The position numbers and the translations under genes are program-made. The notes beneath the pieces were generated by a model. The model saw nothing but the letters and a program-made list of their open reading frames with translations. It had not been told where the DNA came from and made no database searches. From Planctomycetota bacterium (lineage in GTDB: Bacteria > Planctomycetota > UBA1135 > GCA-002748355), in the NCBI GenBank assembly GCA_020638795.1, contig JACKHW010000005.1, positions 218,023 through 282,022 of the forward strand: a DNA stretch of 64,000 bases, written 5' to 3'. Below, one piece after another: positions 1 to 64,000 of this stretch. Numbering within the stretch: the first letter of the stretch is position 1; each line of letters starts with the position of its first letter.

Positions 1-144
1 GTGGCCGCCGGAGGCTGGCGTCCACCCAAGCCCTCTCTGGACACGTCGCCCGGGGACGAGCAGCAACGACAGCCCCGAGGCAGCAGCGACACCGACGCAG
101 CAGCGACAGCACCGAAGCACGTCGGACAGCAAGGCGAGGGATCG

Positions 145-2043
145 CTACGGGAACACGAAGCGAACCGCGTCGGACGCTTCGGGGACGAATGGCGGCCCTT
201 TGGGGTCGTAGATGTAGCACGCGCAGAAGGCGGGTAGCCCCGTCAGACCCGAGTTCTTGGGGATCGGAAGGCGGATTGCTTGGAGACCTTCGGGAGGCAC
301 GACGCCGACGAAGCCCGGGGCGCCATCGACGATGGCGAACAGTGCATCGGCGCGTAGGGGAATCAACGTTGGGCCGACGGGGATGCCAGGAGTCTTGCCG
401 AGGGACAGCCCGAGAGCGATCACTTTGCCCGTCCAGCGATTCGTCGACTCGAAGAAGTGCAGCGCACCACCGCCCGGAGTCGCTGCATCGAGACGTTCGA
501 CGCCGACGCGCAACGGCCACGCCAAAGGGCTCGCCACGCTGTTAGCTGCACCCGGTGTGCCGTAGTCCTTGCTTCCGTACGTTCGCGTCGCCGTCTCGAA
601 GTTGTTCGAGGCGGCACCGATTTCAACGTCCACGCGTTCGGCCGCCTTGCCTAGCCCTCCGGCGAATCCCGAACCGTACGACACACGCTCGAGCGACTTC
701 GAGCCATGCGCGACTTCGATGTTGTCTGCGTCGTCGTGCAGGATGACTGCCCGCGCGGGCCATGAATGCGCGAACGGCAGACCACCGTTTCGCGATGCGT
801 CCCCGTGCTGTGCGAGCAGCAGCGAACGGCGAGGCAGAAGGCGATAGGGCGCGGCGACTTCGAACGAGCCGTTGTTCGCACGCACGACGAGTCCACGCAG
901 ATTGATCGGCGAACCCGATCGATTGAAGACCTCGATGTACTCGCCCCAGAAGAACGATGGTTCGCGCTGGAACTCGCTGATGACGAGGTCGCCTGGCGTC
1001 GGCGTGTTGCCAGCGAACTCATCGGTGTAGAGCTCGACCGATGCACCCGTCTCGGACGAGATCGTGTACCGCCAACCGTCCGTCGCGAGCAGCATCGTGC
1101 CACCACTCGTGAAGCCGGGTTCGCCCGCTCCGGGAGTCGTGCTGATCACGAGACGGTTCTTCGTCGTCGTGCTCATGCGATCGAGCGTCGCGCGGTGAGG
1201 CACGTTGTGCGTGTTCTTGTGCGAACACGAAATCACACACACTTCGGGATCGATCGTGTCGAGCAGATTCTGGTTGGAGCCGTCGTCCCAGCCGTGGTGG
1301 TTCGCGAGATAGACGTCGACGTCACCGCACACTCGACTGACCGGCGTCTCCATGTCGTAGCGACTGCCGCCACCCGTCAGGTCACCGCCGAGCCAACACG
1401 AGAAGTCGCCATAGTCGACGCGCACGACGATCGAGGCGGAGTTCTCGTAGTTGGACGTGCTGTCGATCGCGTGGCGTGTCGACGAGCCGAGGACGTTGCC
1501 GTCGTACGCGAGCACGGTTGCCTTGGCGCCGCCACCGAGGTCGAAGACTTGTCCAAGCGAAACGGTCTTGCGCTTGGAGCCAGCTGCATTCACGTACGTC
1601 GTATAGGACCCGGCAAAACCGCTCGTGTTGCGCGTACCGCGATCCCACACCTCGTCGAACGGCAAGGCGTTCATCACTTCGTCGATGCCGCCGATGTGAT
1701 CACCGTGATAGTGCGACGCGACGACGTAGCGGATGCGCGATACGCCCAACTTCTTCATCGCAGGGACCATCGCTTGGGTGCCCATGCCGTTCGGGCCACC
1801 ATCGAAGACCATGCACGTCCCCGTGGGTCCGACGATCACGATGCCATCGCCCCACTGGACGTTGACGAAGGCGATGCGCAAACCGTTCGGACTACCGACA
1901 GGGCGAACCTGCGATTGCGCGAGCGTCGACAACGCCATCGCAGCAAGACAAGCGGACGCGAACGCTGAGCGCAGCAGCGCGAAAGAGACGAAGGAAGGAG
2001 GCCGCCACGACGGGCGGCGCATCGATCGTGGTTCCGATTCCAT
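145..2043 (-). CDS. Secreted MBL-fold hydrolase (ComEC/Rec2-type metallo-beta-lactamase domain) fused to a lamin-tail (LTD) domain
   Basis: 632-aa ORF with ATG at 2043. Signal peptide ends ...ALSTLA|QSQ. MBL metal motif is ASHYHGDHIGG. LTD-like segment is GDLVISEFQREPSFFWGEYIEVFNRSGSPINLRGL. The last ~110 aa weakly resemble the module shared by other secreted proteins here. Confidence 0.75.
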   Translation of the reverse strand: MESEPRSMRRPSWRPPSFVSFALLRSAFASACLAAMALSTLAQSQVRPVGSPNGLRIAFVNVQWGDGIVIVGPTGTCMVFDGGPNGMGTQAMVPAMKKLGVSRIRYVVASHYHGDHIGGIDEVMNALPFDEVWDRGTRNTSGFAGSYTTYVNAAGSKRKTVSLGQVFDLGGGAKATVLAYDGNVLGSSTRHAIDSTSNYENSASIVVRVDYGDFSCWLGGDLTGGGSRYDMETPVSRVCGDVDVYLANHHGWDDGSNQNLLDTIDPEVCVISCSHKNTHNVPHRATLDRMSTTTKNRLVISTTPGAGEPGFTSGGTMLLATDGWRYTISSETGASVELYTDEFAGNTPTPGDLVISEFQREPSFFWGEYIEVFNRSGSPINLRGLVVRANNGSFEVAAPYRLLPRRSLLLAQHGDASRNGGLPFAHSWPARAVILHDDADNIEVAHGSKSLERVSYGSGFAGGLGKAAERVDVEIGAASNNFETATRTYGSKDYGTPGAANSVASPLAWPLRVGVERLDAATPGGGALHFFESTNRWTGKVIALGLSLGKTPGIPVGPTLIPLRADALFAIVDGAPGFVGVVPPEGLQAIRLPIPKNSGLTGLPAFCACYIYDPKGPPFVPEASDAVRFVFP

Positions 2044-2333
2044 GCGAGTTTCGGGGGGGTCGCGGTTCGAGGAGGACCGCTCGAAGGACGGGAGAGTCGC
2101 GCACTACGCAGAAAGGTCACACACTGGTCGGAGGACGACCGACAGTTCTGGATCTTCTCCCTCGCGGTCTCACGGCACACGAACCGAAAGCGCCGCTGAC
2201 ATGGCGCCGATCGGCGCAAGTCACCACAGACGCCATGCCGCGGACGATTCTCGATTTTCGGCGCAGGTTCGGCTTCGAGAGCCTCCTTCCGGGGCACCAG
2301 GACCGCGCTCTCGATGCCACCGCGTCGAGGTCT

Positions 2334-3542
2334 TTACGTACCGATCTCACCAGCCGGAATGCGCCGAAGCGTGTCGTCGTAGCGCAAGTACTTCGATCCG
2401 CGACGCAGCCACGCTTCTTCGCCCTCTTGGAGAGCATCGTGCAGAGCCCGATCACCCACTCGACCCTCGAGATAGTCGAGCAAGCGCGGGTCGGCGGCGA
2501 GCAACTCGATCGCGGGGCGATCGCTGCGGAACTCGTACTTCTCCGTACGCCAACGGAACTCCGGTGCAAGGTCCTTGATCCACCGCAGCAGCTTCAGCAT
2601 GTGGCGCAGCGAGGGATAACGCGATGGATCGGACGCGTCCGTCAAGTGGATCTGCCAGCCATGGCAGAGTTCGTTGCCGAACTTGTGGAACGTCGGTACG
2701 AAGCGCAATGGCCGCAGTACCGCACCGACTTCGCACGGCGGCTCCTCGCGCATGAGCGGCGCGAGCCACGACGCGCCGAAGATCTCGAACGGACGCGTGG
2801 TGCCGCGGCCTTCACTGAGGTTGGTGCCCTCGAGCAGACAACCACCGGCGTAGACGCGCGCTGTGTTCGCGGTCGGCATGTTGGGCGATGGCGACACCGG
2901 GTCGTGCCACTCGAACGGATCGCGGCACGGCAGCACGTGCATCGTGACATCGGCACCGGTCACCTCCTGATAGAACGACGCGAGTTCCGCCGTCGTCAGC
3001 CCATGACGATGCGGCAGACCCGGCCGCCCGACGAACGACTCGTGTTCTGCGGCAAGCGCGATCCCCTCGACGTAGCGACCGCAAGGGTTCGGTCGATCGA
3101 GGATCCACACGTCGAGCTTCGAACCGTCTGACGCGACACGATCGAAGACGTAGCTCAGCGTCGTCGCGAACGTGTAGTACCGCGCACCGACGTCCTGCAG
3201 ATCGACGACGAGCGCATCGAGATCCGCGAGGTGCGCCGACGAGACCGTCAGGCTGTCTTCCGTGTCGCCGTAGAGCGAGACGACTTCGGCCTCGATCCCG
3301 AGGTCGCGATAGACCCGCGCATCCTGCGGAAGTTGATCCTGCAGTTCGGCGAACAGCCCGTGCTCGGGCGCGAACACGCGCTGCAGGTTGCCGCGCTTCG
3401 ACAGCGCATCCCAGAGGTAGCAGCCACGCGTGGTCGACCAGCTCGTCATGTTGGCGAGGAGCCCGAGCCGCCCTTCGTGGAGGACGGCATCGTTGCGCGC
3501 GAGGAAGTCGTCGATCGGATCGTGCGTGTGCGTGTCGGGCAT
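2334..3542 (-). CDS. DUF1343 family protein (NamZ-like exo-beta-N-acetylmuramidase family)
   Basis: 402-aa ORF with ATG at 3542. Motifs LLANMTSW, FAPEHG and DLQDVGARYYTF are characteristic of DUF1343. Confidence 0.8.
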   Translation of the reverse strand: MPDTHTHDPIDDFLARNDAVLHEGRLGLLANMTSWSTTRGCYLWDALSKRGNLQRVFAPEHGLFAELQDQLPQDARVYRDLGIEAEVVSLYGDTEDSLTVSSAHLADLDALVVDLQDVGARYYTFATTLSYVFDRVASDGSKLDVWILDRPNPCGRYVEGIALAAEHESFVGRPGLPHRHGLTTAELASFYQEVTGADVTMHVLPCRDPFEWHDPVSPSPNMPTANTARVYAGGCLLEGTNLSEGRGTTRPFEIFGASWLAPLMREEPPCEVGAVLRPLRFVPTFHKFGNELCHGWQIHLTDASDPSRYPSLRHMLKLLRWIKDLAPEFRWRTEKYEFRSDRPAIELLAADPRLLDYLEGRVGDRALHDALQEGEEAWLRRGSKYLRYDDTLRRIPAGEIGT

Positions 3543-3554
3543 GTCCGCAGGAAC

Positions 3555-3961
3555 CTATCCGCAGCACCGCGAAAGCGAAATGCCCACGGCGGTCAGGCAC
3601 TCACGCGTTCGAAGAAACTCGTCACGCGAGCACGCGTCGGCTCCGAGCGCGAGCGCTTCGAGCACGTCGAGGGCCGTGATGATCTTGCGGCTCGCGAGCA
3701 GCCGGACCTTCGATCGCAGAACATGATGCTCGCGGGCCGCATGCACGCGCGGCAATGAGTGCGCGAGCGGCATCCCTACCGAGTCGCTGTCTTCGAGCGG
3801 TGCCGCGCCGGTTCCGTCTTCTTCACCATCGACCGTGATGAAGTCGGGGACGATGCCGGTGTCCTGCATCGCGCTGCAAGTGCTTCGAACTCACGCATCG
3901 AGCCGACACAGAGCAGGCAGCCCACGATCAGGATGAAGAAGGCAGGCTTGACGAAGCGCAT
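3555..3961 (-). pseudogene. Remnant of an FMN-binding glutamate-synthase-family (YerD-like) gene
   Basis: Frame A (3961 down to ~3899) encodes only a TM-like N-terminus, MRFVKPAFFILIVGCLLCVGS. Frame B (3869..3555) encodes a 104-aa internal piece, PDFITVDGEEDGTGAAPLE...GMPL...RKIITALDVLEALALGADAC. That piece matches the GltS FMN-domain core (xDxItIDGxxGGTGAxP ... GKIxTxxDxxxAlALGAD), which sits around residue 330 of ~500-aa relatives. The frames differ and about 300 codons are missing. Confidence 0.5.
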
Positions 3962-4098
3962 CGTTCCGTTCCTCGGGTTGCAGCTTGCAAACGGACGACT
4001 GCGAACAACGCGAACTCCCCGCTGCTTTTGTCTGTGCGATTCACAGTGCGGTCAGCGCTGAGGTCTCCGTCCGAGAAATCAATCAAGGAGAGACCGAG

Positions 4099-5199
4099 AT
4101 GAACACCTTCCGAAAGACACTTCCACTGATCGTCGCGATGACCGCCACTGGCTTCTTGCACGCGCAAGACGGAACGGAGAACGTACAGATCGAGAGCTAC
4201 GGTGTGAGCTGCGGTGCGCAGCTGACTGGCTCGATCGCAACGAGGCGGCTCGCGATCACGGTGACGGATGCACTGCCGTGCCAACCGGTCGCGATCGTGC
4301 TCGGTTCGCATGCGCAGAGCTTGGCGCTGCCGGGATCGCCGTGCCGTCTGCTCACGAATGCGCAGCTTTCGGTGCCGTTGCTCGCGAACTCGCGCGGTGC
4401 GGCATCGCTCGAGATTCCGCTGCCCGGAGCGTTCTCGAGCCTCTTCGCCCAGGCAATCGCGCATGACGCGGGCAAGCAGCGCTTCGTCGGTTCGCAAGGC
4501 TTGGCCGTGCACGATGCCACAAAGGACGAGCGCGTGATCGCGGTCGTGCGGGCGGGCGGTTCGTACATCCGCTTCGTCGAATCCGAACCCGGCGAGCTCC
4601 TCATCGTCGCGCTCGATGGCACGAAGGCGCATCGCGATGCATTCGCGCGCTACGAAAGCGGCGCGATCACGGCCGCCGAACTCTATACGTCACTCTCCGG
4701 ATTGACCGCGCCGAGCGCGCTTCGAGCGCTCTCCGTGAAGGTCGCGAATGCGCGCAAGTCGGAGACCATCGAAACGCCTCTGCAGGGTTCGATTCTGGCA
4801 CCGTTCGTCGGAGTGCTGCCCGGTGCAGTTCCGGGGCCTCGCGGGCAGAGTGGCAACGCCGGTCCCGCGGCATGCAACAGCGCCTCGTGGTTCACCGGCA
4901 TGTATTGCAATCACCCCGGGGACTTCGAGTACTGCTGGACCAACTTGACGGGCAATCCGTGGGTCCAGAAGTACTGCCACGCGATGTATGGACGCGTCGC
5001 CTCGGTGAGCGGCAACTTCGGGTTTGCCTACAGGCGCTGGAACGGCAGCAGTTGGTACATCGTTTGGTCGACCAACGTGACGACCTGCCAGACCTTCTAC
5101 TGCAACGCGAGCTACTCGTCGCCCCGGCACTGGCGCCGGATGGACGTCGCAGGCGGCGACGGCGATCTCAAGCACTTCCGCGTCGCCGGCTACAACTGA
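4099..5199 (+). CDS. Secreted hypothetical protein with the two-Cys shared module at the N-terminus and a Cys/Trp/Tyr-rich C-terminal domain
   Basis: ATG at 4099 is preceded by AAGGAG (4085-4090). Signal peptide is MNTFRKTLPLIVAMTATGFLHA|QDG. The track ORF starts upstream at 3985, but that extension lacks a signal peptide. Confidence 0.7.
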   Translation: MNTFRKTLPLIVAMTATGFLHAQDGTENVQIESYGVSCGAQLTGSIATRRLAITVTDALPCQPVAIVLGSHAQSLALPGSPCRLLTNAQLSVPLLANSRGAASLEIPLPGAFSSLFAQAIAHDAGKQRFVGSQGLAVHDATKDERVIAVVRAGGSYIRFVESEPGELLIVALDGTKAHRDAFARYESGAITAAELYTSLSGLTAPSALRALSVKVANARKSETIETPLQGSILAPFVGVLPGAVPGPRGQSGNAGPAACNSASWFTGMYCNHPGDFEYCWTNLTGNPWVQKYCHAMYGRVASVSGNFGFAYRRWNGSSWYIVWSTNVTTCQTFYCNASYSSPRHWRRMDVAGGDGDLKHFRVAGYN

Positions 5200-5376
5200 T
5201 CGACCACATGCTCCGGCTCGTCGCTCAGCGCATCTCGAGCGCGAACACCAGCGAGAGCTGGGCGAGACTTGCCGATGCACGCTCCTGGGTATCGGATGAC
5301 GAGGGAAAGCGCATTCTCCACTCAATCGTCGAACGCGTCGCGCAAAGAGTAATCGTCGATTGGTGAGGCACAGTAC

Positions 5377-5673
5377 TCACCTTCTTGCGCTGCGGGCTCT
5401 TGCGACCTGTCGCTTCCGCCCAGCAGCCAAAAAGGCGGCTCCGATGGCGATCGACGCGAGGTAGGGCGCGGCACTCAACCAGGTCAAATGGTCGGGACCT
5501 CCTCGGAAGTCGATCAGATCATAGAAGTGCAAACTCGAGATCCCCAAGAACCCGCAGATCATGAGGACGATCGCGGAAACGCGCAGCCACTCCACCCTCT
5601 TCCTGGTCACGAGAAGCGACACGGCGAAGAGGCCGTCCGCGATCATGAACAGCTCGAACCAGGTAATGATCAC
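5377..5673 (-). CDS. Small integral membrane protein (about 3 TM helices)
   Basis: GTG at 5673 overlaps the TGA stop of the upstream GT2 gene (GTGA, 5670-5673). The product, VIITWFELFMIADGLFAVSLLV...SAIVLMICGFLGISSL...YLASIAIGAAFLAAG, is hydrophobic. The remainder of the 312-aa track ORF is Arg-rich shadow sequence. Confidence 0.5.
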   Translation of the reverse strand: MIITWFELFMIADGLFAVSLLVTRKRVEWLRVSAIVLMICGFLGISSLHFYDLIDFRGGPDHLTWLSAAPYLASIAIGAAFLAAGRKRQVARARSARR

Positions 5674-6584
5674 GCGTTCGACCGTCCTCGCCCGACCACC
5701 TGCCCCGCCGCCTTCTTGAGCTCCCCCGCGAGCGCCGGCGCCATGCGCAGGAAGCGCTTGCGCAGCCGCGCGCGTACGCGTCGCTTGTCGCGTGCACTCA
5801 GGTCCTGCGCGGCGAGCACACGGCGCATTTCGCGCCACAGGCCCCACATCGGCATCACGACGCGTTTGCCATGCTTGGGGTCGAACCACGTCGCGAGGCG
5901 TTGGGGCGTCGCGGCTTCGATCATCGACGTGCCGGGGTGCAACCTGCGGACGAAGAGCGGCTCGTCGATCTCGCGGAACGTGCCGGCGAACGCGAGTTCG
6001 AATAGCAATGTCTGGTCGGATGCGACGTGGGTCGCGATCTTCGGTGTCTTGGCGAGCGCGGACGAGCGGAAGACGCCGAAGATCGACATCCAGACGTCGT
6101 CGTTCTGGTCGGCGAAGTCGAGCAGGTGCAGGGCGCGTGCCGCGGGGTCGGCGTCGAGCAGATCGAGCGTGCCGCCCGAGTCGCGCAGGAGCTGATCGTC
6201 TTCGTCGATATAGCGCGTCTTGGGGAACGCGACGACGCACGACGGATCGCGTTCGAGCGCTTCGACGCAGCGGCGGAAGAAGCCGGGCGCACACAGGTCG
6301 TCGTGAGCCGCCCACTTGAAGTACTTCCCACGTGCGTGCTCGAAGACGAGGTTGTAGTTGCCAGCGCCACCGACGTTGACCTCGTTGCGCGCGATCGACA
6401 CGCGAGCGTCGTTCGCGGCGATGCGTTCACAAATAGCGACCGTGTCGTCGGTCGATGCGTTGTCGCGGATGACGACTTCGAAGTCGGCGAAGTCCTGCGC
6501 GAGGATCGAGCTCAACGCTTCTTCGATCCAGCGCGCACCGTTGCGCACCGGCATGCCGATACTGAGGACCGGGTCTCGCCCCAT
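5670..6584 (-). CDS. Family 2 glycosyltransferase
   Basis: 304 aa. N-terminal GT-A motifs are LSIGMPVRNGARWIEEALSSILAQDFADFEVVIRDNASTDDT and a DxD-like AAHDD. Confidence 0.85.
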   Translation of the reverse strand: MGRDPVLSIGMPVRNGARWIEEALSSILAQDFADFEVVIRDNASTDDTVAICERIAANDARVSIARNEVNVGGAGNYNLVFEHARGKYFKWAAHDDLCAPGFFRRCVEALERDPSCVVAFPKTRYIDEDDQLLRDSGGTLDLLDADPAARALHLLDFADQNDDVWMSIFGVFRSSALAKTPKIATHVASDQTLLFELAFAGTFREIDEPLFVRRLHPGTSMIEAATPQRLATWFDPKHGKRVVMPMWGLWREMRRVLAAQDLSARDKRRVRARLRKRFLRMAPALAGELKKAAGQVVGRGRSNA

Positions 6585-6603
6585 ACGGAGAAGACTACCG
6601 GCG

Positions 6604-9600
6604 CTACCGCACCTTGCCCCCGCGCTTCTCCAAAAGCGGCGTGAAGTAGCGGTAGTAGACCTCGAGGCTCAGCACGCACATCGCGGTCGTGTAGCTGCGA
6701 TCCTTGCGCGTGTCCTTCGCGTAGCGCGCGTAGGCCCCGACCGGCGCGAAACTCCCGTCCGAGCTCTGGCCGCGTGGCAGCTCGACGCGCAGCTTCTCGT
6801 TCCAGAGCCGCCATGCGTCGCCGCCGCGGAAGAAGCACGCGAGCGTGCCGTAGTACCAGAAGTACGGGTTCCCGGCCCCCCGCTGCACGAAGTCGTCGTC
6901 GCTTGCCCGCGCGTACTTCTCGATGCGGCGATCGGTCGTGAAGCGCAGCCCCGTCTCGATGCGCGGATCTTCCGGATCCTGGCCGAGCAACAAGAGGCAG
7001 AACACCGATGCAGGAGTCGACGCTGGCAGCGTGCGCCACGTCATCTGCAAACGCTGCGGTTCCTTCGTGTAGAGGAAGTAGCCGTAGCGATCATCGAACA
7101 TTTCGAGCAAGAAGCCCTTCGCCATCGCGAGCGCTCGCTCCGGGACGTCGAGCCCCGAACGACGCGCCGACTCGAGGGCCATGATCTGCCAACTCGAAAC
7201 CGAGGCACGGCTGTACGGATCCTCGGGCTTCAGCGTCGGACTGTAGTAGCCCCAACCACCGCGACTGTGCCGCGGTCCGCCGTCTCTCTGCTGCTCGAGG
7301 ATCCAGTCAACCGCGTGGCTCAGTGGCTTCTGCAGCCATGGCAGCTTGGTCAGCGCGTAGCACTCGGCAAGCGCGTACGTCGTGATGCCGTGGCTGTAGG
7401 ACGACGAACGCCCGAAGTGCCCCGTGTCCTCGTCCTGACTCGCGAGCAGAAAGCGGATCGCGCGCGCGACGTTGGTCGCGTACTGCCCCTTGCCGACCGG
7501 ATCGCCGTCCTGCCCGGGCGCGGGGATCGTCGGTGGCAGGTTGCCCGCACCGAGGAAGGCGAGCAGACAGAGCGCCGACTTGCCGACGCGCACTTCGCCG
7601 TACTTCTCGTCGTAGTCGTCCTCTTCGCCCCAACCACCATCGTCTCGTTGGATCTTGGCGAGGTAGCGAAGGCCCTTCTGCACCGCGAGTTCGGTCTCCT
7701 CGGTGCCGCCGAAGCGCGCGAGCGCCTCGACCTTCTTCTTGCCGAAGCGGTTCGCATAGAGCGAGACCTCGGCGGGCTTCTTCTCCGTGACCGGTACGAC
7801 TCGTACGCGTCGCTGTGCACGATCGACCTGCGTCGACGGTGGAAGCACGCTGCCGGCATCGAGTCCGTCACGCCGGCGTTCGTCGCCGAGCATCGCGACC
7901 GGGCTCGAGGGCAAGGTCTCGACCTTTTGGATGCGTGGCAGAGCAACGCGTTCGACGCTGACCGACGGCGGCCCCTCGGTCGCACGCCGAATCGGGACAG
8001 CGCGGGACGCGATAGGCGCGTTCACGGCAACCGCTGTCGCCGGCACCGAGACGCGGCGTGACGACATCGGCCTGGCGCGTGCGACGCGTTCGGATCTTCC
8101 TCCGACGCGGACGACGCGTGGCTTGGCGAGATCGAACTCGGGCGGTGCGACGCTCGCGCCTTCGACGAAACTCGGAGCAGGTTGCGCGTCGAGCGCTCGC
8201 TGCGGCTGCGCCACGGCGGCGCGTGCTTCGTCGGCCTTCGTCACGAGTTCGCGTGCGGTCACGCGCGACTCGTCGAGTGCGGTCCCGGGCTTCGGTGCAT
8301 CGGCGATCGCGCCCGTGTCCACTGGCGTGTCGACCGCGATTGCGGGCGCGAGGCCGGGTCGCGGCCCGTTGGCGACGAGCGGCCGGCCGTCGCGCGTCCG
8401 TGCTGGCGGTGCACGGCGCGTGCGTGGCTTGGCGAAATCGGTGGACGGCGGCGCAATCTCCGCAGCGATGTCGTCGACCGGGCGTTCCGCTTCGGCCTTG
8501 TTCGCTGCTGCCGTCACGACCTCGGACGACGCGCGTTGGATCGTTGCGGCCTTGGCGGTCAGCGCTTCGCCCGTTTCGTCCGACTTCGCCCTACCCTTCG
8601 CGCTCGCGACACGATTCGCATCGGGCGTGTCCCGCAACTGCGGCTCGCGTGCCGACAGCTCGCGCTGCGTGACGGCGGGAGCGACACGTGCCATCCGTTC
8701 TGGTCCGGGGCGCTTCGAGGTCACACCGGACAAGACCGCATCGGGTGCGGGCAGATTCGCTTGTTGCTCGAGGTCGCGCGCCTTGCTGTCCGCGACACGT
8801 TCGGCATCGGGAACCGTCTCGAGCCGCGCGGTGCTCGTCGAAGCTGCCGCCGGTCGTGCCATCGCGGGATCCGCGTTCATGCCGAGCTTCGCTTCGACGG
8901 CCTCGAAGGCGGAGTCGGTTTCGACGGTCGGAATCGCGATCGCTACGGGCTCCTGCGCGCGCACGTCCCGGCTCGCTGCCGGCACACTGCGAGCAGCGGT
9001 CTCGCCCGACTTCGGCGTCGCGTCCGCAAGAGTCGACGCGGACGGGATCGCGACTTCGATCACCGCTCGTTCGGCAGCGCGCTGAGGGTCGGCGGCCTCG
9101 GTCTTCGCTTGTTCTGCAGTCGTCGCGATCGCGTCCGGAGCCACCGTCGTGTCCTGCCCGGACTTGGGCGCGAACTTCGGCAACTCCTCGGTCACGGCAC
9201 GCGCCTCGGTCGTCGGCGCATCGAGCTTCGCGACTTCGGTCGTGAGTTCGCGCGAACGGTCCGCCAAGAACTCCGCACGTTCCTGTCCGTCGCGCGCCGC
9301 GGTCGCCACCGATGTCTGCGGGACTACCGGCGCGAGGTCTCGTTCGAAACCTTCGAACTCGCGTCGCTGCCCGAGATCCGACTCCGCCCGCGCAGGCGCT
9401 TCGTCGGGTGCGCGCTCGCCCGTGAGTTCTGCCGAACTCATGAGGCGTACTTCGACGCGATCCCCGACTTCAGGCACCGGTGGCAAGAACGTGCGCACGA
9501 TCTCGACGCGCATCAACCACAGGAGCAGGAGCAAGTGGATCAGGAGCGATGCGAGCAAGCACTGCGTGATGACGTCGAGCGCTGTCCACCGTCCACCGAG

Positions 9601-10677
9601 CCAGAACATCACGAACAGCAAGAACGCCATCGCCGCGACGATCGCGAGCACCCACTCGAGGTTGCGCTGCCCGAGCCACCAGGGACGAACCAGTCGCGAA
9701 TCGGCGCGGTACTGAATGCCCGACGATTCGTCGACGAGGAAGAGTCCTCTTCCATCGTCCGCACTCCGGGGACCACGCAAGCGACCCAAATCCGCGAAAC
9801 CCGGCACGGGCAGCGGCGCGACAAAGCCCTGGACCCCCGACTCGCTCGGGTGCAACCACGTGTGGAAGAGTCGACGCCGTCCGCTCTCGAAGCGTCGCAC
9901 GAAGTAGAGCACCTCGCCCCGCGCGTCGAAGCTGCAATCGCGATCGAAGAACGTCGGATACGGACCGTCGTCGCCGATGTCGTCGAAGACCTCGTGCACC
10001 TCGACATCACGAGACGCTAGCGATCCGAGATACAGCACACCGTGCGCTCCGCGCGCGATCTCCGGATCGCGGCGCGAGAACGCGATCTGTACACCATCCG
10101 GATGCGGCGCCGGATCGGTCTCGTCGAGCGGCGTGTTGATTCCCGCGGGCAATGGCCGGACGTCGTCGAAGCCGCGACCGTTCCATCGCGCGGACCACAG
10201 GTCGAAGCCGCCGGCTCCACCAGGACGGTCGGACGCGAAGTACAGACGACCGTCGATCCCGAACGCCGGCGCGAGGTCGTGCGAAGGACCGTCGATCGAC
10301 GCGATCATCTCCGGCTCGAGCCTTGGCCGCTCGGGATCGAAGATGACGAGTTCGGTCTCGGCGCCAATCGGCGTGCCGCACTTGCGGGCGTACAAGATGC
10401 GCCCGTCGGGCAACGCACACGTGCGCCCGCGAATGTCACCTGTCAATTCGGTGGCCGGCATCGGCGTATCGAAGACGAGCATCGACGCGTCGCGCAGCGT
10501 CGTCGCATTGCGTGGGGACACGCCACTCGAGTACCAGATCGGTCGCCCCGAACGCAGCATGACGAGCCCGAGCAGCGCGACGAAGAAGACTAGGAGCGCA
10601 GCGAGCGCGAAGATGCGGCGCTTCTTGCTCCTGGGCGGTCTCTTGCCCTTGGTCTCGTTCGCGTTCTTCTTGGCCAT
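6604..10677 (-). CDS. Giant envelope protein: N-terminal TM, PD40/TolB-like beta-propeller, two TM helices, long Ala/Pro/Arg-rich linker and a C-terminal prenyltransferase/squalene-oxidase-repeat (alpha/alpha toroid) domain
   Basis: 1357 aa. TM1 is IFALAALLVFFVALLGLVML. PD40-type repeats include DGRLYFASDRPGGAGGFDLWSARW. TM2/3 are WVLAIVAAMAFLLFVMFWLG and CLLASLLIHLLLLLWLM. The low-complexity linker spans about residues 400-890. C-terminal repeats are LRYLAKIQRDDGGWG and EQQRDGG...GGWGYY. Confidence 0.85.
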   Translation of the reverse strand: MAKKNANETKGKRPPRSKKRRIFALAALLVFFVALLGLVMLRSGRPIWYSSGVSPRNATTLRDASMLVFDTPMPATELTGDIRGRTCALPDGRILYARKCGTPIGAETELVIFDPERPRLEPEMIASIDGPSHDLAPAFGIDGRLYFASDRPGGAGGFDLWSARWNGRGFDDVRPLPAGINTPLDETDPAPHPDGVQIAFSRRDPEIARGAHGVLYLGSLASRDVEVHEVFDDIGDDGPYPTFFDRDCSFDARGEVLYFVRRFESGRRRLFHTWLHPSESGVQGFVAPLPVPGFADLGRLRGPRSADDGRGLFLVDESSGIQYRADSRLVRPWWLGQRNLEWVLAIVAAMAFLLFVMFWLGGRWTALDVITQCLLASLLIHLLLLLWLMRVEIVRTFLPPVPEVGDRVEVRLMSSAELTGERAPDEAPARAESDLGQRREFEGFERDLAPVVPQTSVATAARDGQERAEFLADRSRELTTEVAKLDAPTTEARAVTEELPKFAPKSGQDTTVAPDAIATTAEQAKTEAADPQRAAERAVIEVAIPSASTLADATPKSGETAARSVPAASRDVRAQEPVAIAIPTVETDSAFEAVEAKLGMNADPAMARPAAASTSTARLETVPDAERVADSKARDLEQQANLPAPDAVLSGVTSKRPGPERMARVAPAVTQRELSAREPQLRDTPDANRVASAKGRAKSDETGEALTAKAATIQRASSEVVTAAANKAEAERPVDDIAAEIAPPSTDFAKPRTRRAPPARTRDGRPLVANGPRPGLAPAIAVDTPVDTGAIADAPKPGTALDESRVTARELVTKADEARAAVAQPQRALDAQPAPSFVEGASVAPPEFDLAKPRVVRVGGRSERVARARPMSSRRVSVPATAVAVNAPIASRAVPIRRATEGPPSVSVERVALPRIQKVETLPSSPVAMLGDERRRDGLDAGSVLPPSTQVDRAQRRVRVVPVTEKKPAEVSLYANRFGKKKVEALARFGGTEETELAVQKGLRYLAKIQRDDGGWGEEDDYDEKYGEVRVGKSALCLLAFLGAGNLPPTIPAPGQDGDPVGKGQYATNVARAIRFLLASQDEDTGHFGRSSSYSHGITTYALAECYALTKLPWLQKPLSHAVDWILEQQRDGGPRHSRGGWGYYSPTLKPEDPYSRASVSSWQIMALESARRSGLDVPERALAMAKGFLLEMFDDRYGYFLYTKEPQRLQMTWRTLPASTPASVFCLLLLGQDPEDPRIETGLRFTTDRRIEKYARASDDDFVQRGAGNPYFWYYGTLACFFRGGDAWRLWNEKLRVELPRGQSSDGSFAPVGAYARYAKDTRKDRSYTTAMCVLSLEVYYRYFTPLLEKRGGKVR

Positions 10678-10704
10678 CGTGGACTCCCCCGAACCCCTCG
10701 TTCG

Positions 10705-11121
10705 TCAGCGTCCGTTCGCTCGTGGTGTCGCGCCGATCGCGATCTGACGTAACGGTGCGGCACGACACGCGTCGAGCACGCGCGCGACGACGCCGAACTG
10801 CGTGTTGGTATCGCCGCGGATCAACACTTCTTGTCCCTCGTTGCGCTTGGCCGCACTGCGCAGCATTTGCTCGAGGACCGGCATGCGGATCTCCTTGCCG
10901 TCGACGGTCAGCGCGCCGTTCTCGAGCACGTTGATGATGATCGGGCGTGCGTCCTTCTTGGTCGTGCCGGTCGTCGCGTCGGGCAGACGGAGATCCATCT
11001 CGACCTCTTCCTTGCGGAACGTCGTCGCGACGAGGAAGAAGATGAGCAACAAGAAGACGATGTCGATCAGCGGCGTGAGGTTGGGTGTCGCGTCGACTTC
11101 TTCACCCAGATCAAGCCGCAT
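10705..11121 (-). CDS. exbD: ExbD/TolR family biopolymer transport protein
   Basis: 138 aa with a single TM and the family motif NLTPLIDIVFLLLIFFLV. It overlaps the upstream exbB-like gene by 11 nt. Confidence 0.9.
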   Translation of the reverse strand: MRLDLGEEVDATPNLTPLIDIVFLLLIFFLVATTFRKEEVEMDLRLPDATTGTTKKDARPIIINVLENGALTVDGKEIRMPVLEQMLRSAAKRNEGQEVLIRGDTNTQFGVVARVLDACRAAPLRQIAIGATPRANGR

Positions 11122-11785
11122 CGCGAATCTCCGGCTTGCCCGCGAGACGCTCGACCCACGGTGCGAGCCGCTCGTCGCACGCGAGCATCAGGCGACGCGA
11201 CTTGCCCGAGAAGTGCGCTGCGATGAGCATCGTCGGGATCGCGACGCAGAGCCCCGCGATCGTCGTGACGAGAGCGACTTCGATCCCGGACGCCAACATC
11301 TCCGGCTCCCCCATCTTCGTCTTGACGACGCGATGGAACGCTTCCTGGATCCCGAGCACCGTGCCGAGCAGACCGAGCAGGGGCGCGACGCCCGCGATGA
11401 GGTGGAGCGTGCGGTTGTTGCCGCGGAGCTTCTCGAGTTCCTTGTGCGCTTGGTCCTCCATCGCGACCTCGACCGCGCGCACCGGATGACCCTGGCGACG
11501 CATACCTGCGAGAAGGATGCGGGAGGCGGGCGCGTTCATCTCTTCGAGGATCGTCTTGGCGCCTTCGTGGTCGCCGGCACCGAGCTTCGCTTCGGCCTCT
11601 TCGAGACGTGCCGGAATCACGCGCGAGCGCGTCAGTGTGCGCAAGCGTTCGAGCGTGAACGCGACCGCGACGAGCGAACAGAGCGCGATCGGGATCATGA
11701 CCGGCCCGCCAGAACTCAGGAAGTCCCAGACGGTCTGCACCGTGGTCTCGGTCTGCAACCGTGCGATCGAAAGAAGCGACGTCAT
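11111..11785 (-). CDS. exbB: MotA/TolQ/ExbB proton-channel protein
   Basis: 224 aa with three TM segments and a conserved C-terminal region, LGLLGTVLGIQEAF...GIEVALVTTIAGLCVAIP. Confidence 0.9.
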   Translation of the reverse strand: MTSLLSIARLQTETTVQTVWDFLSSGGPVMIPIALCSLVAVAFTLERLRTLTRSRVIPARLEEAEAKLGAGDHEGAKTILEEMNAPASRILLAGMRRQGHPVRAVEVAMEDQAHKELEKLRGNNRTLHLIAGVAPLLGLLGTVLGIQEAFHRVVKTKMGEPEMLASGIEVALVTTIAGLCVAIPTMLIAAHFSGKSRRLMLACDERLAPWVERLAGKPEIRDAA

Positions 11786-11837
11786 CTTTGGTATCCGGTG
11801 CCTTGGTTCTTCGTGTCGATTGCGCGCGGAGCGACGA

Positions 11838-14800
11838 TCATCCGCTCAGCTTCTCGAGCAGGTTGCGCGCGGCTTTCGCGGAGTCGGACTTGGCGAAACG
11901 CTCGACGAGTTCGTTCAAGAGCTTCCTGGCCTTCTCCTTCTGGTCCTGCGCGAGGTAGCCCTCGGCAGAAGCGAGCAAGCCCTTCTGTACCCACTCGGGT
12001 TGACCGTAGAGGATCGAGAGCTTGAGCCAGGCGTCGATCGCGCCGTCGAGATCGCCCGCGTCGCGGCGCGCTTCGCCGATGCGATACTGCGCTTCGGCTC
12101 CGAGGGGGCCGTCGGAGAGTTTCGTCGCGGCTTCGAACGAGGCCACCGCGGCGTCCCAGTCCTTGCGAAGCGCACGCGCGCGACCGAGCCACAGCGCCGC
12201 CCGCGCACGATCACCTGCGGGCGCATCCTTGCTGCCGAGGATCCACTCCTCGAGGGAGCGAATCGCGGCGGCAGCGCGCCCGTCTTCGAGATCGACGTGT
12301 CCGAGGTGAAGCTTCGCCATTGGCGCGCGCGCGCCGGCGGCGTTGCGCTCGAGCAACTTGACGAACGCGTCGCGCGCCCGATTGCGATCGTCGCGCCGAT
12401 ACGCGCACTCACCCGCGAAGAAGAGCGCTTCGTCATAGAGCGACTGCGCCTCGTCTGGCCCGAGCGCGAGGATGCGTTCGAAGAGCCCGGCGGCACCTTC
12501 GAGATCACCGCGTTCGAAACGCGAGAACCCGAGGCGGTACAGCGCTTGTGCTCGATAGCGTCCTTCGGTGGCCTGGAGGAGTTCGGCCGCGCGTGCGTCG
12601 GCCTGCTTCTGCTCTGCGTCACTCAGCGCCGCTGCGGCGTTCTTCGGGCCGCCAGTGGCTCCGTTGGCTCCGTTCCCCGCCGCGTCGCCGTCGAGTTTCG
12701 CGAGTTCGGCAACACCGAGGTGGAGCTTGGCCTCACCGACGAGTTCGACGTCCTTGCTGCTCTCAGCGACCTGCGCGAACGCGGCGAGGGCGCCCTTCTC
12801 GTCGTTCTGCTTGCGGCGTGCCCATGCGAGTTCGTACCAGAGTCGGTCGGGGCGCTCGAGGCCTTGGACCGCTTTACCGTCCTTCGCGAGATCTTCGAGG
12901 GTCGCGAGTGCCTCCGCATTGCGATCGCGGCGAGCGAGGGCGACGCCGAGCGCGTAACGCATCTCGGCCGCGCGTGGATGCTTCGGGAAGCGATTCAGGA
13001 ACGTGCGCGCCGCGATCTCGGCCTTGTCGAACTGCTTTGCGCGATGGTGCAACGACGACACGAGTTCGAGCATCGAGGGCGCACCATCGCCGATCTGCGG
13101 ATGTGCGATGGCAGCATCGACGTAGCGTGCGCAGTCCTCGTCGTTGCCGAGTTCGAACGCGCACCACGCGAGCCCTTGCAACGCTTTGGCACCGACTTCG
13201 GACTTCTCGCCTGCGATCGCCTGGTACGCTTTCGCCGCGCCTTCGAAGTCACCGCGACGGAACGAAAGCTCGCCCATCTGCAGGCGGTCGGCTTCTTGCT
13301 GACCAGTGTCCTTTTCGGCGGCAGCCGCGCGCGCGACGCGTGCGGTCGCGGCCTCGAGCTGTTCTCTTCCGGCGAGCACCTGCGCGGCGACGCGCTCGGT
13401 GCGCGCGAGGTAGGTGCCGCTCGGGTGCCTGGCGAGGTAGCGATCGGCGGCCATCAGCGCGCGGTCCCCGTCGCCTGCACGGAAGCTCGCGAGTGCGGCG
13501 AGGGAGAGCGCTTCTTCGGCGAACGGACTCTCGTCGCCCGCGACGGCCTCGAAACGCTTGGCTGCCTCGGCGACGTTGCCCGCGAGGTACGCGCACCACG
13601 CGTGCTTGAACGCGGCGCGCTTCGCGAGTTCGTGTCCACCGGGGATCTTCGCGTAGTCGGCCTCGGCCTCGACGTACTTCTTCATCGCAAAGAGCCCTTC
13701 CGCCCGCGCGAAGCGAGCCTGCACCGCGAGGCGATGCTCGGGCAACGTATCGACGACGCGCCCTGCCATGCGGACCGACGCCGCGTGCTCGCCAAGCTCG
13801 TGCAACGCGACCGATGCGCCGTACAGCGCATCACCCGCGAGCGCATCGTCCTTGGATCCGAGCGCGGCATTGGCGGCGACGCCGTAGGCATCCGCCGCCT
13901 CGCGCCATTCGCTCAGCTCACTCGTCGCTTCACCGAGATCGAACGCGATGCGCGCCTTCGTCTGGATGTCGAGGTCGCCTTGCAAGGCTTTGCGGAACGA
14001 AACGCGTGCGTCCTTCGCTTTGCCGGCATCGAGCTGCGCGAGACCCAGGATCTCGAGGCCGCGAAGCCGCGACGCCCCGTCGAGGTCCTCACGCGCGAGC
14101 AATCGGTCGAGCGTCGTGATCGCGGGAGCCGTCTTGCCGAGCTGCCAGTAGATCGCTCCCTGTTCGAGCGCGGCGCCGATCGCGAGCGGGGATTCGGGGT
14201 GCTTCTCGGTGACAATGCCGAACGCGGCGGCTGCATTTTCGAGATCGTCGAGGCGGAGCTTGGACCACGCGAGACCACTGCGAGCCTCGGCGACGTGCGG
14301 GCCACCGGCCTGGATCGCGGCCTCGTAGTCGTCGATCGCGCGCTGCCACGCGCCGGCGCGGAAGGCCGACTCTCCCGCCAAGAACTGGCACTCCGCGCAC
14401 GCTTCGTGCCCCTGGAAGCGGCGCGCGGCCTCTTCGAAGCACGACGCTGCGCCCGCAGGATCGTCGAGCGAGGTCAGCACGAACCCGGCTTGATAGAGGG
14501 CGGGCATCCCGAACGTGCCTGCGGGGTCCTTCTCGGCCTTTGCCGCTTCGAGGAAGATCGCGACGGCTTGCTTCGGCTTACCGGCGTCGCGCAGGCATTC
14601 GCCGAGCGCGTATTGACCGGCGAGTCGGAGGTAATGGCCCGCCTCGACTTCGTCGACGAGCGCCTGGAGCTGTTGCGCGGCCTCGGAGAACTTCTTCTGC
14701 TGCTGCCGCAGCTTGCCGACGCGGTAGCGGCATTCGGGCCGGAACCGCAACCCCGGAGTCTCGAGCGCTGCGAGATACGCGTCGATCGCGCGATCGACGT

Positions 14801-15050
14801 TGCCGAGTTTTTCCTCGCAGCCCCCGAGCCGATAGCGCGCCTCGGGCGCGAGCGGGTGTCGAGGAGCGTCACGAAGGAAGAGTCCGAACTGCCTCGCCGC
14901 GTCGTCCCAGAGTTCTCGCTGCAGGAGGCCGATGGCCACGTCGAAGCGCTCGCGCGCCTTGTCCTGCGACCGGAGCGACGGTTGCAACGCGAAGAACGGC
15001 AGTGAGATAGCGGCGACGACGGTCCACGTCGCCGAAACGGGAGACTGCAT
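11838..15050 (-). CDS. Large secreted/periplasmic tetratricopeptide (TPR) repeat protein
   Basis: ATG at 15050 is preceded by GGAGGAAAGGA on the minus strand. The N-terminus MQSPVSATWTVVAAISLPFFAL looks like a signal peptide. Dozens of TPR-like A/L/Y/G repeats run along the length. The track start at 15230 is a TTG with no RBS. Confidence 0.85.
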   Translation of the reverse strand: MQSPVSATWTVVAAISLPFFALQPSLRSQDKARERFDVAIGLLQRELWDDAARQFGLFLRDAPRHPLAPEARYRLGGCEEKLGNVDRAIDAYLAALETPGLRFRPECRYRVGKLRQQQKKFSEAAQQLQALVDEVEAGHYLRLAGQYALGECLRDAGKPKQAVAIFLEAAKAEKDPAGTFGMPALYQAGFVLTSLDDPAGAASCFEEAARRFQGHEACAECQFLAGESAFRAGAWQRAIDDYEAAIQAGGPHVAEARSGLAWSKLRLDDLENAAAAFGIVTEKHPESPLAIGAALEQGAIYWQLGKTAPAITTLDRLLAREDLDGASRLRGLEILGLAQLDAGKAKDARVSFRKALQGDLDIQTKARIAFDLGEATSELSEWREAADAYGVAANAALGSKDDALAGDALYGASVALHELGEHAASVRMAGRVVDTLPEHRLAVQARFARAEGLFAMKKYVEAEADYAKIPGGHELAKRAAFKHAWCAYLAGNVAEAAKRFEAVAGDESPFAEEALSLAALASFRAGDGDRALMAADRYLARHPSGTYLARTERVAAQVLAGREQLEAATARVARAAAAEKDTGQQEADRLQMGELSFRRGDFEGAAKAYQAIAGEKSEVGAKALQGLAWCAFELGNDEDCARYVDAAIAHPQIGDGAPSMLELVSSLHHRAKQFDKAEIAARTFLNRFPKHPRAAEMRYALGVALARRDRNAEALATLEDLAKDGKAVQGLERPDRLWYELAWARRKQNDEKGALAAFAQVAESSKDVELVGEAKLHLGVAELAKLDGDAAGNGANGATGGPKNAAAALSDAEQKQADARAAELLQATEGRYRAQALYRLGFSRFERGDLEGAAGLFERILALGPDEAQSLYDEALFFAGECAYRRDDRNRARDAFVKLLERNAAGARAPMAKLHLGHVDLEDGRAAAAIRSLEEWILGSKDAPAGDRARAALWLGRARALRKDWDAAVASFEAATKLSDGPLGAEAQYRIGEARRDAGDLDGAIDAWLKLSILYGQPEWVQKGLLASAEGYLAQDQKEKARKLLNELVERFAKSDSAKAARNLLEKLSG

Positions 15051-15313
15051 TCCTTTCCTCCGATCAGGCCGAGCAGTGGGCGCTCGGTATTTCCGCCTTG
15101 CCGGGCAGAGGCAGCCGACTGTGGCTGGAGCCTTTCGCGAGTATTGTACGAAACGAACCGGGCCCGAGTTCGATCCAGATCCGAACTCCCGTGACGTCCG
15201 CGCCGCCGAAGTTCCGGCGTGCGCGTGCAATCCCGGAAGATTCCGATCTCATCGCGAATTGCCCATGCCGGCGCTTGCTCTCGGCCCCGATCGGCAATGG
15301 ACTGGTGTCCGAT

Positions 15314-16870
15314 ATGTTGCGTACGCTTTCCCGGATCACGGTCGCTGCCTCCGTCCTCGCTGCTTGTGCCTGGGCGTCGTGGACTCTGACGTCGATGACA
15401 CTCGGGCGCGCGGCGCCCCGAACGCCCGCACCGGCGGGAAACTCCGCCGGCGCTGCGGGAACGCTGTCCAAAGTGGTCCCGGTGCCGCAGGACGTCGCCC
15501 AGGACGAGGGCTCGCAGCAAGATCGTTTGCGGAGCACGCACAAGCCCGCTGCGGTCGACAGTATTCGCATCACGCCGGTCGTCCGTGCCGTGCAGAAGGC
15601 GGCGCCTTCGGTCCTCAACATCCAGGTCGGCGACATCGTGCGCACGACACAGGGGCCCGCGTTCCGGAAGCTCGGAGAAGGCTCGGGCGTGATCGTGAGC
15701 GAAGAGGGTCTCGTCCTCACCAATTGGCACGTCGTGCGGTTCAAGGAGCAACTCGGCAACGCGTTCGAATGTCGCGTCAAGCTGCGGGACGATCAGCAGT
15801 TTCCGGCGCGCGTGATCAACACGTCCCGCGAGAACGACCTCGCCTTGCTGCTCATTTCGCCCGAGGACGGCGTCTCGCATCGCTTCCCGCCGATCGAAAT
15901 GGGCGACTCGGACTCGCTGATGATCGGCGAGACCGTGATCGCGATCGGGAATCCGCGCGGGCAGGTCAACACCGTGACGACCGGCGTGCTGTCAGCCGTC
16001 GGAAGGTCGCTATCGGTACAACCGCGCGGCGAACGACGTCCGATCCAGTTCGACATGCTCCTGCAGCACGATGCGGCGATCAACCCGGGCAACTCCGGCG
16101 GTGGACTCGTCGACTTGACCGGCAAGCTCATCGGCATCAACACTCTGATGCAGGCCGAGTCGCAGAACATCAACTTCGCGATCCCGGTCAATCACGTCCG
16201 CACGATCTTCGAGCAGAACCTGCTCAACGTGTCCCGGCTCGCGATCTGGTTCGGCATCGAAACCGCGGCGCGAGACGGGCGCTTCGCGATCACGCGCGTC
16301 ATGCCGTCGAGCCCCGCGGCTCGCGCTGGCCTTCAGGTCGGGGACGCGATCGACCAAGTCGGAGAGCGAAAGACGGTCGACGACAAGTCGTTCGCGACTG
16401 CGCTCATCACCTATCGGGTCGGACAGCGCGTGCCGTTCTTGGTCGAGCGAGCTGGCGCCCAGGATTGGAAGTACGTCGACGCGTGGAGCCGGAGCGCGGG
16501 CACGATCCTCGACGTCGCTGGGTGCGTCGTCGAGACGGTCGACAAGGTCCGTGAGCGCAACGTGTATCGCAACGTTCTGTCGGATCTGATCGAGATCTAT
16601 CGATTCGGCGGCGGCAACTTCGACGTGCTACGCGTGACCGAACTCGAAGAGGACGGTCCCGCTGCCAAGTTCGGTCTTCGCGAAGGCGACTACATCGTCG
16701 GCTACATCGTCGAGTCGGACGACTACGAGACATGGTTGCCGCTGACCGGGGACATCGCACAACTCGCGTCGCTTCTCCAAGCTACGGGTGACGGTCGTTC
16801 GCCCCGCCTGTCGGTTTGGCGCCAGAAGGACGGGCTGCTCTCGGGCCGGATGATCGTGCGGAAGCGCTGA
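15314..16870 (+). CDS. HtrA/DegP-family trypsin-like serine protease with two PDZ-like domains
   Basis: ATG at 15314 gives a membrane-anchor/signal N-terminus, MLRTLSRITVAASVLAACAWASW. Triad motifs are LTNWHVV (His), NDLALLLI (Asp) and INPGNSGGGL (Ser). PDZ segment is VMPSSPAARAGLQVGDAI. Confidence 0.85.
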   Translation: MLRTLSRITVAASVLAACAWASWTLTSMTLGRAAPRTPAPAGNSAGAAGTLSKVVPVPQDVAQDEGSQQDRLRSTHKPAAVDSIRITPVVRAVQKAAPSVLNIQVGDIVRTTQGPAFRKLGEGSGVIVSEEGLVLTNWHVVRFKEQLGNAFECRVKLRDDQQFPARVINTSRENDLALLLISPEDGVSHRFPPIEMGDSDSLMIGETVIAIGNPRGQVNTVTTGVLSAVGRSLSVQPRGERRPIQFDMLLQHDAAINPGNSGGGLVDLTGKLIGINTLMQAESQNINFAIPVNHVRTIFEQNLLNVSRLAIWFGIETAARDGRFAITRVMPSSPAARAGLQVGDAIDQVGERKTVDDKSFATALITYRVGQRVPFLVERAGAQDWKYVDAWSRSAGTILDVAGCVVETVDKVRERNVYRNVLSDLIEIYRFGGGNFDVLRVTELEEDGPAAKFGLREGDYIVGYIVESDDYETWLPLTGDIAQLASLLQATGDGRSPRLSVWRQKDGLLSGRMIVRKR

Positions 16871-18683
16871 TCGCGGGCTGCAACCACGACAAGCGTGCGC
16901 AGAGCGCGAACGCCGTCGCGGGATCCCAACTCGTCAAGCCACTCTCGAACGCCTCACTCTCGAACGCGCGCACGAGTCGGCGCGAAACGGCGCCGGACCA
17001 GCGCTTCGCGAAGCGCTTGAGTGCAGGGACCTGCGCGAACCCCTCGACGCACCACGCCTCGAAGCATGCGTCGTCGCCGGCGCCGCGCGCTTCGCGACCC
17101 ACGCCGTCCTTGGTCGACACGATGGGGAGGAAGAGCGTCGGCGCGGGGCCGAGCGTGTTCCATGGCAGCGTTCGCAACGATTCGACCAATCGATGCAGCT
17201 GCCTTCGTGCTCGCTCACTGCCGCTGCGCGCCGCGAGTCGCAACGTCGGCAACAACATCCCGGCGACGAACCACAGTTCGACGCGACGCGTGGTCTGTCC
17301 GACGCGGTTGTCCGGCCAATCGGGCCAGCCCGCATCGACGCATCCGTCATCGATCCACGTCAGGATCCGTTCGCGCGCGGCAAGGCTCTGCCCACGAGCG
17401 AGGACAATCGTGGCCACCGTGCAATTGCGGAGTGGCCACACGAGTTCGCGGAGCGCACGCCGTCGATCGTCGCGCACGAGTTCTCGTTCGAGCGTATCGA
17501 GTACGGCAATCGTCGCATCGAGTTCGAGACGACGCGACGTGCAGAGACTCGTGAGCAATGCCCCCTCGAGAAACACGTGCCCGAAGTCGATCTCGCCGAA
17601 CCCGTGTCGCGTTCCGTGCTTGACCGGAAGTCGCACGGCGCCGCGCGCGAGATTTCGTTCGATCGTGTGGTGCAACGTTTCGAGTGCGAGGGACAAGGCT
17701 TCGCGACAAGTATCTGCGTCTCCTTGCGTCGTCGTTTGCAGACGACTCGCGCGGAGCAGCCAAGCAAGACACGAGTCGAACTCGCCGTGCGTGAAGTAGC
17801 GGACCGCACCGTCTTCCGTGCGCACGATCCGCCGCACGTCGTCACCGCGCGACAGCGTGTCTCGCGGACGGTCGCGCGCGACGCGCTCGCACAACTTCAC
17901 GAAGGAAGGAGCGAGTTCCGGGTCGCGCTCGAGCCGAACGCGTGCAGGCTCCAGGGAGAGATCGAGCAACGCAGCCGAGGGTTGCGCCGCGAGCGTCGGA
18001 TCGACACGACACGGTCCGGCACCGATCACCAAGAAGAGCCCATCTCCCGGGCGCAACCGCTCACTCGGGACTCGGATGCGCACCCGCGTGCGAGGCGGCT
18101 CGCCGCCAATCGAGATCGACGCTCCGCGCAACTCGATTCCGTGCCAGTCACGCATTTCGGTCATGAACGAGAACTCGAGCGACGTCTCCGTTTGGAATCC
18201 GGACCGCGTCTCGATGTGCATCCGGAGCTCGATGGCCCCATCAGGCCACTCGAACCACTCCACCGAAGCCCGGGCTCCCGGGACGAACGACTCCTGCACG
18301 AAGCGCGGAATCACGTCGCCGTCCGCGTGCGCCGCCGCCTGAGCGCCATCGAATGCGAGTCTGCTACGCACTTCACGCGATTGAACGCTCGCCAACGGCC
18401 TCAGTCGGCACGCACCGACGACGGAGGCTTCGGCGCGGAGCTCGGCGATCACCGGAGTCATCGGAATGACTTCGCCTCGGCCGACGACGACTCCGCCCTT
18501 CGTCAACACCACTGGACCGTATCCGAACGCGGCGGGGACCGCGGTTCTGAGCTTCCCGGACTCGAGCACGACGACCGTACCGGCAGCGTCCTCGCTCGCG
18601 GCCATCCGAGGGGAACTACGACCGGTCGCGATCGCGAACACGAAGACGACCACATGAGGGAGCATGCACGACATGTCACTCAT
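16782..18683 (-). CDS. Hypothetical protein with a hydrophobic N-terminus
   Basis: 633-aa ORF with three in-frame ATGs at 18683, 18674 and 18665. I recognised no family motif. High third-position GC supports this strand. Its 3' end overlaps the convergent protease gene by 89 nt. Confidence 0.55.
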   Translation of the reverse strand: MSDMSCMLPHVVVFVFAIATGRSSPRMAASEDAAGTVVVLESGKLRTAVPAAFGYGPVVLTKGGVVVGRGEVIPMTPVIAELRAEASVVGACRLRPLASVQSREVRSRLAFDGAQAAAHADGDVIPRFVQESFVPGARASVEWFEWPDGAIELRMHIETRSGFQTETSLEFSFMTEMRDWHGIELRGASISIGGEPPRTRVRIRVPSERLRPGDGLFLVIGAGPCRVDPTLAAQPSAALLDLSLEPARVRLERDPELAPSFVKLCERVARDRPRDTLSRGDDVRRIVRTEDGAVRYFTHGEFDSCLAWLLRASRLQTTTQGDADTCREALSLALETLHHTIERNLARGAVRLPVKHGTRHGFGEIDFGHVFLEGALLTSLCTSRRLELDATIAVLDTLERELVRDDRRRALRELVWPLRNCTVATIVLARGQSLAARERILTWIDDGCVDAGWPDWPDNRVGQTTRRVELWFVAGMLLPTLRLAARSGSERARRQLHRLVESLRTLPWNTLGPAPTLFLPIVSTKDGVGREARGAGDDACFEAWCVEGFAQVPALKRFAKRWSGAVSRRLVRAFESEAFESGLTSWDPATAFALCARLSWLQPAISASARSSGPRAARPSGAKPTGGANDRHP

Positions 18684-18808
18684 TCATGTCCCGACGTCAG
18701 CGGAGGTTTCGCGGCAATGCCGATAAACTGCGCACGATGGACTCTGGAACGCGTCGACGGCTCGGCGTCGACGTCTCCGGGGCCGCTCATGGAGACAGGG
18801 AGAAGAAG

Positions 18809-19372
18809 ATGGATTCGATTCGCGTTTTGATTCCTCTTGCCGAAGGGTTCGAAGAAATCGAGGTCGTGACCGTTGCCGACATCTTGATCCGTGCCGGTGC
18901 CGAAGTGACGCTCGCGGCTCTGACCGATTCCATGGATGTTCGTGGGAGCCGCGGGATTCACGTCGTCGCTGCCACGACGCTCACGGGCACCGAAGATGCC
19001 GAACTCCTCTACTTGCCTGGCGGTGCCGAAGGCGCGCGCCGCCTCGGCGAGGATTCACGAGTGCTCGAGCTGGTTCGGCGCTTCGAATCGAGCGACCGTT
19101 GGATCGCCGCGATCTGTGCGGCGCCGACGGTGCTCGTGCGCGCCGGCGTCTGTGCGGAACGCCGGATGACGTCGCACCCGACGGTCGCGGACGAGGTGCG
19201 TGGACATGCGGCCGAGTATCTCGAGGACGGTGTCGTCTTCGACGGCAAGCTCGTCACCGGTAGGGGTCCTGGCGTCGCCCTCGACTTCGCACTCGATCTC
19301 GTCGGGCTGCTCTTCGGTGCCGAGCATGCGGCAGAAGTGCGCGGCCCGCTGATGTGCGAAGTCGTGCACTGA
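18809..19372 (+). CDS. DJ-1/PfpI (YajL/ThiJ-like) family protein
   Basis: ATG at 18809 follows GGAGACAGGGAGAAG. The N-terminus is VLIPLAEGFEEIEVVTVADIL, and the nucleophile elbow AAICAAP carries the conserved Cys. Confidence 0.85.
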   Translation: MDSIRVLIPLAEGFEEIEVVTVADILIRAGAEVTLAALTDSMDVRGSRGIHVVAATTLTGTEDAELLYLPGGAEGARRLGEDSRVLELVRRFESSDRWIAAICAAPTVLVRAGVCAERRMTSHPTVADEVRGHAAEYLEDGVVFDGKLVTGRGPGVALDFALDLVGLLFGAEHAAEVRGPLMCEVVH

Positions 19373-19545
19373 GACGAGGGTTGCGGCGCCGCGCGAGGCG
19401 CCGGCGCACACGCCTTCTTCACGGCTTTGCCCAGCATTTCTTCATGATTCGAGGCATGATGAGCCAGCTCTCCGGGCTCTCGACACGCGGATTGTGCGCG
19501 AACGGGAGCCCTCCCTGCCTGAACGCTCTGAAGCCCTGAATCATC

Positions 19546-20688
19546 ATGCGAACGACTCTTCAATCGCTCCTCGCCGTCACTGCGCTGACCGGTCTCGCCA
19601 ACGCGCAGTTCAGCCTCAGCGAAATCCTGATCAACCCCCCCGGCAACGACGACGGCTACGAGGCCATCGAGATCCGCGGCGCCGCGAACGCGGCCCTGAC
19701 GGGGTACTACATCCTCGCGATCGAAGGCGACGGCACGAATGCCGGCACCGTCGACACCGTCATCAACCTCGGCGCCTACAGCACGGGATCCAACGGCCTG
19801 TTGCTCATGCGCGACAGCTCGACGATCGTGCTCAAGCCGGCTCCCGCGGCGGCGACGACAGTCGCGGTCGACGCGGCTGCTTTCACGCCCGACATCGAGA
19901 ACGGCACGATCACGATCGTCCTCGGCTTCGGAACGGCTCCGACCGTGTCGGTCGACCTCGACGCCAACAATGACGGCGTGCTCGACAACGGCATTCCCGG
20001 TTTCACGACGGTGGACGCCGTCGCGTGGACCGACGGCGGTGCGAGCGACTTCATGTATGCCGGCGCTCTCGGCGGCTTCGATCAGCCGAACACGCATACG
20101 TTCACGCCCGACGCGGCCTATCGCATCTATGACGAGAACGGCAAGCCATGGTGCTGGACGTTCGCGGACGTCCTCACGTCGGCGACCGCGCCGGATGGAC
20201 CGTTCACGTTCGACTTCGTCGGCTTCGATTTCTCCGGCGGCCTCGCCGAGAGCTTCGGCCCGCAGCAGCTCGACCTCGGCAATATCAACGGCCGTCTTCA
20301 GTTCTGCACCGACTACTACGGCATCAGCACGGCCAACGGCGGCACCCAGACGATGCTTCTCGACGCTGGCTCGATCAACGCGAGCGGCTTCGCCCTGGTC
20401 GTCGGTAGCCTCTCGGGCACGAAGCCCGGCATCGCGCTCGGCTCCCTGACGATCCCCGTCAACTTCGACCCGTACACGTCGCTTCTCCTCAACGCGCCGA
20501 ACACGCTCGTCAACCCGTCGGTCGGCCTGCTCGACGCACAGGGCCGCATGACGTCGAAGTTCGCGCTTCCCCCCGCGTCCCCCGCCACGATCGGCATGAC
20601 GTTCAACCACGCAGCCGTGATCCTCGACAAGACGTTCTCGACCTTCAAAGCGGTCACGAACCCGACGACGCTCTTCATCCAAGCCTGA
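19546..20688 (+). CDS. Secreted lamin-tail-domain (LTD) protein
   Basis: Signal peptide is MRTTLQSLLAVTALTGLANA|QFS. LTD motif is LSEILINPPGNDDGYEAIEIRGAANAALTGYYILAIEGDG. The C-terminal ~120 aa weakly resemble the shared module. Confidence 0.7.
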   Translation: MRTTLQSLLAVTALTGLANAQFSLSEILINPPGNDDGYEAIEIRGAANAALTGYYILAIEGDGTNAGTVDTVINLGAYSTGSNGLLLMRDSSTIVLKPAPAAATTVAVDAAAFTPDIENGTITIVLGFGTAPTVSVDLDANNDGVLDNGIPGFTTVDAVAWTDGGASDFMYAGALGGFDQPNTHTFTPDAAYRIYDENGKPWCWTFADVLTSATAPDGPFTFDFVGFDFSGGLAESFGPQQLDLGNINGRLQFCTDYYGISTANGGTQTMLLDAGSINASGFALVVGSLSGTKPGIALGSLTIPVNFDPYTSLLLNAPNTLVNPSVGLLDAQGRMTSKFALPPASPATIGMTFNHAAVILDKTFSTFKAVTNPTTLFIQA

Positions 20689-20874
20689 CCCGCCCCGCGC
20701 GAAACGCGCGCGCGAAAACGTGCCGGGGTCAAAACCCCGTACTTCTGACGTCGTGGATCGCGCGCTCGGTTCCGGGGTGTCGTGGCGCTGAGGCTTGGTA
20801 CGGGTGGCTTGCCCCCTTGCGTTCTCGGGGACTTGTCGCCACTGTCTCGCTGCGCGCTTGGGAGCGAGGCGAGG

Positions 20875-22338
20875 ATGCAGCACAACATCACGGCTGACCA
20901 GCTCAGGTCTCCGCATGCGATTCGTTGCGAAGCGGGATCGTTCGAACCGGCTCGCCACTACTATCCGCGCACGCTCAATGCGCAGCTGCACGCTCTCGTG
21001 GGCTTCTTCCTGCGACTGTCGATCCCGCGCGTCGTCAGCCGCTACTGCCACCTCAACCCGCGGGTCGACCCTGCGCGCCTCACCGAGCTTCTGACGTCAG
21101 GCGCGAAGCATCTGCGTTGGGCAGGAGCGGACCTCTTCCACGTCACGACCGTGGACGGCGATCGCCGCATGATCGTCATCGAGACCAACTCGTGCCCGTC
21201 GGGCAACAAATCGATGCCGCTCGTGCACGACGACCAAGAACAGGGCGGCTACCGCACCCTGATCGAAGGTGCGTTCGTCCCCGCCATGCACCGCCGCGGC
21301 CTCCCGCGCGGCGATCTCGCGGTCCTCTACGACAAGAACCACATGGAGTGCTCCGGCTACGCGGCGACTCTCGCCGACGTGACCGGAGAACCGGTATGGC
21401 TCGTGCCGTTCGCGGAAGACCACACCGACGCACCGGCTCGATTCACGGACGGCCTGCTCGAAGTCCGAGACGAATACGGGAACTGGACTCCGATTCGGGC
21501 CGCCCTCCGCTACGTCACGCAAAAGCCTTGGAATCGAATCCCGATCCAGACCAAGACGCTGATCTTCAATCCGGTCATCGCGTGTCTCGCCGGCGGCCGC
21601 AACAAGCTCGTGGCCTCGAAGGCCTATGACTTCTTCAACACGTCGCTCGAGGAGAGCGGACTCGAGATTCGGACACCCGAGACGATTCGCGATGCGATGA
21701 AAGAAGAGGTGCCATTCTGGGTCCAGCGTTTCGGCGGCCACGCAGTCGTGAAGGTCCCCTACTCCAACGCGGGCCAAGGCGTCTTCACGATCACCAATCG
21801 TGACGAGCTCGAAGCGTTCATGGAGACCGAGCTTCCGTACGAGAAGTACGTCGTCCAGAGCCTCATCGGCAACCGACGTTGGAGCTCGCAAGGTCGCCGC
21901 GGACGGCTCTACCAGGTCGGCACGATGCCGAACAAAGCGGGCGACATCTTCGTCGCCGACGTCCGCATGATGATCGCTTCGACCGAACGCGGCTTTCGCC
22001 CGGTCGCGATCTACGGACGGCGTGCTCGCGTTCCATTGTCCGACACCCTCGACACCGGGAGTTCTTGGGACGTCCTCGGAACCAACCTCTCGACGAAGCT
22101 CGGGGATGGCGCGTGGGACAGCGATGACGCACGCTTGATGCTGATGGATCGAAAGGACTTCAACCAACTCGGCATCGGCATCGACGAACTCATCGACGGC
22201 TACATCCAAACGGTACTGTCGACGATCGCGATCGACCAACTGGCCGATCAACTACTGACGCAGAAGGGCAGATTGCGTCGGAAACTCTTCCGGTCGCTCG
22301 ACGACGATCCCGCACTGCTCGACGAAATCCTCGGTTGA
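20875..22338 (+). CDS. ATP-grasp-like amidoligase (family unassigned, motif order appears permuted)
   Basis: ATG at 20875. ATP-grasp-like blocks are FNPVIACLAGGRNKLVASKAY, HAVVKVPYSNAGQGVF, YVVQSLIG and ADVRMMIAS...AIYGRRA. An ExN-type block, MIVIETNSCPSG, lies near the N-terminus rather than the C-terminus. Confidence 0.6.
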   Translation: MQHNITADQLRSPHAIRCEAGSFEPARHYYPRTLNAQLHALVGFFLRLSIPRVVSRYCHLNPRVDPARLTELLTSGAKHLRWAGADLFHVTTVDGDRRMIVIETNSCPSGNKSMPLVHDDQEQGGYRTLIEGAFVPAMHRRGLPRGDLAVLYDKNHMECSGYAATLADVTGEPVWLVPFAEDHTDAPARFTDGLLEVRDEYGNWTPIRAALRYVTQKPWNRIPIQTKTLIFNPVIACLAGGRNKLVASKAYDFFNTSLEESGLEIRTPETIRDAMKEEVPFWVQRFGGHAVVKVPYSNAGQGVFTITNRDELEAFMETELPYEKYVVQSLIGNRRWSSQGRRGRLYQVGTMPNKAGDIFVADVRMMIASTERGFRPVAIYGRRARVPLSDTLDTGSSWDVLGTNLSTKLGDGAWDSDDARLMLMDRKDFNQLGIGIDELIDGYIQTVLSTIAIDQLADQLLTQKGRLRRKLFRSLDDDPALLDEILG

Positions 22339-22341
22339 TCC

Positions 22342-23379
22342 ATGAACGCGTTCTCGACTTCCACGATTCCGACCATCGACAACCTCGACATCTCGAGCCT
22401 CGAGCGCGGTAGCGTCCATCGATTTTGGGTGACCTTGGGCGAGAACGGTCTCGGTCGCCCCATCGTCGTGCCGGTACTCGTCGCGCACGGTCGCCGCGAA
22501 GGCCCTGTGGTCGGTGTGACCGCAGCACTCCACGGAAACGAACTCAACGGCATCCCGACGATCCATCGTCTCTTCCAAACGCTCGACCCCGATGAGATCA
22601 AAGGGTCGGTCGTCGGCGTCCCGGTTGTCAACTCGCCCGGCTATCTACTCAATCAACGCGAGTTCAATGACGACTCCGACCTCAACCGTCGCTTCCCAGG
22701 GCGTGCAGGTGGCAATACGGGCCAGGTCTATGCCCATCGCTTCTTGCACAGGATCGCAACCCGATTCGAGTACTTGATCGACCTGCACACGGCGAGCTTC
22801 GGTCGTGTCAACAGCCTCTACGTGCGCGCCGATATGACCAACAAAGTCACGGCCACGATGGCGCGGCTCGTCAACCCACACATCATCGTGCACAACAAAG
22901 GCGGCGATGGAACCCTGCGAAGCGCAGCCGAAGATCACGGCATCCACGCGATCACGATCGAGATCGGCGACCCGCAGCTCTTCCAGCAAAGCCTGATTCG
23001 GTCCTCGAGGAAGGGCATCCTCGCCGTCCTCGACCACCTCGACGTGTTCGACGACGAAGTCGAGCACACGTTCGAACCCGCCATCGAGTGCGTCAGCTCC
23101 TTTTGGATCTACGCTGACCATGGCGGCATCCTCACCGTGCAACCCCCACTCGGAAAGCGCATCGAACGCGGTTCGCAGATCGCGACGCTCACGAATTTGT
23201 TCGGTGATGTCATCTGCTCCTATACCGCGCCGGAAGATGGCGTCGTGATCGGGAAGAGCACCAACCCCGTCGCGCAGACAGGTGCTCGGATCCTGCACTT
23301 GGGTCGCATCGGACAGATCGACGGTACATCGCGCCGCGAAGAAGCCGACCGTGAAGAGGCCAACAAACAAGAGAGCTGA
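22342..23379 (+). CDS. Succinylglutamate desuccinylase/aspartoacylase (AstE/AspA, M14-like) family zinc hydrolase
   Basis: 345 aa. Zinc-ligand motifs are AALHGNELNG and LIDLHTAS. It starts 3 nt after the upstream stop. Confidence 0.85.
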   Translation: MNAFSTSTIPTIDNLDISSLERGSVHRFWVTLGENGLGRPIVVPVLVAHGRREGPVVGVTAALHGNELNGIPTIHRLFQTLDPDEIKGSVVGVPVVNSPGYLLNQREFNDDSDLNRRFPGRAGGNTGQVYAHRFLHRIATRFEYLIDLHTASFGRVNSLYVRADMTNKVTATMARLVNPHIIVHNKGGDGTLRSAAEDHGIHAITIEIGDPQLFQQSLIRSSRKGILAVLDHLDVFDDEVEHTFEPAIECVSSFWIYADHGGILTVQPPLGKRIERGSQIATLTNLFGDVICSYTAPEDGVVIGKSTNPVAQTGARILHLGRIGQIDGTSRREEADREEANKQES

Positions 23380-23391
23380 CGAACGAACCCG

Positions 23392-24045
23392 ATGACGTGC
23401 GGCGACGGACGGCAAATCGAAGGCATACTCCCGCCGTCCTGTGCGGTGTTCATGGCGCCCTTGGCCGTACCGGGGAGCCGCGCGGCCGCCCGTACCGCGG
23501 GACGGACCTTGGCAGCGAACGCACTTGACGAGCTCGGGCACGACGAACCCGGCATCGAGATCCCAACCGGTGAACGCGGAGCTCCGGTCTGGCCCGCCGG
23601 GTTCACGGGTTCCATCTCGCATACGAAGAAGCGCGTCATCGTCGCGATCGGTCGCCTGACCGACCATGCGTCCATCGGCATTGACATCGAAGAGCAGAGT
23701 CGAAACGTCTCGATGAAGATCCTGCCACGCATCGCCACGCCGCGAGAACGCGCCTGGATCGAGCATGGCATCGACGACGCACTCCGGGCTCCGCGCGAGC
23801 GTCTACTCGCCGTGTTCTCGTCGAAGGAAGCCATCTTCAAAGCGCTATGGCCGCTCTGGCGTCGAGAACTCGGATTTCACGATGCGATACTCGTTCGCAC
23901 CGCGGATGGATTCGAAGCCAGCCTGAATCCAGGAATCGCACGATCAATGACGCCGGTGATCCCACGGTTGGAGATCCAGGTCACCCATGCGGATGGCGCG
24001 ATCGTTTCCGCCATCCACGTGCCGCGCGTGGATCAAATCCCGTAG
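23392..24045 (+). CDS. 4'-phosphopantetheinyl transferase (EntD/Sfp type)
   Basis: 217 aa. Motifs are PVWPAGFTGSISHT, IGIDIEE and FSSKEAIFKALW. It starts 12 nt after the upstream stop. Confidence 0.8.
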   Translation: MTCGDGRQIEGILPPSCAVFMAPLAVPGSRAAARTAGRTLAANALDELGHDEPGIEIPTGERGAPVWPAGFTGSISHTKKRVIVAIGRLTDHASIGIDIEEQSRNVSMKILPRIATPRERAWIEHGIDDALRAPRERLLAVFSSKEAIFKALWPLWRRELGFHDAILVRTADGFEASLNPGIARSMTPVIPRLEIQVTHADGAIVSAIHVPRVDQIP

Positions 24046-25088
24046 GCCGTCGGGCAAGCGCTGACCGAGGGCCCGGTACCGCTCGTCGACGTCGGCGTCG
24101 TGCCGTAGATTCGCTTGACGGTCACGGCCTGCGTCGAAGCCTGCTGCGGCGCGGAGACGAGCTGTCCGTTGGAGAAGACGAGCGGCTTTGTCGCGGACGT
24201 CACGTCGAGCGAGAGCACCTGCGTGTAGAGCACGACCTGCGTATAGCTCGAGTTCCACGGAGCCTGGATGCCGATCGTCGTCGGAAGGAAGCCATTCGCA
24301 TCGGTAGCTCCGAGCCCCACGAGCAGGATCGGATTGACGTGCAAGACGCCGCATGCGTTCGGAAGTTGGATGTTGGGATCGCTCGCACCAACGAGCAAGA
24401 CGATCGGCGCCGCCGACGGTCCGTTCGTCACTTTCACACCGAGTTCGATATTGGTCGCATCAGCGCGGAATGCCGTATCACTCCGCATGGCTCCGTTCTT
24501 CGTTGCACAACCACCTCCGAGATCGGAAGGGTAGTCTCCGTACGTATGCGCGATGTTGGTGCTCTGCCAATCTTGCGGCATCGCATTGAGGGCGTTGTTG
24601 CTGTTGATGACGTCCCAGACGATCGCATCCGTCCGGTTGTAGATGAACGGCGAATCCAACTTGACCTGGAAGTCGAACTCTTGCGGAGTCTTGCTCGAGG
24701 CGGTGGTCCAATCCGGGAGACTGACCGCCTTCTTCGTGAACACCGTGCGTGGCGTGTCCTTGTAGTTGGACGCCCACGTGTTGGACACAGTCGCGAAATC
24801 GCTGTGTGCCATGACGATCTCTAGAGTCACCGTCTTGTTCGCAGAACCGGTGCCGAGGCCATCGCGTCGCCACGCGAGGTAGCGAATCGCCGGCAGCGGC
24901 AAGCCAACGAGACTGTTGTCGACCTGCTGCACGCGCGTGTCCGCGCTGTAGTTGCCGAGCATGATGTTCGACGAGCTGTTGCCCTCGAAGAACTCGATCC
25001 CACGCGGGCTGGCGAACTCGAGCGTCTGCGAACAGACTCCGGACGAAACGACGACGAGTGACGAAAGAGCGAGAAGAGCAATACGCAC
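24033..25088 (-). CDS. Secreted protein, full-length member of the local paralogue family (two-Cys module near the C-terminus)
   Basis: Signal peptide is MRIALLALSSLVVVSSGVCS|QTL. The N-terminal domain shares a conserved block with the other full-length paralogues (...VQQVDNS...IRYLAWR...TLEIVMAHS...). The module runs GGGCAT...NACGVLHVNP... Confidence 0.7.
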   Translation of the reverse strand: MRIALLALSSLVVVSSGVCSQTLEFASPRGIEFFEGNSSSNIMLGNYSADTRVQQVDNSLVGLPLPAIRYLAWRRDGLGTGSANKTVTLEIVMAHSDFATVSNTWASNYKDTPRTVFTKKAVSLPDWTTASSKTPQEFDFQVKLDSPFIYNRTDAIVWDVINSNNALNAMPQDWQSTNIAHTYGDYPSDLGGGCATKNGAMRSDTAFRADATNIELGVKVTNGPSAAPIVLLVGASDPNIQLPNACGVLHVNPILLVGLGATDANGFLPTTIGIQAPWNSSYTQVVLYTQVLSLDVTSATKPLVFSNGQLVSAPQQASTQAVTVKRIYGTTPTSTSGTGPSVSACPTAYGI

Positions 25089-25141
25089 GGCTGCGGACTC
25101 CGAGGGATCAAGAAGATGAAGGCAGGGTGAGCATACATCCT

Positions 25142-25948
25142 TCAGGTCGCGAACTGGATCAACCGCAGTACTTCGTAGATCGCGTCCGTCTCGAAACCGA
25201 CGACCTTTGGCGACACGAGGTGCGCACCGGGATAGAACGACTTGCGGTACGCGCTGCGGTGGTCCTTGTATTCGAGAGCCACTTCGAAGAGTCGCGGAAC
25301 CTCGAGCCGATAGCGCGTCGTTTCGATGCGACGTAGCGCTTCGCGCACACCCGAGTCGAGACGCGCGCGGGCTTCGTCGGGATGCAGGCTGCGCGTCGAC
25401 GCGCCGTACCCTTCGATCACGGGAACAGTGACGATCGCATCGTCATATCCCGAGACTTCAGCACACAACTCGGCATCCCCGGATACCAACACGACGGGCA
25501 CCGATATCGACGCCGCCGCCCACGCGTTGAGACGATATTCAGAAACCGGTTCGCCATTGACGACCACCTTTTGGAGCGTCGAGGACGACCATGTGTGCGC
25601 GAGCGGATTGCCGCACCCCCCGGCGCGTGCGTGATAACCCACGAAGCACGCGGCTCCGAAGGCCCGATCGAGCCCTTCGACCATTCCCATCGGGTCACCG
25701 CTCCACCCACGAATCAATCGTGTCGGGCGCGGCAGCAGCGTCGCATCGATGTTCCGTCCGCTGCCATGGGCATCTCGGACCAGCACATCCTCGACCCGCG
25801 CGTCGCTCCAGAGCGCCGCGCATACCGCACCGACGTGGTCGCTCATCCGTTCGGCAAACGGCAGGTAATCGCGATGCGTCTTGTCGGCCTCGGCCCAGTC
25901 GGTGATGCCACATATTCCCTCGATATCCGCGCTGACGAAGACCTTCAT
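25142..25948 (-). CDS. M55 family D-aminopeptidase (DppA-like)
   Basis: The internal ATG at 25948 gives MKVFVSADIEGICGITDW, the canonical M55 N-terminus. The 18 upstream codons of the track ORF are not family-like. Confidence 0.85.
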   Translation of the reverse strand: MKVFVSADIEGICGITDWAEADKTHRDYLPFAERMSDHVGAVCAALWSDARVEDVLVRDAHGSGRNIDATLLPRPTRLIRGWSGDPMGMVEGLDRAFGAACFVGYHARAGGCGNPLAHTWSSSTLQKVVVNGEPVSEYRLNAWAAASISVPVVLVSGDAELCAEVSGYDDAIVTVPVIEGYGASTRSLHPDEARARLDSGVREALRRIETTRYRLEVPRLFEVALEYKDHRSAYRKSFYPGAHLVSPKVVGFETDAIYEVLRLIQFAT

Positions 25949-26045
25949 GGCGCCATCATAGGTGGCGTCGGCGGAAGTCTCGCAACCTGCTCCCTTCCGC
26001 ACGTGTCACTCCTCGCCCCTGTCCGATTCTTTGGTATCCCATACT

Positions 26046-27569
26046 GTGAAACACACTGCTTCTCTCACAGCGGCATCCGCATTGCTGCTCACCTTGCCCG
26101 CAACCGCACAACTCAATCCCCCGAACCCGACACCCGCGGTATCGCCGCGCGCCAACTGGGTGCGGTTGACCAACATCCCCGGCGAGCCCACGCAGCGCCG
26201 TGACAACCCCGGTGCAGCGAGCCAAGACAAGCTCTACGTCTTCGGCGGTCGCGACGGGAACGCCAACAGCAACACGCTCAACGCGCTCTACGAGTTCGAC
26301 GGCAAGACTTGGGTGATCAAGACTTCCGAAGGTGCAACGGGTTCGCCCCCGACCCGCGGTGGCGCATGCATCTGTTGGGATTTCTCGCGCAACAAGCTCG
26401 TCGTCTTCGGCGGCGACACCGGCGGCACCACGCCGACGTTGCTCGGCGACACCTGGGAATGGGATCCGACGACCAACGCGTGGACACAGATCACCGGTGC
26501 GGGACCTGCCGCACGCCGCTGGGCTGCGATGGCGTACGACCCGTTGCGTCGTGGCATCGTCCTGTTCGGTGGCGAAACCGTCCTCAACGGCGCGCCGGTC
26601 AACGACACGTGGTTCTATTCGAACGGTGTTTGGGCTCTGCAGTCGACGGCGACGTCGCCGCCTGCACGCCGACAACATAGCATGATGACCCGGCAGAGCT
26701 ACCGCGACGTACTCCTCGTCGCGGGCCAGGATTCGACCGCGACGCCGCAAGTGCGCTTCCTCGACGTCTGGCGTTGGAGCGGTGTGTCGTGGACCCAGAT
26801 CAACACCAACGGCACGCACCCGCACGGCACGACGGCCAACCAAGCGGTCTATGACGAAGCGCGTCAGCGCGTCGTCATGCAAGGCGGCCAGGGGATCTCC
26901 GTTCCGAACAGCGCAGGCGGAGGCCAGTACGGCGACCTCTACGGTGGTTCGCCATCGACGTGGTGCAGCGAGTTCGACAGCTTGACCAACAAGTGGATCC
27001 TCTACGGGCAATCCGGTTTCAATACCGCCGACCCGGCAATCGGTCGCGTCAGCCGTTACTTCGGAGGCTACGTCGCGTCGCTCGAAAAGGTCTACAAGGT
27101 CAGCGGGCAAGACCCGTCCGGCCTTGCGGGCTACCGCTTCACGGCCGAGTATCAGGCCACGCCGATCGCGTCGACCACAACTCTGGGTTCGGGCTGCCAG
27201 AGCATCTCGCTCGATGCCACGTCCCCCGAAGATCGCCCGTGGCTCGGCCGCACACTGACGACGACCGCAACCGGCCTCAAGACCGGCTCGATCTCGCTCG
27301 GCCTGCTCGGCTTCCAGTCGTACAACATTCCGCTCAGCTCGATCTTCAGCTTCGGCGGCACGGGCTGCACGCTCTACAGCGGCTTCGACCTCCTCGTCGT
27401 GTTGCCTAACGTCCAAGGAAAGGCGACGTTCGCTCTGCCACTCCCGGCAGACTCGCAACTCGCTGGCGCGAACTTCTACGAACAAGTGCTCGAGTTCACG
27501 CTCTCCGGCTCGTCGTTCACGGGCGCAGCCTCGTCGAACGCGCTGACGCTGAACGCCGGCGCTCTCTGA
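26046..27569 (+). CDS. Secreted Kelch-repeat beta-propeller protein with C-terminal two-Cys module
   Basis: There are several Kelch-like blades (FGGRDGNANSNTLNALYEFDGKTW, FGGDTGG...GDTWEWDPTTNAW, FGGETVLNG...NDTWFY). Signal peptide is ...ASALLLTLPATA|QLN. The start is uncertain: GTG at 26046, or TTG at 26031. Confidence 0.8.
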   Translation: MKHTASLTAASALLLTLPATAQLNPPNPTPAVSPRANWVRLTNIPGEPTQRRDNPGAASQDKLYVFGGRDGNANSNTLNALYEFDGKTWVIKTSEGATGSPPTRGGACICWDFSRNKLVVFGGDTGGTTPTLLGDTWEWDPTTNAWTQITGAGPAARRWAAMAYDPLRRGIVLFGGETVLNGAPVNDTWFYSNGVWALQSTATSPPARRQHSMMTRQSYRDVLLVAGQDSTATPQVRFLDVWRWSGVSWTQINTNGTHPHGTTANQAVYDEARQRVVMQGGQGISVPNSAGGGQYGDLYGGSPSTWCSEFDSLTNKWILYGQSGFNTADPAIGRVSRYFGGYVASLEKVYKVSGQDPSGLAGYRFTAEYQATPIASTTTLGSGCQSISLDATSPEDRPWLGRTLTTTATGLKTGSISLGLLGFQSYNIPLSSIFSFGGTGCTLYSGFDLLVVLPNVQGKATFALPLPADSQLAGANFYEQVLEFTLSGSSFTGAASSNALTLNAGAL

Positions 27570-27645
27570 TCGGGTCTTCTCGGGCGCGACGTCGAACCGA
27601 CCTCGACGCACGCGCTTGCCCCGGCTACCGTCGGGAGCAGCGCGC

Positions 27646-27732
27646 GCGAGAGTGGCGGAATCGGCAGACGCGGCGGACTTAAAATCCGCTCCCGCTATCG
27701 GGGTCCGGGTTCGAGTCCCGGCTCTCGCACCA
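27646..27732 (+). tRNA. tRNA-Leu (anticodon UAA)
   Basis: Acceptor stem is GCGAGAG/CTCTCGC. Anticodon arm is GCGGA-cuUAAaa-TCCGC. There is a long variable arm (CCCGctatCGGG) and a T-arm CCGGGttcgagtCCCGG. Discriminator A and an encoded CCA end at 27732. Confidence 0.9.
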
Positions 27733-27772
27733 GTCGCGCGACACGTGCAGGCGGTTTGGGTACTCTGGAGAG

Positions 27773-28780
27773 ATGCAACTCTCACTCTCTCCATATTCTC
27801 TCTGCGCTTTCGCACTGGGTTCCCTCGTCGTTCTCGCAGCCGATGTCGGTGCGCAGCAGTCGATCCCCACTGGCTTCCTGACGGACGCCGGAGCCTCGTA
27901 CACCAACTACCCGTTCGGTCTCGCGAACTCGCGGGTGCAGTATCTCTACGACGCGTCGTTGATCGTTCCGCCTGCGCTACCGATCAATCAACTCGAAGTC
28001 CGCGCACACCCGAGCCTCACAGCGACGGCACACACAGCGACGTTCGAGATTCGTATCTCGACTTCGCAGTCCGCTTGGGACTCGGCATCGACGACGTTCG
28101 CAACCAATAGCGGGAACGACGAAGTCGTCACGTTCACGCCGAAGAGCGTCAACCTTCCCGGTTATGCATCCTCGACGACGCCCAACTGGCCGACCGTGTT
28201 CAAGCTCGACAAGCCATTCGTCTACATCAAGGCGAAGGGGAATCTCTTGATCGACTACCTGAAGTCGAATGGGCAATCGACCACGTATCCGTCGAACGTG
28301 GTCTGGAACAAGACAGTTGCATCCAACACGATCGGCACGCCGTGCAAGACGGCCAACCAGTCGTTCACCGGCGGCGCTGCGATTTCGACGACGTCGACCC
28401 TCATGTTCTCGCTGACGGGAGGTCCGGCGAACGGAGCCGCTGCGCAGATCCTCTCGTTCCAGAAGCTCCCGCAGTCGGTCCCTCTGCCCAATGGCGGCTG
28501 CCCGCTGCACGTCGTCCCGTTCCTCGTCTTCGGCGTGGCAACCAGTGCGACGGGGACAGCGAGCGTGACGTATCCAACCCCGGTCGGCACGCGCAGCCTG
28601 ACGGGTCCGGTCGTCTTCAGCCAGTGGGTCGGCCTCGGCGCAACTTGGGACTCGAGCCCCGCGATCGAAGTGACGATCGGCGGCTACTTGCCCTGCTGCC
28701 GTATCTACAACACGTCGAGTGCGACCGCGACGACCGGCAGCGTGCAGATCGGTGCAGGCATCGTGCACAAGGTTCTTTGA
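27773..28780 (+). CDS. Secreted protein, full-length member of the local paralogue family
   Basis: ATG follows GGAGAG. Signal peptide is ...LVVLAADVGA|QQS. By eye roughly 40% identical to the 60274..61272 product (GFLxxxGSxxTxYPxG...RxQYLYDxS...TTFAxNxGxxEVVxFT...). Confidence 0.75.
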   Translation: MQLSLSPYSLCAFALGSLVVLAADVGAQQSIPTGFLTDAGASYTNYPFGLANSRVQYLYDASLIVPPALPINQLEVRAHPSLTATAHTATFEIRISTSQSAWDSASTTFATNSGNDEVVTFTPKSVNLPGYASSTTPNWPTVFKLDKPFVYIKAKGNLLIDYLKSNGQSTTYPSNVVWNKTVASNTIGTPCKTANQSFTGGAAISTTSTLMFSLTGGPANGAAAQILSFQKLPQSVPLPNGGCPLHVVPFLVFGVATSATGTASVTYPTPVGTRSLTGPVVFSQWVGLGATWDSSPAIEVTIGGYLPCCRIYNTSSATATTGSVQIGAGIVHKVL

Positions 28781-28784
28781 GCTG

Positions 28785-29915
28785 TCAGGGCAGGTCGCGC
28801 TTCCCGCCGAGCCATCCGAGACGGCGGAACCAAAGAAGCATCAAGAGCGCGATGATGCCGAGCACGACGAGAAAGCCGACGTAGGCATACGGCGTCTCGA
28901 GTTCGGGCATGTTGCCGGGCAGCTTCGTGTCGAAGTTCATTCCGTACAGCCCGGTCAGGAACATCATCGGAATAAAGATCGTCGAGATGACGGTCAGGAC
29001 GCGCATCGTCTCGTTCATCCCGTGACTCAGCGTCGAGAGGTAGAGGTCGAGTAGCGACGCGACGATTTCTCGGTAGCCCTCGATCATGTCGAGCACTTGG
29101 ACGACGTGGTCGTGGACGTCGCGCAGGTAGACCTTCGTCATCTCTTCGAAGCTGCCGTCATCACTGCGGATCAGGCTCTGCACCATCTCGCGCATCGGCC
29201 AGCACGAACGCCGCAACTGCGTGAGTTCGCGCTTCATCCTGAGGATCTCGACGACCTGGCTCTGATGCACGCGCTCGAGGACTTGCTCTTCGAGTTCTTC
29301 CAGTGCTTCGCCGTATGTTTCGAGCACGGGGAAATACGCATCGACACACGCGTCGAGCAACGCATAGACGAGATAATCGGGGCCATAGCGTCGAATCCGT
29401 CCACGTCCCGTTCGAATCCGGGCGCGCACGGGCTCGAACACATCGCCGACGCGCTCCTGGAACGTGATCACCGATTGGCCACCGAGCCAGATGCCGAGCT
29501 GTTCGGTCTCGATCCCTTCCGAGTCCGGACGGAGCATGCGGCAGACGAGGAAGCGACCTTCGTCGTACTCGTCGGTCTTGGCGCGCTGGCCCGTGTGCAC
29601 GATGTCCTCGAGCACGAGCGGGTGGATCCCCGCTCGCGACGCGAGCTCTTCGAGCAGCCGGGTGTTGGCGAGGCCCGACGCATCGATCCACACGACTCCC
29701 CCACCATCGTTCAGCGGCAACTCGTCAACGGAATGAGACTCGTCTTGGTGCTCGACGAAGGCATGGGCGTCGTAGCGAACCCATCGCAGCGCCGTCGGCT
29801 CCGCGGACTCGTCCACGACGACGGTCCCGGGCATGCTGCCCGGCGCCGGACGACGTCCGCGCCCGAAGAGTCGCGCGAGCGAAGTCTGCCGCAGCCTGCG
29901 CGCGCTGAACGCCAT
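28785..29915 (-). CDS. corA: CorA family magnesium/cobalt transporter
   Basis: C-terminal TM pair carries the YGMNF signature (LTGLYGMNFDTKLPG). I chose the start at ATG 29915, just downstream of the fbp stop at 29923. The track start at 30047 would overlap fbp. Confidence 0.9.
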   Translation of the reverse strand: MAFSARRLRQTSLARLFGRGRRPAPGSMPGTVVVDESAEPTALRWVRYDAHAFVEHQDESHSVDELPLNDGGGVVWIDASGLANTRLLEELASRAGIHPLVLEDIVHTGQRAKTDEYDEGRFLVCRMLRPDSEGIETEQLGIWLGGQSVITFQERVGDVFEPVRARIRTGRGRIRRYGPDYLVYALLDACVDAYFPVLETYGEALEELEEQVLERVHQSQVVEILRMKRELTQLRRSCWPMREMVQSLIRSDDGSFEEMTKVYLRDVHDHVVQVLDMIEGYREIVASLLDLYLSTLSHGMNETMRVLTVISTIFIPMMFLTGLYGMNFDTKLPGNMPELETPYAYVGFLVVLGIIALLMLLWFRRLGWLGGKRDLP

Positions 29916-29922
29916 CGACGCG

Positions 29923-30918
29923 TCAGCGCAGCGACTCGACGGCGTACTCGACGTCGGCACGCGACCCGACGAAGAGCGGGCAGCGTTCATGGAGTTCCTT
30001 GGGATCCAACTCGAGCGAGCGGACAAGTCCATCGCTTGCCGCACCACCGGCGCGCTCCGCGATCTTCGCGAGCGGGGCCGCCTCGTAGAGGTAGCGCAGC
30101 TTTCCTCGCGGTCGGTCCGTCAGGCCCGGGTAGAGGAAGATTCCACCCTGCAAGAGCGTGCGATGGAAGTCGGCAACGAGCGCACCTGTGTAGCGCGCAG
30201 CTCGCTTGCCGACCGGCGCGCGCCCTTGACGGAACGACGCGACGAGTTCCTTGGTCTTGTCGTCCCACTTCGACTCGTTGGATTCGTTGACGCTGTACGA
30301 GCCACCACCCTCGGGCATGCGAATGTCGGAATGCGTGAGGAAGAACTCGCCGATCGACCGGTCGAGCGTGAATCCGTTCACCGGACCGTCTTCTCCTGCG
30401 GTGTAGACGAAGACCGTCGCGGGGCCGTAGAGGATGTAGCCGGCGGCAACTTGCGCATCGCCGCGCTTGAGGAAGTCACGCTCGTGCACCGGTACATCGA
30501 TGCTCTCGCGCTGATGCACCGAGAAGATCGAACCGAGCGATCCGTTGATGTCGATGTTGCCGGACCCATCGAGGGGATCGAACAAGACCATGTATTTCCC
30601 ACTCTGCGATTCCTCATCGTCGAATGCGTGGATCTTCGCGCGCTCCTCGGATGCGACCGCACAGACGGAACCGAGCGACTCGAACACGCGAACGAACGTG
30701 TGATCAGCCAGCTCATCGAGCTTCTGCACGCGCTCGCCCTGCACGTTGACGATGCCGGTCTCGCCATGCTCTCCGAGGAAGCCCGCATTGAGCAGGCGCT
30801 GCGCGACCATACGCCCCGCGAGACTGAGGCGTGCGAGGATGCGCGATAGTTCACCGGTGGCTCCCGGATGGAGACGCTCGGTCGTTCGAATGTGCTCGAT
30901 GAGTGTGGGGCGTGTCAT
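29923..30918 (-). CDS. fbp: Class 1 fructose-1,6-bisphosphatase
   Basis: 331 aa. Typical FBPase I blocks are FDPLDGSGNIDINGSLGSIF, YGPATVFVYT and GKLRYLYEAAPLAKIAERAGG. Confidence 0.92.
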   Translation of the reverse strand: MTRPTLIEHIRTTERLHPGATGELSRILARLSLAGRMVAQRLLNAGFLGEHGETGIVNVQGERVQKLDELADHTFVRVFESLGSVCAVASEERAKIHAFDDEESQSGKYMVLFDPLDGSGNIDINGSLGSIFSVHQRESIDVPVHERDFLKRGDAQVAAGYILYGPATVFVYTAGEDGPVNGFTLDRSIGEFFLTHSDIRMPEGGGSYSVNESNESKWDDKTKELVASFRQGRAPVGKRAARYTGALVADFHRTLLQGGIFLYPGLTDRPRGKLRYLYEAAPLAKIAERAGGAASDGLVRSLELDPKELHERCPLFVGSRADVEYAVESLR

Positions 30919-30929
30919 TGCGGTGCGGA

Positions 30930-32585
30930 TCAGTGGCCTTCGGAGAACCAGTCTTCCTGCTTGCCGATCTGCTTGGGACGCGCGTCATCGTTCGCGACCT
31001 CGTAGCCGATCGTGAACGCGAGTCGCGCGATCCGCTCGATCTTGTCGTACTCGAGCTTCTCGGGCGTGTCGCTCGGCATGTGGTAGTCCGCGTGCTCGTC
31101 GTCGCAGAAGAACACGACCGGAATACCCTCCTTGGCGAAGTTCCAGTGATCGCTGCGCTGATAGAACTTGTCGCCGTTCGTCATTTTCAGATCGAACGAC
31201 GCGCCGAGCTCTGCCGCACGACGCGCGAGCGTCGAGTAGTCCTTGTTGCGGAACGTCGGCGTGAGTGCGACCGAATCGGACGGCACCTTGTCCGTGCTCC
31301 TGCCGAGCATGTCCATGTTGATGTCGGCGACGATCTTGTCGATCGGCCACGTCGGATGACTCGCGAAGTGCTCCGAGCCCCACAGGCCGAGCTCTTCTCC
31401 CGACACCGCGAGGAACATGATGCTGCGGCGCGGGCGCGCGTCGCCCTCGAGTTTGGAGAACGCCTCGGCGATCTCGAGCACGGTGGACGAACCACTTGCA
31501 TTGTCATCGGCGCCGTTGAACACACCACCGTTGGCCGTCAGGCCGAGGTGGTCCATGTGGCACGAGAAGACGACCAGCTCGTTCTTGAGCTTCGGATCGC
31601 GGCCTTCGAGGACGGCGACGATGTTCTTCGCGTCGAGGTCCTCGGAATAAGGCTTGGCTTTGATACGGACTTGGGCCTTGGACTTCTTGCCGACGAGCTG
31701 CTCGTCACTCCAATCCGACAAACCGTCGATTCCGAGCACTTTGAGAAGCGCTGCCGCATCCTTGCCATCGACGGCGACCGTCGGGACTTTCGGAACCTGA
31801 TCGCCGAACATCGGGCGTCCCCGTCCGCGCGCGATCTGCGGCTTGCCGGGATACGACGTCGACATGTTGGCTGCCGACAGGAAGCTCACACTGAGTTCCT
31901 TCGAAACGAGAATGCAGCCACGGGCGCCTCCGGCGTCCGCGTTCTTCGCGATCGCGCGGACCTCGGCCATCAAGCGGAAGCCCTCACCGAACGCCGCCAT
32001 CGTGCTGCGCGGTTCGCGATCGGACTCGGGCATGACACAAACCGCGATCGCGCCTTGGAGAGCCATCTCGCGCGGATTCGTCGATCCACACCAGACGAGA
32101 CGCCCCTGGACCTTGACCTCCTGCTTCTTGCGCGTGTTGACGAACCAAGCGCCATACTCGCAGATGCGCTTGCCCGCGGCGTCGAAGATGCCCGTCTGCT
32201 CCGGCACGAGTCCGGTCGCGCGAACCTCGTAGGTCTGCTCGTACCCGCGCTTCCCACCCACGGTATCACCCCATGGTTCGAGCCCGAGGGACTCGAAGTG
32301 CTTCCGGAAGTACTCGGCGGCCTTCAGCTGTCCGGCCGTGCCGGTCAGTCGCCCTTCGTACTCGTCGGACGCCAGCGTCATCGCGTGAGTCTTCAAGTCG
32401 GCTGCCGTGATCGTCGCGCGAGCCGTCGGCATCGGCCCGATGCTGGCCAAGGTGGGCTTCGAGCCATCGGGCTTCGGCGGAGCCTCGACTTGGCCTTGCG
32501 CGACAGAAGGCACGACCACCATGGTCGCGAGTACGATCCGTGCGATTCCCCGTGGGAACGTCGAAAACAGGCTTGGCGCGTTCAT
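30930..32585 (-). CDS. Secreted M28 family aminopeptidase with PA domain
   Basis: ATG at 32585 gives signal peptide ...IVLATMVVVPSVA|QGQ. M28 metal-site blocks are SCHMDHLG, GADDNASGSS, SGEELGLWGS and SDHWNF. Confidence 0.85.
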   Translation of the reverse strand: MNAPSLFSTFPRGIARIVLATMVVVPSVAQGQVEAPPKPDGSKPTLASIGPMPTARATITAADLKTHAMTLASDEYEGRLTGTAGQLKAAEYFRKHFESLGLEPWGDTVGGKRGYEQTYEVRATGLVPEQTGIFDAAGKRICEYGAWFVNTRKKQEVKVQGRLVWCGSTNPREMALQGAIAVCVMPESDREPRSTMAAFGEGFRLMAEVRAIAKNADAGGARGCILVSKELSVSFLSAANMSTSYPGKPQIARGRGRPMFGDQVPKVPTVAVDGKDAAALLKVLGIDGLSDWSDEQLVGKKSKAQVRIKAKPYSEDLDAKNIVAVLEGRDPKLKNELVVFSCHMDHLGLTANGGVFNGADDNASGSSTVLEIAEAFSKLEGDARPRRSIMFLAVSGEELGLWGSEHFASHPTWPIDKIVADINMDMLGRSTDKVPSDSVALTPTFRNKDYSTLARRAAELGASFDLKMTNGDKFYQRSDHWNFAKEGIPVVFFCDDEHADYHMPSDTPEKLEYDKIERIARLAFTIGYEVANDDARPKQIGKQEDWFSEGH

Positions 32586-32794
32586 GAATTTGGCTCCGCT
32601 GGGCATCCTTGCGAGCTGGGCATCCTTACACTTTGGCATGCGTGCCCTCTGGCATGCGTGCGATCGGCAGAGGAGGCGCACCTACGATACGCCCCACCCG
32701 ACCGAACGCCATCGAGCAGCCCCGGAGAAACCGAGGTCGTGCTCCGACGGACACCCGACGCACGATGCCACCGCGGGCTCCGCGCCCGCCGCAG

Positions 32795-34138
32795 TCAGTT
32801 GTCGAGGATCGCCGTGCCCAGCTCGGAGGTGGCGATGCCGAGGGCGTTGGCGGACGCGTCGAGAACCGCGACCTGCTCGTACCACTGCGTTCCTAGAAGT
32901 GAAGTCGAGTTGGGGACCGGGAACGTACGCGTCGCGACACCACCCGTGGCCACGAGGCCGAACGTCGTCAGCGGCAGAGTGTAGAGCGTGCAGCCGCTGG
33001 CACCCGCGTTCGTGAGGTCGATCGACACGCTCTGTGCACCGATGATCGAAACGCAGACACTTGGCACGCCCGTGACTTCGATCGTGAAGTTCTCGCCGAG
33101 TTGCGGCACGTTTCCGCTCAGGTGCACATCACCCGCGGACGACTTACACGACGTACCCGAGATGTCGAACGCGCCGTGTCGCAGCATGAAGCTGTCGAGC
33201 TGGTAGCCGAATTTCGATCCCGTCTGGATGTTGCGGAAGATGAAGCGAAGCCCGGTGTTCGCCTGGGTCACCTTGAACGACACGTTGGGCGAGAGCTGCC
33301 ACGTGCCGGTCTTCTGCTCGGCGGTCGTCCACGTGCGCGTGACGAATCCCGCTGCATTGATGTTGTGCAGGAGGTCGAGATTCCAGAGACCCGTCGCGGG
33401 CACGAAGATGCGATAGTTGAACGTGTACACGCCGGGTTGCAGGATCAGATCGTGCTTTGGGTCCGTCGCGGACCAACCGTAGAAGCTCTTGTGTTCCATC
33501 CAATTGACGCCAGCGGGCTCGGCGACTTCACCGAAGGCCGACGTCGCCTCCGCGACATGGTTCTTGAACCACGTCGCGTTCCCGAGCCAAGCACCGCTCC
33601 ATGGCGCATAGTCGTAATCGAGACTCTGGTACTCGACTGCCTTTTCGGGCAACTGACCGACCTTGAACCAATCGAAGTAGTAGTTCTGCTTCGTGATCGT
33701 CGTGTCGAGGTTGAAGAGACGGAAGAGCACGGGCGCGTTGTCACTCAGCACCGTGAACGTGACCGTCTGACCATAGATCCAGCGGTCCGTGGCCTGGGAG
33801 TGCGTGATGGTCTCGGCGGTCTTGCGCACACCGCCGGAGAACACTTCCAAGCTGATCGGCGCGACGCCGACGTTGTCGGTGAACTTCATGAAGCGTACCG
33901 TCGCGACGTAGTGACCCTTCTTGAGCGCGTTGAGCGTGCGCGTGTAGGTGAACGTCGCGGTCGAGTCGAGGCGGTCGACCTTGCCGCCCTTGGATCCAGC
34001 GAGGGTGAAATCGTCGGTCCAACCGGCGACCGGCGAGTGCGGCCAGTTGGTCATCGATTCTTCGAAGGCGACTTGTGCTGCCGCAGAACCGGCGAGGAGG
34101 GCGAGAACAGGGATTTGTAGGAGGAGAGTCGGTTTCAT
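32795..34138 (-). CDS. Secreted protein with two CBM/jelly-roll-like domains plus the C-terminal two-Cys module
   Basis: ATG at 34138. Signal peptide is MKPTLLLQIPVLALLAGSAAA|QVA. Two internally similar beta-rich domains end in YYFDWFKV and YQLDSFML. The module runs GTSCKS...GASGCTLYTLP...FPVPNSTSLLGTQWYEQV. Confidence 0.7.
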   Translation of the reverse strand: MKPTLLLQIPVLALLAGSAAAQVAFEESMTNWPHSPVAGWTDDFTLAGSKGGKVDRLDSTATFTYTRTLNALKKGHYVATVRFMKFTDNVGVAPISLEVFSGGVRKTAETITHSQATDRWIYGQTVTFTVLSDNAPVLFRLFNLDTTITKQNYYFDWFKVGQLPEKAVEYQSLDYDYAPWSGAWLGNATWFKNHVAEATSAFGEVAEPAGVNWMEHKSFYGWSATDPKHDLILQPGVYTFNYRIFVPATGLWNLDLLHNINAAGFVTRTWTTAEQKTGTWQLSPNVSFKVTQANTGLRFIFRNIQTGSKFGYQLDSFMLRHGAFDISGTSCKSSAGDVHLSGNVPQLGENFTIEVTGVPSVCVSIIGAQSVSIDLTNAGASGCTLYTLPLTTFGLVATGGVATRTFPVPNSTSLLGTQWYEQVAVLDASANALGIATSELGTAILDN

Positions 34139-34212
34139 GGTGCGCTCATTGGAACGCATCCTCCCCCCCTTTTTCGAGGCCCACACCGCGCGCAAGCGGA
34201 AAAAAGGTGCGC

Positions 34213-37200
34213 TCAGGCCTCCGCGGTCGCTTCGACGTTCTCGTCCTGAGTCCGCTTCTTCGCACCCTTGCTGCGGGCTGCGGGCTTGCGGACTGGAACC
34301 TCGGCGTCGACGGTGCGGATCCGCGCGACGTGCGCTTCGGACGCGGCGCCCTCGTCGAGCACATCGTCCACGGCGCCGCTCTCGACGTCCTCGAGACTCA
34401 CACTCATGCGGCTCGAGATGCCCTTGCGGGGCATCGTGACGCCGTAGAGCACGCGGCAGTCGGCCATCGTGCGCTTGTGGTGAGTCACCACGAGGAACTG
34501 CGTCTCCTTCGTGAAATCGTGCAACACACGCAAGAAGCGCTCGACGTTGGCCTCGTCGAGTGCGGCGTCGACTTCGTCGAGAATGCAGAACGGCGACGGG
34601 CGGATCTGGAAGACCGCGAAGAGGATCGCGAGCGCGGTCATCGAACGCTCACCACCGGACAGCAGCCTTATCGAACGCAGCTCCTTGCCCGGCGGCCTCG
34701 CGAAGATCTCGATGCCAGCGTCTAGCGGATCGTCGGTCTCGACGAGTTCGATGTCTGCCTTTCCGCCCTGGAACAACTTGCGGAAGATCTCTTGGAAGTT
34801 CTTGCGCGCGAGATGGAACGTCTCTTCGAAGAGCTTGCGCGACTCGAGATTGATCTGGTGGATCGCGTCGATCAGTTCGCGCTTCGCCTTCTCGAGGTCG
34901 ACGCAATCGCGCTCGAGCTGATCGAACTGTCTCTCGGCCTCCGCGAGTTCGCGCTCGGCATCGAGGTTGATGGCCCCCATGCGCTGCATGCGCACGCGAA
35001 GCACTCCGGCCTCCTTTCGTGCTTCGTCACGATCGAAATCGTCCTGCTCCCAGAGCCGTTCGAGTTCGAGTTCGGGCAGCCAGTAGTCGGGTGGAAGCGT
35101 CGGTCCCTGGAGCGACGAGTTGACGACGCGCTCGAAAACCGGCCCACTCGGAGGCAACTCGGGTCCGGCGACTTCGCGTTCGGACCAGATGCCGCGACCT
35201 TCGACTTCGCCGCGGAGGCGCGCGAGTTCGATCCCGCAGTCCTCGTAGACCTCGCTGTCGAGTCGCTCGAGGCGCATCGATGTTTCTTGGTTGCGCAAGT
35301 AGACCGTCGATCGTGCTTCGCGTGCGGATTCGTACTCGGACTCGATTTCTTGCACGGAACGCCGACCTTCGTCGCGCGCGGCTTCGAGTTCTCGCAGGTT
35401 CTCGGAAGCTTGTTGCACGATGTCCTCGACCGCCTGCGCACGACAACCGAAGTCGACGACTTCGATGCGCAACTGCTCGATGCGACTGACGGTCTCATCG
35501 TGCTCGCGGGTCGAACTCACGCTGCGTCGTTCGAGTTCGCGGCGGCGTTTCTCGAGGTCTTCGATTGCCGCACCGAGTAGCGCACGCTGCTGATCGCGGC
35601 CGCGCATCTCCGCATCGAGACCGGCCTTGCGCGTCTGCGCTTCGGCGAGGCGATCCTGTGTTTCGTGCACGTCACGATCGAGACCCGTCAGCGCGGTGCG
35701 TGCTTCGCGTTGCAGGGCGAGCGTCTCCCTCTCACGCCGATCGAGGAGCACGAGATTCATGATCGGATGCATCCGCGCGCCAAGCGACGTGATGCTCTGG
35801 CCCTCGAGGCGCACGAGCTCTTTGCGACGCAGCTCGAGTTCTTCGATCGTCTCGCGCTCGCGTGCCTGGCGCGTCTGTTGCGCATGCGTGGCGGCCGTGA
35901 GGTTCTTGTCGAGGCTCTCCACCATCGCCTCCAGACGCCGGCGCCCCGCGCCGTGCTGCTCGAGCACATGGTCGAGACTCGACTCCTCGTGACGTGTCGC
36001 CTCGAGTTCGCGATCGACGATCTCGAGACGGCCACTCAAGTGTTCGAGCTGGCTCCGACGCTGCAAGGGGCTCGCTGCCACCTCGGCACAGCCAGCCTGG
36101 ATCCACGCGCCATCGACGGTTTCGCCGCGCAAAGTCACGCAACGCTCGCCGGCAGCGTATGCAGCATCGAGATCCGGAACGAGCAGGACACCCGCCAGCG
36201 CATCGGCGAGCAGCGCTTTCGCGGGCTCTTTGAAGCGACAGTAGTCCGCGATCGGCACGCCCTCGCGGGGCAAGGCGTCCGGCAACGGCTTGGCATCCGC
36301 CGCGTGCTCACCACGTTCGTCCTGCGTTGCGCCATCTGCGCGATTCGTGGACGATCGTGGACCGAAGCGACTGGCGTCGACGAGTGCGAGCCTTGCACCC
36401 TTGTTGGCTTCGAGCTGCGCGAGCGCTGCGTCGACACGAGCGCGATCCTCGACGACGAGCGCTTGCACTCGTGGGCCGAGAACGGCCTCGAGCGCAGGAC
36501 CGAGTTCGATCGGGAAATCGATGCACAGCGCGACGCGCGCGAGGATGCCGTTTTGCTTGCCGTCGTCGTCGCCGAGCAGCGACTTCGCAGCTTCGTCGAT
36601 CCCCGTGTAAGAGGCTTCGAGGTCCTTGAGGAGTTCGATGCGCGACACGAGCGAGGATCGCTCGCGAGCATGCGCGTGACTCCGCTGCACGACCGCGTCC
36701 TTGTCGGCAGCATGCGCGCGGATCTCGTCGATCTTGCGTTCGAGTTCGGCCCGCGCACGATCGTGCCGCTCGGTCAAGTCATCACATTCGCGTGCGCCCG
36801 CGATCGCTTCGAGGCGAACCGTCGCGAGCCGCTGCTCGAGCGTGTCCACCTGCTCGCGGAGCGCTTCCTGCCGGACGCGGATCGCACCGCCTTCGATCTC
36901 TTCCTGTCGCACGATGTTGCGAGCCCGCGTCTTGTCGTGCATCAACTCGAGCATCCGCTGGCTCAGCCGCTCGTCGACCCGCTGCTGTTCACGGAAGCGA
37001 TCTCGCGCCGTCTTGGCTGCCTCGGTCCGACTCGGGACGTCGTCGATCGCGGCCTCGAGCCGAGCGCGCAACTCGTTCTCGCCCGCTTGCAGGTCTTCGA
37101 GCTCGAGGCGCCGCGCATCGAGCAACGCGAGCGTTTCTTCGCTGGTGATCGCGTCCCGGGCCTGGAGATCGCGGAGCTCGAGGAGACGCTTTTCCGACGC

Positions 37201-38124
37201 TTCGAGCGCCTCACGGCGACTGCGCTCTTCGGCTCGGAGACTCGCGACGAGATCGCGAAGCTCCGAATGACGCGACGACAACGCGCGAGCGTCTTCTTCG
37301 ACCTCGGCCAGTTCGCGGCGCGCTTCGACCCGACCCGTCTCTGCGGCTCGGATGCGGGCTTCGAGACTCTCGAGTTCGATGTCGACCGAGTCGAGTTTCG
37401 CGCGAAGCTCGATCGAGTCGAGAACGGCAACGGAGACTCGGAGCGCGACGAGCCGCTCGTTGGCCTCGCGCCAGGACCGAGCCTTGGTCGCCTGGATCTT
37501 GAGAGAGCGTACGCGACTCGCCTTCTCCTGCCGGAGATCCTGAACGCGGCCGAGATTGAGTTCGACGCGATCGAGCTTGCGCAGCGCCTCTTTGCGCCGG
37601 ACCTTGTATCGACTGATGCCAGCGGCCTCGTCGAAGATGCTGCGACGCTCGTCCGGGTTGGCCGAGAGGACCGCGTCGATGCGGCCCTGCTCCATGACCG
37701 AATAGCCGCCCACACCCAGACCGGTGTCGAGCAGCGCTTCCTTGACGTCCTTCAACCGGACGACGCGTCCATCGAGGAGATACTCGCTCTCGCCACTTCG
37801 ATAGAGCCGTCGAGCGATCGACATCTCGATGGGTTCGGGAGTCGCGGTCGCGACGTCGACGGTCTCGCGCTCGAGAACGAGCGTGACCTGCGCACATCCC
37901 ATGGCCGGCCGACCTTCGGCGCCGTGGAACACGACGTCGAGCATCTCCTTGCCGCGTTGACTCGAAGGTCGCTGGTCCCCCAGCACCCACTTCATCGCGT
38001 CGACGACGTTCGACTTGCCGCAGCCGTTCGGCCCGATGATCCCGGTCAGACCATCTCCGAAATCGAAGCCGGTCTTGTCCGCGAACGACTTGAACCCCTG
38101 CAGGGTCAGGCTCTTGAGCTTCAT
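34213..38124 (-). CDS. smc: Chromosome segregation protein SMC
   Basis: 1303 aa. The N-terminal Walker A is GPNGCGKSNVVDA. Long coiled coils flank a hinge. The C-terminal signature/Walker B is LSGGERSMTALAILFAVF...FCILDEVDAALD. Confidence 0.95.
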   Translation of the reverse strand: MKLKSLTLQGFKSFADKTGFDFGDGLTGIIGPNGCGKSNVVDAMKWVLGDQRPSSQRGKEMLDVVFHGAEGRPAMGCAQVTLVLERETVDVATATPEPIEMSIARRLYRSGESEYLLDGRVVRLKDVKEALLDTGLGVGGYSVMEQGRIDAVLSANPDERRSIFDEAAGISRYKVRRKEALRKLDRVELNLGRVQDLRQEKASRVRSLKIQATKARSWREANERLVALRVSVAVLDSIELRAKLDSVDIELESLEARIRAAETGRVEARRELAEVEEDARALSSRHSELRDLVASLRAEERSRREALEASEKRLLELRDLQARDAITSEETLALLDARRLELEDLQAGENELRARLEAAIDDVPSRTEAAKTARDRFREQQRVDERLSQRMLELMHDKTRARNIVRQEEIEGGAIRVRQEALREQVDTLEQRLATVRLEAIAGARECDDLTERHDRARAELERKIDEIRAHAADKDAVVQRSHAHARERSSLVSRIELLKDLEASYTGIDEAAKSLLGDDDGKQNGILARVALCIDFPIELGPALEAVLGPRVQALVVEDRARVDAALAQLEANKGARLALVDASRFGPRSSTNRADGATQDERGEHAADAKPLPDALPREGVPIADYCRFKEPAKALLADALAGVLLVPDLDAAYAAGERCVTLRGETVDGAWIQAGCAEVAASPLQRRSQLEHLSGRLEIVDRELEATRHEESSLDHVLEQHGAGRRRLEAMVESLDKNLTAATHAQQTRQARERETIEELELRRKELVRLEGQSITSLGARMHPIMNLVLLDRRERETLALQREARTALTGLDRDVHETQDRLAEAQTRKAGLDAEMRGRDQQRALLGAAIEDLEKRRRELERRSVSSTREHDETVSRIEQLRIEVVDFGCRAQAVEDIVQQASENLRELEAARDEGRRSVQEIESEYESAREARSTVYLRNQETSMRLERLDSEVYEDCGIELARLRGEVEGRGIWSEREVAGPELPPSGPVFERVVNSSLQGPTLPPDYWLPELELERLWEQDDFDRDEARKEAGVLRVRMQRMGAINLDAERELAEAERQFDQLERDCVDLEKAKRELIDAIHQINLESRKLFEETFHLARKNFQEIFRKLFQGGKADIELVETDDPLDAGIEIFARPPGKELRSIRLLSGGERSMTALAILFAVFQIRPSPFCILDEVDAALDEANVERFLRVLHDFTKETQFLVVTHHKRTMADCRVLYGVTMPRKGISSRMSVSLEDVESGAVDDVLDEGAASEAHVARIRTVDAEVPVRKPAARSKGAKKRTQDENVEATAEA

Positions 38125-38202
38125 CTCCCCGCTCCTGTTCGAGCAGGCAGATTCATGGCGCCCCGGTTGCCCTTCGAATCACTCATCTCCCCTCCCACGA
38201 CA

Positions 38203-38688
38203 TCACGAAGATTGCGCCTCCTCGGCCTCCCCGCCCTTCTTCTCGATCAAGGGCCGCAGTTCCTCGAGGAACTGCGACGCGTCCTTGAACTCGCGATAGA
38301 CGGAGGCGAACCGTACGTAGGCAACTTGGTCGAGATTGCGCAGTTCGAGCATCACGAGGTTGCCGATCATCGACGTCGGCACCTCGTTGTCGAACGCTTC
38401 CGAGCATTGACGCTCGACGCGATCGACGATCGTCTCGATCTGCTCCTTGCTGACCGGACGCTTCTCGCAGGCCTTGAACAGACCGTTGCGAATCTTGTCG
38501 CGATCGAAGGGCAGACGCATCCCGTCCTTCTTCACGACCCGCATCGGCGTCGACTCGACGCGCTCGTAGGTCGTGAAGCGCCGGCTGCACCCGAGACACT
38601 GCCGCCGCCGACGGATCGACAATCCGTCGGACGATGAACGCGAGTCGATGACCCGGTCGTTGTCCGTCTTGCAATACGGGCAGCGCAT
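38203..38688 (-). CDS. nrdR: Transcriptional repressor NrdR
   Basis: 161 aa. It has the zinc ribbon MRCPYC...CLGC, followed by an ATP-cone. Confidence 0.95.
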
Positions 38689-38932
38689 GTCGCATCGTGC
38701 AGTCGTCGCCGATCGCCGTCTCGAAGGACTCGCGGCCCACAGCAGGCCACCGTGAGAACGGAACCGCCCCCGTCATCACGCGTGGACCTCGAGAATGAAC
38801 CCGAGGATCCCGAGCTTCGATCCCGAACGATCGACGCCCCGAGCTTAGCCCAGGGCGGATATCATGTCGCGAGCGAAACGCCGTAAGTCTCGCTCGGGCG
38901 CGGCCTCGCGCTGCTAGACGGTACGCACCGGA

Positions 38933-40351
38933 TCACTTGCCGAGGCAGAAGCGTGCGAAGATCCTGTCGAGGAGTTCTTCGGGAACCGACGCCGCATCGC
39001 TCGGTGCGAGGGCAGCTACCGCTTCGGCCAGTTCGGCGACGACGACTTCGTCTCCATGCTCGCGGCCGTCGAGTGCACGTCGAAGCGCCTCGATCGCGAC
39101 CTGGACGCGCACCTGCAGGTCATGGGCGCTCACCTTGGCACGCGCTCGAACTGCGAGGCCATCGAGTGCATCGCGGACCTCGCGCAATCCTTCGCCCGTG
39201 ATCGCCGAGCAACTCAGCCAACCGGGTAACACCTGTGGAGCCGCCCCGGCGAGGTCACTCTGCGTCGCGATCCGCAGCACGGGAGCGCCGATCCCGGCGA
39301 GAGGAGCACCCGTGAATTCATCGCCACCGGCACGCGCGGCAACAATCGCGAGCGGCAGCACGTGGACATAGCCATCGGACTGCTCGATCTCGTGGGTCAG
39401 GATCGCGAGTTCGTCGTCACCCGGAGGCAATCCGTCCCCGACGGACGGCTTCGGTCCTTCGCCGTCACGGCCCGGCGCATCGCCGATCCGAACCGACGAG
39501 ACGCGCGCCCAACGAACGTCGCGCGTCGTGCCAGCGAGCGGAGAGACGAGTCCGATCGCGTCGTCGTTGTCCGCACCGACACGCTCGAGCGATGCGACAT
39601 CCGCAGGACCATCGAGACGGCGCAGGGCATTCCAGAGACTCGTCTTTCCGGCGTTCGGTGGCCCGACGAGCACGAATGACGGCAGCGACGAACGCTCCAT
39701 CCGCAGGTCCTCGGCGAGCAGTTGCTCCATGCGATCGACGAGACCCTCGAGGCGAGGAACCCACTGCACCGCGTCGACGGCTCCAGTCTCGCCTTCCTCG
39801 AAATCGAGACCCGACTCGAGCAAGGCGATCAGATCGACGAGCTCTTCGCGCCACGCGCTGCCATAGTTCTCGTCCGTTCCCTGCAACAACCTCGTGGCGC
39901 GCACGAGTTCGGCCTCGTCCTCGGCCTGAATGACGGCGAGCACCGCCTCCGCTTGTCTCAGATCGAGCTTCTCGTGTTCGAATGCACGCCGCGTGAACTC
40001 TCCTGGACCCGCCGGACGCAGACCACGACCGAGCAGCACGTCCTCGAGCAACTCCGCAATCGACGGCGAGATGATCGTGTGGACCTCGACGACGTCCTCG
40101 CCGGTGTAACTACCAGGGGCCGGGAAGAGCAGCAAGCGCGCCGGAAGCACGACACACGACGACCACTTGCCCGGCAGTTCGAGATCGATGTCGAGAACGC
40201 GACGTTCGCGCGGAAGGTCGCCTCGCACGATCGAGGCGACGACCTCGAACGCGCGATTTCCCGAGATCCGGAACGCACCCCGATCCGCAGCTACCGACGG
40301 AGTCGCGAGGGCGAAGATCGTGTCCGTATGCGCCTCGGCACGCACGAGCAC
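38933..40351 (-). CDS. mnmE: tRNA modification GTPase MnmE (TrmE)
   Basis: N-terminus is DTIFALATP...FRISG. G-domain motifs are GPPNAGKTSL and DAPG. The C-terminal signature is FCLGK. I chose the start at GTG 40351 (GGAG lies 7-8 nt upstream), just after the anti-sigma stop at 40365. The longer track ORF would overlap that gene. Confidence 0.88.
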   Translation of the reverse strand: MLVRAEAHTDTIFALATPSVAADRGAFRISGNRAFEVVASIVRGDLPRERRVLDIDLELPGKWSSCVVLPARLLLFPAPGSYTGEDVVEVHTIISPSIAELLEDVLLGRGLRPAGPGEFTRRAFEHEKLDLRQAEAVLAVIQAEDEAELVRATRLLQGTDENYGSAWREELVDLIALLESGLDFEEGETGAVDAVQWVPRLEGLVDRMEQLLAEDLRMERSSLPSFVLVGPPNAGKTSLWNALRRLDGPADVASLERVGADNDDAIGLVSPLAGTTRDVRWARVSSVRIGDAPGRDGEGPKPSVGDGLPPGDDELAILTHEIEQSDGYVHVLPLAIVAARAGGDEFTGAPLAGIGAPVLRIATQSDLAGAAPQVLPGWLSCSAITGEGLREVRDALDGLAVRARAKVSAHDLQVRVQVAIEALRRALDGREHGDEVVVAELAEAVAALAPSDAASVPEELLDRIFARFCLGK

Positions 40352-40364
40352 CGCTCGCTCCTGC

Positions 40365-42926
40365 TCAACGACCGCTGCCGGACGACGCGGCGTCCCAGGC
40401 ATCAGCGCCGGGCAGCACCCCGTCCGCACCGACGACGACCGCACGGCCATCGACTTCGATGCGCAGGCGCCCCGGCGGCAACTCCGAACTGCGCAGGACG
40501 CCTTCGTCCCCGATACGCGCACTCGCCTCGAACCCTTCGAAGGCTCCATCGAGGATCGTCAATCGTGCGAGACGCGAGCCGAAGACAGGTGGTACGTGAG
40601 CAGCGATCGAGCGTGTGGCGGCGAGTCCGACTCGATGTGCCGACTTGGCTTCATCGACCACGTAGCGCCCACCACCGACGAACAGGTCCTGCGTGCCGGA
40701 AACGGCGAGCACCTGCACCGCCGCACCTCGTGGAAGGTCCGACACGAGAATGCGACCGTCCAAATCGGTCCAGCCCGCGAACCAGGCAGCCCCACCTCCG
40801 ACCCGCACGTAGATCCGAGCGGCCTCGACCGGCACGACGAGTTCGGTACCACCGACGACGCGAAGATCGAGTTCGGCGCTCTTACCGCGCTCACCACGAC
40901 TCGACGAGGGGCGCGGCGCATCGCGTCCAAACACCGAAGCGACGAGTCCAGTGTCGACGCGCAGCGCGTGCTGGCTCGAGTCGACCTTGGCAGCACTCGC
41001 GGCCAACGCGTTCCCACCGGCCCAAGCACGCGGCGGGGCCGCGAGCAGCGCAACGGCTCCCTTGCCCGTGGCTCGCGGTTCGCCTTCGTGCGCACTGCGC
41101 GGCGCCCCGGTCCCCTCGTCCTCCCACCAGTGCAGCGTCGTGCCGGTCAGGAGACGTACCTGAACCGTGCTACGTCCGGCAGCCGGCAGATCGATACGCT
41201 CGACGCGCGCGACGAGATCCGCGGCAACTCCCTGCGGACGCTTGAGGATCCAAACGACCCGCGTCGCCGGATTCTGGACCGGGAGTTCGACCGGATCGCC
41301 ATCGCTGACCCGGATCAACAACTGGTTGGATTCGGCGGTCTCGTCGATGCCGTATTCGACGTGCAGCGGCATGCTCACGGATGCGGGCTCGACGACGTAC
41401 GCGGTGGACTCGCCAGCGCTCTCGGGGGGCAAGCGGTCCATCACGAACGCACCGTTCTCGTCGCTGATCGCCTCGACGCCATCGAGCATCCTCGCGGTCC
41501 CGACGAATCCATCGATTCGCAGCGCGCGCACGTGGGCACCGACGAGTGCGGCACCGTCGGCACCGATCAGGCGCCCGCGGCGTTCTCCAACCGAGGCGAG
41601 CCGGACTTCTTCGTAGACCGTCTCCCCGGGCGCCGGGCGATCCCGGAACGAGCGGAAGGGCATCGCCGCGAGATCACCGCGGCCTGACGGCGCCAGCGCC
41701 GAAAGCCACAAGTCGTTCGACGCTGTCTCCGACGACCGGGCGTCGGCCATCGCGATCCGCAACTCGTACGACCCGTCGTCCCCACTCACGGCCGTGACTT
41801 CGCGCTCACCCGAGTGGATCGCGACGCGAGCGCCAGGGACGGCCTCACCGCGAGCACGCACGATGCCGCGCACGACGACGTCGTCGCGACGCGACGCGAG
41901 GTTCTCCGGCCCGCCGCGAACCTCCGGCTCGCTCAGCCGGGCAAACGCCTCGCTGGACGCGAGCGGGTGAATGGCAACGGGACGCAAGGGTTCGAGCATG
42001 GCGAGGCTACCGCTCGCGACCGCGACGTCGACGCCCCCGGTGCGCAAACCCGCGGCGCCTTCGTAGACGCGTACGGTGATGCGGTCGAGGCCCGGCATCG
42101 CGAGACCGATCGATCGCCCTTCGACGCCTTCGACGACCACTTCGTAACGCCCGGGTTGCAGACCGAGAGCGTGACCTCCCGGCAGATCGACGGCGAGTCG
42201 CTCCGCAGTGGTCGCTTCGCTCGACGCGAGAAGTTCGCCGTCTTCGAGCGCGATGTGATCCCGCGAGATGATCGTGAAGCGACCTCGACCCTCGAGGCCG
42301 ATCCGCCACCCGCCCGCTGGTTCGAGCCCCGCGCCGGCAACACCGGCGGGCTCCCCACTCGAGAGCACGATGTGACCGCGATTCAGCTCACCGGAATACG
42401 GCAACGAGACGGCATCGCCCGCATGCAGGCCGCCGGCGTTCGAAGCTTCGACGACGACCCAGCCGCGTGGCGTCACCGGTGCCTCGACTTTCTTGGAGAG
42501 GAAGTACGGCAGCGAGAACGCGACGAGAACGACGGCTGCGGCGAGTGCGACGGCGATGCGGCGTGCCCGGTGGTTCCGGACCGGCGGCGCTTCGCCGAGG
42601 TCCTCGCGAACCTGGTCGAGCACGCGACTCGTGAAGCCACGCCCCCGAACACTGCGCGGCGGCTCGACGACGCTTTCATGCGCGAGCGCGTCCCGAACGC
42701 GATCCATGACCGCGTCGGTGAAGTCCACCGGCGGCTCCATCGGCACGAGCGCTTCGCGAAGGCGCAGCGTCTCGAGTTCGATGCAGGACAGTTCGATGCC
42801 GCAGCGCTTGCACGCCACGACGTGTTCGTCGACCCAGTCGCGCAATCGACCCTCGAGTTCGCGATCGCAGTAGGCGACGAGCAACGAATCGCACTTGCGA
42901 CACTCTCTCGAACGTGCGGGACTCAT
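40365..42926 (-). CDS. Anti-sigma factor (zf-HC2 type) with one TM helix and a large extracytoplasmic region containing carboxypeptidase-regulatory-like domains
   Basis: ATG at 42926 overlaps the sigma gene stop (ATGA). The zinc-finger region is CRKCDSLLVAYCDRELE...HVVACKRCG. The TM helix is IAVALAAAVVLVAFSLPYFL. A CarboxypepD_reg-like segment reads VVVRGIVRARGEAVPGARVAIHSG...DDGSYEL. Confidence 0.8.
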   Translation of the reverse strand: MSPARSRECRKCDSLLVAYCDRELEGRLRDWVDEHVVACKRCGIELSCIELETLRLREALVPMEPPVDFTDAVMDRVRDALAHESVVEPPRSVRGRGFTSRVLDQVREDLGEAPPVRNHRARRIAVALAAAVVLVAFSLPYFLSKKVEAPVTPRGWVVVEASNAGGLHAGDAVSLPYSGELNRGHIVLSSGEPAGVAGAGLEPAGGWRIGLEGRGRFTIISRDHIALEDGELLASSEATTAERLAVDLPGGHALGLQPGRYEVVVEGVEGRSIGLAMPGLDRITVRVYEGAAGLRTGGVDVAVASGSLAMLEPLRPVAIHPLASSEAFARLSEPEVRGGPENLASRRDDVVVRGIVRARGEAVPGARVAIHSGEREVTAVSGDDGSYELRIAMADARSSETASNDLWLSALAPSGRGDLAAMPFRSFRDRPAPGETVYEEVRLASVGERRGRLIGADGAALVGAHVRALRIDGFVGTARMLDGVEAISDENGAFVMDRLPPESAGESTAYVVEPASVSMPLHVEYGIDETAESNQLLIRVSDGDPVELPVQNPATRVVWILKRPQGVAADLVARVERIDLPAAGRSTVQVRLLTGTTLHWWEDEGTGAPRSAHEGEPRATGKGAVALLAAPPRAWAGGNALAASAAKVDSSQHALRVDTGLVASVFGRDAPRPSSSRGERGKSAELDLRVVGGTELVVPVEAARIYVRVGGGAAWFAGWTDLDGRILVSDLPRGAAVQVLAVSGTQDLFVGGGRYVVDEAKSAHRVGLAATRSIAAHVPPVFGSRLARLTILDGAFEGFEASARIGDEGVLRSSELPPGRLRIEVDGRAVVVGADGVLPGADAWDAASSGSGR

Positions 42927-43513
42927 TCTTCCCACCTCTTCCAGAGACGTGCGTGCAGGAGTTCGCGGGCGCGACTGAGGCGCACCTTGAGACTCGAGAG
43001 CGAGACCCCGACCGTGTCCGCGATTTCTTGATTGGTCAGCCCGTGCAGATACTTGAGCACGAGCGGCGTCCGATACTGCTCGCTCAGATCCCCGAGCGCG
43101 CGGTGGACATCCTCGCTATCGAGTCGGTTTTCACCGGCACCGGCGTTCGGGTCGAGGAGGTTGTCGGGTTCGACGGCGAGCAGGTCGCTGTTGACGACCG
43201 TGCGGGCTTGACGCTTACGCAGGATGTCCCTGGCCGCGTTGCTCGCGATGCGGAGGAGCCATGGCGAGACCTTGCGGTCGAGGTCATAGGTCTCGCGCGC
43301 TCGGAAGGCCTTGACGAAGGCGTCCTGACTCGCTTCTTCGGCATCCTCGCGTGAGCGCAGGATCTGGAAGCAGAGACTGAAGACTCCGACCTTGTACCGT
43401 TCGACGAGCCGCTCGAACGCAACGAGATCGCCGTCGCGCACGCGCGTCATCAAATCCTCGTCACTCGCACGTGCGAGGGACCGCGGGGATGTTGGCCGTT
43501 CTTGGTCGGACAT
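42923..43513 (-). CDS. ECF-type RNA polymerase sigma-70 family factor
   Basis: 196 aa. Region 2 reads FERLVERYKVGVFSLCFQILRSREDAEEASQDAFVKAF. Region 4 reads LKYLHGLTNQEIADTVGVSLSSLKVRLSRARELL. Confidence 0.92.
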   Translation of the reverse strand: MSDQERPTSPRSLARASDEDLMTRVRDGDLVAFERLVERYKVGVFSLCFQILRSREDAEEASQDAFVKAFRARETYDLDRKVSPWLLRIASNAARDILRKRQARTVVNSDLLAVEPDNLLDPNAGAGENRLDSEDVHRALGDLSEQYRTPLVLKYLHGLTNQEIADTVGVSLSSLKVRLSRARELLHARLWKRWEE

Positions 43514-43901
43514 GGGCGATCGCGGCGGAAGCTCCCGCCAGGTCGTGACTCCAGCCGCCGCGCGGCCAGTGCCTTGGATTGTGGAAGTAGCGAATCTGTA
43601 TGGTTTCGGTCCGAACCGCGCCGAAACGAGTCAGGTGTCGCGGATCGATACGTCGCCCCGATGCTCGGAAGCCAGGATATCCGCCAAGCTTGTGACGTTT
43701 TCCACGCGCCGGGAACCCGGTGCGGCCGAATCTGGGAAAACGACCCCGACGCGGCCACGATCCTTGGCATTTTTCCCGAATCCTCAAGCGTTTTTCGGAC
43801 GCTGCCGATGCAGGAACCGAACGCGAACTGCCGGCGACATCGCAGGATCCACTGCAAGCTCGCCGCCACCGCCGCCGCTGCTCTGCACTCGGGACTCACG
43901 A

Positions 43902-44483
43902 ATGGCCAAGAACGGAACGCGACAAGCTCTCTTCTTCGACTTGCACGGCATCCTCGTCCGCCCCTGGGCCGATCGTGAGGATTACTGCAACCCGACGTTC
44001 TACGAGGGCGCGCTCGACGCACTGCGCCGCGTCGACCCGTCGAGGATGGACCTCTTCGTCGCCACGAACCAACCTGCCGTCGCCGAGGGCGTGCTGCGCG
44101 AACGCGACTTCAAGCGTTTCCAGGAAGCCGTCTGTCAGCGTTTCGAACTCGAAGGAATCCCGCTCCGCAAGTTTTACGCGTGCCTCTACGACCCCAAGGG
44201 CAAGGGGCGTTGGCGCAAGGAATCGGTCTTCCGCAAACCGAACACGGGCATGTTCCGCATGGCCGAACAGGAGTTCGACCTCAACCTGCGTCGCTGCTGG
44301 CTGATCGGCGACACGACGACGGACATCCTCGCCGGGAGCCGCGCCAATCTCGGCACCATTCTCGTGCGCACCGGCGCCGCGGGTCAGGACGACTCGTTCC
44401 AGATCCGTCCGCACTTCGAGGAAGACGACTTCGAGGCCGCGATCCGCCGCCTCAACTACTACGAACTCTCGCTCACCCGCTGA
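43902..44483 (+). CDS. HAD-IIIA phosphatase, GmhB/histidinol-phosphatase-like
   Basis: ATG at 43902. Family blocks are VATNQPAVAEG, FRKPNTGM and IGDTTTDILAG. Motif I reads FFDLHG rather than the canonical DxDG. Confidence 0.75.
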   Translation: MAKNGTRQALFFDLHGILVRPWADREDYCNPTFYEGALDALRRVDPSRMDLFVATNQPAVAEGVLRERDFKRFQEAVCQRFELEGIPLRKFYACLYDPKGKGRWRKESVFRKPNTGMFRMAEQEFDLNLRRCWLIGDTTTDILAGSRANLGTILVRTGAAGQDDSFQIRPHFEEDDFEAAIRRLNYYELSLTR

Positions 44484-44520
44484 GCCCGACGCGTCGTCGA
44501 ACCGGCGAACGCTTCGCGCG

Positions 44521-45210
44521 TCACCGCGGCTTCGGCGGCTTCGTCCCCAGCGCGAGCAGCGGTGTGCCGGCCGCCCCGGCGGCCAGGCTCGCGAAGTGTG
44601 CCCTGACGTCGATTCCATCCAGCACGCCGACCCAACCGAAGGCCTGCTGCACCGGCCCGATCTGAAGCACGAAGAACGACGCGAAGAAGAGCCAGCACGG
44701 CAACTCGACCATCCGCAAGAAGCGCACGGATGCCCGTCGGAACAGCGCGAGGTACGCACCGAGGAGGGACGCGATCGCACCGGTCGCGCCGACGACCGGA
44801 AGTTGTCCACGTGGGTGGAGCCAGACATGGGTAACCCCGGCGACGAGTGCGCCGGCGATCCACAACATCGACATGCGCACGATCCCGAGGCGCCCTTCGA
44901 CGTTGTCGCCGAACAGCCACACGAAGAGTACGGCGGACGCGAGGTGTAGCGGGCCCGCGACGAGGATCGACGCTCCGAGCATGTGCAGGACCATGTTGAC
45001 GGCCGACGTTGCCGACTCGTGCCACGAACGGGACGATGCGTGGACGAGAGCGTGCCAGCCGTTCGCGACGTCTGCCGGGACGAACGCGAGTTCGGCAGGC
45101 ATGCTCGGAATCGAACGACGCATGACCACGTAGATGCCGACGAGGCCGAACGCGAACAACGGAACCAAGAACGCGAAGCGGTGGTGCGGCGCGGTATCCG
45201 AGAGCGGCAT
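44521..45210 (-). CDS. Rhomboid-family intramembrane protein
   Basis: 229 aa and polytopic. Family blocks are WHESATSAVNMVLHMLG, LFGDNVEGRLG, VVGATGAIASLLGAY and VRAHFASLAAGAAG. Confidence 0.8.
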   Translation of the reverse strand: MPLSDTAPHHRFAFLVPLFAFGLVGIYVVMRRSIPSMPAELAFVPADVANGWHALVHASSRSWHESATSAVNMVLHMLGASILVAGPLHLASAVLFVWLFGDNVEGRLGIVRMSMLWIAGALVAGVTHVWLHPRGQLPVVGATGAIASLLGAYLALFRRASVRFLRMVELPCWLFFASFFVLQIGPVQQAFGWVGVLDGIDVRAHFASLAAGAAGTPLLALGTKPPKPR

Positions 45211-45276
45211 GCCCGCAGACTCTGACGAGCCAGCCGCTTCCCTGCAACGCGCGATGCTTACGACGACCTCACGACG

Positions 45277-46761
45277 TCACTTGACGCCGCACTCAGCGAG
45301 CGAACCCGGTCCGTAGGGCAAGAAGGTCAGTGCCGACGGCGGCACCTGAACCGCGCGATAGACCCAACGAGGGCGCGTGCCTTGCTCGATGTGCAGGTCC
45401 CAAACGACGCGACCGTCGGGGGCGACTTCGAAGACGCGGCCCGTGACGCCCGCGGCAACCAGCCAGTTTCCGTTCGGAAGCCGATCCGCGTCGCCGAGGC
45501 TGTCGTCGTAGAACGAAGGCTGATCGACGAAGCGTCGGAGTTCGCGTACCTCTTGCTTGGCCCTGTCGAAGTCCATGTGGAGGACACTGCTGTACGCCGG
45601 TGACCGAGTATTGCCGTTGTCGAAGAGCAAGATCGAACCGTCCGCCTGGATCTCGGGAGCGTGCGGGTGGCTGAGAAGCATGTCGCCACCGAAGCCGTGC
45701 TTGCCGATGCTCACCGCGATGTTCCCGGATGGATACTCGATCCCGAGCAACGTGTCGAAGTTGCGCACGCAGAGCCAGATCAATCGGCGCGCTTCGTCCC
45801 AGACGATCGAGTTCGCGTGACTCCAGTCCTGCCCGAGGAACGATCGACCGGCCCGCTTCGACTCCGGCACGACGACGACGGCCGGATCGAAGTGATCGAA
45901 AATGTTCCACTTCCAAAGGACCGATCCCGTGACGGAATCGACGACTTCGATGCCATCGCCCTCGTACGAAACCGAGTCGACCGTGCGGAATGTCCACGTC
46001 AACTGCATGCGCGTCGCATCGGGCCCGGGCCCCGCATCGTGATGCACGAGGGTCGAGGGAGCGCTCGACCACAGTTCTTGACCGGACCACGTGTATTCAA
46101 CGGCACGCGAGGTGACCTGGAGGTTCTGGTCGACGGTTCTCTCGATGACGATCGGATTGCCGGCTGGTGACAAACGTGCCAACAACATGTCGGTGATGGC
46201 ATTGCGCTCGAGCCACCAAACCACCTCGCCCGAGCAGTTGACGAGGACGAGGCAAGCAACGCGTCCCTGGCTCGACGGAGTCGTCGGATCGAGCAGATTG
46301 AAGAGCCGATAGCCGCAATACGCGTCGTGCTCGTGACGCTCGAGCTGCAATGCAGGCATCCAGTCGGGAACAGGACGCACGCGGAACCGACGCGTGTCCT
46401 TACCGATCAGCCGCGACGAGGCATCGATGGCACGAACCGTGACGTCGACGTCGGCCTCGTTCGGCACGTCGGCGTCGACCGTCGCGACCCGATCCTGCAG
46501 GGTTACCGGCAGGTCGGTCGTGCCATAGCGAGCATCGACCTCGTAGCGTGTCGCACCGGCGACCGCATGCCAGCGAATGATCGGGCGGCGGGCATTGGCG
46601 ACCCCGAATCGACTCGGACTGTCCACGAAGTCTTCGAGCACGATGATGGCGTCGGGGGACCCGCCACCACCACAACCGGCGTGCGCCAGCAACCAGAGAC
46701 ACGACGTGGTGGCCAGAGCGACCGACCTAAGAACACTGCCATTCGTGCGAAACCGCCACAT
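45277..46761 (-). CDS. Arylsulfotransferase (ASST)-like beta-propeller protein, possibly a lipoprotein
   Basis: 494 aa. The N-terminus ...CLWLLAHAGCGGG is lipobox-like but not canonical. ASST-type blocks are DWSHANSIVWD, VRNFDTLLGIEYPSG and ILLFDNGN. Confidence 0.6.
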   Translation of the reverse strand: MWRFRTNGSVLRSVALATTSCLWLLAHAGCGGGGSPDAIIVLEDFVDSPSRFGVANARRPIIRWHAVAGATRYEVDARYGTTDLPVTLQDRVATVDADVPNEADVDVTVRAIDASSRLIGKDTRRFRVRPVPDWMPALQLERHEHDAYCGYRLFNLLDPTTPSSQGRVACLVLVNCSGEVVWWLERNAITDMLLARLSPAGNPIVIERTVDQNLQVTSRAVEYTWSGQELWSSAPSTLVHHDAGPGPDATRMQLTWTFRTVDSVSYEGDGIEVVDSVTGSVLWKWNIFDHFDPAVVVVPESKRAGRSFLGQDWSHANSIVWDEARRLIWLCVRNFDTLLGIEYPSGNIAVSIGKHGFGGDMLLSHPHAPEIQADGSILLFDNGNTRSPAYSSVLHMDFDRAKQEVRELRRFVDQPSFYDDSLGDADRLPNGNWLVAAGVTGRVFEVAPDGRVVWDLHIEQGTRPRWVYRAVQVPPSALTFLPYGPGSLAECGVK

Positions 46762-46986
46762 TGTTGTTCGCCCTCTCTCGAGGATTCACTGTCTCATGGG
46801 CCGAACTCGGGCAACTCGACCTGCGGCCTACGAACGGGCAACTGCCATGCCGCGCCGATCAGCGCGAGTTCCGCATCAAGATCTCGCGGAAATCCGAACA
46901 AGATCTCAAGCAGCGCGGTGACTTTCTGACGAGATATCGCACCACACTTTCGGAGCCTACCCCGGAATCGAGGCCGAGGCGGGGCG

Positions 46987-48522
46987 TCAGGCTTGCGGCG
47001 CGAAGCCGACCACCTGCGCCGCGTCGGCAGAGTTCGTCATTTCCTGCACTTCGAAGTCGGACCCGTCGAAGCTCATGAGTCGTCCCTCGCCTTCTTCGCG
47101 AGTCTCGACGTGGACTGGGCGGGACCAGAGTTCGAAGAGCGAGCGCATCGTCAGTTTGGCTTGCTCGAACTGCAGATCGACTCCGTTCCAGTCGTGGAAC
47201 AGGTACAGCTCACCGCGATTCCGATAGTTGGCGTCGACGATCGCGATGCGCGGTTGACCGAAGTTGGTCAGGGACCAGAGCAATTGCTGCTTCACCTTCG
47301 TCCAATCGCGATCGAGGATCTCGTACTGTCCGGTGCGTTGGTTGAAACCATAGACGTAGAGGTTCTGCGCCTCGGCAAATTCCTCACAAAGGAAGTTGTC
47401 GATGAACGTCACGTCGTTGTGATCGCGGCGCACCTCGAAGATCTTCTCTCGACCGAGCCCCAGCCCGGCGTCGAAGCTACGACGCTCGTCGATGTCGAGG
47501 TTCTGCCACGCGAGACCGAACTTACCGCGATTCCAGCGATCCTCGATGTCGCGGAAGAGTTCGACGCCGAGCTTGTAAGGATTCACGCGACCAGGCTGTG
47601 TCGCGAGCGTGCCCGAGTGGTGATCGCAGTAAGTGACGATCTCCGAAGGCTCGACGAGGTGCTCGCACATGAGCTTGCTGTGCCAGTACACGGCCCAACC
47701 CTCGTTCATGATCTTCGTCATCATTTGGGGGACGAAGTAGTACGACTCGTCGCGCAACATCGCGATCACGTCCTGCTGCCAACGCTCGAGCGGTGCGAAC
47801 TGTTGGAGGAAGAGCAGGACGTCCCGCGTTGGCTCGGGTGGGAATCGTCGCGCCTGTACGGCCGCTTCTTCGCGCTTCTTTCGCTCCGCCGCGAGGACCT
47901 CGGGCGGATTGATGTAGCGGTCCATGTAATCCTTGGCGCGAATTCGCGGTTCTTCGTACGTCTCCTCCGTCTGTGCTTTCGGTTGAGCACGCCGTTCGAT
48001 GAACGGGCTGTGCGGGTCGATGAGATTGTCGAGCGCGTGCACACGATCGATGAAGTCCTCGACGACTCCGACGCCGTGGCGATCCATGTAGGCACGAATG
48101 CGCGTACCATGGTTCGCCATCACGTCCATCATTTTCCGGTTGGTCTTGCTGAACCAATAGTTGTTCTTGAAGAAGTCACAATGGCCATAGACGTGCGCCA
48201 TCACGAGCTTCTGGTCCGTCGTGCTGTTCGCGCGCATCAAGTACGCGTAGCACGGGTCGTTGTTGATGACGAGCTCGTAGATCTTGGACAACCCGTACGT
48301 GTAGCTCTTGCTGAGCTGCTCGTAGTCCATGCCGAAACGCCAGTGTGGGTAGCGTGTCGGGAAGCCACCGTAAGCGGCGATCATGTTCATCTCGTCGTGA
48401 TCGACCATCTCGAACACGGTTTCGTACGTGTCGAGGCCATACCCCTTGGCGAGCTCTTTGATCTCCGCGTGATAGCGTTGGAGCTCGGGGGGAAGCGACG
48501 TATTGGTGGACGGAAGCATCAT
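46987..48522 (-). CDS. spoVR: SpoVR family protein
   Basis: 511 aa. Conserved SpoVR blocks are [32 protein letters not shown] and [12 protein letters not shown]. Its start overlaps the upstream stop (ATGA). Confidence 0.92.
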
Positions 48523-49622
48523 CGCCCCTTCTGCAAGAACGTCTGGATCGAAGCGAGGATTCCTTCGCGATCGAGAATGTCCGACGTGACGAGTTTCGGT
48601 TCGTCGGGCAACGCGGCGTCGAGGTCTTTCTTGAACTGCCCCGAGCCATACGCGCTCTTGACCTGACCGTAGCTGAACTGATTGCTCGCGGGCAGAATCT
48701 CGTTCGACAGCAACTGCACGCAGTGCTCGGTGTCGCGCGTCGACCAGTTGTCACCGTCGCTGAAGTGGAACGGGTAGATGTTCCACTCCTCGGGCGGATA
48801 GCGATCGCGAATCACGCGCAAGCAGAGTTCGTATGCAGAGCTGATCTTCGTTCCGCCGGATTCACGCAAGTGGAAGAACGTGTGCTGATCGACGACGTGC
48901 GCGACCGCATCGTGAACGATGTACACGACCTCGAGATTGTCGTATTGGCTGCGCAACCACGTATCGAGCCAGAACGCTTCGATGCGCACGATCTCCTTTT
49001 GTTCGCGCCCCATCGAACCGCTGACGTCCATCATGTAGACGATCACGGCATTGGCCTGCGGTTTCGTGATCTCCTTGCGCGACTTGTACCGGCGATCGTT
49101 CTTGATCGGGATGATCGCGGGATTGTCGGGATCGTAGAGACCGGCTGCGATCTGCCGCTTGAGAGCTTCGGTATAGGTACGCTTGAAGTGGCGCAGACTC
49201 TCCGGTCCGACGCGACGGATCCCGCGCCACGAACCACCTTCGGTCTCGAGTTGCTTGCTGCCCTTGGGCTCGATGCGCGGCAAGCCGAGTTCTTCGCCGA
49301 GGATCTGTGCGAGTTCGTCGAGGCCGACTTCGACTTCGATCGAGTGCTTGCCCTCGTCCTCGCCTGCTTGTCCCGGGCCCGGCTGCTGTTCGCCATCCAC
49401 CGCGTCGCCAGGCTCGCCTTCGCCCTGACCGACGCCACCTTTCTCGTTCTTGCCGAACCGGAAGCGTGGCAGGTTGATCTGCGGAATCGGGATCGACACG
49501 TAGCGCCCGCCCTGCTTGCCGATCATCTCACCGGAGCTGACGAACCGCTTGAGATCACGCTTGATTCGACCCCTCACGATCTCGCGGAAGCGCGTGTGGT
49601 CTCTGTCGATCTTGCGAACCAT
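48519..49622 (-). CDS. yeaH: DUF444 (YeaH/YhbH, UPF0229) family protein
   Basis: 367 aa. The N-terminus is [23 protein letters not shown]. The vWA-like block is [13 protein letters not shown]. Confidence 0.9.
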
Positions 49623-49727
49623 GGTCCTATCGCCTGACGTGGATGGAAGAACGCGCCTTCTCGGCTCTTCGGGATTCTCTTTAGGTGAACTTGATGGACT
49701 CTTCCATAGTGACGAGAAAGCGGTCCA

Positions 49728-50372
49728 CTACCGGATTCCTTGGATGGCTTGTTCGCTTTGGAGGAGCGCGTCATCGACGCTGTCCAGATCACGAACGGCC
49801 AAGAGGAGTCGTGGAGACGGCTCCGGCCCCGTCCACAACAAACCCTCGAGCGTTTGCATCTCGGTGACGGTTTCTCGGGTCCTGGGCGTGAGGAGCGGAC
49901 CGAAGATCGGGCCGAGAACGAGTCCGAGCAGACAGCCGAGTCCACTGTGGGTCTCGCCACGGTCGACGACCTTGTCGATGGCGACTCGCGCACTCCCTCG
50001 ACGCAACCGTGCACCTTCGAGTGATAGCTCACGACGGCGAAAGGTCACGAAGAAGAAGCGCTCTTCGACGCGGCAACGCGCCTCGTCCATGTCGATCACG
50101 ACCTGCAGGTTCCGCGGAAGCCAGCGTAGGACGAGCAGCACGATCACGACGCTGAGGATGATGGAGAGGATCATGAGACCGCCGGGCGGGATGTCGGTGG
50201 CCGAGTCGAGCAACCCCACGGTCACGATCCCCGCGATCACGAGGGTGATCGAACGAAGCCAAGCCCGCCACCGACGCTCGAAGACCACGCAGCGCCGAAC
50301 GTCGATGTGCACCCCCACCGCGTCGACTACGCGGCGGAGTGATCGGGGCCAGGGATCGTCGCGCGAAGGCAT
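49728..50372 (-). CDS. Hypothetical membrane protein
   Basis: 214-aa ORF with hydrophobic segments ITLVIAGIVTVGLL, LMILSIILSVVIVLLVL and GCLLGLVLGPIFGPLL. The opposite-strand ORF is Ser/Arg-rich junk. I recognised no family. Confidence 0.5.
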   Translation of the reverse strand: MPSRDDPWPRSLRRVVDAVGVHIDVRRCVVFERRWRAWLRSITLVIAGIVTVGLLDSATDIPPGGLMILSIILSVVIVLLVLRWLPRNLQVVIDMDEARCRVEERFFFVTFRRRELSLEGARLRRGSARVAIDKVVDRGETHSGLGCLLGLVLGPIFGPLLTPRTRETVTEMQTLEGLLWTGPEPSPRLLLAVRDLDSVDDALLQSEQAIQGIR

Positions 50373-50495
50373 GGAGCGTCGACGATAGCAGCGCGCGACG
50401 AGTGCGCGCAGGGGAAGCTGCGGGGTTCTCCCGCGCCGTCCGTGCTATCGTGACGGGCCCATTCGACCGAACCGAACATGCCCGCGTAGGCACAA

Positions 50496-51392
50496 GTGGA
50501 GAACATGCGGAACAGAGCCTCGATCTTCACCCTGATCGCACTCGTCGCCCTGAGCATCATCGGCGCCACGACGCCGGTGAACGCACAGAGCAAAGACGAT
50601 CCAAAAATGCCCGTCGAACGCAAAGTCGTCACCGACGAGGCGGGTTTGCAGCAGTGGGCGCCATTCGAAGGTGCTCCTTGCCCGATGTGTCGAACGAACA
50701 AGGTCATCGACTGCCCAACGTGCAAGGACGCCGAGCACGCCGAGTCGTGCCTCGAATGCGGGACCAAGAAAGAACCCCGCACCAAGAAGGCGCCATGCCG
50801 CTTGTGCGCCGGGGAGGGCAAGCTCCCGGACATGCTGATCGAGGGTCCATGCATCGCCTGCACGGGCGCAGGCGTCTTCCCGTGTGTCGGTTGCGGAGGC
50901 GAGACGAGCTATCCGGTCGAAGGTGGCGGCAAGAAGCGACAGAAATGCGCCGTCTGCCGCGGTGAGGGCAGCATTCGCTGCTCGGTCTGCAAAGGCAAGC
51001 GTCGGTGCGAGCCCATCAGCCCCAAGAAAGGAATCGCGGAGGCGGCCGTGAAAGACCTCGAAGCGGCCGCGAAGACGGTCGAGGGGGTCCTCGTGGAGCT
51101 GCGCGCGTGCGAGTTCGCAGGCATCAAGGAACGTGACGAACTCAAGAAGTATCAGGCCATCCTCAAGGACCTCGCGAAGATCTCGAAGCCGACGAAGGTG
51201 GCCTCGTCGATGGTCAAGGACTTGATCGGACTCGCGAGCCGCATGGACCAGTACACGAACAAGGAACGGCGCAAGTCCGACACCTTCGACATGTTCCGGC
51301 GCTACAACGTCTACTGGCTCGAAGGGCAGGCCGAACTCCTGAAGCTCGCCATCGAACGCGCGAAGCACAACGAGAACGCGGAAAAGAAGTGA
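50496..51392 (+). CDS. Secreted protein with DnaJ-type CxxCxGxG zinc-finger repeats
   Basis: Signal peptide is ...LIALVALSIIGATTPVNA|QSK. Repeats are CRLCAGEG, CIACTGAG, CVGCGGET and CAVCRGEG, plus extra CxxC pairs. The start is GTG 50496 or ATG 50505. Confidence 0.7.
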   Translation: MENMRNRASIFTLIALVALSIIGATTPVNAQSKDDPKMPVERKVVTDEAGLQQWAPFEGAPCPMCRTNKVIDCPTCKDAEHAESCLECGTKKEPRTKKAPCRLCAGEGKLPDMLIEGPCIACTGAGVFPCVGCGGETSYPVEGGGKKRQKCAVCRGEGSIRCSVCKGKRRCEPISPKKGIAEAAVKDLEAAAKTVEGVLVELRACEFAGIKERDELKKYQAILKDLAKISKPTKVASSMVKDLIGLASRMDQYTNKERRKSDTFDMFRRYNVYWLEGQAELLKLAIERAKHNENAEKK

Positions 51393-51447
51393 CGGAAAAG
51401 AAGTGACGGAAAGAAGTGACGGAAAGAAGTGACGGACGAGAAGTGAT
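51380..51447 (+). repeat. Tandem direct repeat, 5 units of 13-14 bp (GGAAA(A)GAAGTGAC x4 plus a degenerate GGACGAGAAGTGAT)
   Basis: Units read directly from the sequence at 51380-51393, 51394-51407, 51408-51420, 51421-51433 and 51434-51447. The repeat spans the stop of the upstream gene and the start of the downstream gene. Confidence 0.95.
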
Positions 51448-54388
51448 TCGACATCCCCTGAAAGGCCGCGGCATCACGACAGTCGCGGCCGTCTTCTTCG
51501 TCGGGGCATCCGCTCCGGTTCTTGCGCAGGATCGCTTCGGCGCCACGATCAACCAGACGCTCGTGCGCGCTCCCTCGCGGATCGATGGATCGCTGACGAA
51601 GACGCGCACGAGCGAAGTCGTCGCTACGGCGCGTCCTGCCATCGTGCGCGTCTACGTCGAGATCACCGAAAAGCGCACCAAGTTCGCGATCGAGCGACCC
51701 AGCTCGGGGGTGATCGTCGATCCTTCGGGGATCGTGCTCACGTTCTGGTCGCTCGTCGCGGAGGGCTACGAAAGCGGCGTTCCGATCAAGGAGCGCGGCG
51801 TCTTCGCGCAGACGAAGGACGGACAGAAGCACGCATTGACCCTGCTCGCGCACGACGAGGCGAGCGACCTCGCGCTCCTCGCCGTGGACGGAGCTACGAC
51901 GGACACGACGTTTCCGTCGCTCGAACTCGCGACGGCGTCCGCCGTGCGACCGGGAGATCGCTGCGTCGTCCTGAGCTACCACGATGGGTCGGAGTTCGCC
52001 GCGTTCGCAGGCGTCCTCTCGCGGCCTCAGGGCAAGACGACGCATCGTGGTCGAAGCATTGGAGCCGACGAGTTCTGGCTCACGGATGCCGCGATCCAGC
52101 TACGTAGTCAGGGCGCGGCCGTACTCGACGGGCTCGGCCGAGTCGTGGGTCTCGCATCGGCCGAGCACGTGCGCCGAGAAGTCCGAGAACCGACGCTCGA
52201 GGACGTCCTCGCTCCGTCGTTCGGAATCGTGCTTCCCGTCGACCCTGTGCGCACCCTGTTTCGCGATGCACTCCGTGCGCGCGCGCCGTCGAACAAGTCG
52301 CTCCTCGCGAATGCTGACGGCAGCGCGAAGGACACGCGTCTGCCGCCCGGTCATCGAACGGTCCTCGAACAGTGCGCGGAGTCGGTCGTCGGTGTGGTCT
52401 CCGGTCGAGAAGCCGACACACCTCTGGACGTACTCGATCCCGGCGCGACCGCACGACGCGACGGCGCAGGCTCGGGAGTCGTGGTCACCACGGGTGGGCT
52501 CGTCCTTACGAACCTCCATTTGCTCGCCGGTCGTACCGCGGCGCGCGTGCTGCTGAGCGACGGCAAGTCGCTTCCGGCCCGCCTCGTGGACAGCAAAGCA
52601 GGGCTCAACATCGCACTGCTCGAGGTCGAACTGCCACCCGGTGCGAAGCTCCGGCCGATCGCGATCGCGTCCGTCGACGAGGCGCTTCCCGGCGAGGTCC
52701 TCATCGCGATCGGTAAGCCCGTCGGGGGCGCCAACCCGACCGCGAGCACCGGCATCCTCTCGGCCATGCGCCGCGGCGGAACCTACCTGCAAGCAGACCC
52801 GAACCTCGGCAACGAGAATGCCGGCGGAGCGCTGGTCGATGGCACCGGTCGACTGCTCGCCATCATCGACGGCGGCGCGATGGACAAGCGCGAGTTGGCG
52901 TTCTTGATGCGGGGGGATCAGGCCAAGGCGCAGTCCAACCTGTCGACCGCAGTCTCGATCGACAACATCAAGAAACGCTTCTCGAAGCTCTCCGACTTGG
53001 CGGTGAAAGGCGCGGATGCGGCACAGCGATCCAAGGCACACACGAGAGTGACACACGTCATCGACAAGACGGCAAAAGGGCTGCTCAACATCTACGTCAG
53101 CGTCACGGAGCGGCCGGCGAACCTCGATGACAACCCGTTCGCGGTCACGGATGCCAAGCCTCAGATACAAAGCCTCGGCTCGGGTGTCGTGATCGATGAC
53201 TCGGGGCTCGCGATCACCAACTGGCACGTCGTCGACGACGCGACGAATGCCGACGGTTCGGCGATCCTCGACCATGTCGTGCATGCACGACTTCGCGACG
53301 GGACCTTGTGCGAAGTCGAAGTGCTGAGCATTTCGCGCGAAGACGACTTGGCATTGCTGCGGTTGACGGTTCCGGAAGGCCAAGCGATCGAAGCCGTCGA
53401 GTTCGGCGATTCGGACACGCTCGCGATCGGCGAGACGGTCGTCGCGATCGGCAATCCCGAGGGCATGGCCAACACCGCGACCTGCGGCGTCGTGAGCTGC
53501 AAGGATCGCGGCATCAACATCAAACACCGATGGGCCAAGTACGAGGGCCTCATCGAGACGGATGCCGCGATCAACGGCGGCAACAGCGGCGGCGCGCTTC
53601 TCGACCTCGATGGCCGATTGGTCGGGATCAACAGCGCAGGCGGAAGCGGACTCGAAGTCACGGGCTTCGCGATTCCGGTCAACCACGTTCGCTCCAAGTT
53701 GCTCAACCTACTCCTGTCGCCGGAGAAGTTGCGCAGCGCGCACACGGGGCTACGCGCCACGGATTCGCTCGATGCGTCCGCTGCAGTCGAAGTGCGCTCG
53801 ATCGACCCCGACACACCTGCTGCTCGCGCAGGCATCCAGGCCGGCGATCGGATCACCGCCATCGATGGTCACCCACTGAGGTGGTCGATCGATTTGACGA
53901 TGCGCATGCTCGAGAAGAAGGGCGGCGAAATCGCACGCCTCGAACTTTGGCGCGGGGAAGAAACGCTCTCGAAAGAAGTCGCGTGCTACGCGGCGGACGT
54001 CTGGGCCTGCCAACGACAGCTCGGCACCTGGCTCGAACGCATCCCGACGTCCGGTCAACTCGATACGGTGCATCGTGCGATCACGGCACTGACGCGGCGC
54101 TATACGAACGACCCGGCTGCAACACCGACCAGCTTGCCCGACTTCGTCGTGCGTGTCGTCGACGCCTTCGGTGAGGATGCCGTTCTGAAGAAGGGCGACC
54201 TCGTCCTCGCCGCGGAGTTCGTCGGCGAACGACGCGAGGGCAAGCTCGATCGCTTCGAATCCGTGCGCGAAATCCAGACCTGTATCGACACGCACAGCAC
54301 CTACGAAGGCACGAAGATGACCTTCTGGATCTACCGTGACGACAAGGTCCACGTGCTGAACGTGCCCGTCAAGCGACTCTTCCTTTGA
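51443..54388 (+). CDS. Secreted protein with three tandem trypsin-fold (HtrA-like) domains and PDZ domains; only the third protease domain keeps the catalytic triad
   Basis: GTG at 51443 gives signal peptide VIRHPLKGRGITTVAAVFFVGASAPVLA|QDR; an in-frame GTG at 51416 is the alternative start. Domain 3 has ITNWHVV, DDLALLRL and INGGNSGGALL. The PDZ segment is VRSIDPDTPAARAGIQAGDRI. Confidence 0.8.
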   Translation: MIRHPLKGRGITTVAAVFFVGASAPVLAQDRFGATINQTLVRAPSRIDGSLTKTRTSEVVATARPAIVRVYVEITEKRTKFAIERPSSGVIVDPSGIVLTFWSLVAEGYESGVPIKERGVFAQTKDGQKHALTLLAHDEASDLALLAVDGATTDTTFPSLELATASAVRPGDRCVVLSYHDGSEFAAFAGVLSRPQGKTTHRGRSIGADEFWLTDAAIQLRSQGAAVLDGLGRVVGLASAEHVRREVREPTLEDVLAPSFGIVLPVDPVRTLFRDALRARAPSNKSLLANADGSAKDTRLPPGHRTVLEQCAESVVGVVSGREADTPLDVLDPGATARRDGAGSGVVVTTGGLVLTNLHLLAGRTAARVLLSDGKSLPARLVDSKAGLNIALLEVELPPGAKLRPIAIASVDEALPGEVLIAIGKPVGGANPTASTGILSAMRRGGTYLQADPNLGNENAGGALVDGTGRLLAIIDGGAMDKRELAFLMRGDQAKAQSNLSTAVSIDNIKKRFSKLSDLAVKGADAAQRSKAHTRVTHVIDKTAKGLLNIYVSVTERPANLDDNPFAVTDAKPQIQSLGSGVVIDDSGLAITNWHVVDDATNADGSAILDHVVHARLRDGTLCEVEVLSISREDDLALLRLTVPEGQAIEAVEFGDSDTLAIGETVVAIGNPEGMANTATCGVVSCKDRGINIKHRWAKYEGLIETDAAINGGNSGGALLDLDGRLVGINSAGGSGLEVTGFAIPVNHVRSKLLNLLLSPEKLRSAHTGLRATDSLDASAAVEVRSIDPDTPAARAGIQAGDRITAIDGHPLRWSIDLTMRMLEKKGGEIARLELWRGEETLSKEVACYAADVWACQRQLGTWLERIPTSGQLDTVHRAITALTRRYTNDPAATPTSLPDFVVRVVDAFGEDAVLKKGDLVLAAEFVGERREGKLDRFESVREIQTCIDTHSTYEGTKMTFWIYRDDKVHVLNVPVKRLFL

Positions 54389-55653
54389 GCGCGCAACCCG
54401 GAGCCTCGGCCGGATTCGTCAGCCATCTCGAGTGTGGCTGGACTGGTGAGCGCCACGACAAGGGCGTCGTTCACGGATTGTCGAATGCCGGCAAACCGCT
54501 CCTCGTACGCTACGACCTCGAAGCACTCGGTCGAGCACTCACGCAAGAGGCACTGCGCTCGAGACCATTCGATGGCCGTGATCGTGGATTCTGGCGCTAC
54601 CGAGAGTTCTTGCCGGTCGAGAACACGCAACACGAACTGCATCTCGGGGAAGTCGTCACACCGCTGATCGACGTCTCGCCACCCGGCGCGCCAGCCGGCA
54701 CCCTGTGGATCAAGGACGAGGGCCGACTCCCCACCGCGTCGTTCAAATCGCGAGGACTCGCACTCGCCGTCGCGATGGCCAAACAACTCGGCGCCCACCA
54801 TCTCGCGATGCCGACCAACGGCAACGCCGGTGCTGCGCTCGCAGCCTATGCGCGTCGAGCCGGGCTCGCCGCAACGGTGCTCTGTCCTGCGGACACGCCC
54901 GAGATCAACGTTCGTGAAATCGCGGCTCTCGGAGCCGACGTCTTTCGCGTCGACGGCCTGATCGACGAGTGCGGTGCGATCGTTCGCCGAGTGTGCGCGG
55001 AACAAAGGTGGTTCGACGTCTCGACGCTCAAGGAGCCCTACCGTATCGAAGGCAAGAAGACGATGGGGCTCGAGTTGTGGGAGCAAACCGGTGGCGCGCT
55101 TCCGGACGTCATCCTCTACCCGACCGGCGGCGGAACGGGCTTGATCGGGATGTGGAAGGCATTCGACGAACTCGAACGTCTCGGCTGGTTGCACGGCAAG
55201 AAGCCCCGCATGGTCGCGGTTCAGGCTTCGGGCTGTGCGCCGATCGTCAACGCGTTCGAAGAAGGCACCCGCTGCGCGACCCGCGTCCAGAACGCAACGA
55301 CCGTTGCCGCCGGGATCCGCGTGCCGGCGGCGATCGGCGACTTCCTCATCCTCGACGCCGTGCGCGAGAGCGGTGGCTTTGCCATCGCGGTCGATGATGA
55401 CCACATTCTGCAGTGCCGTGAACGCATCGCGCTGCAATCGGGAAATCTGCTCTGCCCCGAAGGCGCCGCCACGATCGCGGCCTACGAGGCCGCGCTGCAG
55501 GACGGCAGAATCGACGAACGCGAGGTCTGTGTCGCATTCAACTGCGCCAGCGGCATCAAGTACGAGCTCCCGGCCGTGACTCGCCACCTCGACAAGGAGC
55601 AGTCCTTGGCAAAGGGCCGTCTCGTCGTGGACATCGATCGATCGATTCGGTAG
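54385..55653 (+). CDS. thrC: Threonine synthase-like PLP-dependent enzyme
   Basis: 422 aa. The PLP-lysine block is PTASFKSRGLALAV. Fold-type II blocks are MPTNGNAGAALAAYA and YPTGGGTGLIGMWKAF. The start is uncertain: TTG at 54385 overlaps the upstream TGA. Confidence 0.8.
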   Translation: MSAQPGASAGFVSHLECGWTGERHDKGVVHGLSNAGKPLLVRYDLEALGRALTQEALRSRPFDGRDRGFWRYREFLPVENTQHELHLGEVVTPLIDVSPPGAPAGTLWIKDEGRLPTASFKSRGLALAVAMAKQLGAHHLAMPTNGNAGAALAAYARRAGLAATVLCPADTPEINVREIAALGADVFRVDGLIDECGAIVRRVCAEQRWFDVSTLKEPYRIEGKKTMGLELWEQTGGALPDVILYPTGGGTGLIGMWKAFDELERLGWLHGKKPRMVAVQASGCAPIVNAFEEGTRCATRVQNATTVAAGIRVPAAIGDFLILDAVRESGGFAIAVDDDHILQCRERIALQSGNLLCPEGAATIAAYEAALQDGRIDEREVCVAFNCASGIKYELPAVTRHLDKEQSLAKGRLVVDIDRSIR

Positions 55654-55662
55654 ACCACGAGA

Positions 55663-56130
55663 GTGAAGCAAGGGCCGCTCGATCTGTCACAGCACTTCCT
55701 CGAGGAGGGCGTCGTCGATCTGTCCTCGAGCGAAAAGCAGACGGCGCTCGAAGAACTCTGCGCCATTACGTCGAAACACGCGCACGTGCGGGACCCCAAG
55801 GCGTTTTGCAAGGCGATCTTCGAGCGCGAGAAGCTGGTCTCGACGGGCATCGGTCTCGGCGTCGCCATCCCGCACGTCAAGATCCCGAGCGTGACCGACT
55901 ACGTGATCACGGTCGGCCGGTGCGACGCCGGCATCGACTTCGATGCGATCGACGGCCAACCGGTTCGGCTCGTCTTCATGATCGCGGCGTCGGAGAAGCA
56001 GACCGCGGAGTTCGTTCGCGTGCTCGCATCGATCGTCAAACTCGTCAAGCAAAACGACGTTCGCTCGCGCCTGCTCGAAGCTTCGATGCCCGGTGAATTC
56101 TGTTCGATCCTCCGCGAAGCAAGTCGATGA
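55663..56130 (+). CDS. PTS EIIA type-2 (PtsN/EIIA-Ntr-like) domain protein
   Basis: 155 aa with a GTG start. The phospho-His loop is STGIGLGVAIPHVK. Typical flanks are EELCAITSKH... and RLVFMIAAS. Confidence 0.85.
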   Translation: MKQGPLDLSQHFLEEGVVDLSSSEKQTALEELCAITSKHAHVRDPKAFCKAIFEREKLVSTGIGLGVAIPHVKIPSVTDYVITVGRCDAGIDFDAIDGQPVRLVFMIAASEKQTAEFVRVLASIVKLVKQNDVRSRLLEASMPGEFCSILREASR

Positions 56131-57857
56131 ACGCGAGGACTCTCGTCGATCACATTCGCTCGTCGGCAGCCACGGGAAGGCTCCTGATCCTGTGCGTGAT
56201 CATCGGCGCGATCGCAGGCGTCTTCTGCGTTGCGTTCTCGTGGATGCTCGAGACGGTGCAGTACTACCTCCTCGACGGGTTGGCCCACCACGAGTCCGAG
56301 CACCCGGTGTGGATCTGGCTCCTCGTGCTGCCTGCTTTCGGCGGTCTCGTCAGTGGTGTCCTCACGACGAAATACGCGCCGGAAGCAGCCGGTCCGGGCA
56401 CGGACGCTGCCGTCGACGCCTACCACCATCACGGTGGACGCGTGCGCACGCGCGTGCCGTTCATCAAGATGATCACAGCCGCGGTCACGCTGGGCACCGG
56501 TGGTTCGGCCGGACGCGAGGGCCCGTTGACCCAGATCGGTGGCGGGATCGGATCGTTCGTCGCGACAGGACTGCGACTCTCCAATCAAGAGCGCCGCATC
56601 CTGATGGCTGCAGGGATGGCTGCCGGTGTCGGCGCGATGTTCCACGCGCCGCTCGCCGGAGCGTTGTTCGCGGCGGAGATCCTCTATCGCGAGATGGACC
56701 TGGAGCACGAGGTGATCGTGCCATCGTTCATCGCCTCGATCATCGCGTACAGCATCTACGCGCAGAAGGCGGGTTGGGAGCCGGTCTACGCGGCGCCAAA
56801 CTTCCACTTCCGCAATGCGCTGCAGTTGCTGGCCTACGCGGCGCTCGCGATCGTGCTGGCGGGCAGTGCAACGATCTTCACGCGGCTCTGGCGCATCGTG
56901 CGCGACGCGTTCGTGCGTTTGCCCGTCCCCACGGCACTCAAGCCGGCCATCGGCGGACTGCTCGCCGGGTCGATCGGTGTCTTCGTGCCCGACGCGCTCG
57001 GTACCGGGCATCATCTCCTCGACGGGGCCTTCGCGAGTTCGTTCTCGATCGGCTTCTTGATCCTGCTCGTCACGGCGAAGATGGTCACGACTTCGCTCAC
57101 GATCGGAAGCGGCGCTTCGGGTGGCAAACTCGGCCCCTCGCTAGTACTCGGTGGATCGCTCGGCAGCATCGTCGGTCTCGTGGTGCAAGACCTCTTCCCG
57201 TCACTCGAGATCGACGCCGGCGCGTTCGTCGTCGTCGGCATGGCGGGGTTCTTCGCAGCCGCGGCCAACACTCCCATCTCGACGATCATCATGGTCAGCG
57301 AGTTGACGGGGAACTACCAACTCCTCGTGCCCTCGATGCTCGTCTGCGTGCTCGCGTACTTGTTCGTGTCTCGGCACGGCATCTACGACGCACAGCTGGT
57401 TTCACGACTCGAGGCACCGAGCAAGATGGGCAACATGCTCGGCGCCGTGCTCAAGACGATCGCGATTCGTGACGCGGCGAATCACACGCGTGACTTGATC
57501 GTCGTCCCCGAAGCGATGAGTCTGCGACAGATCATCGACCTCTACACGTCGAGCGATCAGCTCGCGTTTCCGATGGTCGACCCGGACGGCAAGCTCACGG
57601 GCATGATCGAAGGCCGCGACATCCGGCGCGCGATCGCCGAAGAAGGCGTCGCCGACCTCGTGGTCGCACGCGATCTCGCGCGGCCCCACGAAGTCATCGA
57701 CATCGAGTCGACCCTTCTCGACGCGGTCCAACGCATGACGCTGACCGGGCTCGAGGACTTGATCCTCGTCGAAGCCGAGGACCCGACGCGTCCGGTCGGC
57801 GTCCTCGAACACCAAGAGGTTCTCCACGCCTACGACCGCAAGCTGATGGAGAAGTGA
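56127..57857 (+). CDS. ClC family voltage-gated chloride channel/antiporter with C-terminal CBS pair
   Basis: 576 aa. Selectivity-filter blocks are GSAGREGP, GAMFHAPLAG and GSGASGGKLGPSL. CBS-like repeats lie at the C-terminus. Its ATG overlaps the upstream TGA (ATGA). Confidence 0.92.
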   Translation: MNARTLVDHIRSSAATGRLLILCVIIGAIAGVFCVAFSWMLETVQYYLLDGLAHHESEHPVWIWLLVLPAFGGLVSGVLTTKYAPEAAGPGTDAAVDAYHHHGGRVRTRVPFIKMITAAVTLGTGGSAGREGPLTQIGGGIGSFVATGLRLSNQERRILMAAGMAAGVGAMFHAPLAGALFAAEILYREMDLEHEVIVPSFIASIIAYSIYAQKAGWEPVYAAPNFHFRNALQLLAYAALAIVLAGSATIFTRLWRIVRDAFVRLPVPTALKPAIGGLLAGSIGVFVPDALGTGHHLLDGAFASSFSIGFLILLVTAKMVTTSLTIGSGASGGKLGPSLVLGGSLGSIVGLVVQDLFPSLEIDAGAFVVVGMAGFFAAAANTPISTIIMVSELTGNYQLLVPSMLVCVLAYLFVSRHGIYDAQLVSRLEAPSKMGNMLGAVLKTIAIRDAANHTRDLIVVPEAMSLRQIIDLYTSSDQLAFPMVDPDGKLTGMIEGRDIRRAIAEEGVADLVVARDLARPHEVIDIESTLLDAVQRMTLTGLEDLILVEAEDPTRPVGVLEHQEVLHAYDRKLMEK

Positions 57858-57860
57858 GCG

Positions 57861-60191
57861 CTATTTGATGCGGAACTTCGCCGTCAGTCGGCGCTGTTCA
57901 CCGTCGACTTCCCACGACCACGTAGCGCGGATCGTGCCCTTGAGCGGCTTGAGCGGATAGAACGATACGACGCCGGGCGCCGTGGTCTGACGAATCTTGC
58001 CGTTGTCGAGCATGATCAGGCCTTCGATGCGCTCATCGCGATCGGTGACGACGACGCACTTGTAGGACTGCCTGTTCCCCTGCACTCCGATGCCGAAGTG
58101 CATCGTCAGCGGGAAGCCGACTTCCTTGAGATCGCCGTGACCGTTCTTCTCGAGCAACGTCTTGAGCTCGGGCCCGAGGTCTTCGACAGCGACCGTACTC
58201 GGAATCCCGGAGTCCCCTTCCCCTGGATAGCACTTGTACCCCTGCGCGCTCTTCGAACTCGGAGATGCCAAGGCGCTGACGACGTTCATCACGAGGATGT
58301 CGCCTTCGGTATAGAGACCGATCGACTGAATGTAGTTGTTGATGATGGCGTCGCGATAGCCGGGGAGATCGAGCCAGCTCTTGAAGAGCTTCTTCGCGCT
58401 GCCGAGCTTGGCCTTCGTTTCGACGATGGCCATTTCGGCGAACATCGACCCCAAGTGCGTGCCACCGAGCGTCGGCTCCTGGCGATGTTCGAGCGCAGGG
58501 CCGCGTTGGTCCTTGTTGGCCGCGAGGTAGTCGGCGTGTTCCTTGCAACGCTTGGAGAGGTTGGCGCTCCACGTCACCGGCGTCGCATGCTCGGCGTTTC
58601 GGGCCTCGTTGAACGCCTTGAGCCAACGCTCGACCCCTCGACTGATCGCTGCGAGCGGCGGTGTGTCGTTGCGGATCGCTTTCATGACCGGACTCGCGCC
58701 GGTCCAGAAGTCCTCCCATTCCTTGTCGAGCTGTGCGATCGAGACGCTTTCGGTCTCCCCCCACTTCTCGCCGTACGCAACCGGACTGACGGGCTTGTCA
58801 CCGACCTTCATCGTGAGCGCGAGCCTGTCCATCTTGGTGAGAAGGGACGGGTCTCGCCGCATGACGTAGTCCGTGAAGGACCAGGCCTTGATGCGCTCCT
58901 CGTTGGTGAACTTCGCGGCATCGGCAAACGGGATCTGCGCAGCGGGCACGCCGCCCGTGTTGCGCCAAGCGAGTTCGAGATTGAGATCCTTCCAGACATC
59001 GAAGTCCGGAGACTGGTATTCGCGGTCCTCTTCGCTCGCGACCGTGCCCTGCTGCTTCATCAAGTCGACCGCGAAGAGCCGATTGTTGTTGAAGATCATT
59101 CCGACGAACGTGTGGCCGATGCCTTCCCGCAGACCGTCCGTGCGGAATCCCGCGTACATCTGCGCGACGTCACGCACCATCGCGTCGAGCAAGACCTTGC
59201 GACTACCTGTTGCGCCGATCTTGATCATCTTTCCGCTGGGGTCTTGGAGCCCACTCGTCGATGTGTGTTCGAGTTTCCACTCGAGATCACGAACCTGCTT
59301 CGCATTGGCTCTCAGGATCTGCTTGTACGTGTCCTTGGCCACGAAGTACGCGGCCTCCATGTGCCACTGCGAGAGATCGCGCGGAAACGTATCGGCCGGA
59401 AACGCTGCCTGGCATACGCGCAGCGCGCGCTCCGCCCAGACGATCCCCTCTTTGAGCGCCTCCGCCTCCTCCGGGTCCCCGCGCAGGACGAAGTGCTCGG
59501 ACTTGAAGGACACGTAGTCGACCTTCGCCGCATCGAGCAGAGGTTGCTTCGATTCCTCGGGCTGCACCTCGTAATCGATGCGCTCTTGGTCGGTGACCGC
59601 CTGCTCGATCTTCTTGGAGTTGTCGTAGAGCGTTTGCTCGAGATCCGTCCCCGTGACCGTGCCGATCTCGTGGTGATTCAGGGCGTCCTGGGCTTCTTTG
59701 TCGTCCTTGACCCAGCGCAGGACCATCCCGTAGTGGAAGAGCTTCTTGTCGGTGCGCTCGGCTTTCTCCCACTCCTTGGCCACGCGTTTGTGATTGGCGG
59801 CGAGCTTCTTCTTGAGCGCTTCGTAGGCCTTGAAGAGCGCGGACCCGTCGGCACTGGTGCCGGTGTCGGTCCGCGGATAGTCGAAGCCTCCCTTCGGCGC
59901 CCACGTCGTGCCCATTCGCACGTGCCCGAGGCCTTCGTGCGACGACTCGTGGTCGGCATCGTAGAGCTTGATCGCCTGCATCCAGATCAACTTGGCCTGG
60001 CGCGGGAAGCCCTTCTTGAACGCCTTCTCGGCAAAGTCACTCAGCAGGTCCGCCTGCTTCGTCTGGAACTTGGCTTCGTCGTCGTCGGCCTGAGGCGGGA
60101 GCGCATGCAGCCCCCCCACCAGAAGAAAGAGCGAGGCGCAGAGCAGGTGCGACCGGCGTGCGTTCCGGCCGCTTCGTGGAGTGGATACCAT
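57861..60191 (-). CDS. Secreted protein with a CAP/SCP-like domain and large uncharacterised N- and C-terminal regions
   Basis: ATG at 60191 gives a signal-like N-terminus, ...SHLLCASLFLLVGGLHALPP. The CAP-like region is WLKAFNEARNAEHATPVTWSANLSKRCKEHADYLAAN...GYRDAIINNYIQSIG. The product is visibly Lys-rich compared with its neighbours. Confidence 0.65.
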   Translation of the reverse strand: MVSTPRSGRNARRSHLLCASLFLLVGGLHALPPQADDDEAKFQTKQADLLSDFAEKAFKKGFPRQAKLIWMQAIKLYDADHESSHEGLGHVRMGTTWAPKGGFDYPRTDTGTSADGSALFKAYEALKKKLAANHKRVAKEWEKAERTDKKLFHYGMVLRWVKDDKEAQDALNHHEIGTVTGTDLEQTLYDNSKKIEQAVTDQERIDYEVQPEESKQPLLDAAKVDYVSFKSEHFVLRGDPEEAEALKEGIVWAERALRVCQAAFPADTFPRDLSQWHMEAAYFVAKDTYKQILRANAKQVRDLEWKLEHTSTSGLQDPSGKMIKIGATGSRKVLLDAMVRDVAQMYAGFRTDGLREGIGHTFVGMIFNNNRLFAVDLMKQQGTVASEEDREYQSPDFDVWKDLNLELAWRNTGGVPAAQIPFADAAKFTNEERIKAWSFTDYVMRRDPSLLTKMDRLALTMKVGDKPVSPVAYGEKWGETESVSIAQLDKEWEDFWTGASPVMKAIRNDTPPLAAISRGVERWLKAFNEARNAEHATPVTWSANLSKRCKEHADYLAANKDQRGPALEHRQEPTLGGTHLGSMFAEMAIVETKAKLGSAKKLFKSWLDLPGYRDAIINNYIQSIGLYTEGDILVMNVVSALASPSSKSAQGYKCYPGEGDSGIPSTVAVEDLGPELKTLLEKNGHGDLKEVGFPLTMHFGIGVQGNRQSYKCVVVTDRDERIEGLIMLDNGKIRQTTAPGVVSFYPLKPLKGTIRATWSWEVDGEQRRLTAKFRIK

Positions 60192-60273
60192 GCCGCCGAG
60201 CTTAACCCCAGCTGCGAACTCGGACATGCGCCGAGCCTGCGATTTCGTCCGTCCGGGGCGACCCTATGCGACT

Positions 60274-61272
60274 TCACTGAATGCGGTGGACGATCCCCGA
60301 TCCGACCTGCACCGATCCCGTCGGGCTGGTCGTTCCCGTGAGGTCGTAGATCCGACCGTGCGGCAGGTAGCCGCCGAGGACGACTTCGTGCGCCTGCGTC
60401 GAATTCCAGGACGTCGCGGTGATGCCGACCCACTGACCGTAGACGACCGGCCCAGCCGTCGTGCGCGTGCCGAGCGGGATCGGATATGTCATGGACGCGC
60501 TTCCTGATGCATTGGTGACGACACCGAACACCAGCAGCGGATTGATGTAGAGCGGGCAATTCCCGAAGGGCAGCGGGACGGGCGTCGCGAGCTTCTGGAA
60601 ACCGAGCACGTGGGCCGCAACCCCACTGATCGGTCCCCCAGTCAGACTGAACGTCAAGGTCGACGACGCCGATGTCGACGTCCCACCCGACACGGATTGC
60701 GACGCCGTCACGCACGGGGTTCCCACGGCGGTCACGACTGCGGAGCGACTGAACTCCGTGTCCTGCGAAAGGGAGCCACTCACGGCCTGAGTCATCACGT
60801 ACTCGATGAGCAGATTGCCGGACAGGCGCGTGTAGACGAACGCCGTGTCCAGCTTGAAGACGATCGCGAACGGCTGAGGATTCATCGCCGTGAACGCCGG
60901 CGTGTTGATCATCTTCTTCGTGAACGCGACGACCTCGTTGGCACCTCGATTGGACGCGAACGTCGTCGAAGCGTTGAAGATGTCGTAGCGCGAGGACGAG
61001 AGCCGAATCTCGAGTTCGATCCCCGTCTTGGCACCGTAGGTGCCGTTCTCCTGGGCGCGAATCGCGAGTTCTCTGATCGACACGACGGGCTTGGCGAATT
61101 CCGATTCGTCGTAGAGGTATTGGATTCGCATCGGCGACGCGGACCCGAGCGGATAGGCCGTCGAACCGGACCCGGTGATGTTGAGGAAGCCATCGGGCAC
61201 GGTGTCTTGCGCAACGACGACTTGGCCCGCCGAGAGGGCGAACGCGAGAGCGGTGGGAAGGAGAGTTCTCAT
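60274..61272 (-). CDS. Secreted protein, full-length member of the local paralogue family
   Basis: The internal ATG at 61272 gives signal peptide MRTLLPTALAFALSAGQVVVA|QDT. The upstream 376 codons of the 708-aa track ORF are an off-frame read-through across the neighbouring gene. Confidence 0.75.
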   Translation of the reverse strand: MRTLLPTALAFALSAGQVVVAQDTVPDGFLNITGSGSTAYPLGSASPMRIQYLYDESEFAKPVVSIRELAIRAQENGTYGAKTGIELEIRLSSSRYDIFNASTTFASNRGANEVVAFTKKMINTPAFTAMNPQPFAIVFKLDTAFVYTRLSGNLLIEYVMTQAVSGSLSQDTEFSRSAVVTAVGTPCVTASQSVSGGTSTSASSTLTFSLTGGPISGVAAHVLGFQKLATPVPLPFGNCPLYINPLLVFGVVTNASGSASMTYPIPLGTRTTAGPVVYGQWVGITATSWNSTQAHEVVLGGYLPHGRIYDLTGTTSPTGSVQVGSGIVHRIQ

Positions 61273-61367
61273 TCGCGAGATTCTGTGTCCCGCGCACGTC
61301 GCTGCAAGCCCCCGAGAGCATGGGCCGGCCTCGGCCGGCTCGCATCCCTCTCGTCGCACGCCGTGCT

Positions 61368-62414
61368 TCAGGGCTTCAAGAAGTGCGTCACCGTCGAGTT
61401 GACCGTGTAGGGCCCGTACTGCGCGGTCGCACCATCTCGCGTCCAGTTGTACATGTAGTTCACGAGCCCCACGTTGCCGATCATCGACCACGTCGCGTTC
61501 GATGTGCCGAAACCGGATGCCTTGCTCGCGTCCGTGAACATCGCCTGCGCATGAATCGTGTACGTCGAACCCGCCGGAACGGGAACCGGTAGGGACACAC
61601 GACTCGCGGTCGTCGTCACGGGCGCCATGACGAACGTGAAGATCGGATCGACGTCGAGGGTACAACCCGTGAACCCGAGCGGGCCGAGATCGAATGGCAG
61701 ACGGATCGCGCCTGCGAAGAAGGCAGAATCGAAGCCCAAGAGCAGAATCGTCGGCGTCGACGCTTGCAGATTGTTCGCGGTGTACACGAGGCTCGAACTC
61801 GAAGTGTCGTAGCTGCTCGTGAGGCTCGCGGCCCCGCACGACGTGCCGGTCGTCCCATTCAACGGGACCGTACTCGTCTGATAGATGCCATCCATCGTCC
61901 TGGTGCCGAGCGTGCCGAAGCTGGTACTCGTCTGGATATCCCACTGAATGATCAAGTTGGGACCAGAGAAAATGAACGGTCGGTCGCCCGCGAACCACGT
62001 GCTGGATTGATTCGGTCCGACGGTATTGACCGCTGGCAGTGAGATCGTCTTCATCGTGAAGAACGTCGTGGGCGTCGCTCCGAGATTCTGTGCGAACGTC
62101 TGCGACATCGTGAAGCCAGCCGTCGAGCTCGCCATGACGATCTCGAGCTTGTGCTGCAAGGTGACCGCCGTGCGATTCTCCTTGAGTCCGAGGGACGTGA
62201 CGATGCCGGCGCGCAGGTTGGATCCATCGAACCAGCACTGGAAGAGGCAACGCGAACGGCCGAAGAAGATGTTGGCACCGGTCGGCGAATTCCCCACTCC
62301 GGTCAGGACTTTCGGCAACGTGCGAAGGTGCGGCGTCACCTGCGCATGCGCGGGCACGACGGCGAGCAGCGAGAAGCTGAGGACGAGAACGGACGTGCAA
62401 CGCATGGCTGTCAT
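61368..62414 (-). CDS. Secreted protein, divergent full-length member of the local paralogue family
   Basis: ATG at 62414 gives signal peptide MTAMRCTSVLVLSFSLLAVVPAHA|QVT. The module runs GTSCGA...GFTGCTLDVDP...LPVPVPAGSTYTIHAQAM. Confidence 0.7.
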   Translation of the reverse strand: MTAMRCTSVLVLSFSLLAVVPAHAQVTPHLRTLPKVLTGVGNSPTGANIFFGRSRCLFQCWFDGSNLRAGIVTSLGLKENRTAVTLQHKLEIVMASSTAGFTMSQTFAQNLGATPTTFFTMKTISLPAVNTVGPNQSSTWFAGDRPFIFSGPNLIIQWDIQTSTSFGTLGTRTMDGIYQTSTVPLNGTTGTSCGAASLTSSYDTSSSSLVYTANNLQASTPTILLLGFDSAFFAGAIRLPFDLGPLGFTGCTLDVDPIFTFVMAPVTTTASRVSLPVPVPAGSTYTIHAQAMFTDASKASGFGTSNATWSMIGNVGLVNYMYNWTRDGATAQYGPYTVNSTVTHFLKP

Positions 62415-62589
62415 GAAAACCTCGGTTCGAGTTGTTCGGTAGCTCGCGGATCGAAGCGGATGCCTGCTCTGAGTTCGCCTCGGATCCACTCGGGCCGCTT
62501 GCTGCGGATCATACGGAGGATCCGCAGAGCGTGCGGCGCACGGACACCCCATTTCGCCCTTCTCACGCGTTCCAGGACACGGAGCTACG

Positions 62590-64000
62590 ATGCATGGCCA
62601 TCCACGAGAGCAGTCCATGCCGCGATCCGCCCGAACGACCCTCACGATCTTCGCGCTCGTCACCATCGGGGTTTTGAGCTTCTTCGCGCTCCGAGAACCC
62701 GCGGCACTCCGCATCGAGAGCCCGACGGTCACCGAGAAGAGCGAGCGCACCGAGCTGCCGACAGCGAACAGCGATACGGCCCTCGAGAGCGGGTCGGCGG
62801 TGACTCCCGCCGATACCGAGGTCGATGTCCGTGCCGCGGTGCCGAACGACGAGCAGCGCACCGCGATACCGACCGACGCCGAGCTCAGGTCGCGTTATCC
62901 CGGTGCCGCGCAGATTCGGTCCACGACGGTCCTCGTGCACGTCATCGACGAGAAGACCGCTTCCGGCATCAAAAACGCAACGGTGCACCTATTGACCAAT
63001 CTGCAATTTCAGGCCTCGATGTCGAGTCTCGGACGCGCAAACGGCAGCCCGTACCTGATCGAGCTGATCCGAGACCACGGTGGCGCGCGCGTGACCGACG
63101 ACAAGGGGAAGGCCCGGTTCGACGACGTGAGCTTGCCGCTCTTCGTCCTCGCCGAGGGAGAGCACGGGATCGCACTCGTCGGCGAGCGCAAAGCCCCCGA
63201 GCCCGTCGAGCTCGAGCTGACTCTCCGCCCCGCGTGCGCGATCGAAGTGGTGGTCGTCACTCCCGACGGTCGACCGGCACCAGACGTTCCACTCGCCGCG
63301 ACGGTCGACGGAACGGATCGAGAGCGAACGGTCGGCAAGACGGACGAGCGAGGCGTTGCACGGTACGAAGCGTTCGATCACTACCTCGGTCTCCTGGCTC
63401 GCTCGGACACAGGAGAAGACGGATTGCCCATACGGAGCGGCAGCCTCAGTCCCGAGGTTCTGGGTTCCGAGGGGGAGAAACACGCGTTCGTCCTCGAGCC
63501 TGGTCGCGTGACGAAGATCCAGATGACACTCGCCGAATCGGGCTCGATCGATGTCCGCTGCCCTCCCGCAATCGACCCATCCGCGCCGCGTTACGTTCTC
63601 GTTTCGTGCGTGGAGATGCAGAGTGATGCCTACGAACTGGTCTCACCGGACGGGCGTGCGGAGTTCGCTCGCGTCGCACTGAACAAGACCTTCGAGATCA
63701 AGTTCGACAAGACGACTCGAACCGTGGCTGGACCGAAGAAGCCTGGCGAGTGCATCGTCGTCGAATTCCGTGCAGAAGAGGCAACGGGCGCAGCCGTCAT
63801 CACGCTCGTCGATACGACCAACACCGCGGTCGACCCGGAGCCGTTCCGCGTGCACATCGAGGACGACACCGGCACGTTCTCGACTCGTGAGTCAACCGCG
63901 GAAGCGCGCGCACTGCGCTTCGAGGGCTTGCCTCTGGGGCGCAACTATCGCGTCGTCGTTCAGCGATCGCTCACGAAGCTCGAGAGGTCGTTCGCTGGAC
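62590..64000 (+). CDS. Membrane-anchored protein with carboxypeptidase-regulatory-like repeats (partial, runs off the right edge)
   Basis: This ORF is not in the supplied track. I translated it by hand from ATG 62590 (GGAG 5 nt upstream) and found 470 codons with no stop up to position 63999, with strong G/C at third positions. The N-terminal TM is TLTIFALVTIGVLSFFAL. Repeats include VLVHVIDEKTASGIKNATVHLL and IEVVVVTPDGRPAPDVPL...DERGVARYE. Confidence 0.7.
   Translation, partial: MHGHPREQSMPRSARTTLTIFALVTIGVLSFFALREPAALRIESPTVTEKSERTELPTANSDTALESGSAVTPADTEVDVRAAVPNDEQRTAIPTDAELRSRYPGAAQIRSTTVLVHVIDEKTASGIKNATVHLLTNLQFQASMSSLGRANGSPYLIELIRDHGGARVTDDKGKARFDDVSLPLFVLAEGEHGIALVGERKAPEPVELELTLRPACAIEVVVVTPDGRPAPDVPLAATVDGTDRERTVGKTDERGVARYEAFDHYLGLLARSDTGEDGLPIRSGSLSPEVLGSEGEKHAFVLEPGRVTKIQMTLAESGSIDVRCPPAIDPSAPRYVLVSCVEMQSDAYELVSPDGRAEFARVALNKTFEIKFDKTTRTVAGPKKPGECIVVEFRAEEATGAAVITLVDTTNTAVDPEPFRVHIEDDTGTFSTRESTAEARALRFEGLPLGRNYRVVVQRSLTKLERSFAG

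Follow-up and report, generated by a model that had tools for sequence, protein, structure and literature searches.

In classical ATP-grasp enzymes, the hairpin that holds the metal and phosphate ligands is at the C-terminus. Human glutathione synthetase (GS), described by Polekhina et al. in 1999, is reportedly the textbook permuted ATP-grasp enzyme. A ligase and a hydrolase that act on one bond are already known together in the Gsp synthetase/amidase of E. coli. Iyer, Abhiman, Burroughs, and Aravind are said to have predicted, in 2009, ATP-grasp amidoligase-peptidase neighborhoods for peptide metabolites or protein tags, in which the partners of permuted ligases are reportedly Alpha-E and transglutaminase domains, not AstE. 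Permuted ATP-grasp systems with these partners are also covered elsewhere (PMC3597751). AstE/AspA enzymes have the M14 carboxypeptidase fold, and one family member, CphZ, cleaves dipeptides made by ATP-dependent ligases (PMC9974463).

Three genes are packed head-to-tail on the + strand at positions 20875-24045 of the window, which is the whole 64-kb stretch of DNA that was analyzed (table 1). Gene 1 has an ATP-grasp fold that is truly circularly permuted, and only the pair of gene 1 and the AstE/AspA gene that follows it, not the trio, is co-conserved. The original prediction gave spacings of 3 nt (genes 1 and 2) and 12 nt (genes 2 and 3), a first protein of 487 residues, and AstE/AspA and PPTase identities for the other two; ORF coordinates and Pfam matches agree on all of these. 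The ATG at 20875 sits inside an ORF that spans 20782..22338, the starting Met matches the N-termini of homologs, and the public gene call is identical. Scans for riboswitches, promoters, and terminators around the three genes found none, and a search near the cluster for a conserved small ORF, such as a LysW-like carrier or a precursor peptide, returned shadow ORFs only.

Table 1. Features of the locus, with positions in the window and residues of gene 1.
Feature	Position	Strand	Basis
Shine-Dalgarno-like purine-rich GGGAGCGAGGCGAGG, immediately 5' of gene 1 ATG	20860..20874	+	sequence read
Gene 1, permuted ATP-grasp-type ligase, 487 aa	20875..22338	+	ORF, AF2 model, Foldseek, HHalign
Hairpin G84-x-D86 and E103-T-N105-S-C-P-S-G, residues 84-110	21124..21204	+	AF2 strands 82-92 and 97-105; invariant residues
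Pre-ATP-grasp, central ATP-binding, and first part of C-domain, residues 145-410	21307..22104	+	HHalign to GshB-like 5-251
Family-specific helical tail with conserved D428-F-N430, residues 426-487	22150..22335	+	AF2 helices
Gene 2, AstE/AspA-type zinc amidohydrolase, 345 aa	22342..23379	+	Pfam PF24827
Gene 3, Sfp-type 4'-phosphopantetheinyl transferase, 217 aa	23392..24045	+	4PPT_N and ACPS

Gene 1 belongs to an unannotated and very widespread family of predicted ATP-dependent ligases. The family forms hundreds of clusters at 50% identity, labeled "hypothetical" everywhere, and members from Planctomycetota, Myxococcota, Bacteroidota, and Rhodothermota are 55-70% identical between phyla. Homologs also occur in eukaryotes (Naegleria, chytrids, Mortierellomycota, Fonticula, a red alga, a foraminifer, rotifers, and trichinellid nematodes), intron-bearing ones among them, with identities of 42-59% over aligned segments. 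The apparent N-terminal fusion in long homologs of Trichinella and Trichuris is only CTF18, probably a merger of gene models. An HMM search that included circularly permuted ATP-grasp families had been proposed with the original prediction; gene 1 matched none of them at threshold. Whether the query was gene 1 itself, a profile of 32 sequences, or each member in turn, no threshold was reached against Pfam, NCBIfam, or PDB sequences. None of the 32 members matched the CP_ATPgrasp_1, CP_ATPgrasp_2, or GSP_synth models, nor GSH_synth_ATP of Pfam at E <= 10, and the precomputed Pfam column is "-" for all homologs. Gene 1 scores 13 bits with the RimK model (cut-off of 21) and 14 bits with rimK_fam TIGR00768 (cut-off of 143), and its weak RimK and MptN matches sit within residues 145-410. 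The CDC123/R2K clade described in the literature is a different one and is not permuted. The literature searched, with Iyer et al. 2009 outside that search, gave no account of the family. Gene 1 represents a new family of a known kind that is covered by no Pfam or NCBIfam model.

Structure and profile comparisons place gene 1 among ATP-grasp enzymes. Its AF2 model has a pLDDT of 86.4 and a pTM of 0.90, and all 29 Foldseek matches to the PDB at E <= 1e-3 are ATP-grasp enzymes, as is the remainder of the 50 matches listed. In HHalign comparisons with a classical GshB-like profile of 333 columns, residues 145-410 pair with positions 5-251 (P 1e-7) and residues 60-140 pair with the end of the profile, positions 260-327 (P 0.003). 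The full ATP-grasp catalytic set falls on matching profile positions. Across 32 homologs, D86, E103, and N105 are invariant, as are the landmarks within residues 145-410, namely K293, the glycine-rich loop S297-G302, the hinge residue Q328, D362-x-R364, and T403-N404. Because the catalytic residues are invariant and the profile alignments significant, the likeness to ATP-grasp enzymes is not due to chance. Thirteen arginines are also invariant in the same homologs.

Gene 2 has the features expected of an AstE/AspA hydrolase. It matches AstE_AspA_cat (PF24827; E of 2.8e-34; 118.8 bits against a cut-off of 25), and across 61 orthologs at least 95% conservation is found for the Zn triad H64/E67/H149, the catalytic E207, N115, and R106/R155/R162/R193/R316. 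The family domain, Zn triad, catalytic Glu, and N-R carboxylate clamp are common to gene 2 and AstE, AspA, DoeB, and CphZ. The nearest solved structures are 3cdx, 3na6, and DoeB 6twm. Yet scores are below the NCBIfam equivalog cut-offs for DoeB (73.9 vs 402.7), aspartoacylase (28.6 vs 180), and AstE (17.7 vs 305.65), and judged from sequence, gene 2 is the equivalog of no characterized AstE, AspA, or DoeB. Its pocket also appears to differ. In a sequence alignment, R193 falls on an Asp of DoeB, a basic-substrate enzyme, and gene 2 carries conserved arginines, not an acidic pair like the D-E with which CphZ receives Arg/Lys. No CphZ chain is among the PDB sequence matches listed for gene 2 at E <= 0.01, and these observations do not support a CphZ identity for gene 2. 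From the arginines of gene 2, the R193 substitution relative to DoeB, and the 13 arginines of gene 1, we infer that the product is probably acidic.

Conservation of gene neighborhoods separates the pair from the trio. Counts are from 80 species-representative loci of gene 1 homologs, which are phylogenetically non-independent, 55 of them with full flanks. A gene for AstE is within 3 kb of the gene 1 homolog in 57 of 80 loci and in 41 of the 55 with full flanks, and is on the same strand in 45. The two genes have start/stop overlaps of 4 nt in four loci (L001, L008, L047, and L071), and their arrangement is repeated in two further metagenome loci. The predicted pairing of ligase and AstE/AspA hydrolase is thereby upheld and fits the making and removing of an amide bond. 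The test of neighborhood conservation that was proposed for the trio has a split outcome, because the pair is co-conserved in the 80 loci and the trio is not. In 14 of 55 full-flank loci, AstE is missing nearby, thus the hydrolase is not obligatory. Searches within 10 kb of the eukaryotic homologs in Podila, Rhizoclosmatium, Cyanidium, and Rotaria found no partner genes.

Other genes recur beside gene 1 homologs. A classical RimK/GshB-type ATP-grasp ligase, a third partner that the original prediction missed, is within 3 kb in 31 of 80 loci; in Naegleria fowleri, a RimK-type ligase gene follows the gene 1 homolog. This partner is absent from the window, where a motif scan found no ATP-grasp gene besides gene 1. 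Recurrent neighbors include MscS channels (14 of 80 loci), SET-domain proteins (11 of 80), polyamine-synthesis genes (9 of 80), and CorA (7 of 80), as well as a Ser/Thr kinase with PP2C.

The joint inheritance of ligase and zinc deacylase suggests that both probably act on one acidic amide-linked product. Gene 1 would be catalytically active as an ATP-grasp ligase that couples carboxylates to amines at the cost of ATP. By the general mechanism of these enzymes, it would first activate the carboxylate as an acyl-phosphate and then link this to the amine. Gene 2, with a predicted intact Zn triad, catalytic glutamate, clamp for a C-terminal carboxylate, and arginine-rich pocket, would cleave an N-acyl-amino-acid bond, the type that such a ligase makes, probably freeing Glu or Asp. 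Such a make-and-break module would control the amount of an acidic amide that ends in an amino acid, and in about 40% of genomes the RimK/GshB-type ligase may carry out a second ligation step. We give an even chance to the proposal that the pair makes and breaks an acidic, Glu/Asp-terminated amide that is a small peptide-like metabolite rather than carrier-bound. Such a metabolite could be, for example, an osmolyte, a counter-ion, or a storage compound. To our knowledge, the substrates of all characterized AstE/AspA relatives are small N-acyl amino acids or dipeptides, which favors a small molecule, as do the recurrent MscS, polyamine-synthesis, and CorA neighbors and the failure to find a conserved small ORF nearby. 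Whether the pair points to an acidic peptide-like metabolite or to a protein mark, its assignment to permuted ATP-grasp ligases with their true partners turns an anonymous gene into a testable enzyme pair.

The module could instead tag proteins reversibly, which we consider somewhat unlikely. Gene 1, with or without the RimK-type ligase, would add Glu or Asp residues to a conserved protein, either at its C-terminus or on a side chain, and the AstE-like enzyme would trim them, much as RimK acts on ribosomal protein S6, or as tubulin is modified by TTL/TTLL and CCP carboxypeptidases. Neighbors of a protein-modification type, namely the RimK-type ligase (GshB-type enzymes also recur, and Naegleria is included), the SET-domain protein, and the Ser/Thr kinase with PP2C, count against a metabolite. 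The extreme conservation of gene 1, in a family common to bacteria and eukaryotes, suits an enzyme that has a protein substrate or forms complexes at least as well as one that forms a metabolite. The relation of the AstE/AspA fold to M14 carboxypeptidases (PMC9974463) is also consistent with trimming. However, neither a candidate target nor a small ORF with an acidic tail was found nearby, the known substrates of AstE/AspA members are small molecules, and so are those ligated by the structural kin of gene 1 (glutathione, glutathionylspermidine, and trypanothione synthetases). A broader reading, which we think slightly less probable still, is that gene 1 founds an unrecognized and independently permuted branch of RimK/GshB enzymes that, with its RimK-type and AstE-type partners, writes and erases a hitherto unknown Glu/Asp modification. 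If so, the modification would be common to several bacterial phyla and scattered eukaryotes, and its target could be either a protein, in that case a conserved one, or a small molecule, in that case a ubiquitous one.

Polyamine conjugation is a more doubtful alternative. Gene 1 would link an amine of a polyamine to a carboxylate, for example that of a glutamyl group or a peptide, in the manner of glutathionylspermidine and trypanothione synthetases, and the hydrolase would take the role of the Gsp amidase. Consistent with this, the first Foldseek match, 3n6x, is a "putative glutathionylspermidine synthase" and the tenth is trypanothione synthetase 2vpm. Polyamine genes, including those for arginine decarboxylase, agmatinase, carboxynorspermidine dehydrogenase and decarboxylase, and deoxyhypusine-synthase-like proteins, are within 10 kb in the nine loci (Bacteroidota, Rhodothermales, and Kofleriaceae) and in one, L057, are co-directional and immediately downstream. 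But this linkage is seen in only about 11% of loci, mainly of related Bacteroidota, and no polyamine genes were found near the cluster in the window. Moreover, AstE/AspA-type enzymes require that the leaving amine bear a free alpha-carboxylate, and polyamines have none; the arginine-rich sites in both proteins point to anionic rather than cationic substrates.

The order of segments in gene 1 differs from that of classical ATP-grasp enzymes. The metal-ligand hairpin, classically C-terminal, stands N-terminal to the pre-ATP-grasp and central domains. Motif blocks start at residues 99 (MIVIETNSCPSG), 243 (NKLVASKAY), 291 (VVKVPYSNAGQGVF), and 361 (ADVRMMIAS); the original prediction had their order right but its residue numbers were off by 12-41. 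The Foldseek ranking follows the same pattern. The best match, 3n6x (E of 4.5e-8; 424 columns), is followed by human GS 8fbz and 2hgs (E of 6e-8 and 3e-7) and yeast GS, with human and yeast matches of about 430-450 columns, and matches to permuted enzymes are full-length and colinear with gene 1. Classical RimK, synapsin, Ddl, and LysX rank lower (E of 1e-5 or weaker; about 290 columns). Thus the circular permutation first suggested by motif order is borne out by the AF2 model, by the Foldseek matches, and by the split HHalign alignment.

If gene 1 were instead an ordinary ATP-grasp enzyme extended by an additional domain at the N-terminus, its ETN block would be coincidental and D428-x-N430 would be the metal site, and we regard this as very improbable. 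D428 and N430 are invariant in the family and profile comparison with eukaryotic GS is not significant (HHalign E of 0.24-0.49). However, D428-F-N430 is in a predicted helix of the tail (helices 426-432, 436-460, 469-475, and 479-486), no hairpin follows the N404 loop, and nothing in the classical profile pairs with residues 400-487 (P 0.42), in keeping with the predicted absence of a C-terminal ExN strand; it is residues 60-140 that match the C-terminal GxD...ExN hairpin, and the top structural matches are permuted enzymes over nearly the whole length. The predicted chain of the permuted ligase would run from ligand hairpin through pre-ATP-grasp, central domain, D362-x-R364 strand, and T403-N404 loop to helical tail, with G84-x-D86 and E103-x-N105 of the hairpin supplying metal and phosphate ligands. 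The family represents a further, possibly independent, circular permutation of the ATP-grasp fold.

The PPTase is a lineage-specific neighbor with a general, unrelated role, outside the conserved module. Gene 3 matches 4PPT_N (8.2e-14) and ACPS (4.8e-12) past both cut-offs and scores far under those of the Npt, PptT, and EntD models. Only 1 of the 80 species-representative loci has a PPTase within 5 kb of its ligase, and none of the further metagenome loci has one nearby; the PPTase is a neighbor only in L006, L007, and L011, and the first two are metagenomic contigs of a close relative. The trio predicted as a conserved unit is not one, and because the PPTase is so rarely linked, the carrier-protein step that its presence had seemed to imply does not follow. 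The predicted absence of a carrier protein, NRPS, or PKS nearby did hold, as a motif scan of the window found no plausible ORF with a carrier-protein-like DSL motif and there are no NRPS, PKS, or carrier Pfam families within 10 kb on either side, but given that no carrier step is implied, it needs no explaining. That all three genes serve a single pathway, with the PPTase priming a carrier protein that helps to make the amide product, is scarcely credible despite the tight packing here and a gene order that is the same in three related Planctomycetota contigs, considering the rare linkage, the faster divergence of the PPTase (45% identity to that of L006, vs 79% for the ligase and 86% for AstE), the failure to find carrier, NRPS, or PKS genes in the window, and that Sfp-type PPTases often serve carriers encoded at other sites. 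Gene 3 is probably co-transcribed with genes 1 and 2 at the present locus, and recognizing that it implies no carrier-protein chemistry removes a false lead.

Among known systems, eukaryotic GS (human 2HGS and yeast 1M0W) is like gene 1 in size and permuted segment order, with E-x-N-x-x-S in the first third of the chain and, toward its end, in the last third, both the lysine for ATP and the glycine-rich loop. Sequence and profile similarity, in contrast, are not detectable, the partner genes differ, and gene 1 adds a helical tail of 60 residues and, at the N-terminus, His/Arg-rich helices of its own. Eukaryotic GS was rejected as the family of gene 1, the HHalign comparisons being non-significant and partly misaligned; a four-sequence profile (the human sequence, identical to 2HGS, and three further sequences) gave an E of 0.43. 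The closest structure, 3N6X (Mfla_0391), aligned over 424 columns, is presumably a member of Pfam CP_ATPgrasp_2. Gsp enzymes have a CHAP amidase domain, whereas the hydrolase here, gene 2, is a separate AstE/AspA zinc enzyme. No clade other than GshB/RimK, to which gene 1 is nearer in sequence than to eukaryotic GS (P 1e-7), shows significant profile similarity. This clade shares the catalytic motifs and provides the recurrent third gene beside gene 1 homologs, but has the classical order with GxD...ExN at the C-terminus, whereas gene 1 is permuted and falls under every curated threshold. The amidoligase-peptidase systems of Iyer et al. 2009 reportedly follow the same general logic as the pair of gene 1 and AstE.

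The circularly permuted ATP-grasp order proposed in the original prediction for the 487-aa product of gene 1 stands because structure matches, profile alignments, the position of the metal hairpin in the secondary structure, and invariant catalytic residues agree. At the sequence level, searches of Pfam, NCBIfam, and PDB gave nothing significant for the protein, whether run with the single sequence, with a 32-sequence profile, or with each family member alone; sub-threshold matches of residues 249–332 to RimK and MptN were the sole ones in those searches. The AlphaFold model computed from the family alignment has high confidence (pLDDT 86.4, pTM 0.90), and the PDB matches listed for it by Foldseek are ATP-grasp enzymes without exception. 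The top match, 3n6x ("putative glutathionylspermidine synthase"), is colinear over 424 columns and near full length (E 4.5e-8). Human and yeast glutathione synthetase, which we take to be classical circularly permuted ATP-grasp enzymes, are also colinear, over 418–447 columns (E 6e-8 to 9e-7). Classical RimK, synapsin, Ddl, and LysX rank lower (E 1e-5 or weaker), with the matches of RimK and LysX limited to ∼290 columns.

A GshB-like profile (333 columns, with the metal hairpin GxD...ExN at its C-terminus) was built from classical ligase genes adjoining gene 1 homologs and compared with a 67-sequence gene 1 profile. Residues 145–410 of gene 1 correspond to positions 5–251 (P 1e-7) and residues 60–140 to the C-terminal end, positions 260–327 (P 0.003), while residues 400–487 have no counterpart in this profile (P 0.42). 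W-a-G84-a-D86-L-f sits on G-v-D-t-l, and v-I-E103-t-N105-S-C-P-S-G sits on L-E-i-N-t-S-x-G-G. In the model, D86, E103, and N105 are borne by hairpin strands 82–92 and 97–105, and the T403-N404 loop, counterpart of the S-N-x-x-x-G-G loop, is followed only by short strands and four helices. D428-F-N430 is invariant, yet its helical state in the model rules it out as the missing ExN strand. Across the homolog alignment, the expected catalytic residues are all invariant. The motif blocks predicted at residues ∼100, 255, 332, and 391 are real and in the order claimed, but they start at 99, 243, 291, and 361.

ORF coordinates reproduce the predicted compact layout of genes 1–3, with spacers of 3 and 12 nt. 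We place the start of gene 1 at the ATG because a purine-rich stretch lies just 5' of it, homologs share the methionine, and a public annotation of a Planctomycetes MAG contig (GCA_020638775.1) calls the identical gene. The 3' end of gene 3, which encodes the phosphopantetheinyl transferase (PPTase), overlaps that of a convergent gene by 13 nt (24033–24045). This convergent gene and the one at 27773–28780 encode paralogous secreted proteins that lack a Pfam match and flank genes 1–3; both are also kept in related contigs (L006, L007, and L011; L numbers denote loci of gene 1 homologs in other genomes or metagenome contigs).

Features of the window and of other loci (feature, location, strand or direction, remarks)
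Gene 1, ligase	window 20875-22338	co-directional with genes 2 and 3	487 aa, ATG within ORF 20782-22338
Gene 2, AstE/AspA-type hydrolase	window 22342-23379	co-directional	345 aa; AstE/AspA catalytic domain, E 2.8e-34
Gene 3, PPTase	window 23392-24045	co-directional	217 aa; 4PPT_N + ACPS
Secreted paralog	window 24033-25088	-	
Secreted paralog	window 27773-28780	+	
Flanking protein	window 19546-20688	+	signal-peptide-like N-terminus
Flanking protein	window 25962-27569	+	signal-peptide-like N-terminus
CorA-like ORF	window 28785-30047	-	same order as in relative L006, Pfam-labelled there
FBPase-like ORF	window 29923-30918	-	same order as in relative L006, Pfam-labelled there
M28-peptidase-like ORF	window 30930-32681	-	same order as in relative L006, Pfam-labelled there
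SET-domain protein	L046 7944-8564		
SET-domain protein	L023 13704-14360		
Naegleria fowleri gene 1 homolog (one intron) and RimK-type gene	L094 7440-10586	same strand	near-identical copy L095

Among 8,000 candidates scored, more than 3,700 are homologs of gene 1, every one annotated "hypothetical" and lacking a Pfam domain. The family forms 909 clusters at 50% identity (E ≤ 1e-3), has at least 560 matches in species-representative genomes, and is without a description in the literature searched. Homologs 55–70% identical to the window protein occur in Myxococcota, Saprospiraceae and other Bacteroidota, Rhodothermales, and Chloroflexota. A further member is protein P0117 of Enhygromyxa salina, a species available in culture. 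Eukaryotes with homologs are Podila, Rhizoclosmatium, Fonticula, Naegleria, Reticulomyxa, Cyanidium, Rotaria, Trichinella, and Trichuris. In Podila and Naegleria, the genomic range exceeds the coding length, so the genes are interrupted, and they lie among ordinary eukaryotic genes; these homologs are therefore not contamination. Gene models of Trichinella pseudospiralis (protein P0150) and Trichuris suis (P0153) fuse the homolog with CTF18 (AAA/RFC-like), probably an annotation merger of two adjacent genes. Rhizoclosmatium is a chytrid, as is Batrachochytrium dendrobatidis, for which horizontal acquisition of a bacterial "succinylglutamate desuccinylase" (48% identity) and a "glutathione synthetase" has been reported (PMC5005798).

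Neighbor counts across 80 species-representative loci support the predicted pairing of a bond-making with a bond-breaking enzyme. An AstE/AspA homolog lies within 3 kb of the ligase in 57 loci, on the same strand in 45, and in 41 of the 55 loci flanked by ≥3 kb of sequence on each side; these neighbors are mostly 48–62% identical to gene 2. The pattern is repeated on two long metagenome contigs, and 4-nt start/stop overlaps between the ligase and partner genes are common (L001, L008, L047, and L071). In 31 of 80 loci, a classical GSH-S_ATP/RimK-type ATP-grasp gene, scoring below glutathione-synthase cut-offs, is found within 3 kb, between or beside the ligase and AstE genes. Naegleria fowleri has an intronless RimK-type ligase gene 450 bp downstream of its gene 1 homolog, a ligase pair that mirrors the bacterial one. 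The predicted link to the PPTase was not borne out. A PPTase is within 5 kb at only one locus (L011, ligase 95% identical); the remaining cases of linkage are two contigs from a relative with 79% identity, where it has diverged faster (45% identity vs. 86% for AstE). Within the window, none of the plausible ORFs bears a carrier-protein motif, NRPS and PKS genes are absent, as originally noted, and there is no second ATP-grasp gene. These counts therefore define the conserved unit as the ligase and an AstE-type hydrolase, optionally joined by a RimK/GshB-type ligase, and not as the trio.

In 61 orthologs of gene 2, the zinc triad (H64, E67, and H149), the general base E207, and R106 and N115, part of the C-terminal-carboxylate clamp, are kept at ≥95%, as are R155, R162, R193, and R316. 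The clamp motif is common to carboxypeptidase A and CphZ (PMC9974463). Model scores ruled out gene 2 as a DoeB, AstE, or AspA equivalog; its closest solved relatives are two uncharacterized structural-genomics proteins and DoeB. The pocket may accept an acidic residue because, in the sequence alignment, R193 falls on an Asp of DoeB, whose substrate has a basic side chain. In gene 1, likewise, 13 arginines are invariant.

We suggest that the gene 1 product would use ATP to activate a carboxylate that is then joined to an amine, that the RimK/GshB-type ligase, where present, would add a further residue, and that the gene 2 product would hydrolyze an N-acyl-amino-acid bond of the type made by gene 1, probably releasing Glu or Asp. 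Gsp synthetase/amidase is a precedent for co-expression of a ligase with an enzyme that hydrolyzes what the ligase makes. Cyanophycin synthetase with CphZ is another precedent for such a pairing (PMC9974463). A small acidic peptide-like metabolite is the favored product, in part because a small-ORF search found no conserved peptide or carrier ORF near the cluster. To our knowledge, every characterized AstE/AspA member acts on small molecules, and the enzymes closest to gene 1 in structure have small molecules as their ligation substrates, both of which argue for the same reading. So do recurrent neighbors that hint at a role in osmotic or ionic balance: genes for an MscS-type mechanosensitive channel (14 of 80 loci), polyamine synthesis (within 10 kb at nine loci: L047, L063, L057, L070, L050, L067, L077, L079, and L009), and CorA homologs (seven loci, in other phyla). 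The MscS gene directly follows the ligase in L053, L054, L083, and L084 and comes after AstE in L033, L039, and L067; in Lewinellaceae and Phaeodactylibacter it occupies the AstE position. The polyamine genes encode arginine decarboxylase, agmatinase, carboxynorspermidine dehydrogenase and decarboxylase, and a deoxyhypusine-synthase-like protein, and in L057 they lie downstream of AstE in the same direction.

The main rival to a small metabolite is protein tagging, after the manner of RimK or of tubulin ligase with carboxypeptidase. The RimK-type partner gene, the unusually strong conservation of the gene 1 family, and SET-domain and kinase/PP2C neighbors speak for it. Eleven of the 80 loci have, beside the ligase/AstE/GshB-like cluster, a gene for a SET-domain protein of ∼200 aa whose Bacteroidota and Myxococcota versions share 50% identity; the window lacks it. 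In Polyangia-type loci (L002, L014, L019, L020, L022, and L023), a co-directional row of GshB-like, AstE, PP2C phosphatase, and Ser/Thr kinase genes converges on the ligase gene. Polyamine conjugation by gene 1 is a weaker third option.

Gene 1 resembles permuted ATP-grasp ligases in fold and, it is predicted, in mode of action. Because it failed the family-profile test for each named family (glutathione synthetase, GspS, and RimK), we file it only as "ATP-grasp, circularly permuted." That amidoligase and peptidase genes form neighborhoods is not a new idea (Iyer et al. 2009, cited in PMC3597751). The gene 1 family, conspicuous and testable, is a new and widely distributed one within the permuted ATP-grasp ligases, and both its permuted fold and its ligase/hydrolase gene logic have precedents.

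Follow-up and report, generated by a model that had tools for sequence, protein, structure and literature searches.

A five-unit tandem repeat at an operon junction of a planctomycete: probable slippage duplication of a GTGA overlap, with a putative reinitiation chain

In the 64-kb window analyzed here, a stretch of 64,000 nucleotides from a Planctomycetota bacterium, two co-directional genes for secreted proteins meet in a short tandem repeat (Table 1). The upstream gene encodes a cysteine-rich protein with many CxxC motifs. Read from ATG 50505, this protein is identical to NCBI proteins MCB9882886.1 and MCB9918962.1; an alternative GTG start lies at 50496, and an exact look-up of the protein read from that codon returned no match. 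A collection of 15 billion proteins holds two sequences more than 90% identical to it, the window's own and that of HKST-UBA76. The protein matches no Pfam family, its matches to DnaJ-type zinc-finger regions are weak and non-significant, and its six homologues each adjoin the protease that is encoded downstream. It ends in A-E-K-K followed by TGA, and the last 14 nt of its gene form the first unit of the repeat.

The protease contains three Trypsin_2 stretches and one PDZ domain (Pfam). The first-pass annotation correctly took GTG 51443 as its likely start, from which an N-terminal signal peptide aligns with the orthologue starts MIRHPLF.., MPAIRRF.. and MPVIRPW.., and gene callers picked the equivalent codon; the length of 982 aa given there has to be amended, since the gene encodes 981 aa plus a stop. 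GTG 51416 does lie in the same frame, as had been noted, and a start there would extend the N terminus by nine residues (MTERSDGRE). The protease of the sister species described below has no in-frame upstream GTG, and GTG 51416 is probably not the main start. The gene after the protease encodes a PLP-dependent enzyme (Pfam PALP), and the gene calls of three relatives (L001–L003) show the same −4 arrangement at the junction between the two. With TTGA and ATGA at the other junctions of this gene cluster, NTGA junctions are the norm in it.

Table 1. Coordinates of the junction repeat, its mini-ORFs and the neighboring genes
Feature	Position	Strand	Description	Basis
Upstream gene	50505..51392	+	295-aa secreted Cys-rich protein	ORF list
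Tandem array	51379-51446	+	five units, consensus CGGAAAAGAAGTGA	sequence reading, TRF
Array unit 1	51379-51392	+	14 bp	
Array unit 2	51393-51406	+	14 bp	
Array unit 3	51407-51419	+	13 bp	
Array unit 4	51420-51432	+	13 bp	
Array unit 5	51433-51446	+	14 bp	
Mini-ORF 1	51389..51406	+	V-T-E-K-K; GTG overlaps upstream gene TGA (−4)	direct reading
Mini-ORF 2	51403..51432	+	V-T-E-R-S-D-G-K-K; GTG overlaps mini-ORF 1 TGA	direct reading, frame arithmetic
Mini-ORF 3	51429..51446	+	V-T-D-E-K; TGA overlaps protease GTG 51443	direct reading
Alternative in-frame GTG	51416..51418	+	in unit 3	sequence reading
Downstream gene	51443..54388	+	981-aa secreted protease, HtrA/S1C-like	Pfam
TTGA −4 junction	54385..54388	+	protease stop / TTG start of next gene	ORF list, Pfam

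The repeat reads CGGAAAAGAAGTGA CGGAAAAGAAGTGA CGGAAAGAAGTGA CGGAAAGAAGTGA CGGACGAGAAGTGA, so that units 1 and 2 are identical, as are units 3 and 4. The five units of 14, 14, 13, 13 and 14 bp described previously are real, and direct reading and Tandem Repeats Finder (TRF) agree on the boundaries given in Table 1. TRF reports near-identical head-to-tail units (period 13, 5.0 copies, 92% matches) with a score of 108, the highest of any tandem repeat in the window, and a 12-mer core occurs four times with at most one mismatch, against 0.13 expected (0 of 100 shuffles). The array is 84% purine, which makes it the most purine-skewed 68-nt stretch of the window (99.9th percentile, 72%), and its GC content is 47% against a comparison value of 64%. 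The two unit lengths differ solely by one A in a homopolymer run, and the 13-bp units stand as a pair. The unit derives from the junction itself: it is made up of the final codons of the upstream gene (…GAA AAG AAG TGA), including the GTGA overlap with which the protease gene starts. At up to 3 mismatches, the rest of the 64-kb window contains no dispersed copies beyond chance, and the 19 fetched loci contain none outside the orthologous junction; the array is therefore not an interspersed element.

Within the array, the upstream gene stops at TGA 51390–51392 and mini-ORFs open at GTG 51389, 51403 and 51429, all as the first-pass annotation had claimed. The GTGA overlaps lie at 51389–51392, 51403–51406, 51429–51432 and 51443–51446, mini-ORF 2 covers both 13-bp units, and 50 nt separate the upstream stop from the protease start. 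Such a chain is automatic, since the unit contains GTGA and both 14 and 13 + 13 equal 3n + 2, a length that places each GTG in frame with the TGA of a later unit. By frame arithmetic, 8 of the 16 possible five-unit arrays of 13- and 14-bp units yield a complete relay. The proposed termination-reinitiation relay keeps its gene boundaries, its GTGA chain and its mechanistic plausibility; as a by-product of duplication at a 3n + 2 period, however, the chain is no evidence of design. When single-unit changes are listed (14 changes, 9 distinct arrays), 13 of the 14 retain either the relay or an in-frame entry into the protease, and one configuration, in which a 13-bp unit is added at the end, would put relay ribosomes out of frame. 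We also considered a programmed frameshift, readthrough and a fusion of the two proteins. All are ruled out because each of the three frames is closed by TGA, at 51390, 51404, 51417, 51430 and 51444; the junction also has no X-XXY-YYZ slippery heptamer in the upstream frame.

The closest relatives of this genome are Planctomycetota MAGs, and two species carry the repeat among the loci examined. Inspection of related genomes for unit-number variation revealed that the sister species (L001/L008), about 90% identical (89.8% nucleotide identity to the window over 7.6 kb), has three units where this genome has five. These are 14-bp units of its own variant, CGGATAAGAAGTGA, the flanks align exactly, and the array contains two GGA motifs only. 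Other junctions have no repeat. In L002 and L009, the two genes are joined by a single direct GTGA overlap; stop and start are separated by 7 nt in L003 (TAA, ATG), 6 nt in L004 (TAG, ATG) and 2 nt in L005 (TAG, GTG), and the spacers are longer in L011, L012 and L017. Genome and metagenome scans added orthologues that are all distant and lack the repeat. The retention of both genes without the repeat, which had been raised against a role for it, thus describes every orthologue save the closest.

Across the eight units of both species, differences are confined to unit positions 3–6, and CG and AGAAGTGA are invariant. Neighboring units are identical within each genome (in L001, units 2 and 3), implying that the duplications postdate the split of the species, and the combination of species-specific variants with adjacent identical copies points to recurrent slippage. 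The earlier suggestion of a slippage-prone copy number is therefore borne out between species (five versus three versus one or none). It fails as a frame-changing switch: because the first unit contains the stop of the upstream gene and the last unit the start of the protease, the part that varies lies between the two coding sequences, and gain or loss of units cannot turn either gene on or off by frame; switching through promoter spacing is not supported either.

Two observations touch on selection. The invariance of CG and AGAAGTGA could mean constraint on starts and stops, and so function, instead of recency. The pairing of the 13-bp units, which keeps the chain intact, could likewise reflect selection; duplication of one 13-bp unit would equally produce the pair. 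With two carrier species, selection and drift are inseparable.

Could the array be an artefact of assembly or sequencing, either a collapsed or expanded repeat or a set of homopolymer errors that created the 13-bp units? A change in homopolymer length is a typical long-read error, and the two unit lengths do differ by one homopolymer A. The Logan assemblies of two separate runs, SRR12358675 and SRR12358676, match the window base for base over 4.47 kb, including the array with both 13-bp units, and their contigs, located by a look-up of the protein read from ATG 50505, pass unbroken through it. Because a related three-unit array is present in a separately assembled MAG as well, this concern, which the first-pass annotation had voiced, is in effect refuted, and we put its chance at practically nil. 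The three identical arrays all represent one strain, and consensus assemblies are blind to minor variants.

Signals that might regulate the protease are weak or undetected at the array. A GGA lies 5–6 nt upstream of each GTG, and the array pairs with an assumed canonical anti-Shine-Dalgarno (anti-SD) sequence at −5.0 kcal/mol; 22% of random 18-mers from the window do at least as well, and many genes of the window lack an SD sequence or a strong one. The stretches before the GTGs are purine-rich, as described, but as SD sequences they are weak and at background level. The array RNA is predicted to be unpaired and free of hairpins (folding z-score +0.83), and Rfam gave nothing at gathering score in or near the array, the matches being at chance level (E of at least 0.14). 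Scans found no terminator between the two genes and no sigma-70-like promoter match at the array, and a tblastn search of the 64-kb window with CsrA from E. coli and B. subtilis returned noise only.

We favor, at a probability of roughly 60%, the interpretation that the operon junction was tandemly duplicated, recently and in a lineage-specific manner, to give a near-neutral slippage VNTR along which ribosomes may be relayed. Slipped-strand mispairing would have duplicated the 14 nt with which the upstream gene ends and which hold the TGA stop and GTG start of a GTGA ("−4") junction. The first copy goes on terminating the upstream gene and the last goes on starting the protease, which leaves both proteins unchanged, and each internal copy retains a GTG and a TGA, giving mini-ORFs of 5–9 codons chained by −4 overlaps. 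Because this geometry compensates for itself, the duplication could be tolerated and the copy number would be free to drift, from one to three and five.

We infer that ribosomes use the relay. Translational coupling is best when stop and start lie −4 to +3 nt apart and weak beyond 30–40 nt, and a ribosome that scans after termination takes the nearest start (PMC12548453). The mini-ORF chain fits these rules, since it offers a nearest start at each step across a distance at which direct coupling fades. A ribosome that ends the upstream gene would reinitiate at the overlapping GTG 51389 and be passed along the chain to GTG 51443; direct loading of ribosomes on the unstructured, purine-rich array may also occur. 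By either route, expression of the protease would stay roughly tied to that of its partner despite the 50-nt separation. Peptidyl-tRNA tends to drop off during translation of very short ORFs; a relay of three steps might for this reason be inefficient, and the array could actually reduce the output of protease. Most likely, the array is close to neutral and alters the amount of protease modestly, if at all, and it is probably a tolerated product of slippage, not a dedicated regulator.

Several other explanations can be envisioned. One is that the array is a translation enhancer or standby site that recruits free 30S subunits, raises translation of the protease and uncouples the two genes. The extreme purine skew, the predicted single-strandedness, the GGA before each GTG and several weak SD-like GGA/GAG elements would all suit this role, and weak elements may count where many genes lack a strong SD. 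We nevertheless consider an enhancer unlikely, given that the purine richness is inherited from the Glu and Lys codons of the duplicated gene end, SD pairing is no better than in many random 18-mers and other orthologues (L002–L005) do not conserve the array; moreover, of the five GTGs, three lead into mini-ORFs that go nowhere and, if the relay did not work, would serve as decoys. Quite unlikely, in our judgment, is a copy-number rheostat or contingency locus, in which frequent slippage alters the unit number, protease output per upstream protein depends on how many relay steps there are or on the stop-start distance, and selection maintains variability at the locus. The difference in unit number between sister species and the recent turnover implied by adjacent identical units are what such a locus would produce, and the number of intergenic repeats tunes expression elsewhere, as with the 7-bp repeat in the H. 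influenzae hmw1A 5′-UTR (PMC12721329). Addition of a 13-bp unit at the end would even divert relay ribosomes out of frame. However, nearly all other gains and losses preserve delivery into the protease frame, none alters either protein, and the same-strain assemblies are identical and their Logan contigs unbroken. Five copies of a 13–14-bp unit are also short for a contingency locus, the protease has no known link to variable surface or host interaction, and the organism, as judged from MAG records alone, appears to be an environmental planctomycete. That the array is a selected, copy-number-tunable coupler, in which the −4 chain carries ribosomes over the 50 nt between stop and start, the ratio of Cys-rich partner to protease depends on the number of steps and slippage retunes this ratio among lineages, strikes us as very unlikely.

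The first-pass annotation had listed the GGA motifs as a possible CsrA/RsmA cluster, on which a CsrA-type protein would repress translation of the protease, and the five ACGGA motifs, spaced 13–14 nt apart, do overlap the putative ribosome-binding region. CsrA sites are typically GGA motifs in hairpin loops; here the array is predicted to be unstructured. The sister species retains only two of the motifs, L002 and L009 have no GGA in the last 30 nt before their GTGA, the junctions of L003–L005 have no GGA cluster, and duplication of one sequence suffices to explain why the motif recurs. According to a published survey, Planctomycetes is one of the phyla in which FliW is proposed to regulate CsrA, so that some of its members would have to encode CsrA (PMC4682653); that csrA is missing from the 64-kb window is uninformative for the whole genome. 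On balance, the CsrA proposal does not hold up, and we rate it as highly improbable. Equally improbable is an element that acts at the DNA level, as transcription-factor sites or as an internal promoter for the protease. Five direct repeats of lower GC content in front of a gene could be read in this way, and an internal promoter has been reported for the senX3-regX3 spacer of M. tuberculosis, which contains mycobacterial interspersed repetitive units (MIRUs; Supply et al. 1997, summarized in PMC12548453 and PMC4213456) and shows that such spacers can drive independent downstream transcription (PMC4213456). Nevertheless, there is no sigma-70-like promoter match, a 13–14-bp period is out of helical phase, all orthologues but one lack the repeat, copy number is not conserved, and the sequence is nothing other than the terminal stretch of the upstream gene.

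If slippage produced the array and it is simply tolerated, the case that we consider likeliest, it is an elegant VNTR of an ordinary kind that could serve at most as a strain marker for its clade. It would still illustrate a simple route by which operon junctions can gain spacers with both genes intact, for a −4 junction duplicated at a 3n + 2 period is self-compensating. The pattern is one that could be screened for during genome annotation or in work on intergenic repeats. How translational coupling works remains a matter of debate (PMC12548453). If ribosomes do travel the chain, the locus offers a compact natural experiment on their behavior after termination, on the use of the nearest start versus scanning and on the loss at each step. 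If the array were a tunable coupler, the junction would have generated its own analogue of the MIRU arrangement, in which nearest-start use could be tested against long-range scanning in a natural setting.

MIRUs are, by this comparison, the closest analogue of the array. In both cases, tandem units lie between co-directional operon genes and are oriented with them, small ORFs are joined at −4 to the downstream gene, and copy number varies between strains or species. A start codon can tolerate a MIRU because the repeat contains an ORF that is coupled at −4 (PMC12548453), and such joined ORFs are believed to keep the influence of the repeat on expression small. The two differ in unit size, which is 53 and 77 bp in the senX3-regX3 spacer (PMC4213456) versus 13–14 bp here, in host, a member of the Planctomycetota instead of Mycobacterium, and in origin, as MIRUs are interspersed and apparently mobile (PMC12548453), whereas the unit found here was copied locally from the junction. 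Each link of the chain is an NTGA overlap of the kind known from −4 coupling (Huber et al. 2019, PMC6728339; PMC12548453), and the ancestral-type junction in L002 and L009 is one direct GTGA overlap. What differs is that the junction is iterated five times, which would require up to four termination-reinitiation events, three of them via mini-ORFs. A non-exhaustive literature search found no description of a natural serial chain of −4 reinitiation.

The hmw1A (ATCTTTC)n repeat of H. influenzae resembles the array in being transcribed, upstream of a start codon and variable by slippage (PMC12721329). It forms a long hairpin and acts with RNase III, expression being inverse to repeat number (PMC12721329), whereas the present array is predicted to be unstructured, has only five copies, lies between two coding genes instead of in a 5′-UTR and shows no population-level variation across the three assemblies of one strain. 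Finally, the bicistronic-design or uORF "ribosome delivery" cassettes also rely on a short ORF that ends at or over a start codon to deliver ribosomes (PMC12548453). In those cassettes, a single leader ORF is served by a strong ribosome-binding site of its own; at the present locus, three natural mini-ORFs stand in series and would be fed by a full-length upstream gene.

The tandem array between the gene for a Cys-rich protein and that for an HtrA-like protease (51379–51446) reads, unit by unit, CGGAAAAGAAGTGA, CGGAAAAGAAGTGA, CGGAAAGAAGTGA, CGGAAAGAAGTGA and CGGACGAGAAGTGA, followed by TTCGACATCCCC. TRF reported a period of 13, 5.0 copies and 92% matches, with the highest score (108) of the 50 TRF rows listed for the window; a weaker second tandem repeat lies at the window start (59–119; period 17–20, ~3 copies, score 48–69). 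A 12-nt core at ≤1 mismatch occurs 4 times against 0.13 expected (0/100 shuffles), and dispersed copies of the unit were found neither in the window nor in the fetched homologous loci outside the orthologous junction. An assembly artefact was rejected, as Logan assemblies of two separate runs, SRR12358675 and SRR12358676, match the window at 100% over 4.47 kb that cover all five units, including both 13-bp units; these assemblies represent the same strain and so confirm the sequence and do not address hypervariability.

Gene features of the window and the junctions of homologous loci (L numbers) between the upstream gene and the protease gene
Feature or locus	Position	Upstream protein identity	Description
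Upstream gene	50505–51392		start ATG 50505, alternative GTG 50496
Protease gene	51443–54388		secreted; three Trypsin_2 stretches and PDZ domain (Pfam)
TTGA −4 junction	54385–54388		protease stop joined to TTG start of PLP-dependent enzyme gene
ATGA −4 junction	56127–56130		PTS-EIIA-like gene stop joined to CLC channel gene start
tRNA gene	27646–27729		84 nt; sole Rfam gathering-level match in window
L001 = L008 (HKST-UBA76)		92%	three 14-bp units; 89.8% nucleotide identity over 7.6 kb
L002, L009		65–67%	single GTGA overlap (…AAG CAG TGA / GTG AGC…)
L003		56%	TAA, 7 nt, ATG
L004		54–57%	TAG, 6 nt, ATG
L005–L007		36%	TAG, 2 nt, GTG
L011, L012, L017		31–32%	longer spacers, without repeat

How did the array arise? 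The upstream gene and the protease gene are syntenic in every homologous locus found. Among the orthologous loci compared, only the sister species HKST-UBA76 carries the repeat, which indicates that the unit combines the upstream gene's 3′ end with the stop-start overlap and that the ancestral state is one tight junction. The sister array (2546–2587 of L001) reads CGACCAAGAAGTGA, CGGATAAGAAGTGA, CGGATAAGAAGTGA, then TTCGACATCCCC as in the window, and its two mini-ORFs, both VTDKK, are chained in the same manner. From this comparison, the array was born in the common ancestor of the two species and has been altered since. Because the unit variants are species-specific (A/AAA/CG against T) and neighboring units are identical within each genome, the duplications or homogenization appear to postdate the species split, the signature of slipped-strand turnover. 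In all eight units, differences are confined to positions 3–6, and CG and AGAAGTGA are invariant (8/8). This confinement, like the paired occurrence of the 13-bp units, could hint at constraint, but for the two repeat-bearing species on which the judgment is based, recent duplication explains both equally well.

The reading frames are all as the first-pass annotation had them: the upstream gene stops at TGA 51390–51392, GTG 51389, 51403 and 51429 start the mini-ORFs VTEKK, VTERSDGKK and VTDEK, and the terminal TGA of each overlaps the following GTG. GTG 51443 and GTG 51416 both share their frame with the long downstream ORF, which encodes 981 amino acids from GTG 51443, rather than 982. That GTG is likely the real protease start, since the resulting signal peptide equals those of orthologues in length (MIRHPLF.., MPAIRRF.., MPVIRPW..), the gene calls in NCBI and Logan records picked it, and in the sister species no in-frame GTG lies upstream of it. 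As TGAs at 51390, 51404, 51417, 51430 and 51444 shut all three frames, fusion of the two genes by readthrough or frameshifting is impossible.

A GTG at p is in frame with the TGA at p+1+P if the period P = 3n+2, a rule satisfied by the 14-bp unit and by 13+13. When all five-unit 13/14-bp arrays are enumerated, 8/16 give a complete chain, 3/16 in-frame entry and 5/16 out-of-frame entry; with so many possible arrays chained, the chain is no evidence of design. The proposed termination-reinitiation relay is mechanistically reasonable, but its chain is an automatic by-product of unit length. For the present array, 14 single-unit gains and losses (9 distinct arrays) were listed; 13 retain the chain or yield an in-frame N-terminal extension, and the exception, a 13-bp unit appended at the very end, puts ribosomes into the wrong frame. 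The array thus does not act as an on/off switch by frameshifting, and the suggested copy-number variation holds between species (5 versus 3 units) but not as a switch.

If ribosomes do traverse the junction, how would they reach the protease gene? The efficiency of coupling peaks at −4 to +3 nt, is 3–10-fold lower by about +40 nt and, in the system of Huber et al., is near nil beyond 30 nt; post-termination ribosomes take the initiation codon that is nearest to the stop, and short ORFs may deliver ribosomes to a downstream gene (review PMC12548453). Since the real start is 50 nt from the upstream stop, yet a GTG overlaps that stop, terminating ribosomes would, by these published rules, enter the chain instead of passing straight to 51443. 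We infer passage through the chain on this basis; that the array is a selected, tunable serial coupler seems improbable. The array RNA, which has the strongest purine skew of any 68-nt stretch in the window (84% purine; 99.9th percentile, 72%) and is predicted by RNA folding to be unpaired, could also serve as a ribosome landing pad. However, this composition is just that of the duplicated Glu/Lys codons. The idea that the purine-rich stretches serve as Shine-Dalgarno sequences fared poorly: against an assumed canonical anti-SD, the 18-mer upstream of GTG 51389 reaches −3.5 kcal/mol and those upstream of the other four GTGs −5.0 kcal/mol, a value that 22% of random 18-mers from the window equal or better. 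An SD is entirely absent from many well-supported genes of the window.

A CsrA/RsmA-type cluster of GGA motifs, also raised at first pass, would fit a phylum in which some members are implied to encode CsrA, Planctomycetes being among those proposed to regulate it through FliW (PMC4682653). The folding predictions do not support such a cluster, as the GGA motifs are outside hairpin loops; moreover, such motifs number two in the sister species, are missing just upstream of the overlap in L002 and L009 and do not cluster at the other junctions, and the 64-kb window contains no csrA gene. No promoter-like site was found, no terminator between the two genes and no Rfam family at the array. We favor, at a probability of about 60%, a tolerated, lineage-specific product of slippage, a VNTR formed from a −4 operon junction. 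Such an array is self-compensating, with the upstream stop retained in the first copy, the protease start in the last, and the internal copies chained by the 3n+2 period.

The five co-directional genes at 50505–57857 appear to form a single, tightly joined operon. Within the signal-peptide coding region, a 9-bp GC-rich hairpin (51464–51490; GGCCGCGGC...GUCGCGGCC) begins 21 nt past the protease start; the sister species has mismatches at two central pairs. On the minus strand, a DUF444 (YeaH-like) gene and a SpoVR-like gene (46987–49622) overlap by 4 nt, with a 214-aa protein lacking a Pfam match, and no PrkA-like gene, immediately upstream. The secreted Cys-rich protein encoded upstream of the array (295 aa; identical to MCB9882886.1 and MCB9918962.1 in NCBI when read from ATG 50505) has a signal peptide and at least seven CxxC motifs. 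It matched no Pfam family, and solved structures gave weak, non-significant matches to DnaJ-type zinc-finger regions (E 0.007–0.4). Only six homologues were found in 5.8 billion clusters. The closest relatives are Planctomycetota MAGs. In 7/7 loci with gene calls available, the triple-trypsin/PDZ protease follows the Cys-rich protein, which may serve it as dedicated partner, chaperone or inhibitor.

A non-exhaustive literature search turned up no account of a chain of −4 mini-ORFs derived from a junction. The array resembles the intergenic “volume control” repeat of hmw1A but lacks the hairpin, long arrays and demonstrated population-level variation of such controls (PMC12721329). The nearest analogue is the mycobacterial MIRU, as in the senX3-regX3 spacer, whose tandem units lie between operon genes and carry an internal ORF with −4 coupling to the gene downstream, an arrangement thought to minimize the effect on expression (PMC12548453; PMC4213456). 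We nevertheless rejected assignment of the array to MIRUs: it occurs in a different phylum, its units are 13–14 bp versus 53–77 bp, it has no interspersed copies within the window and fetched loci, and its units are copies of the local junction.
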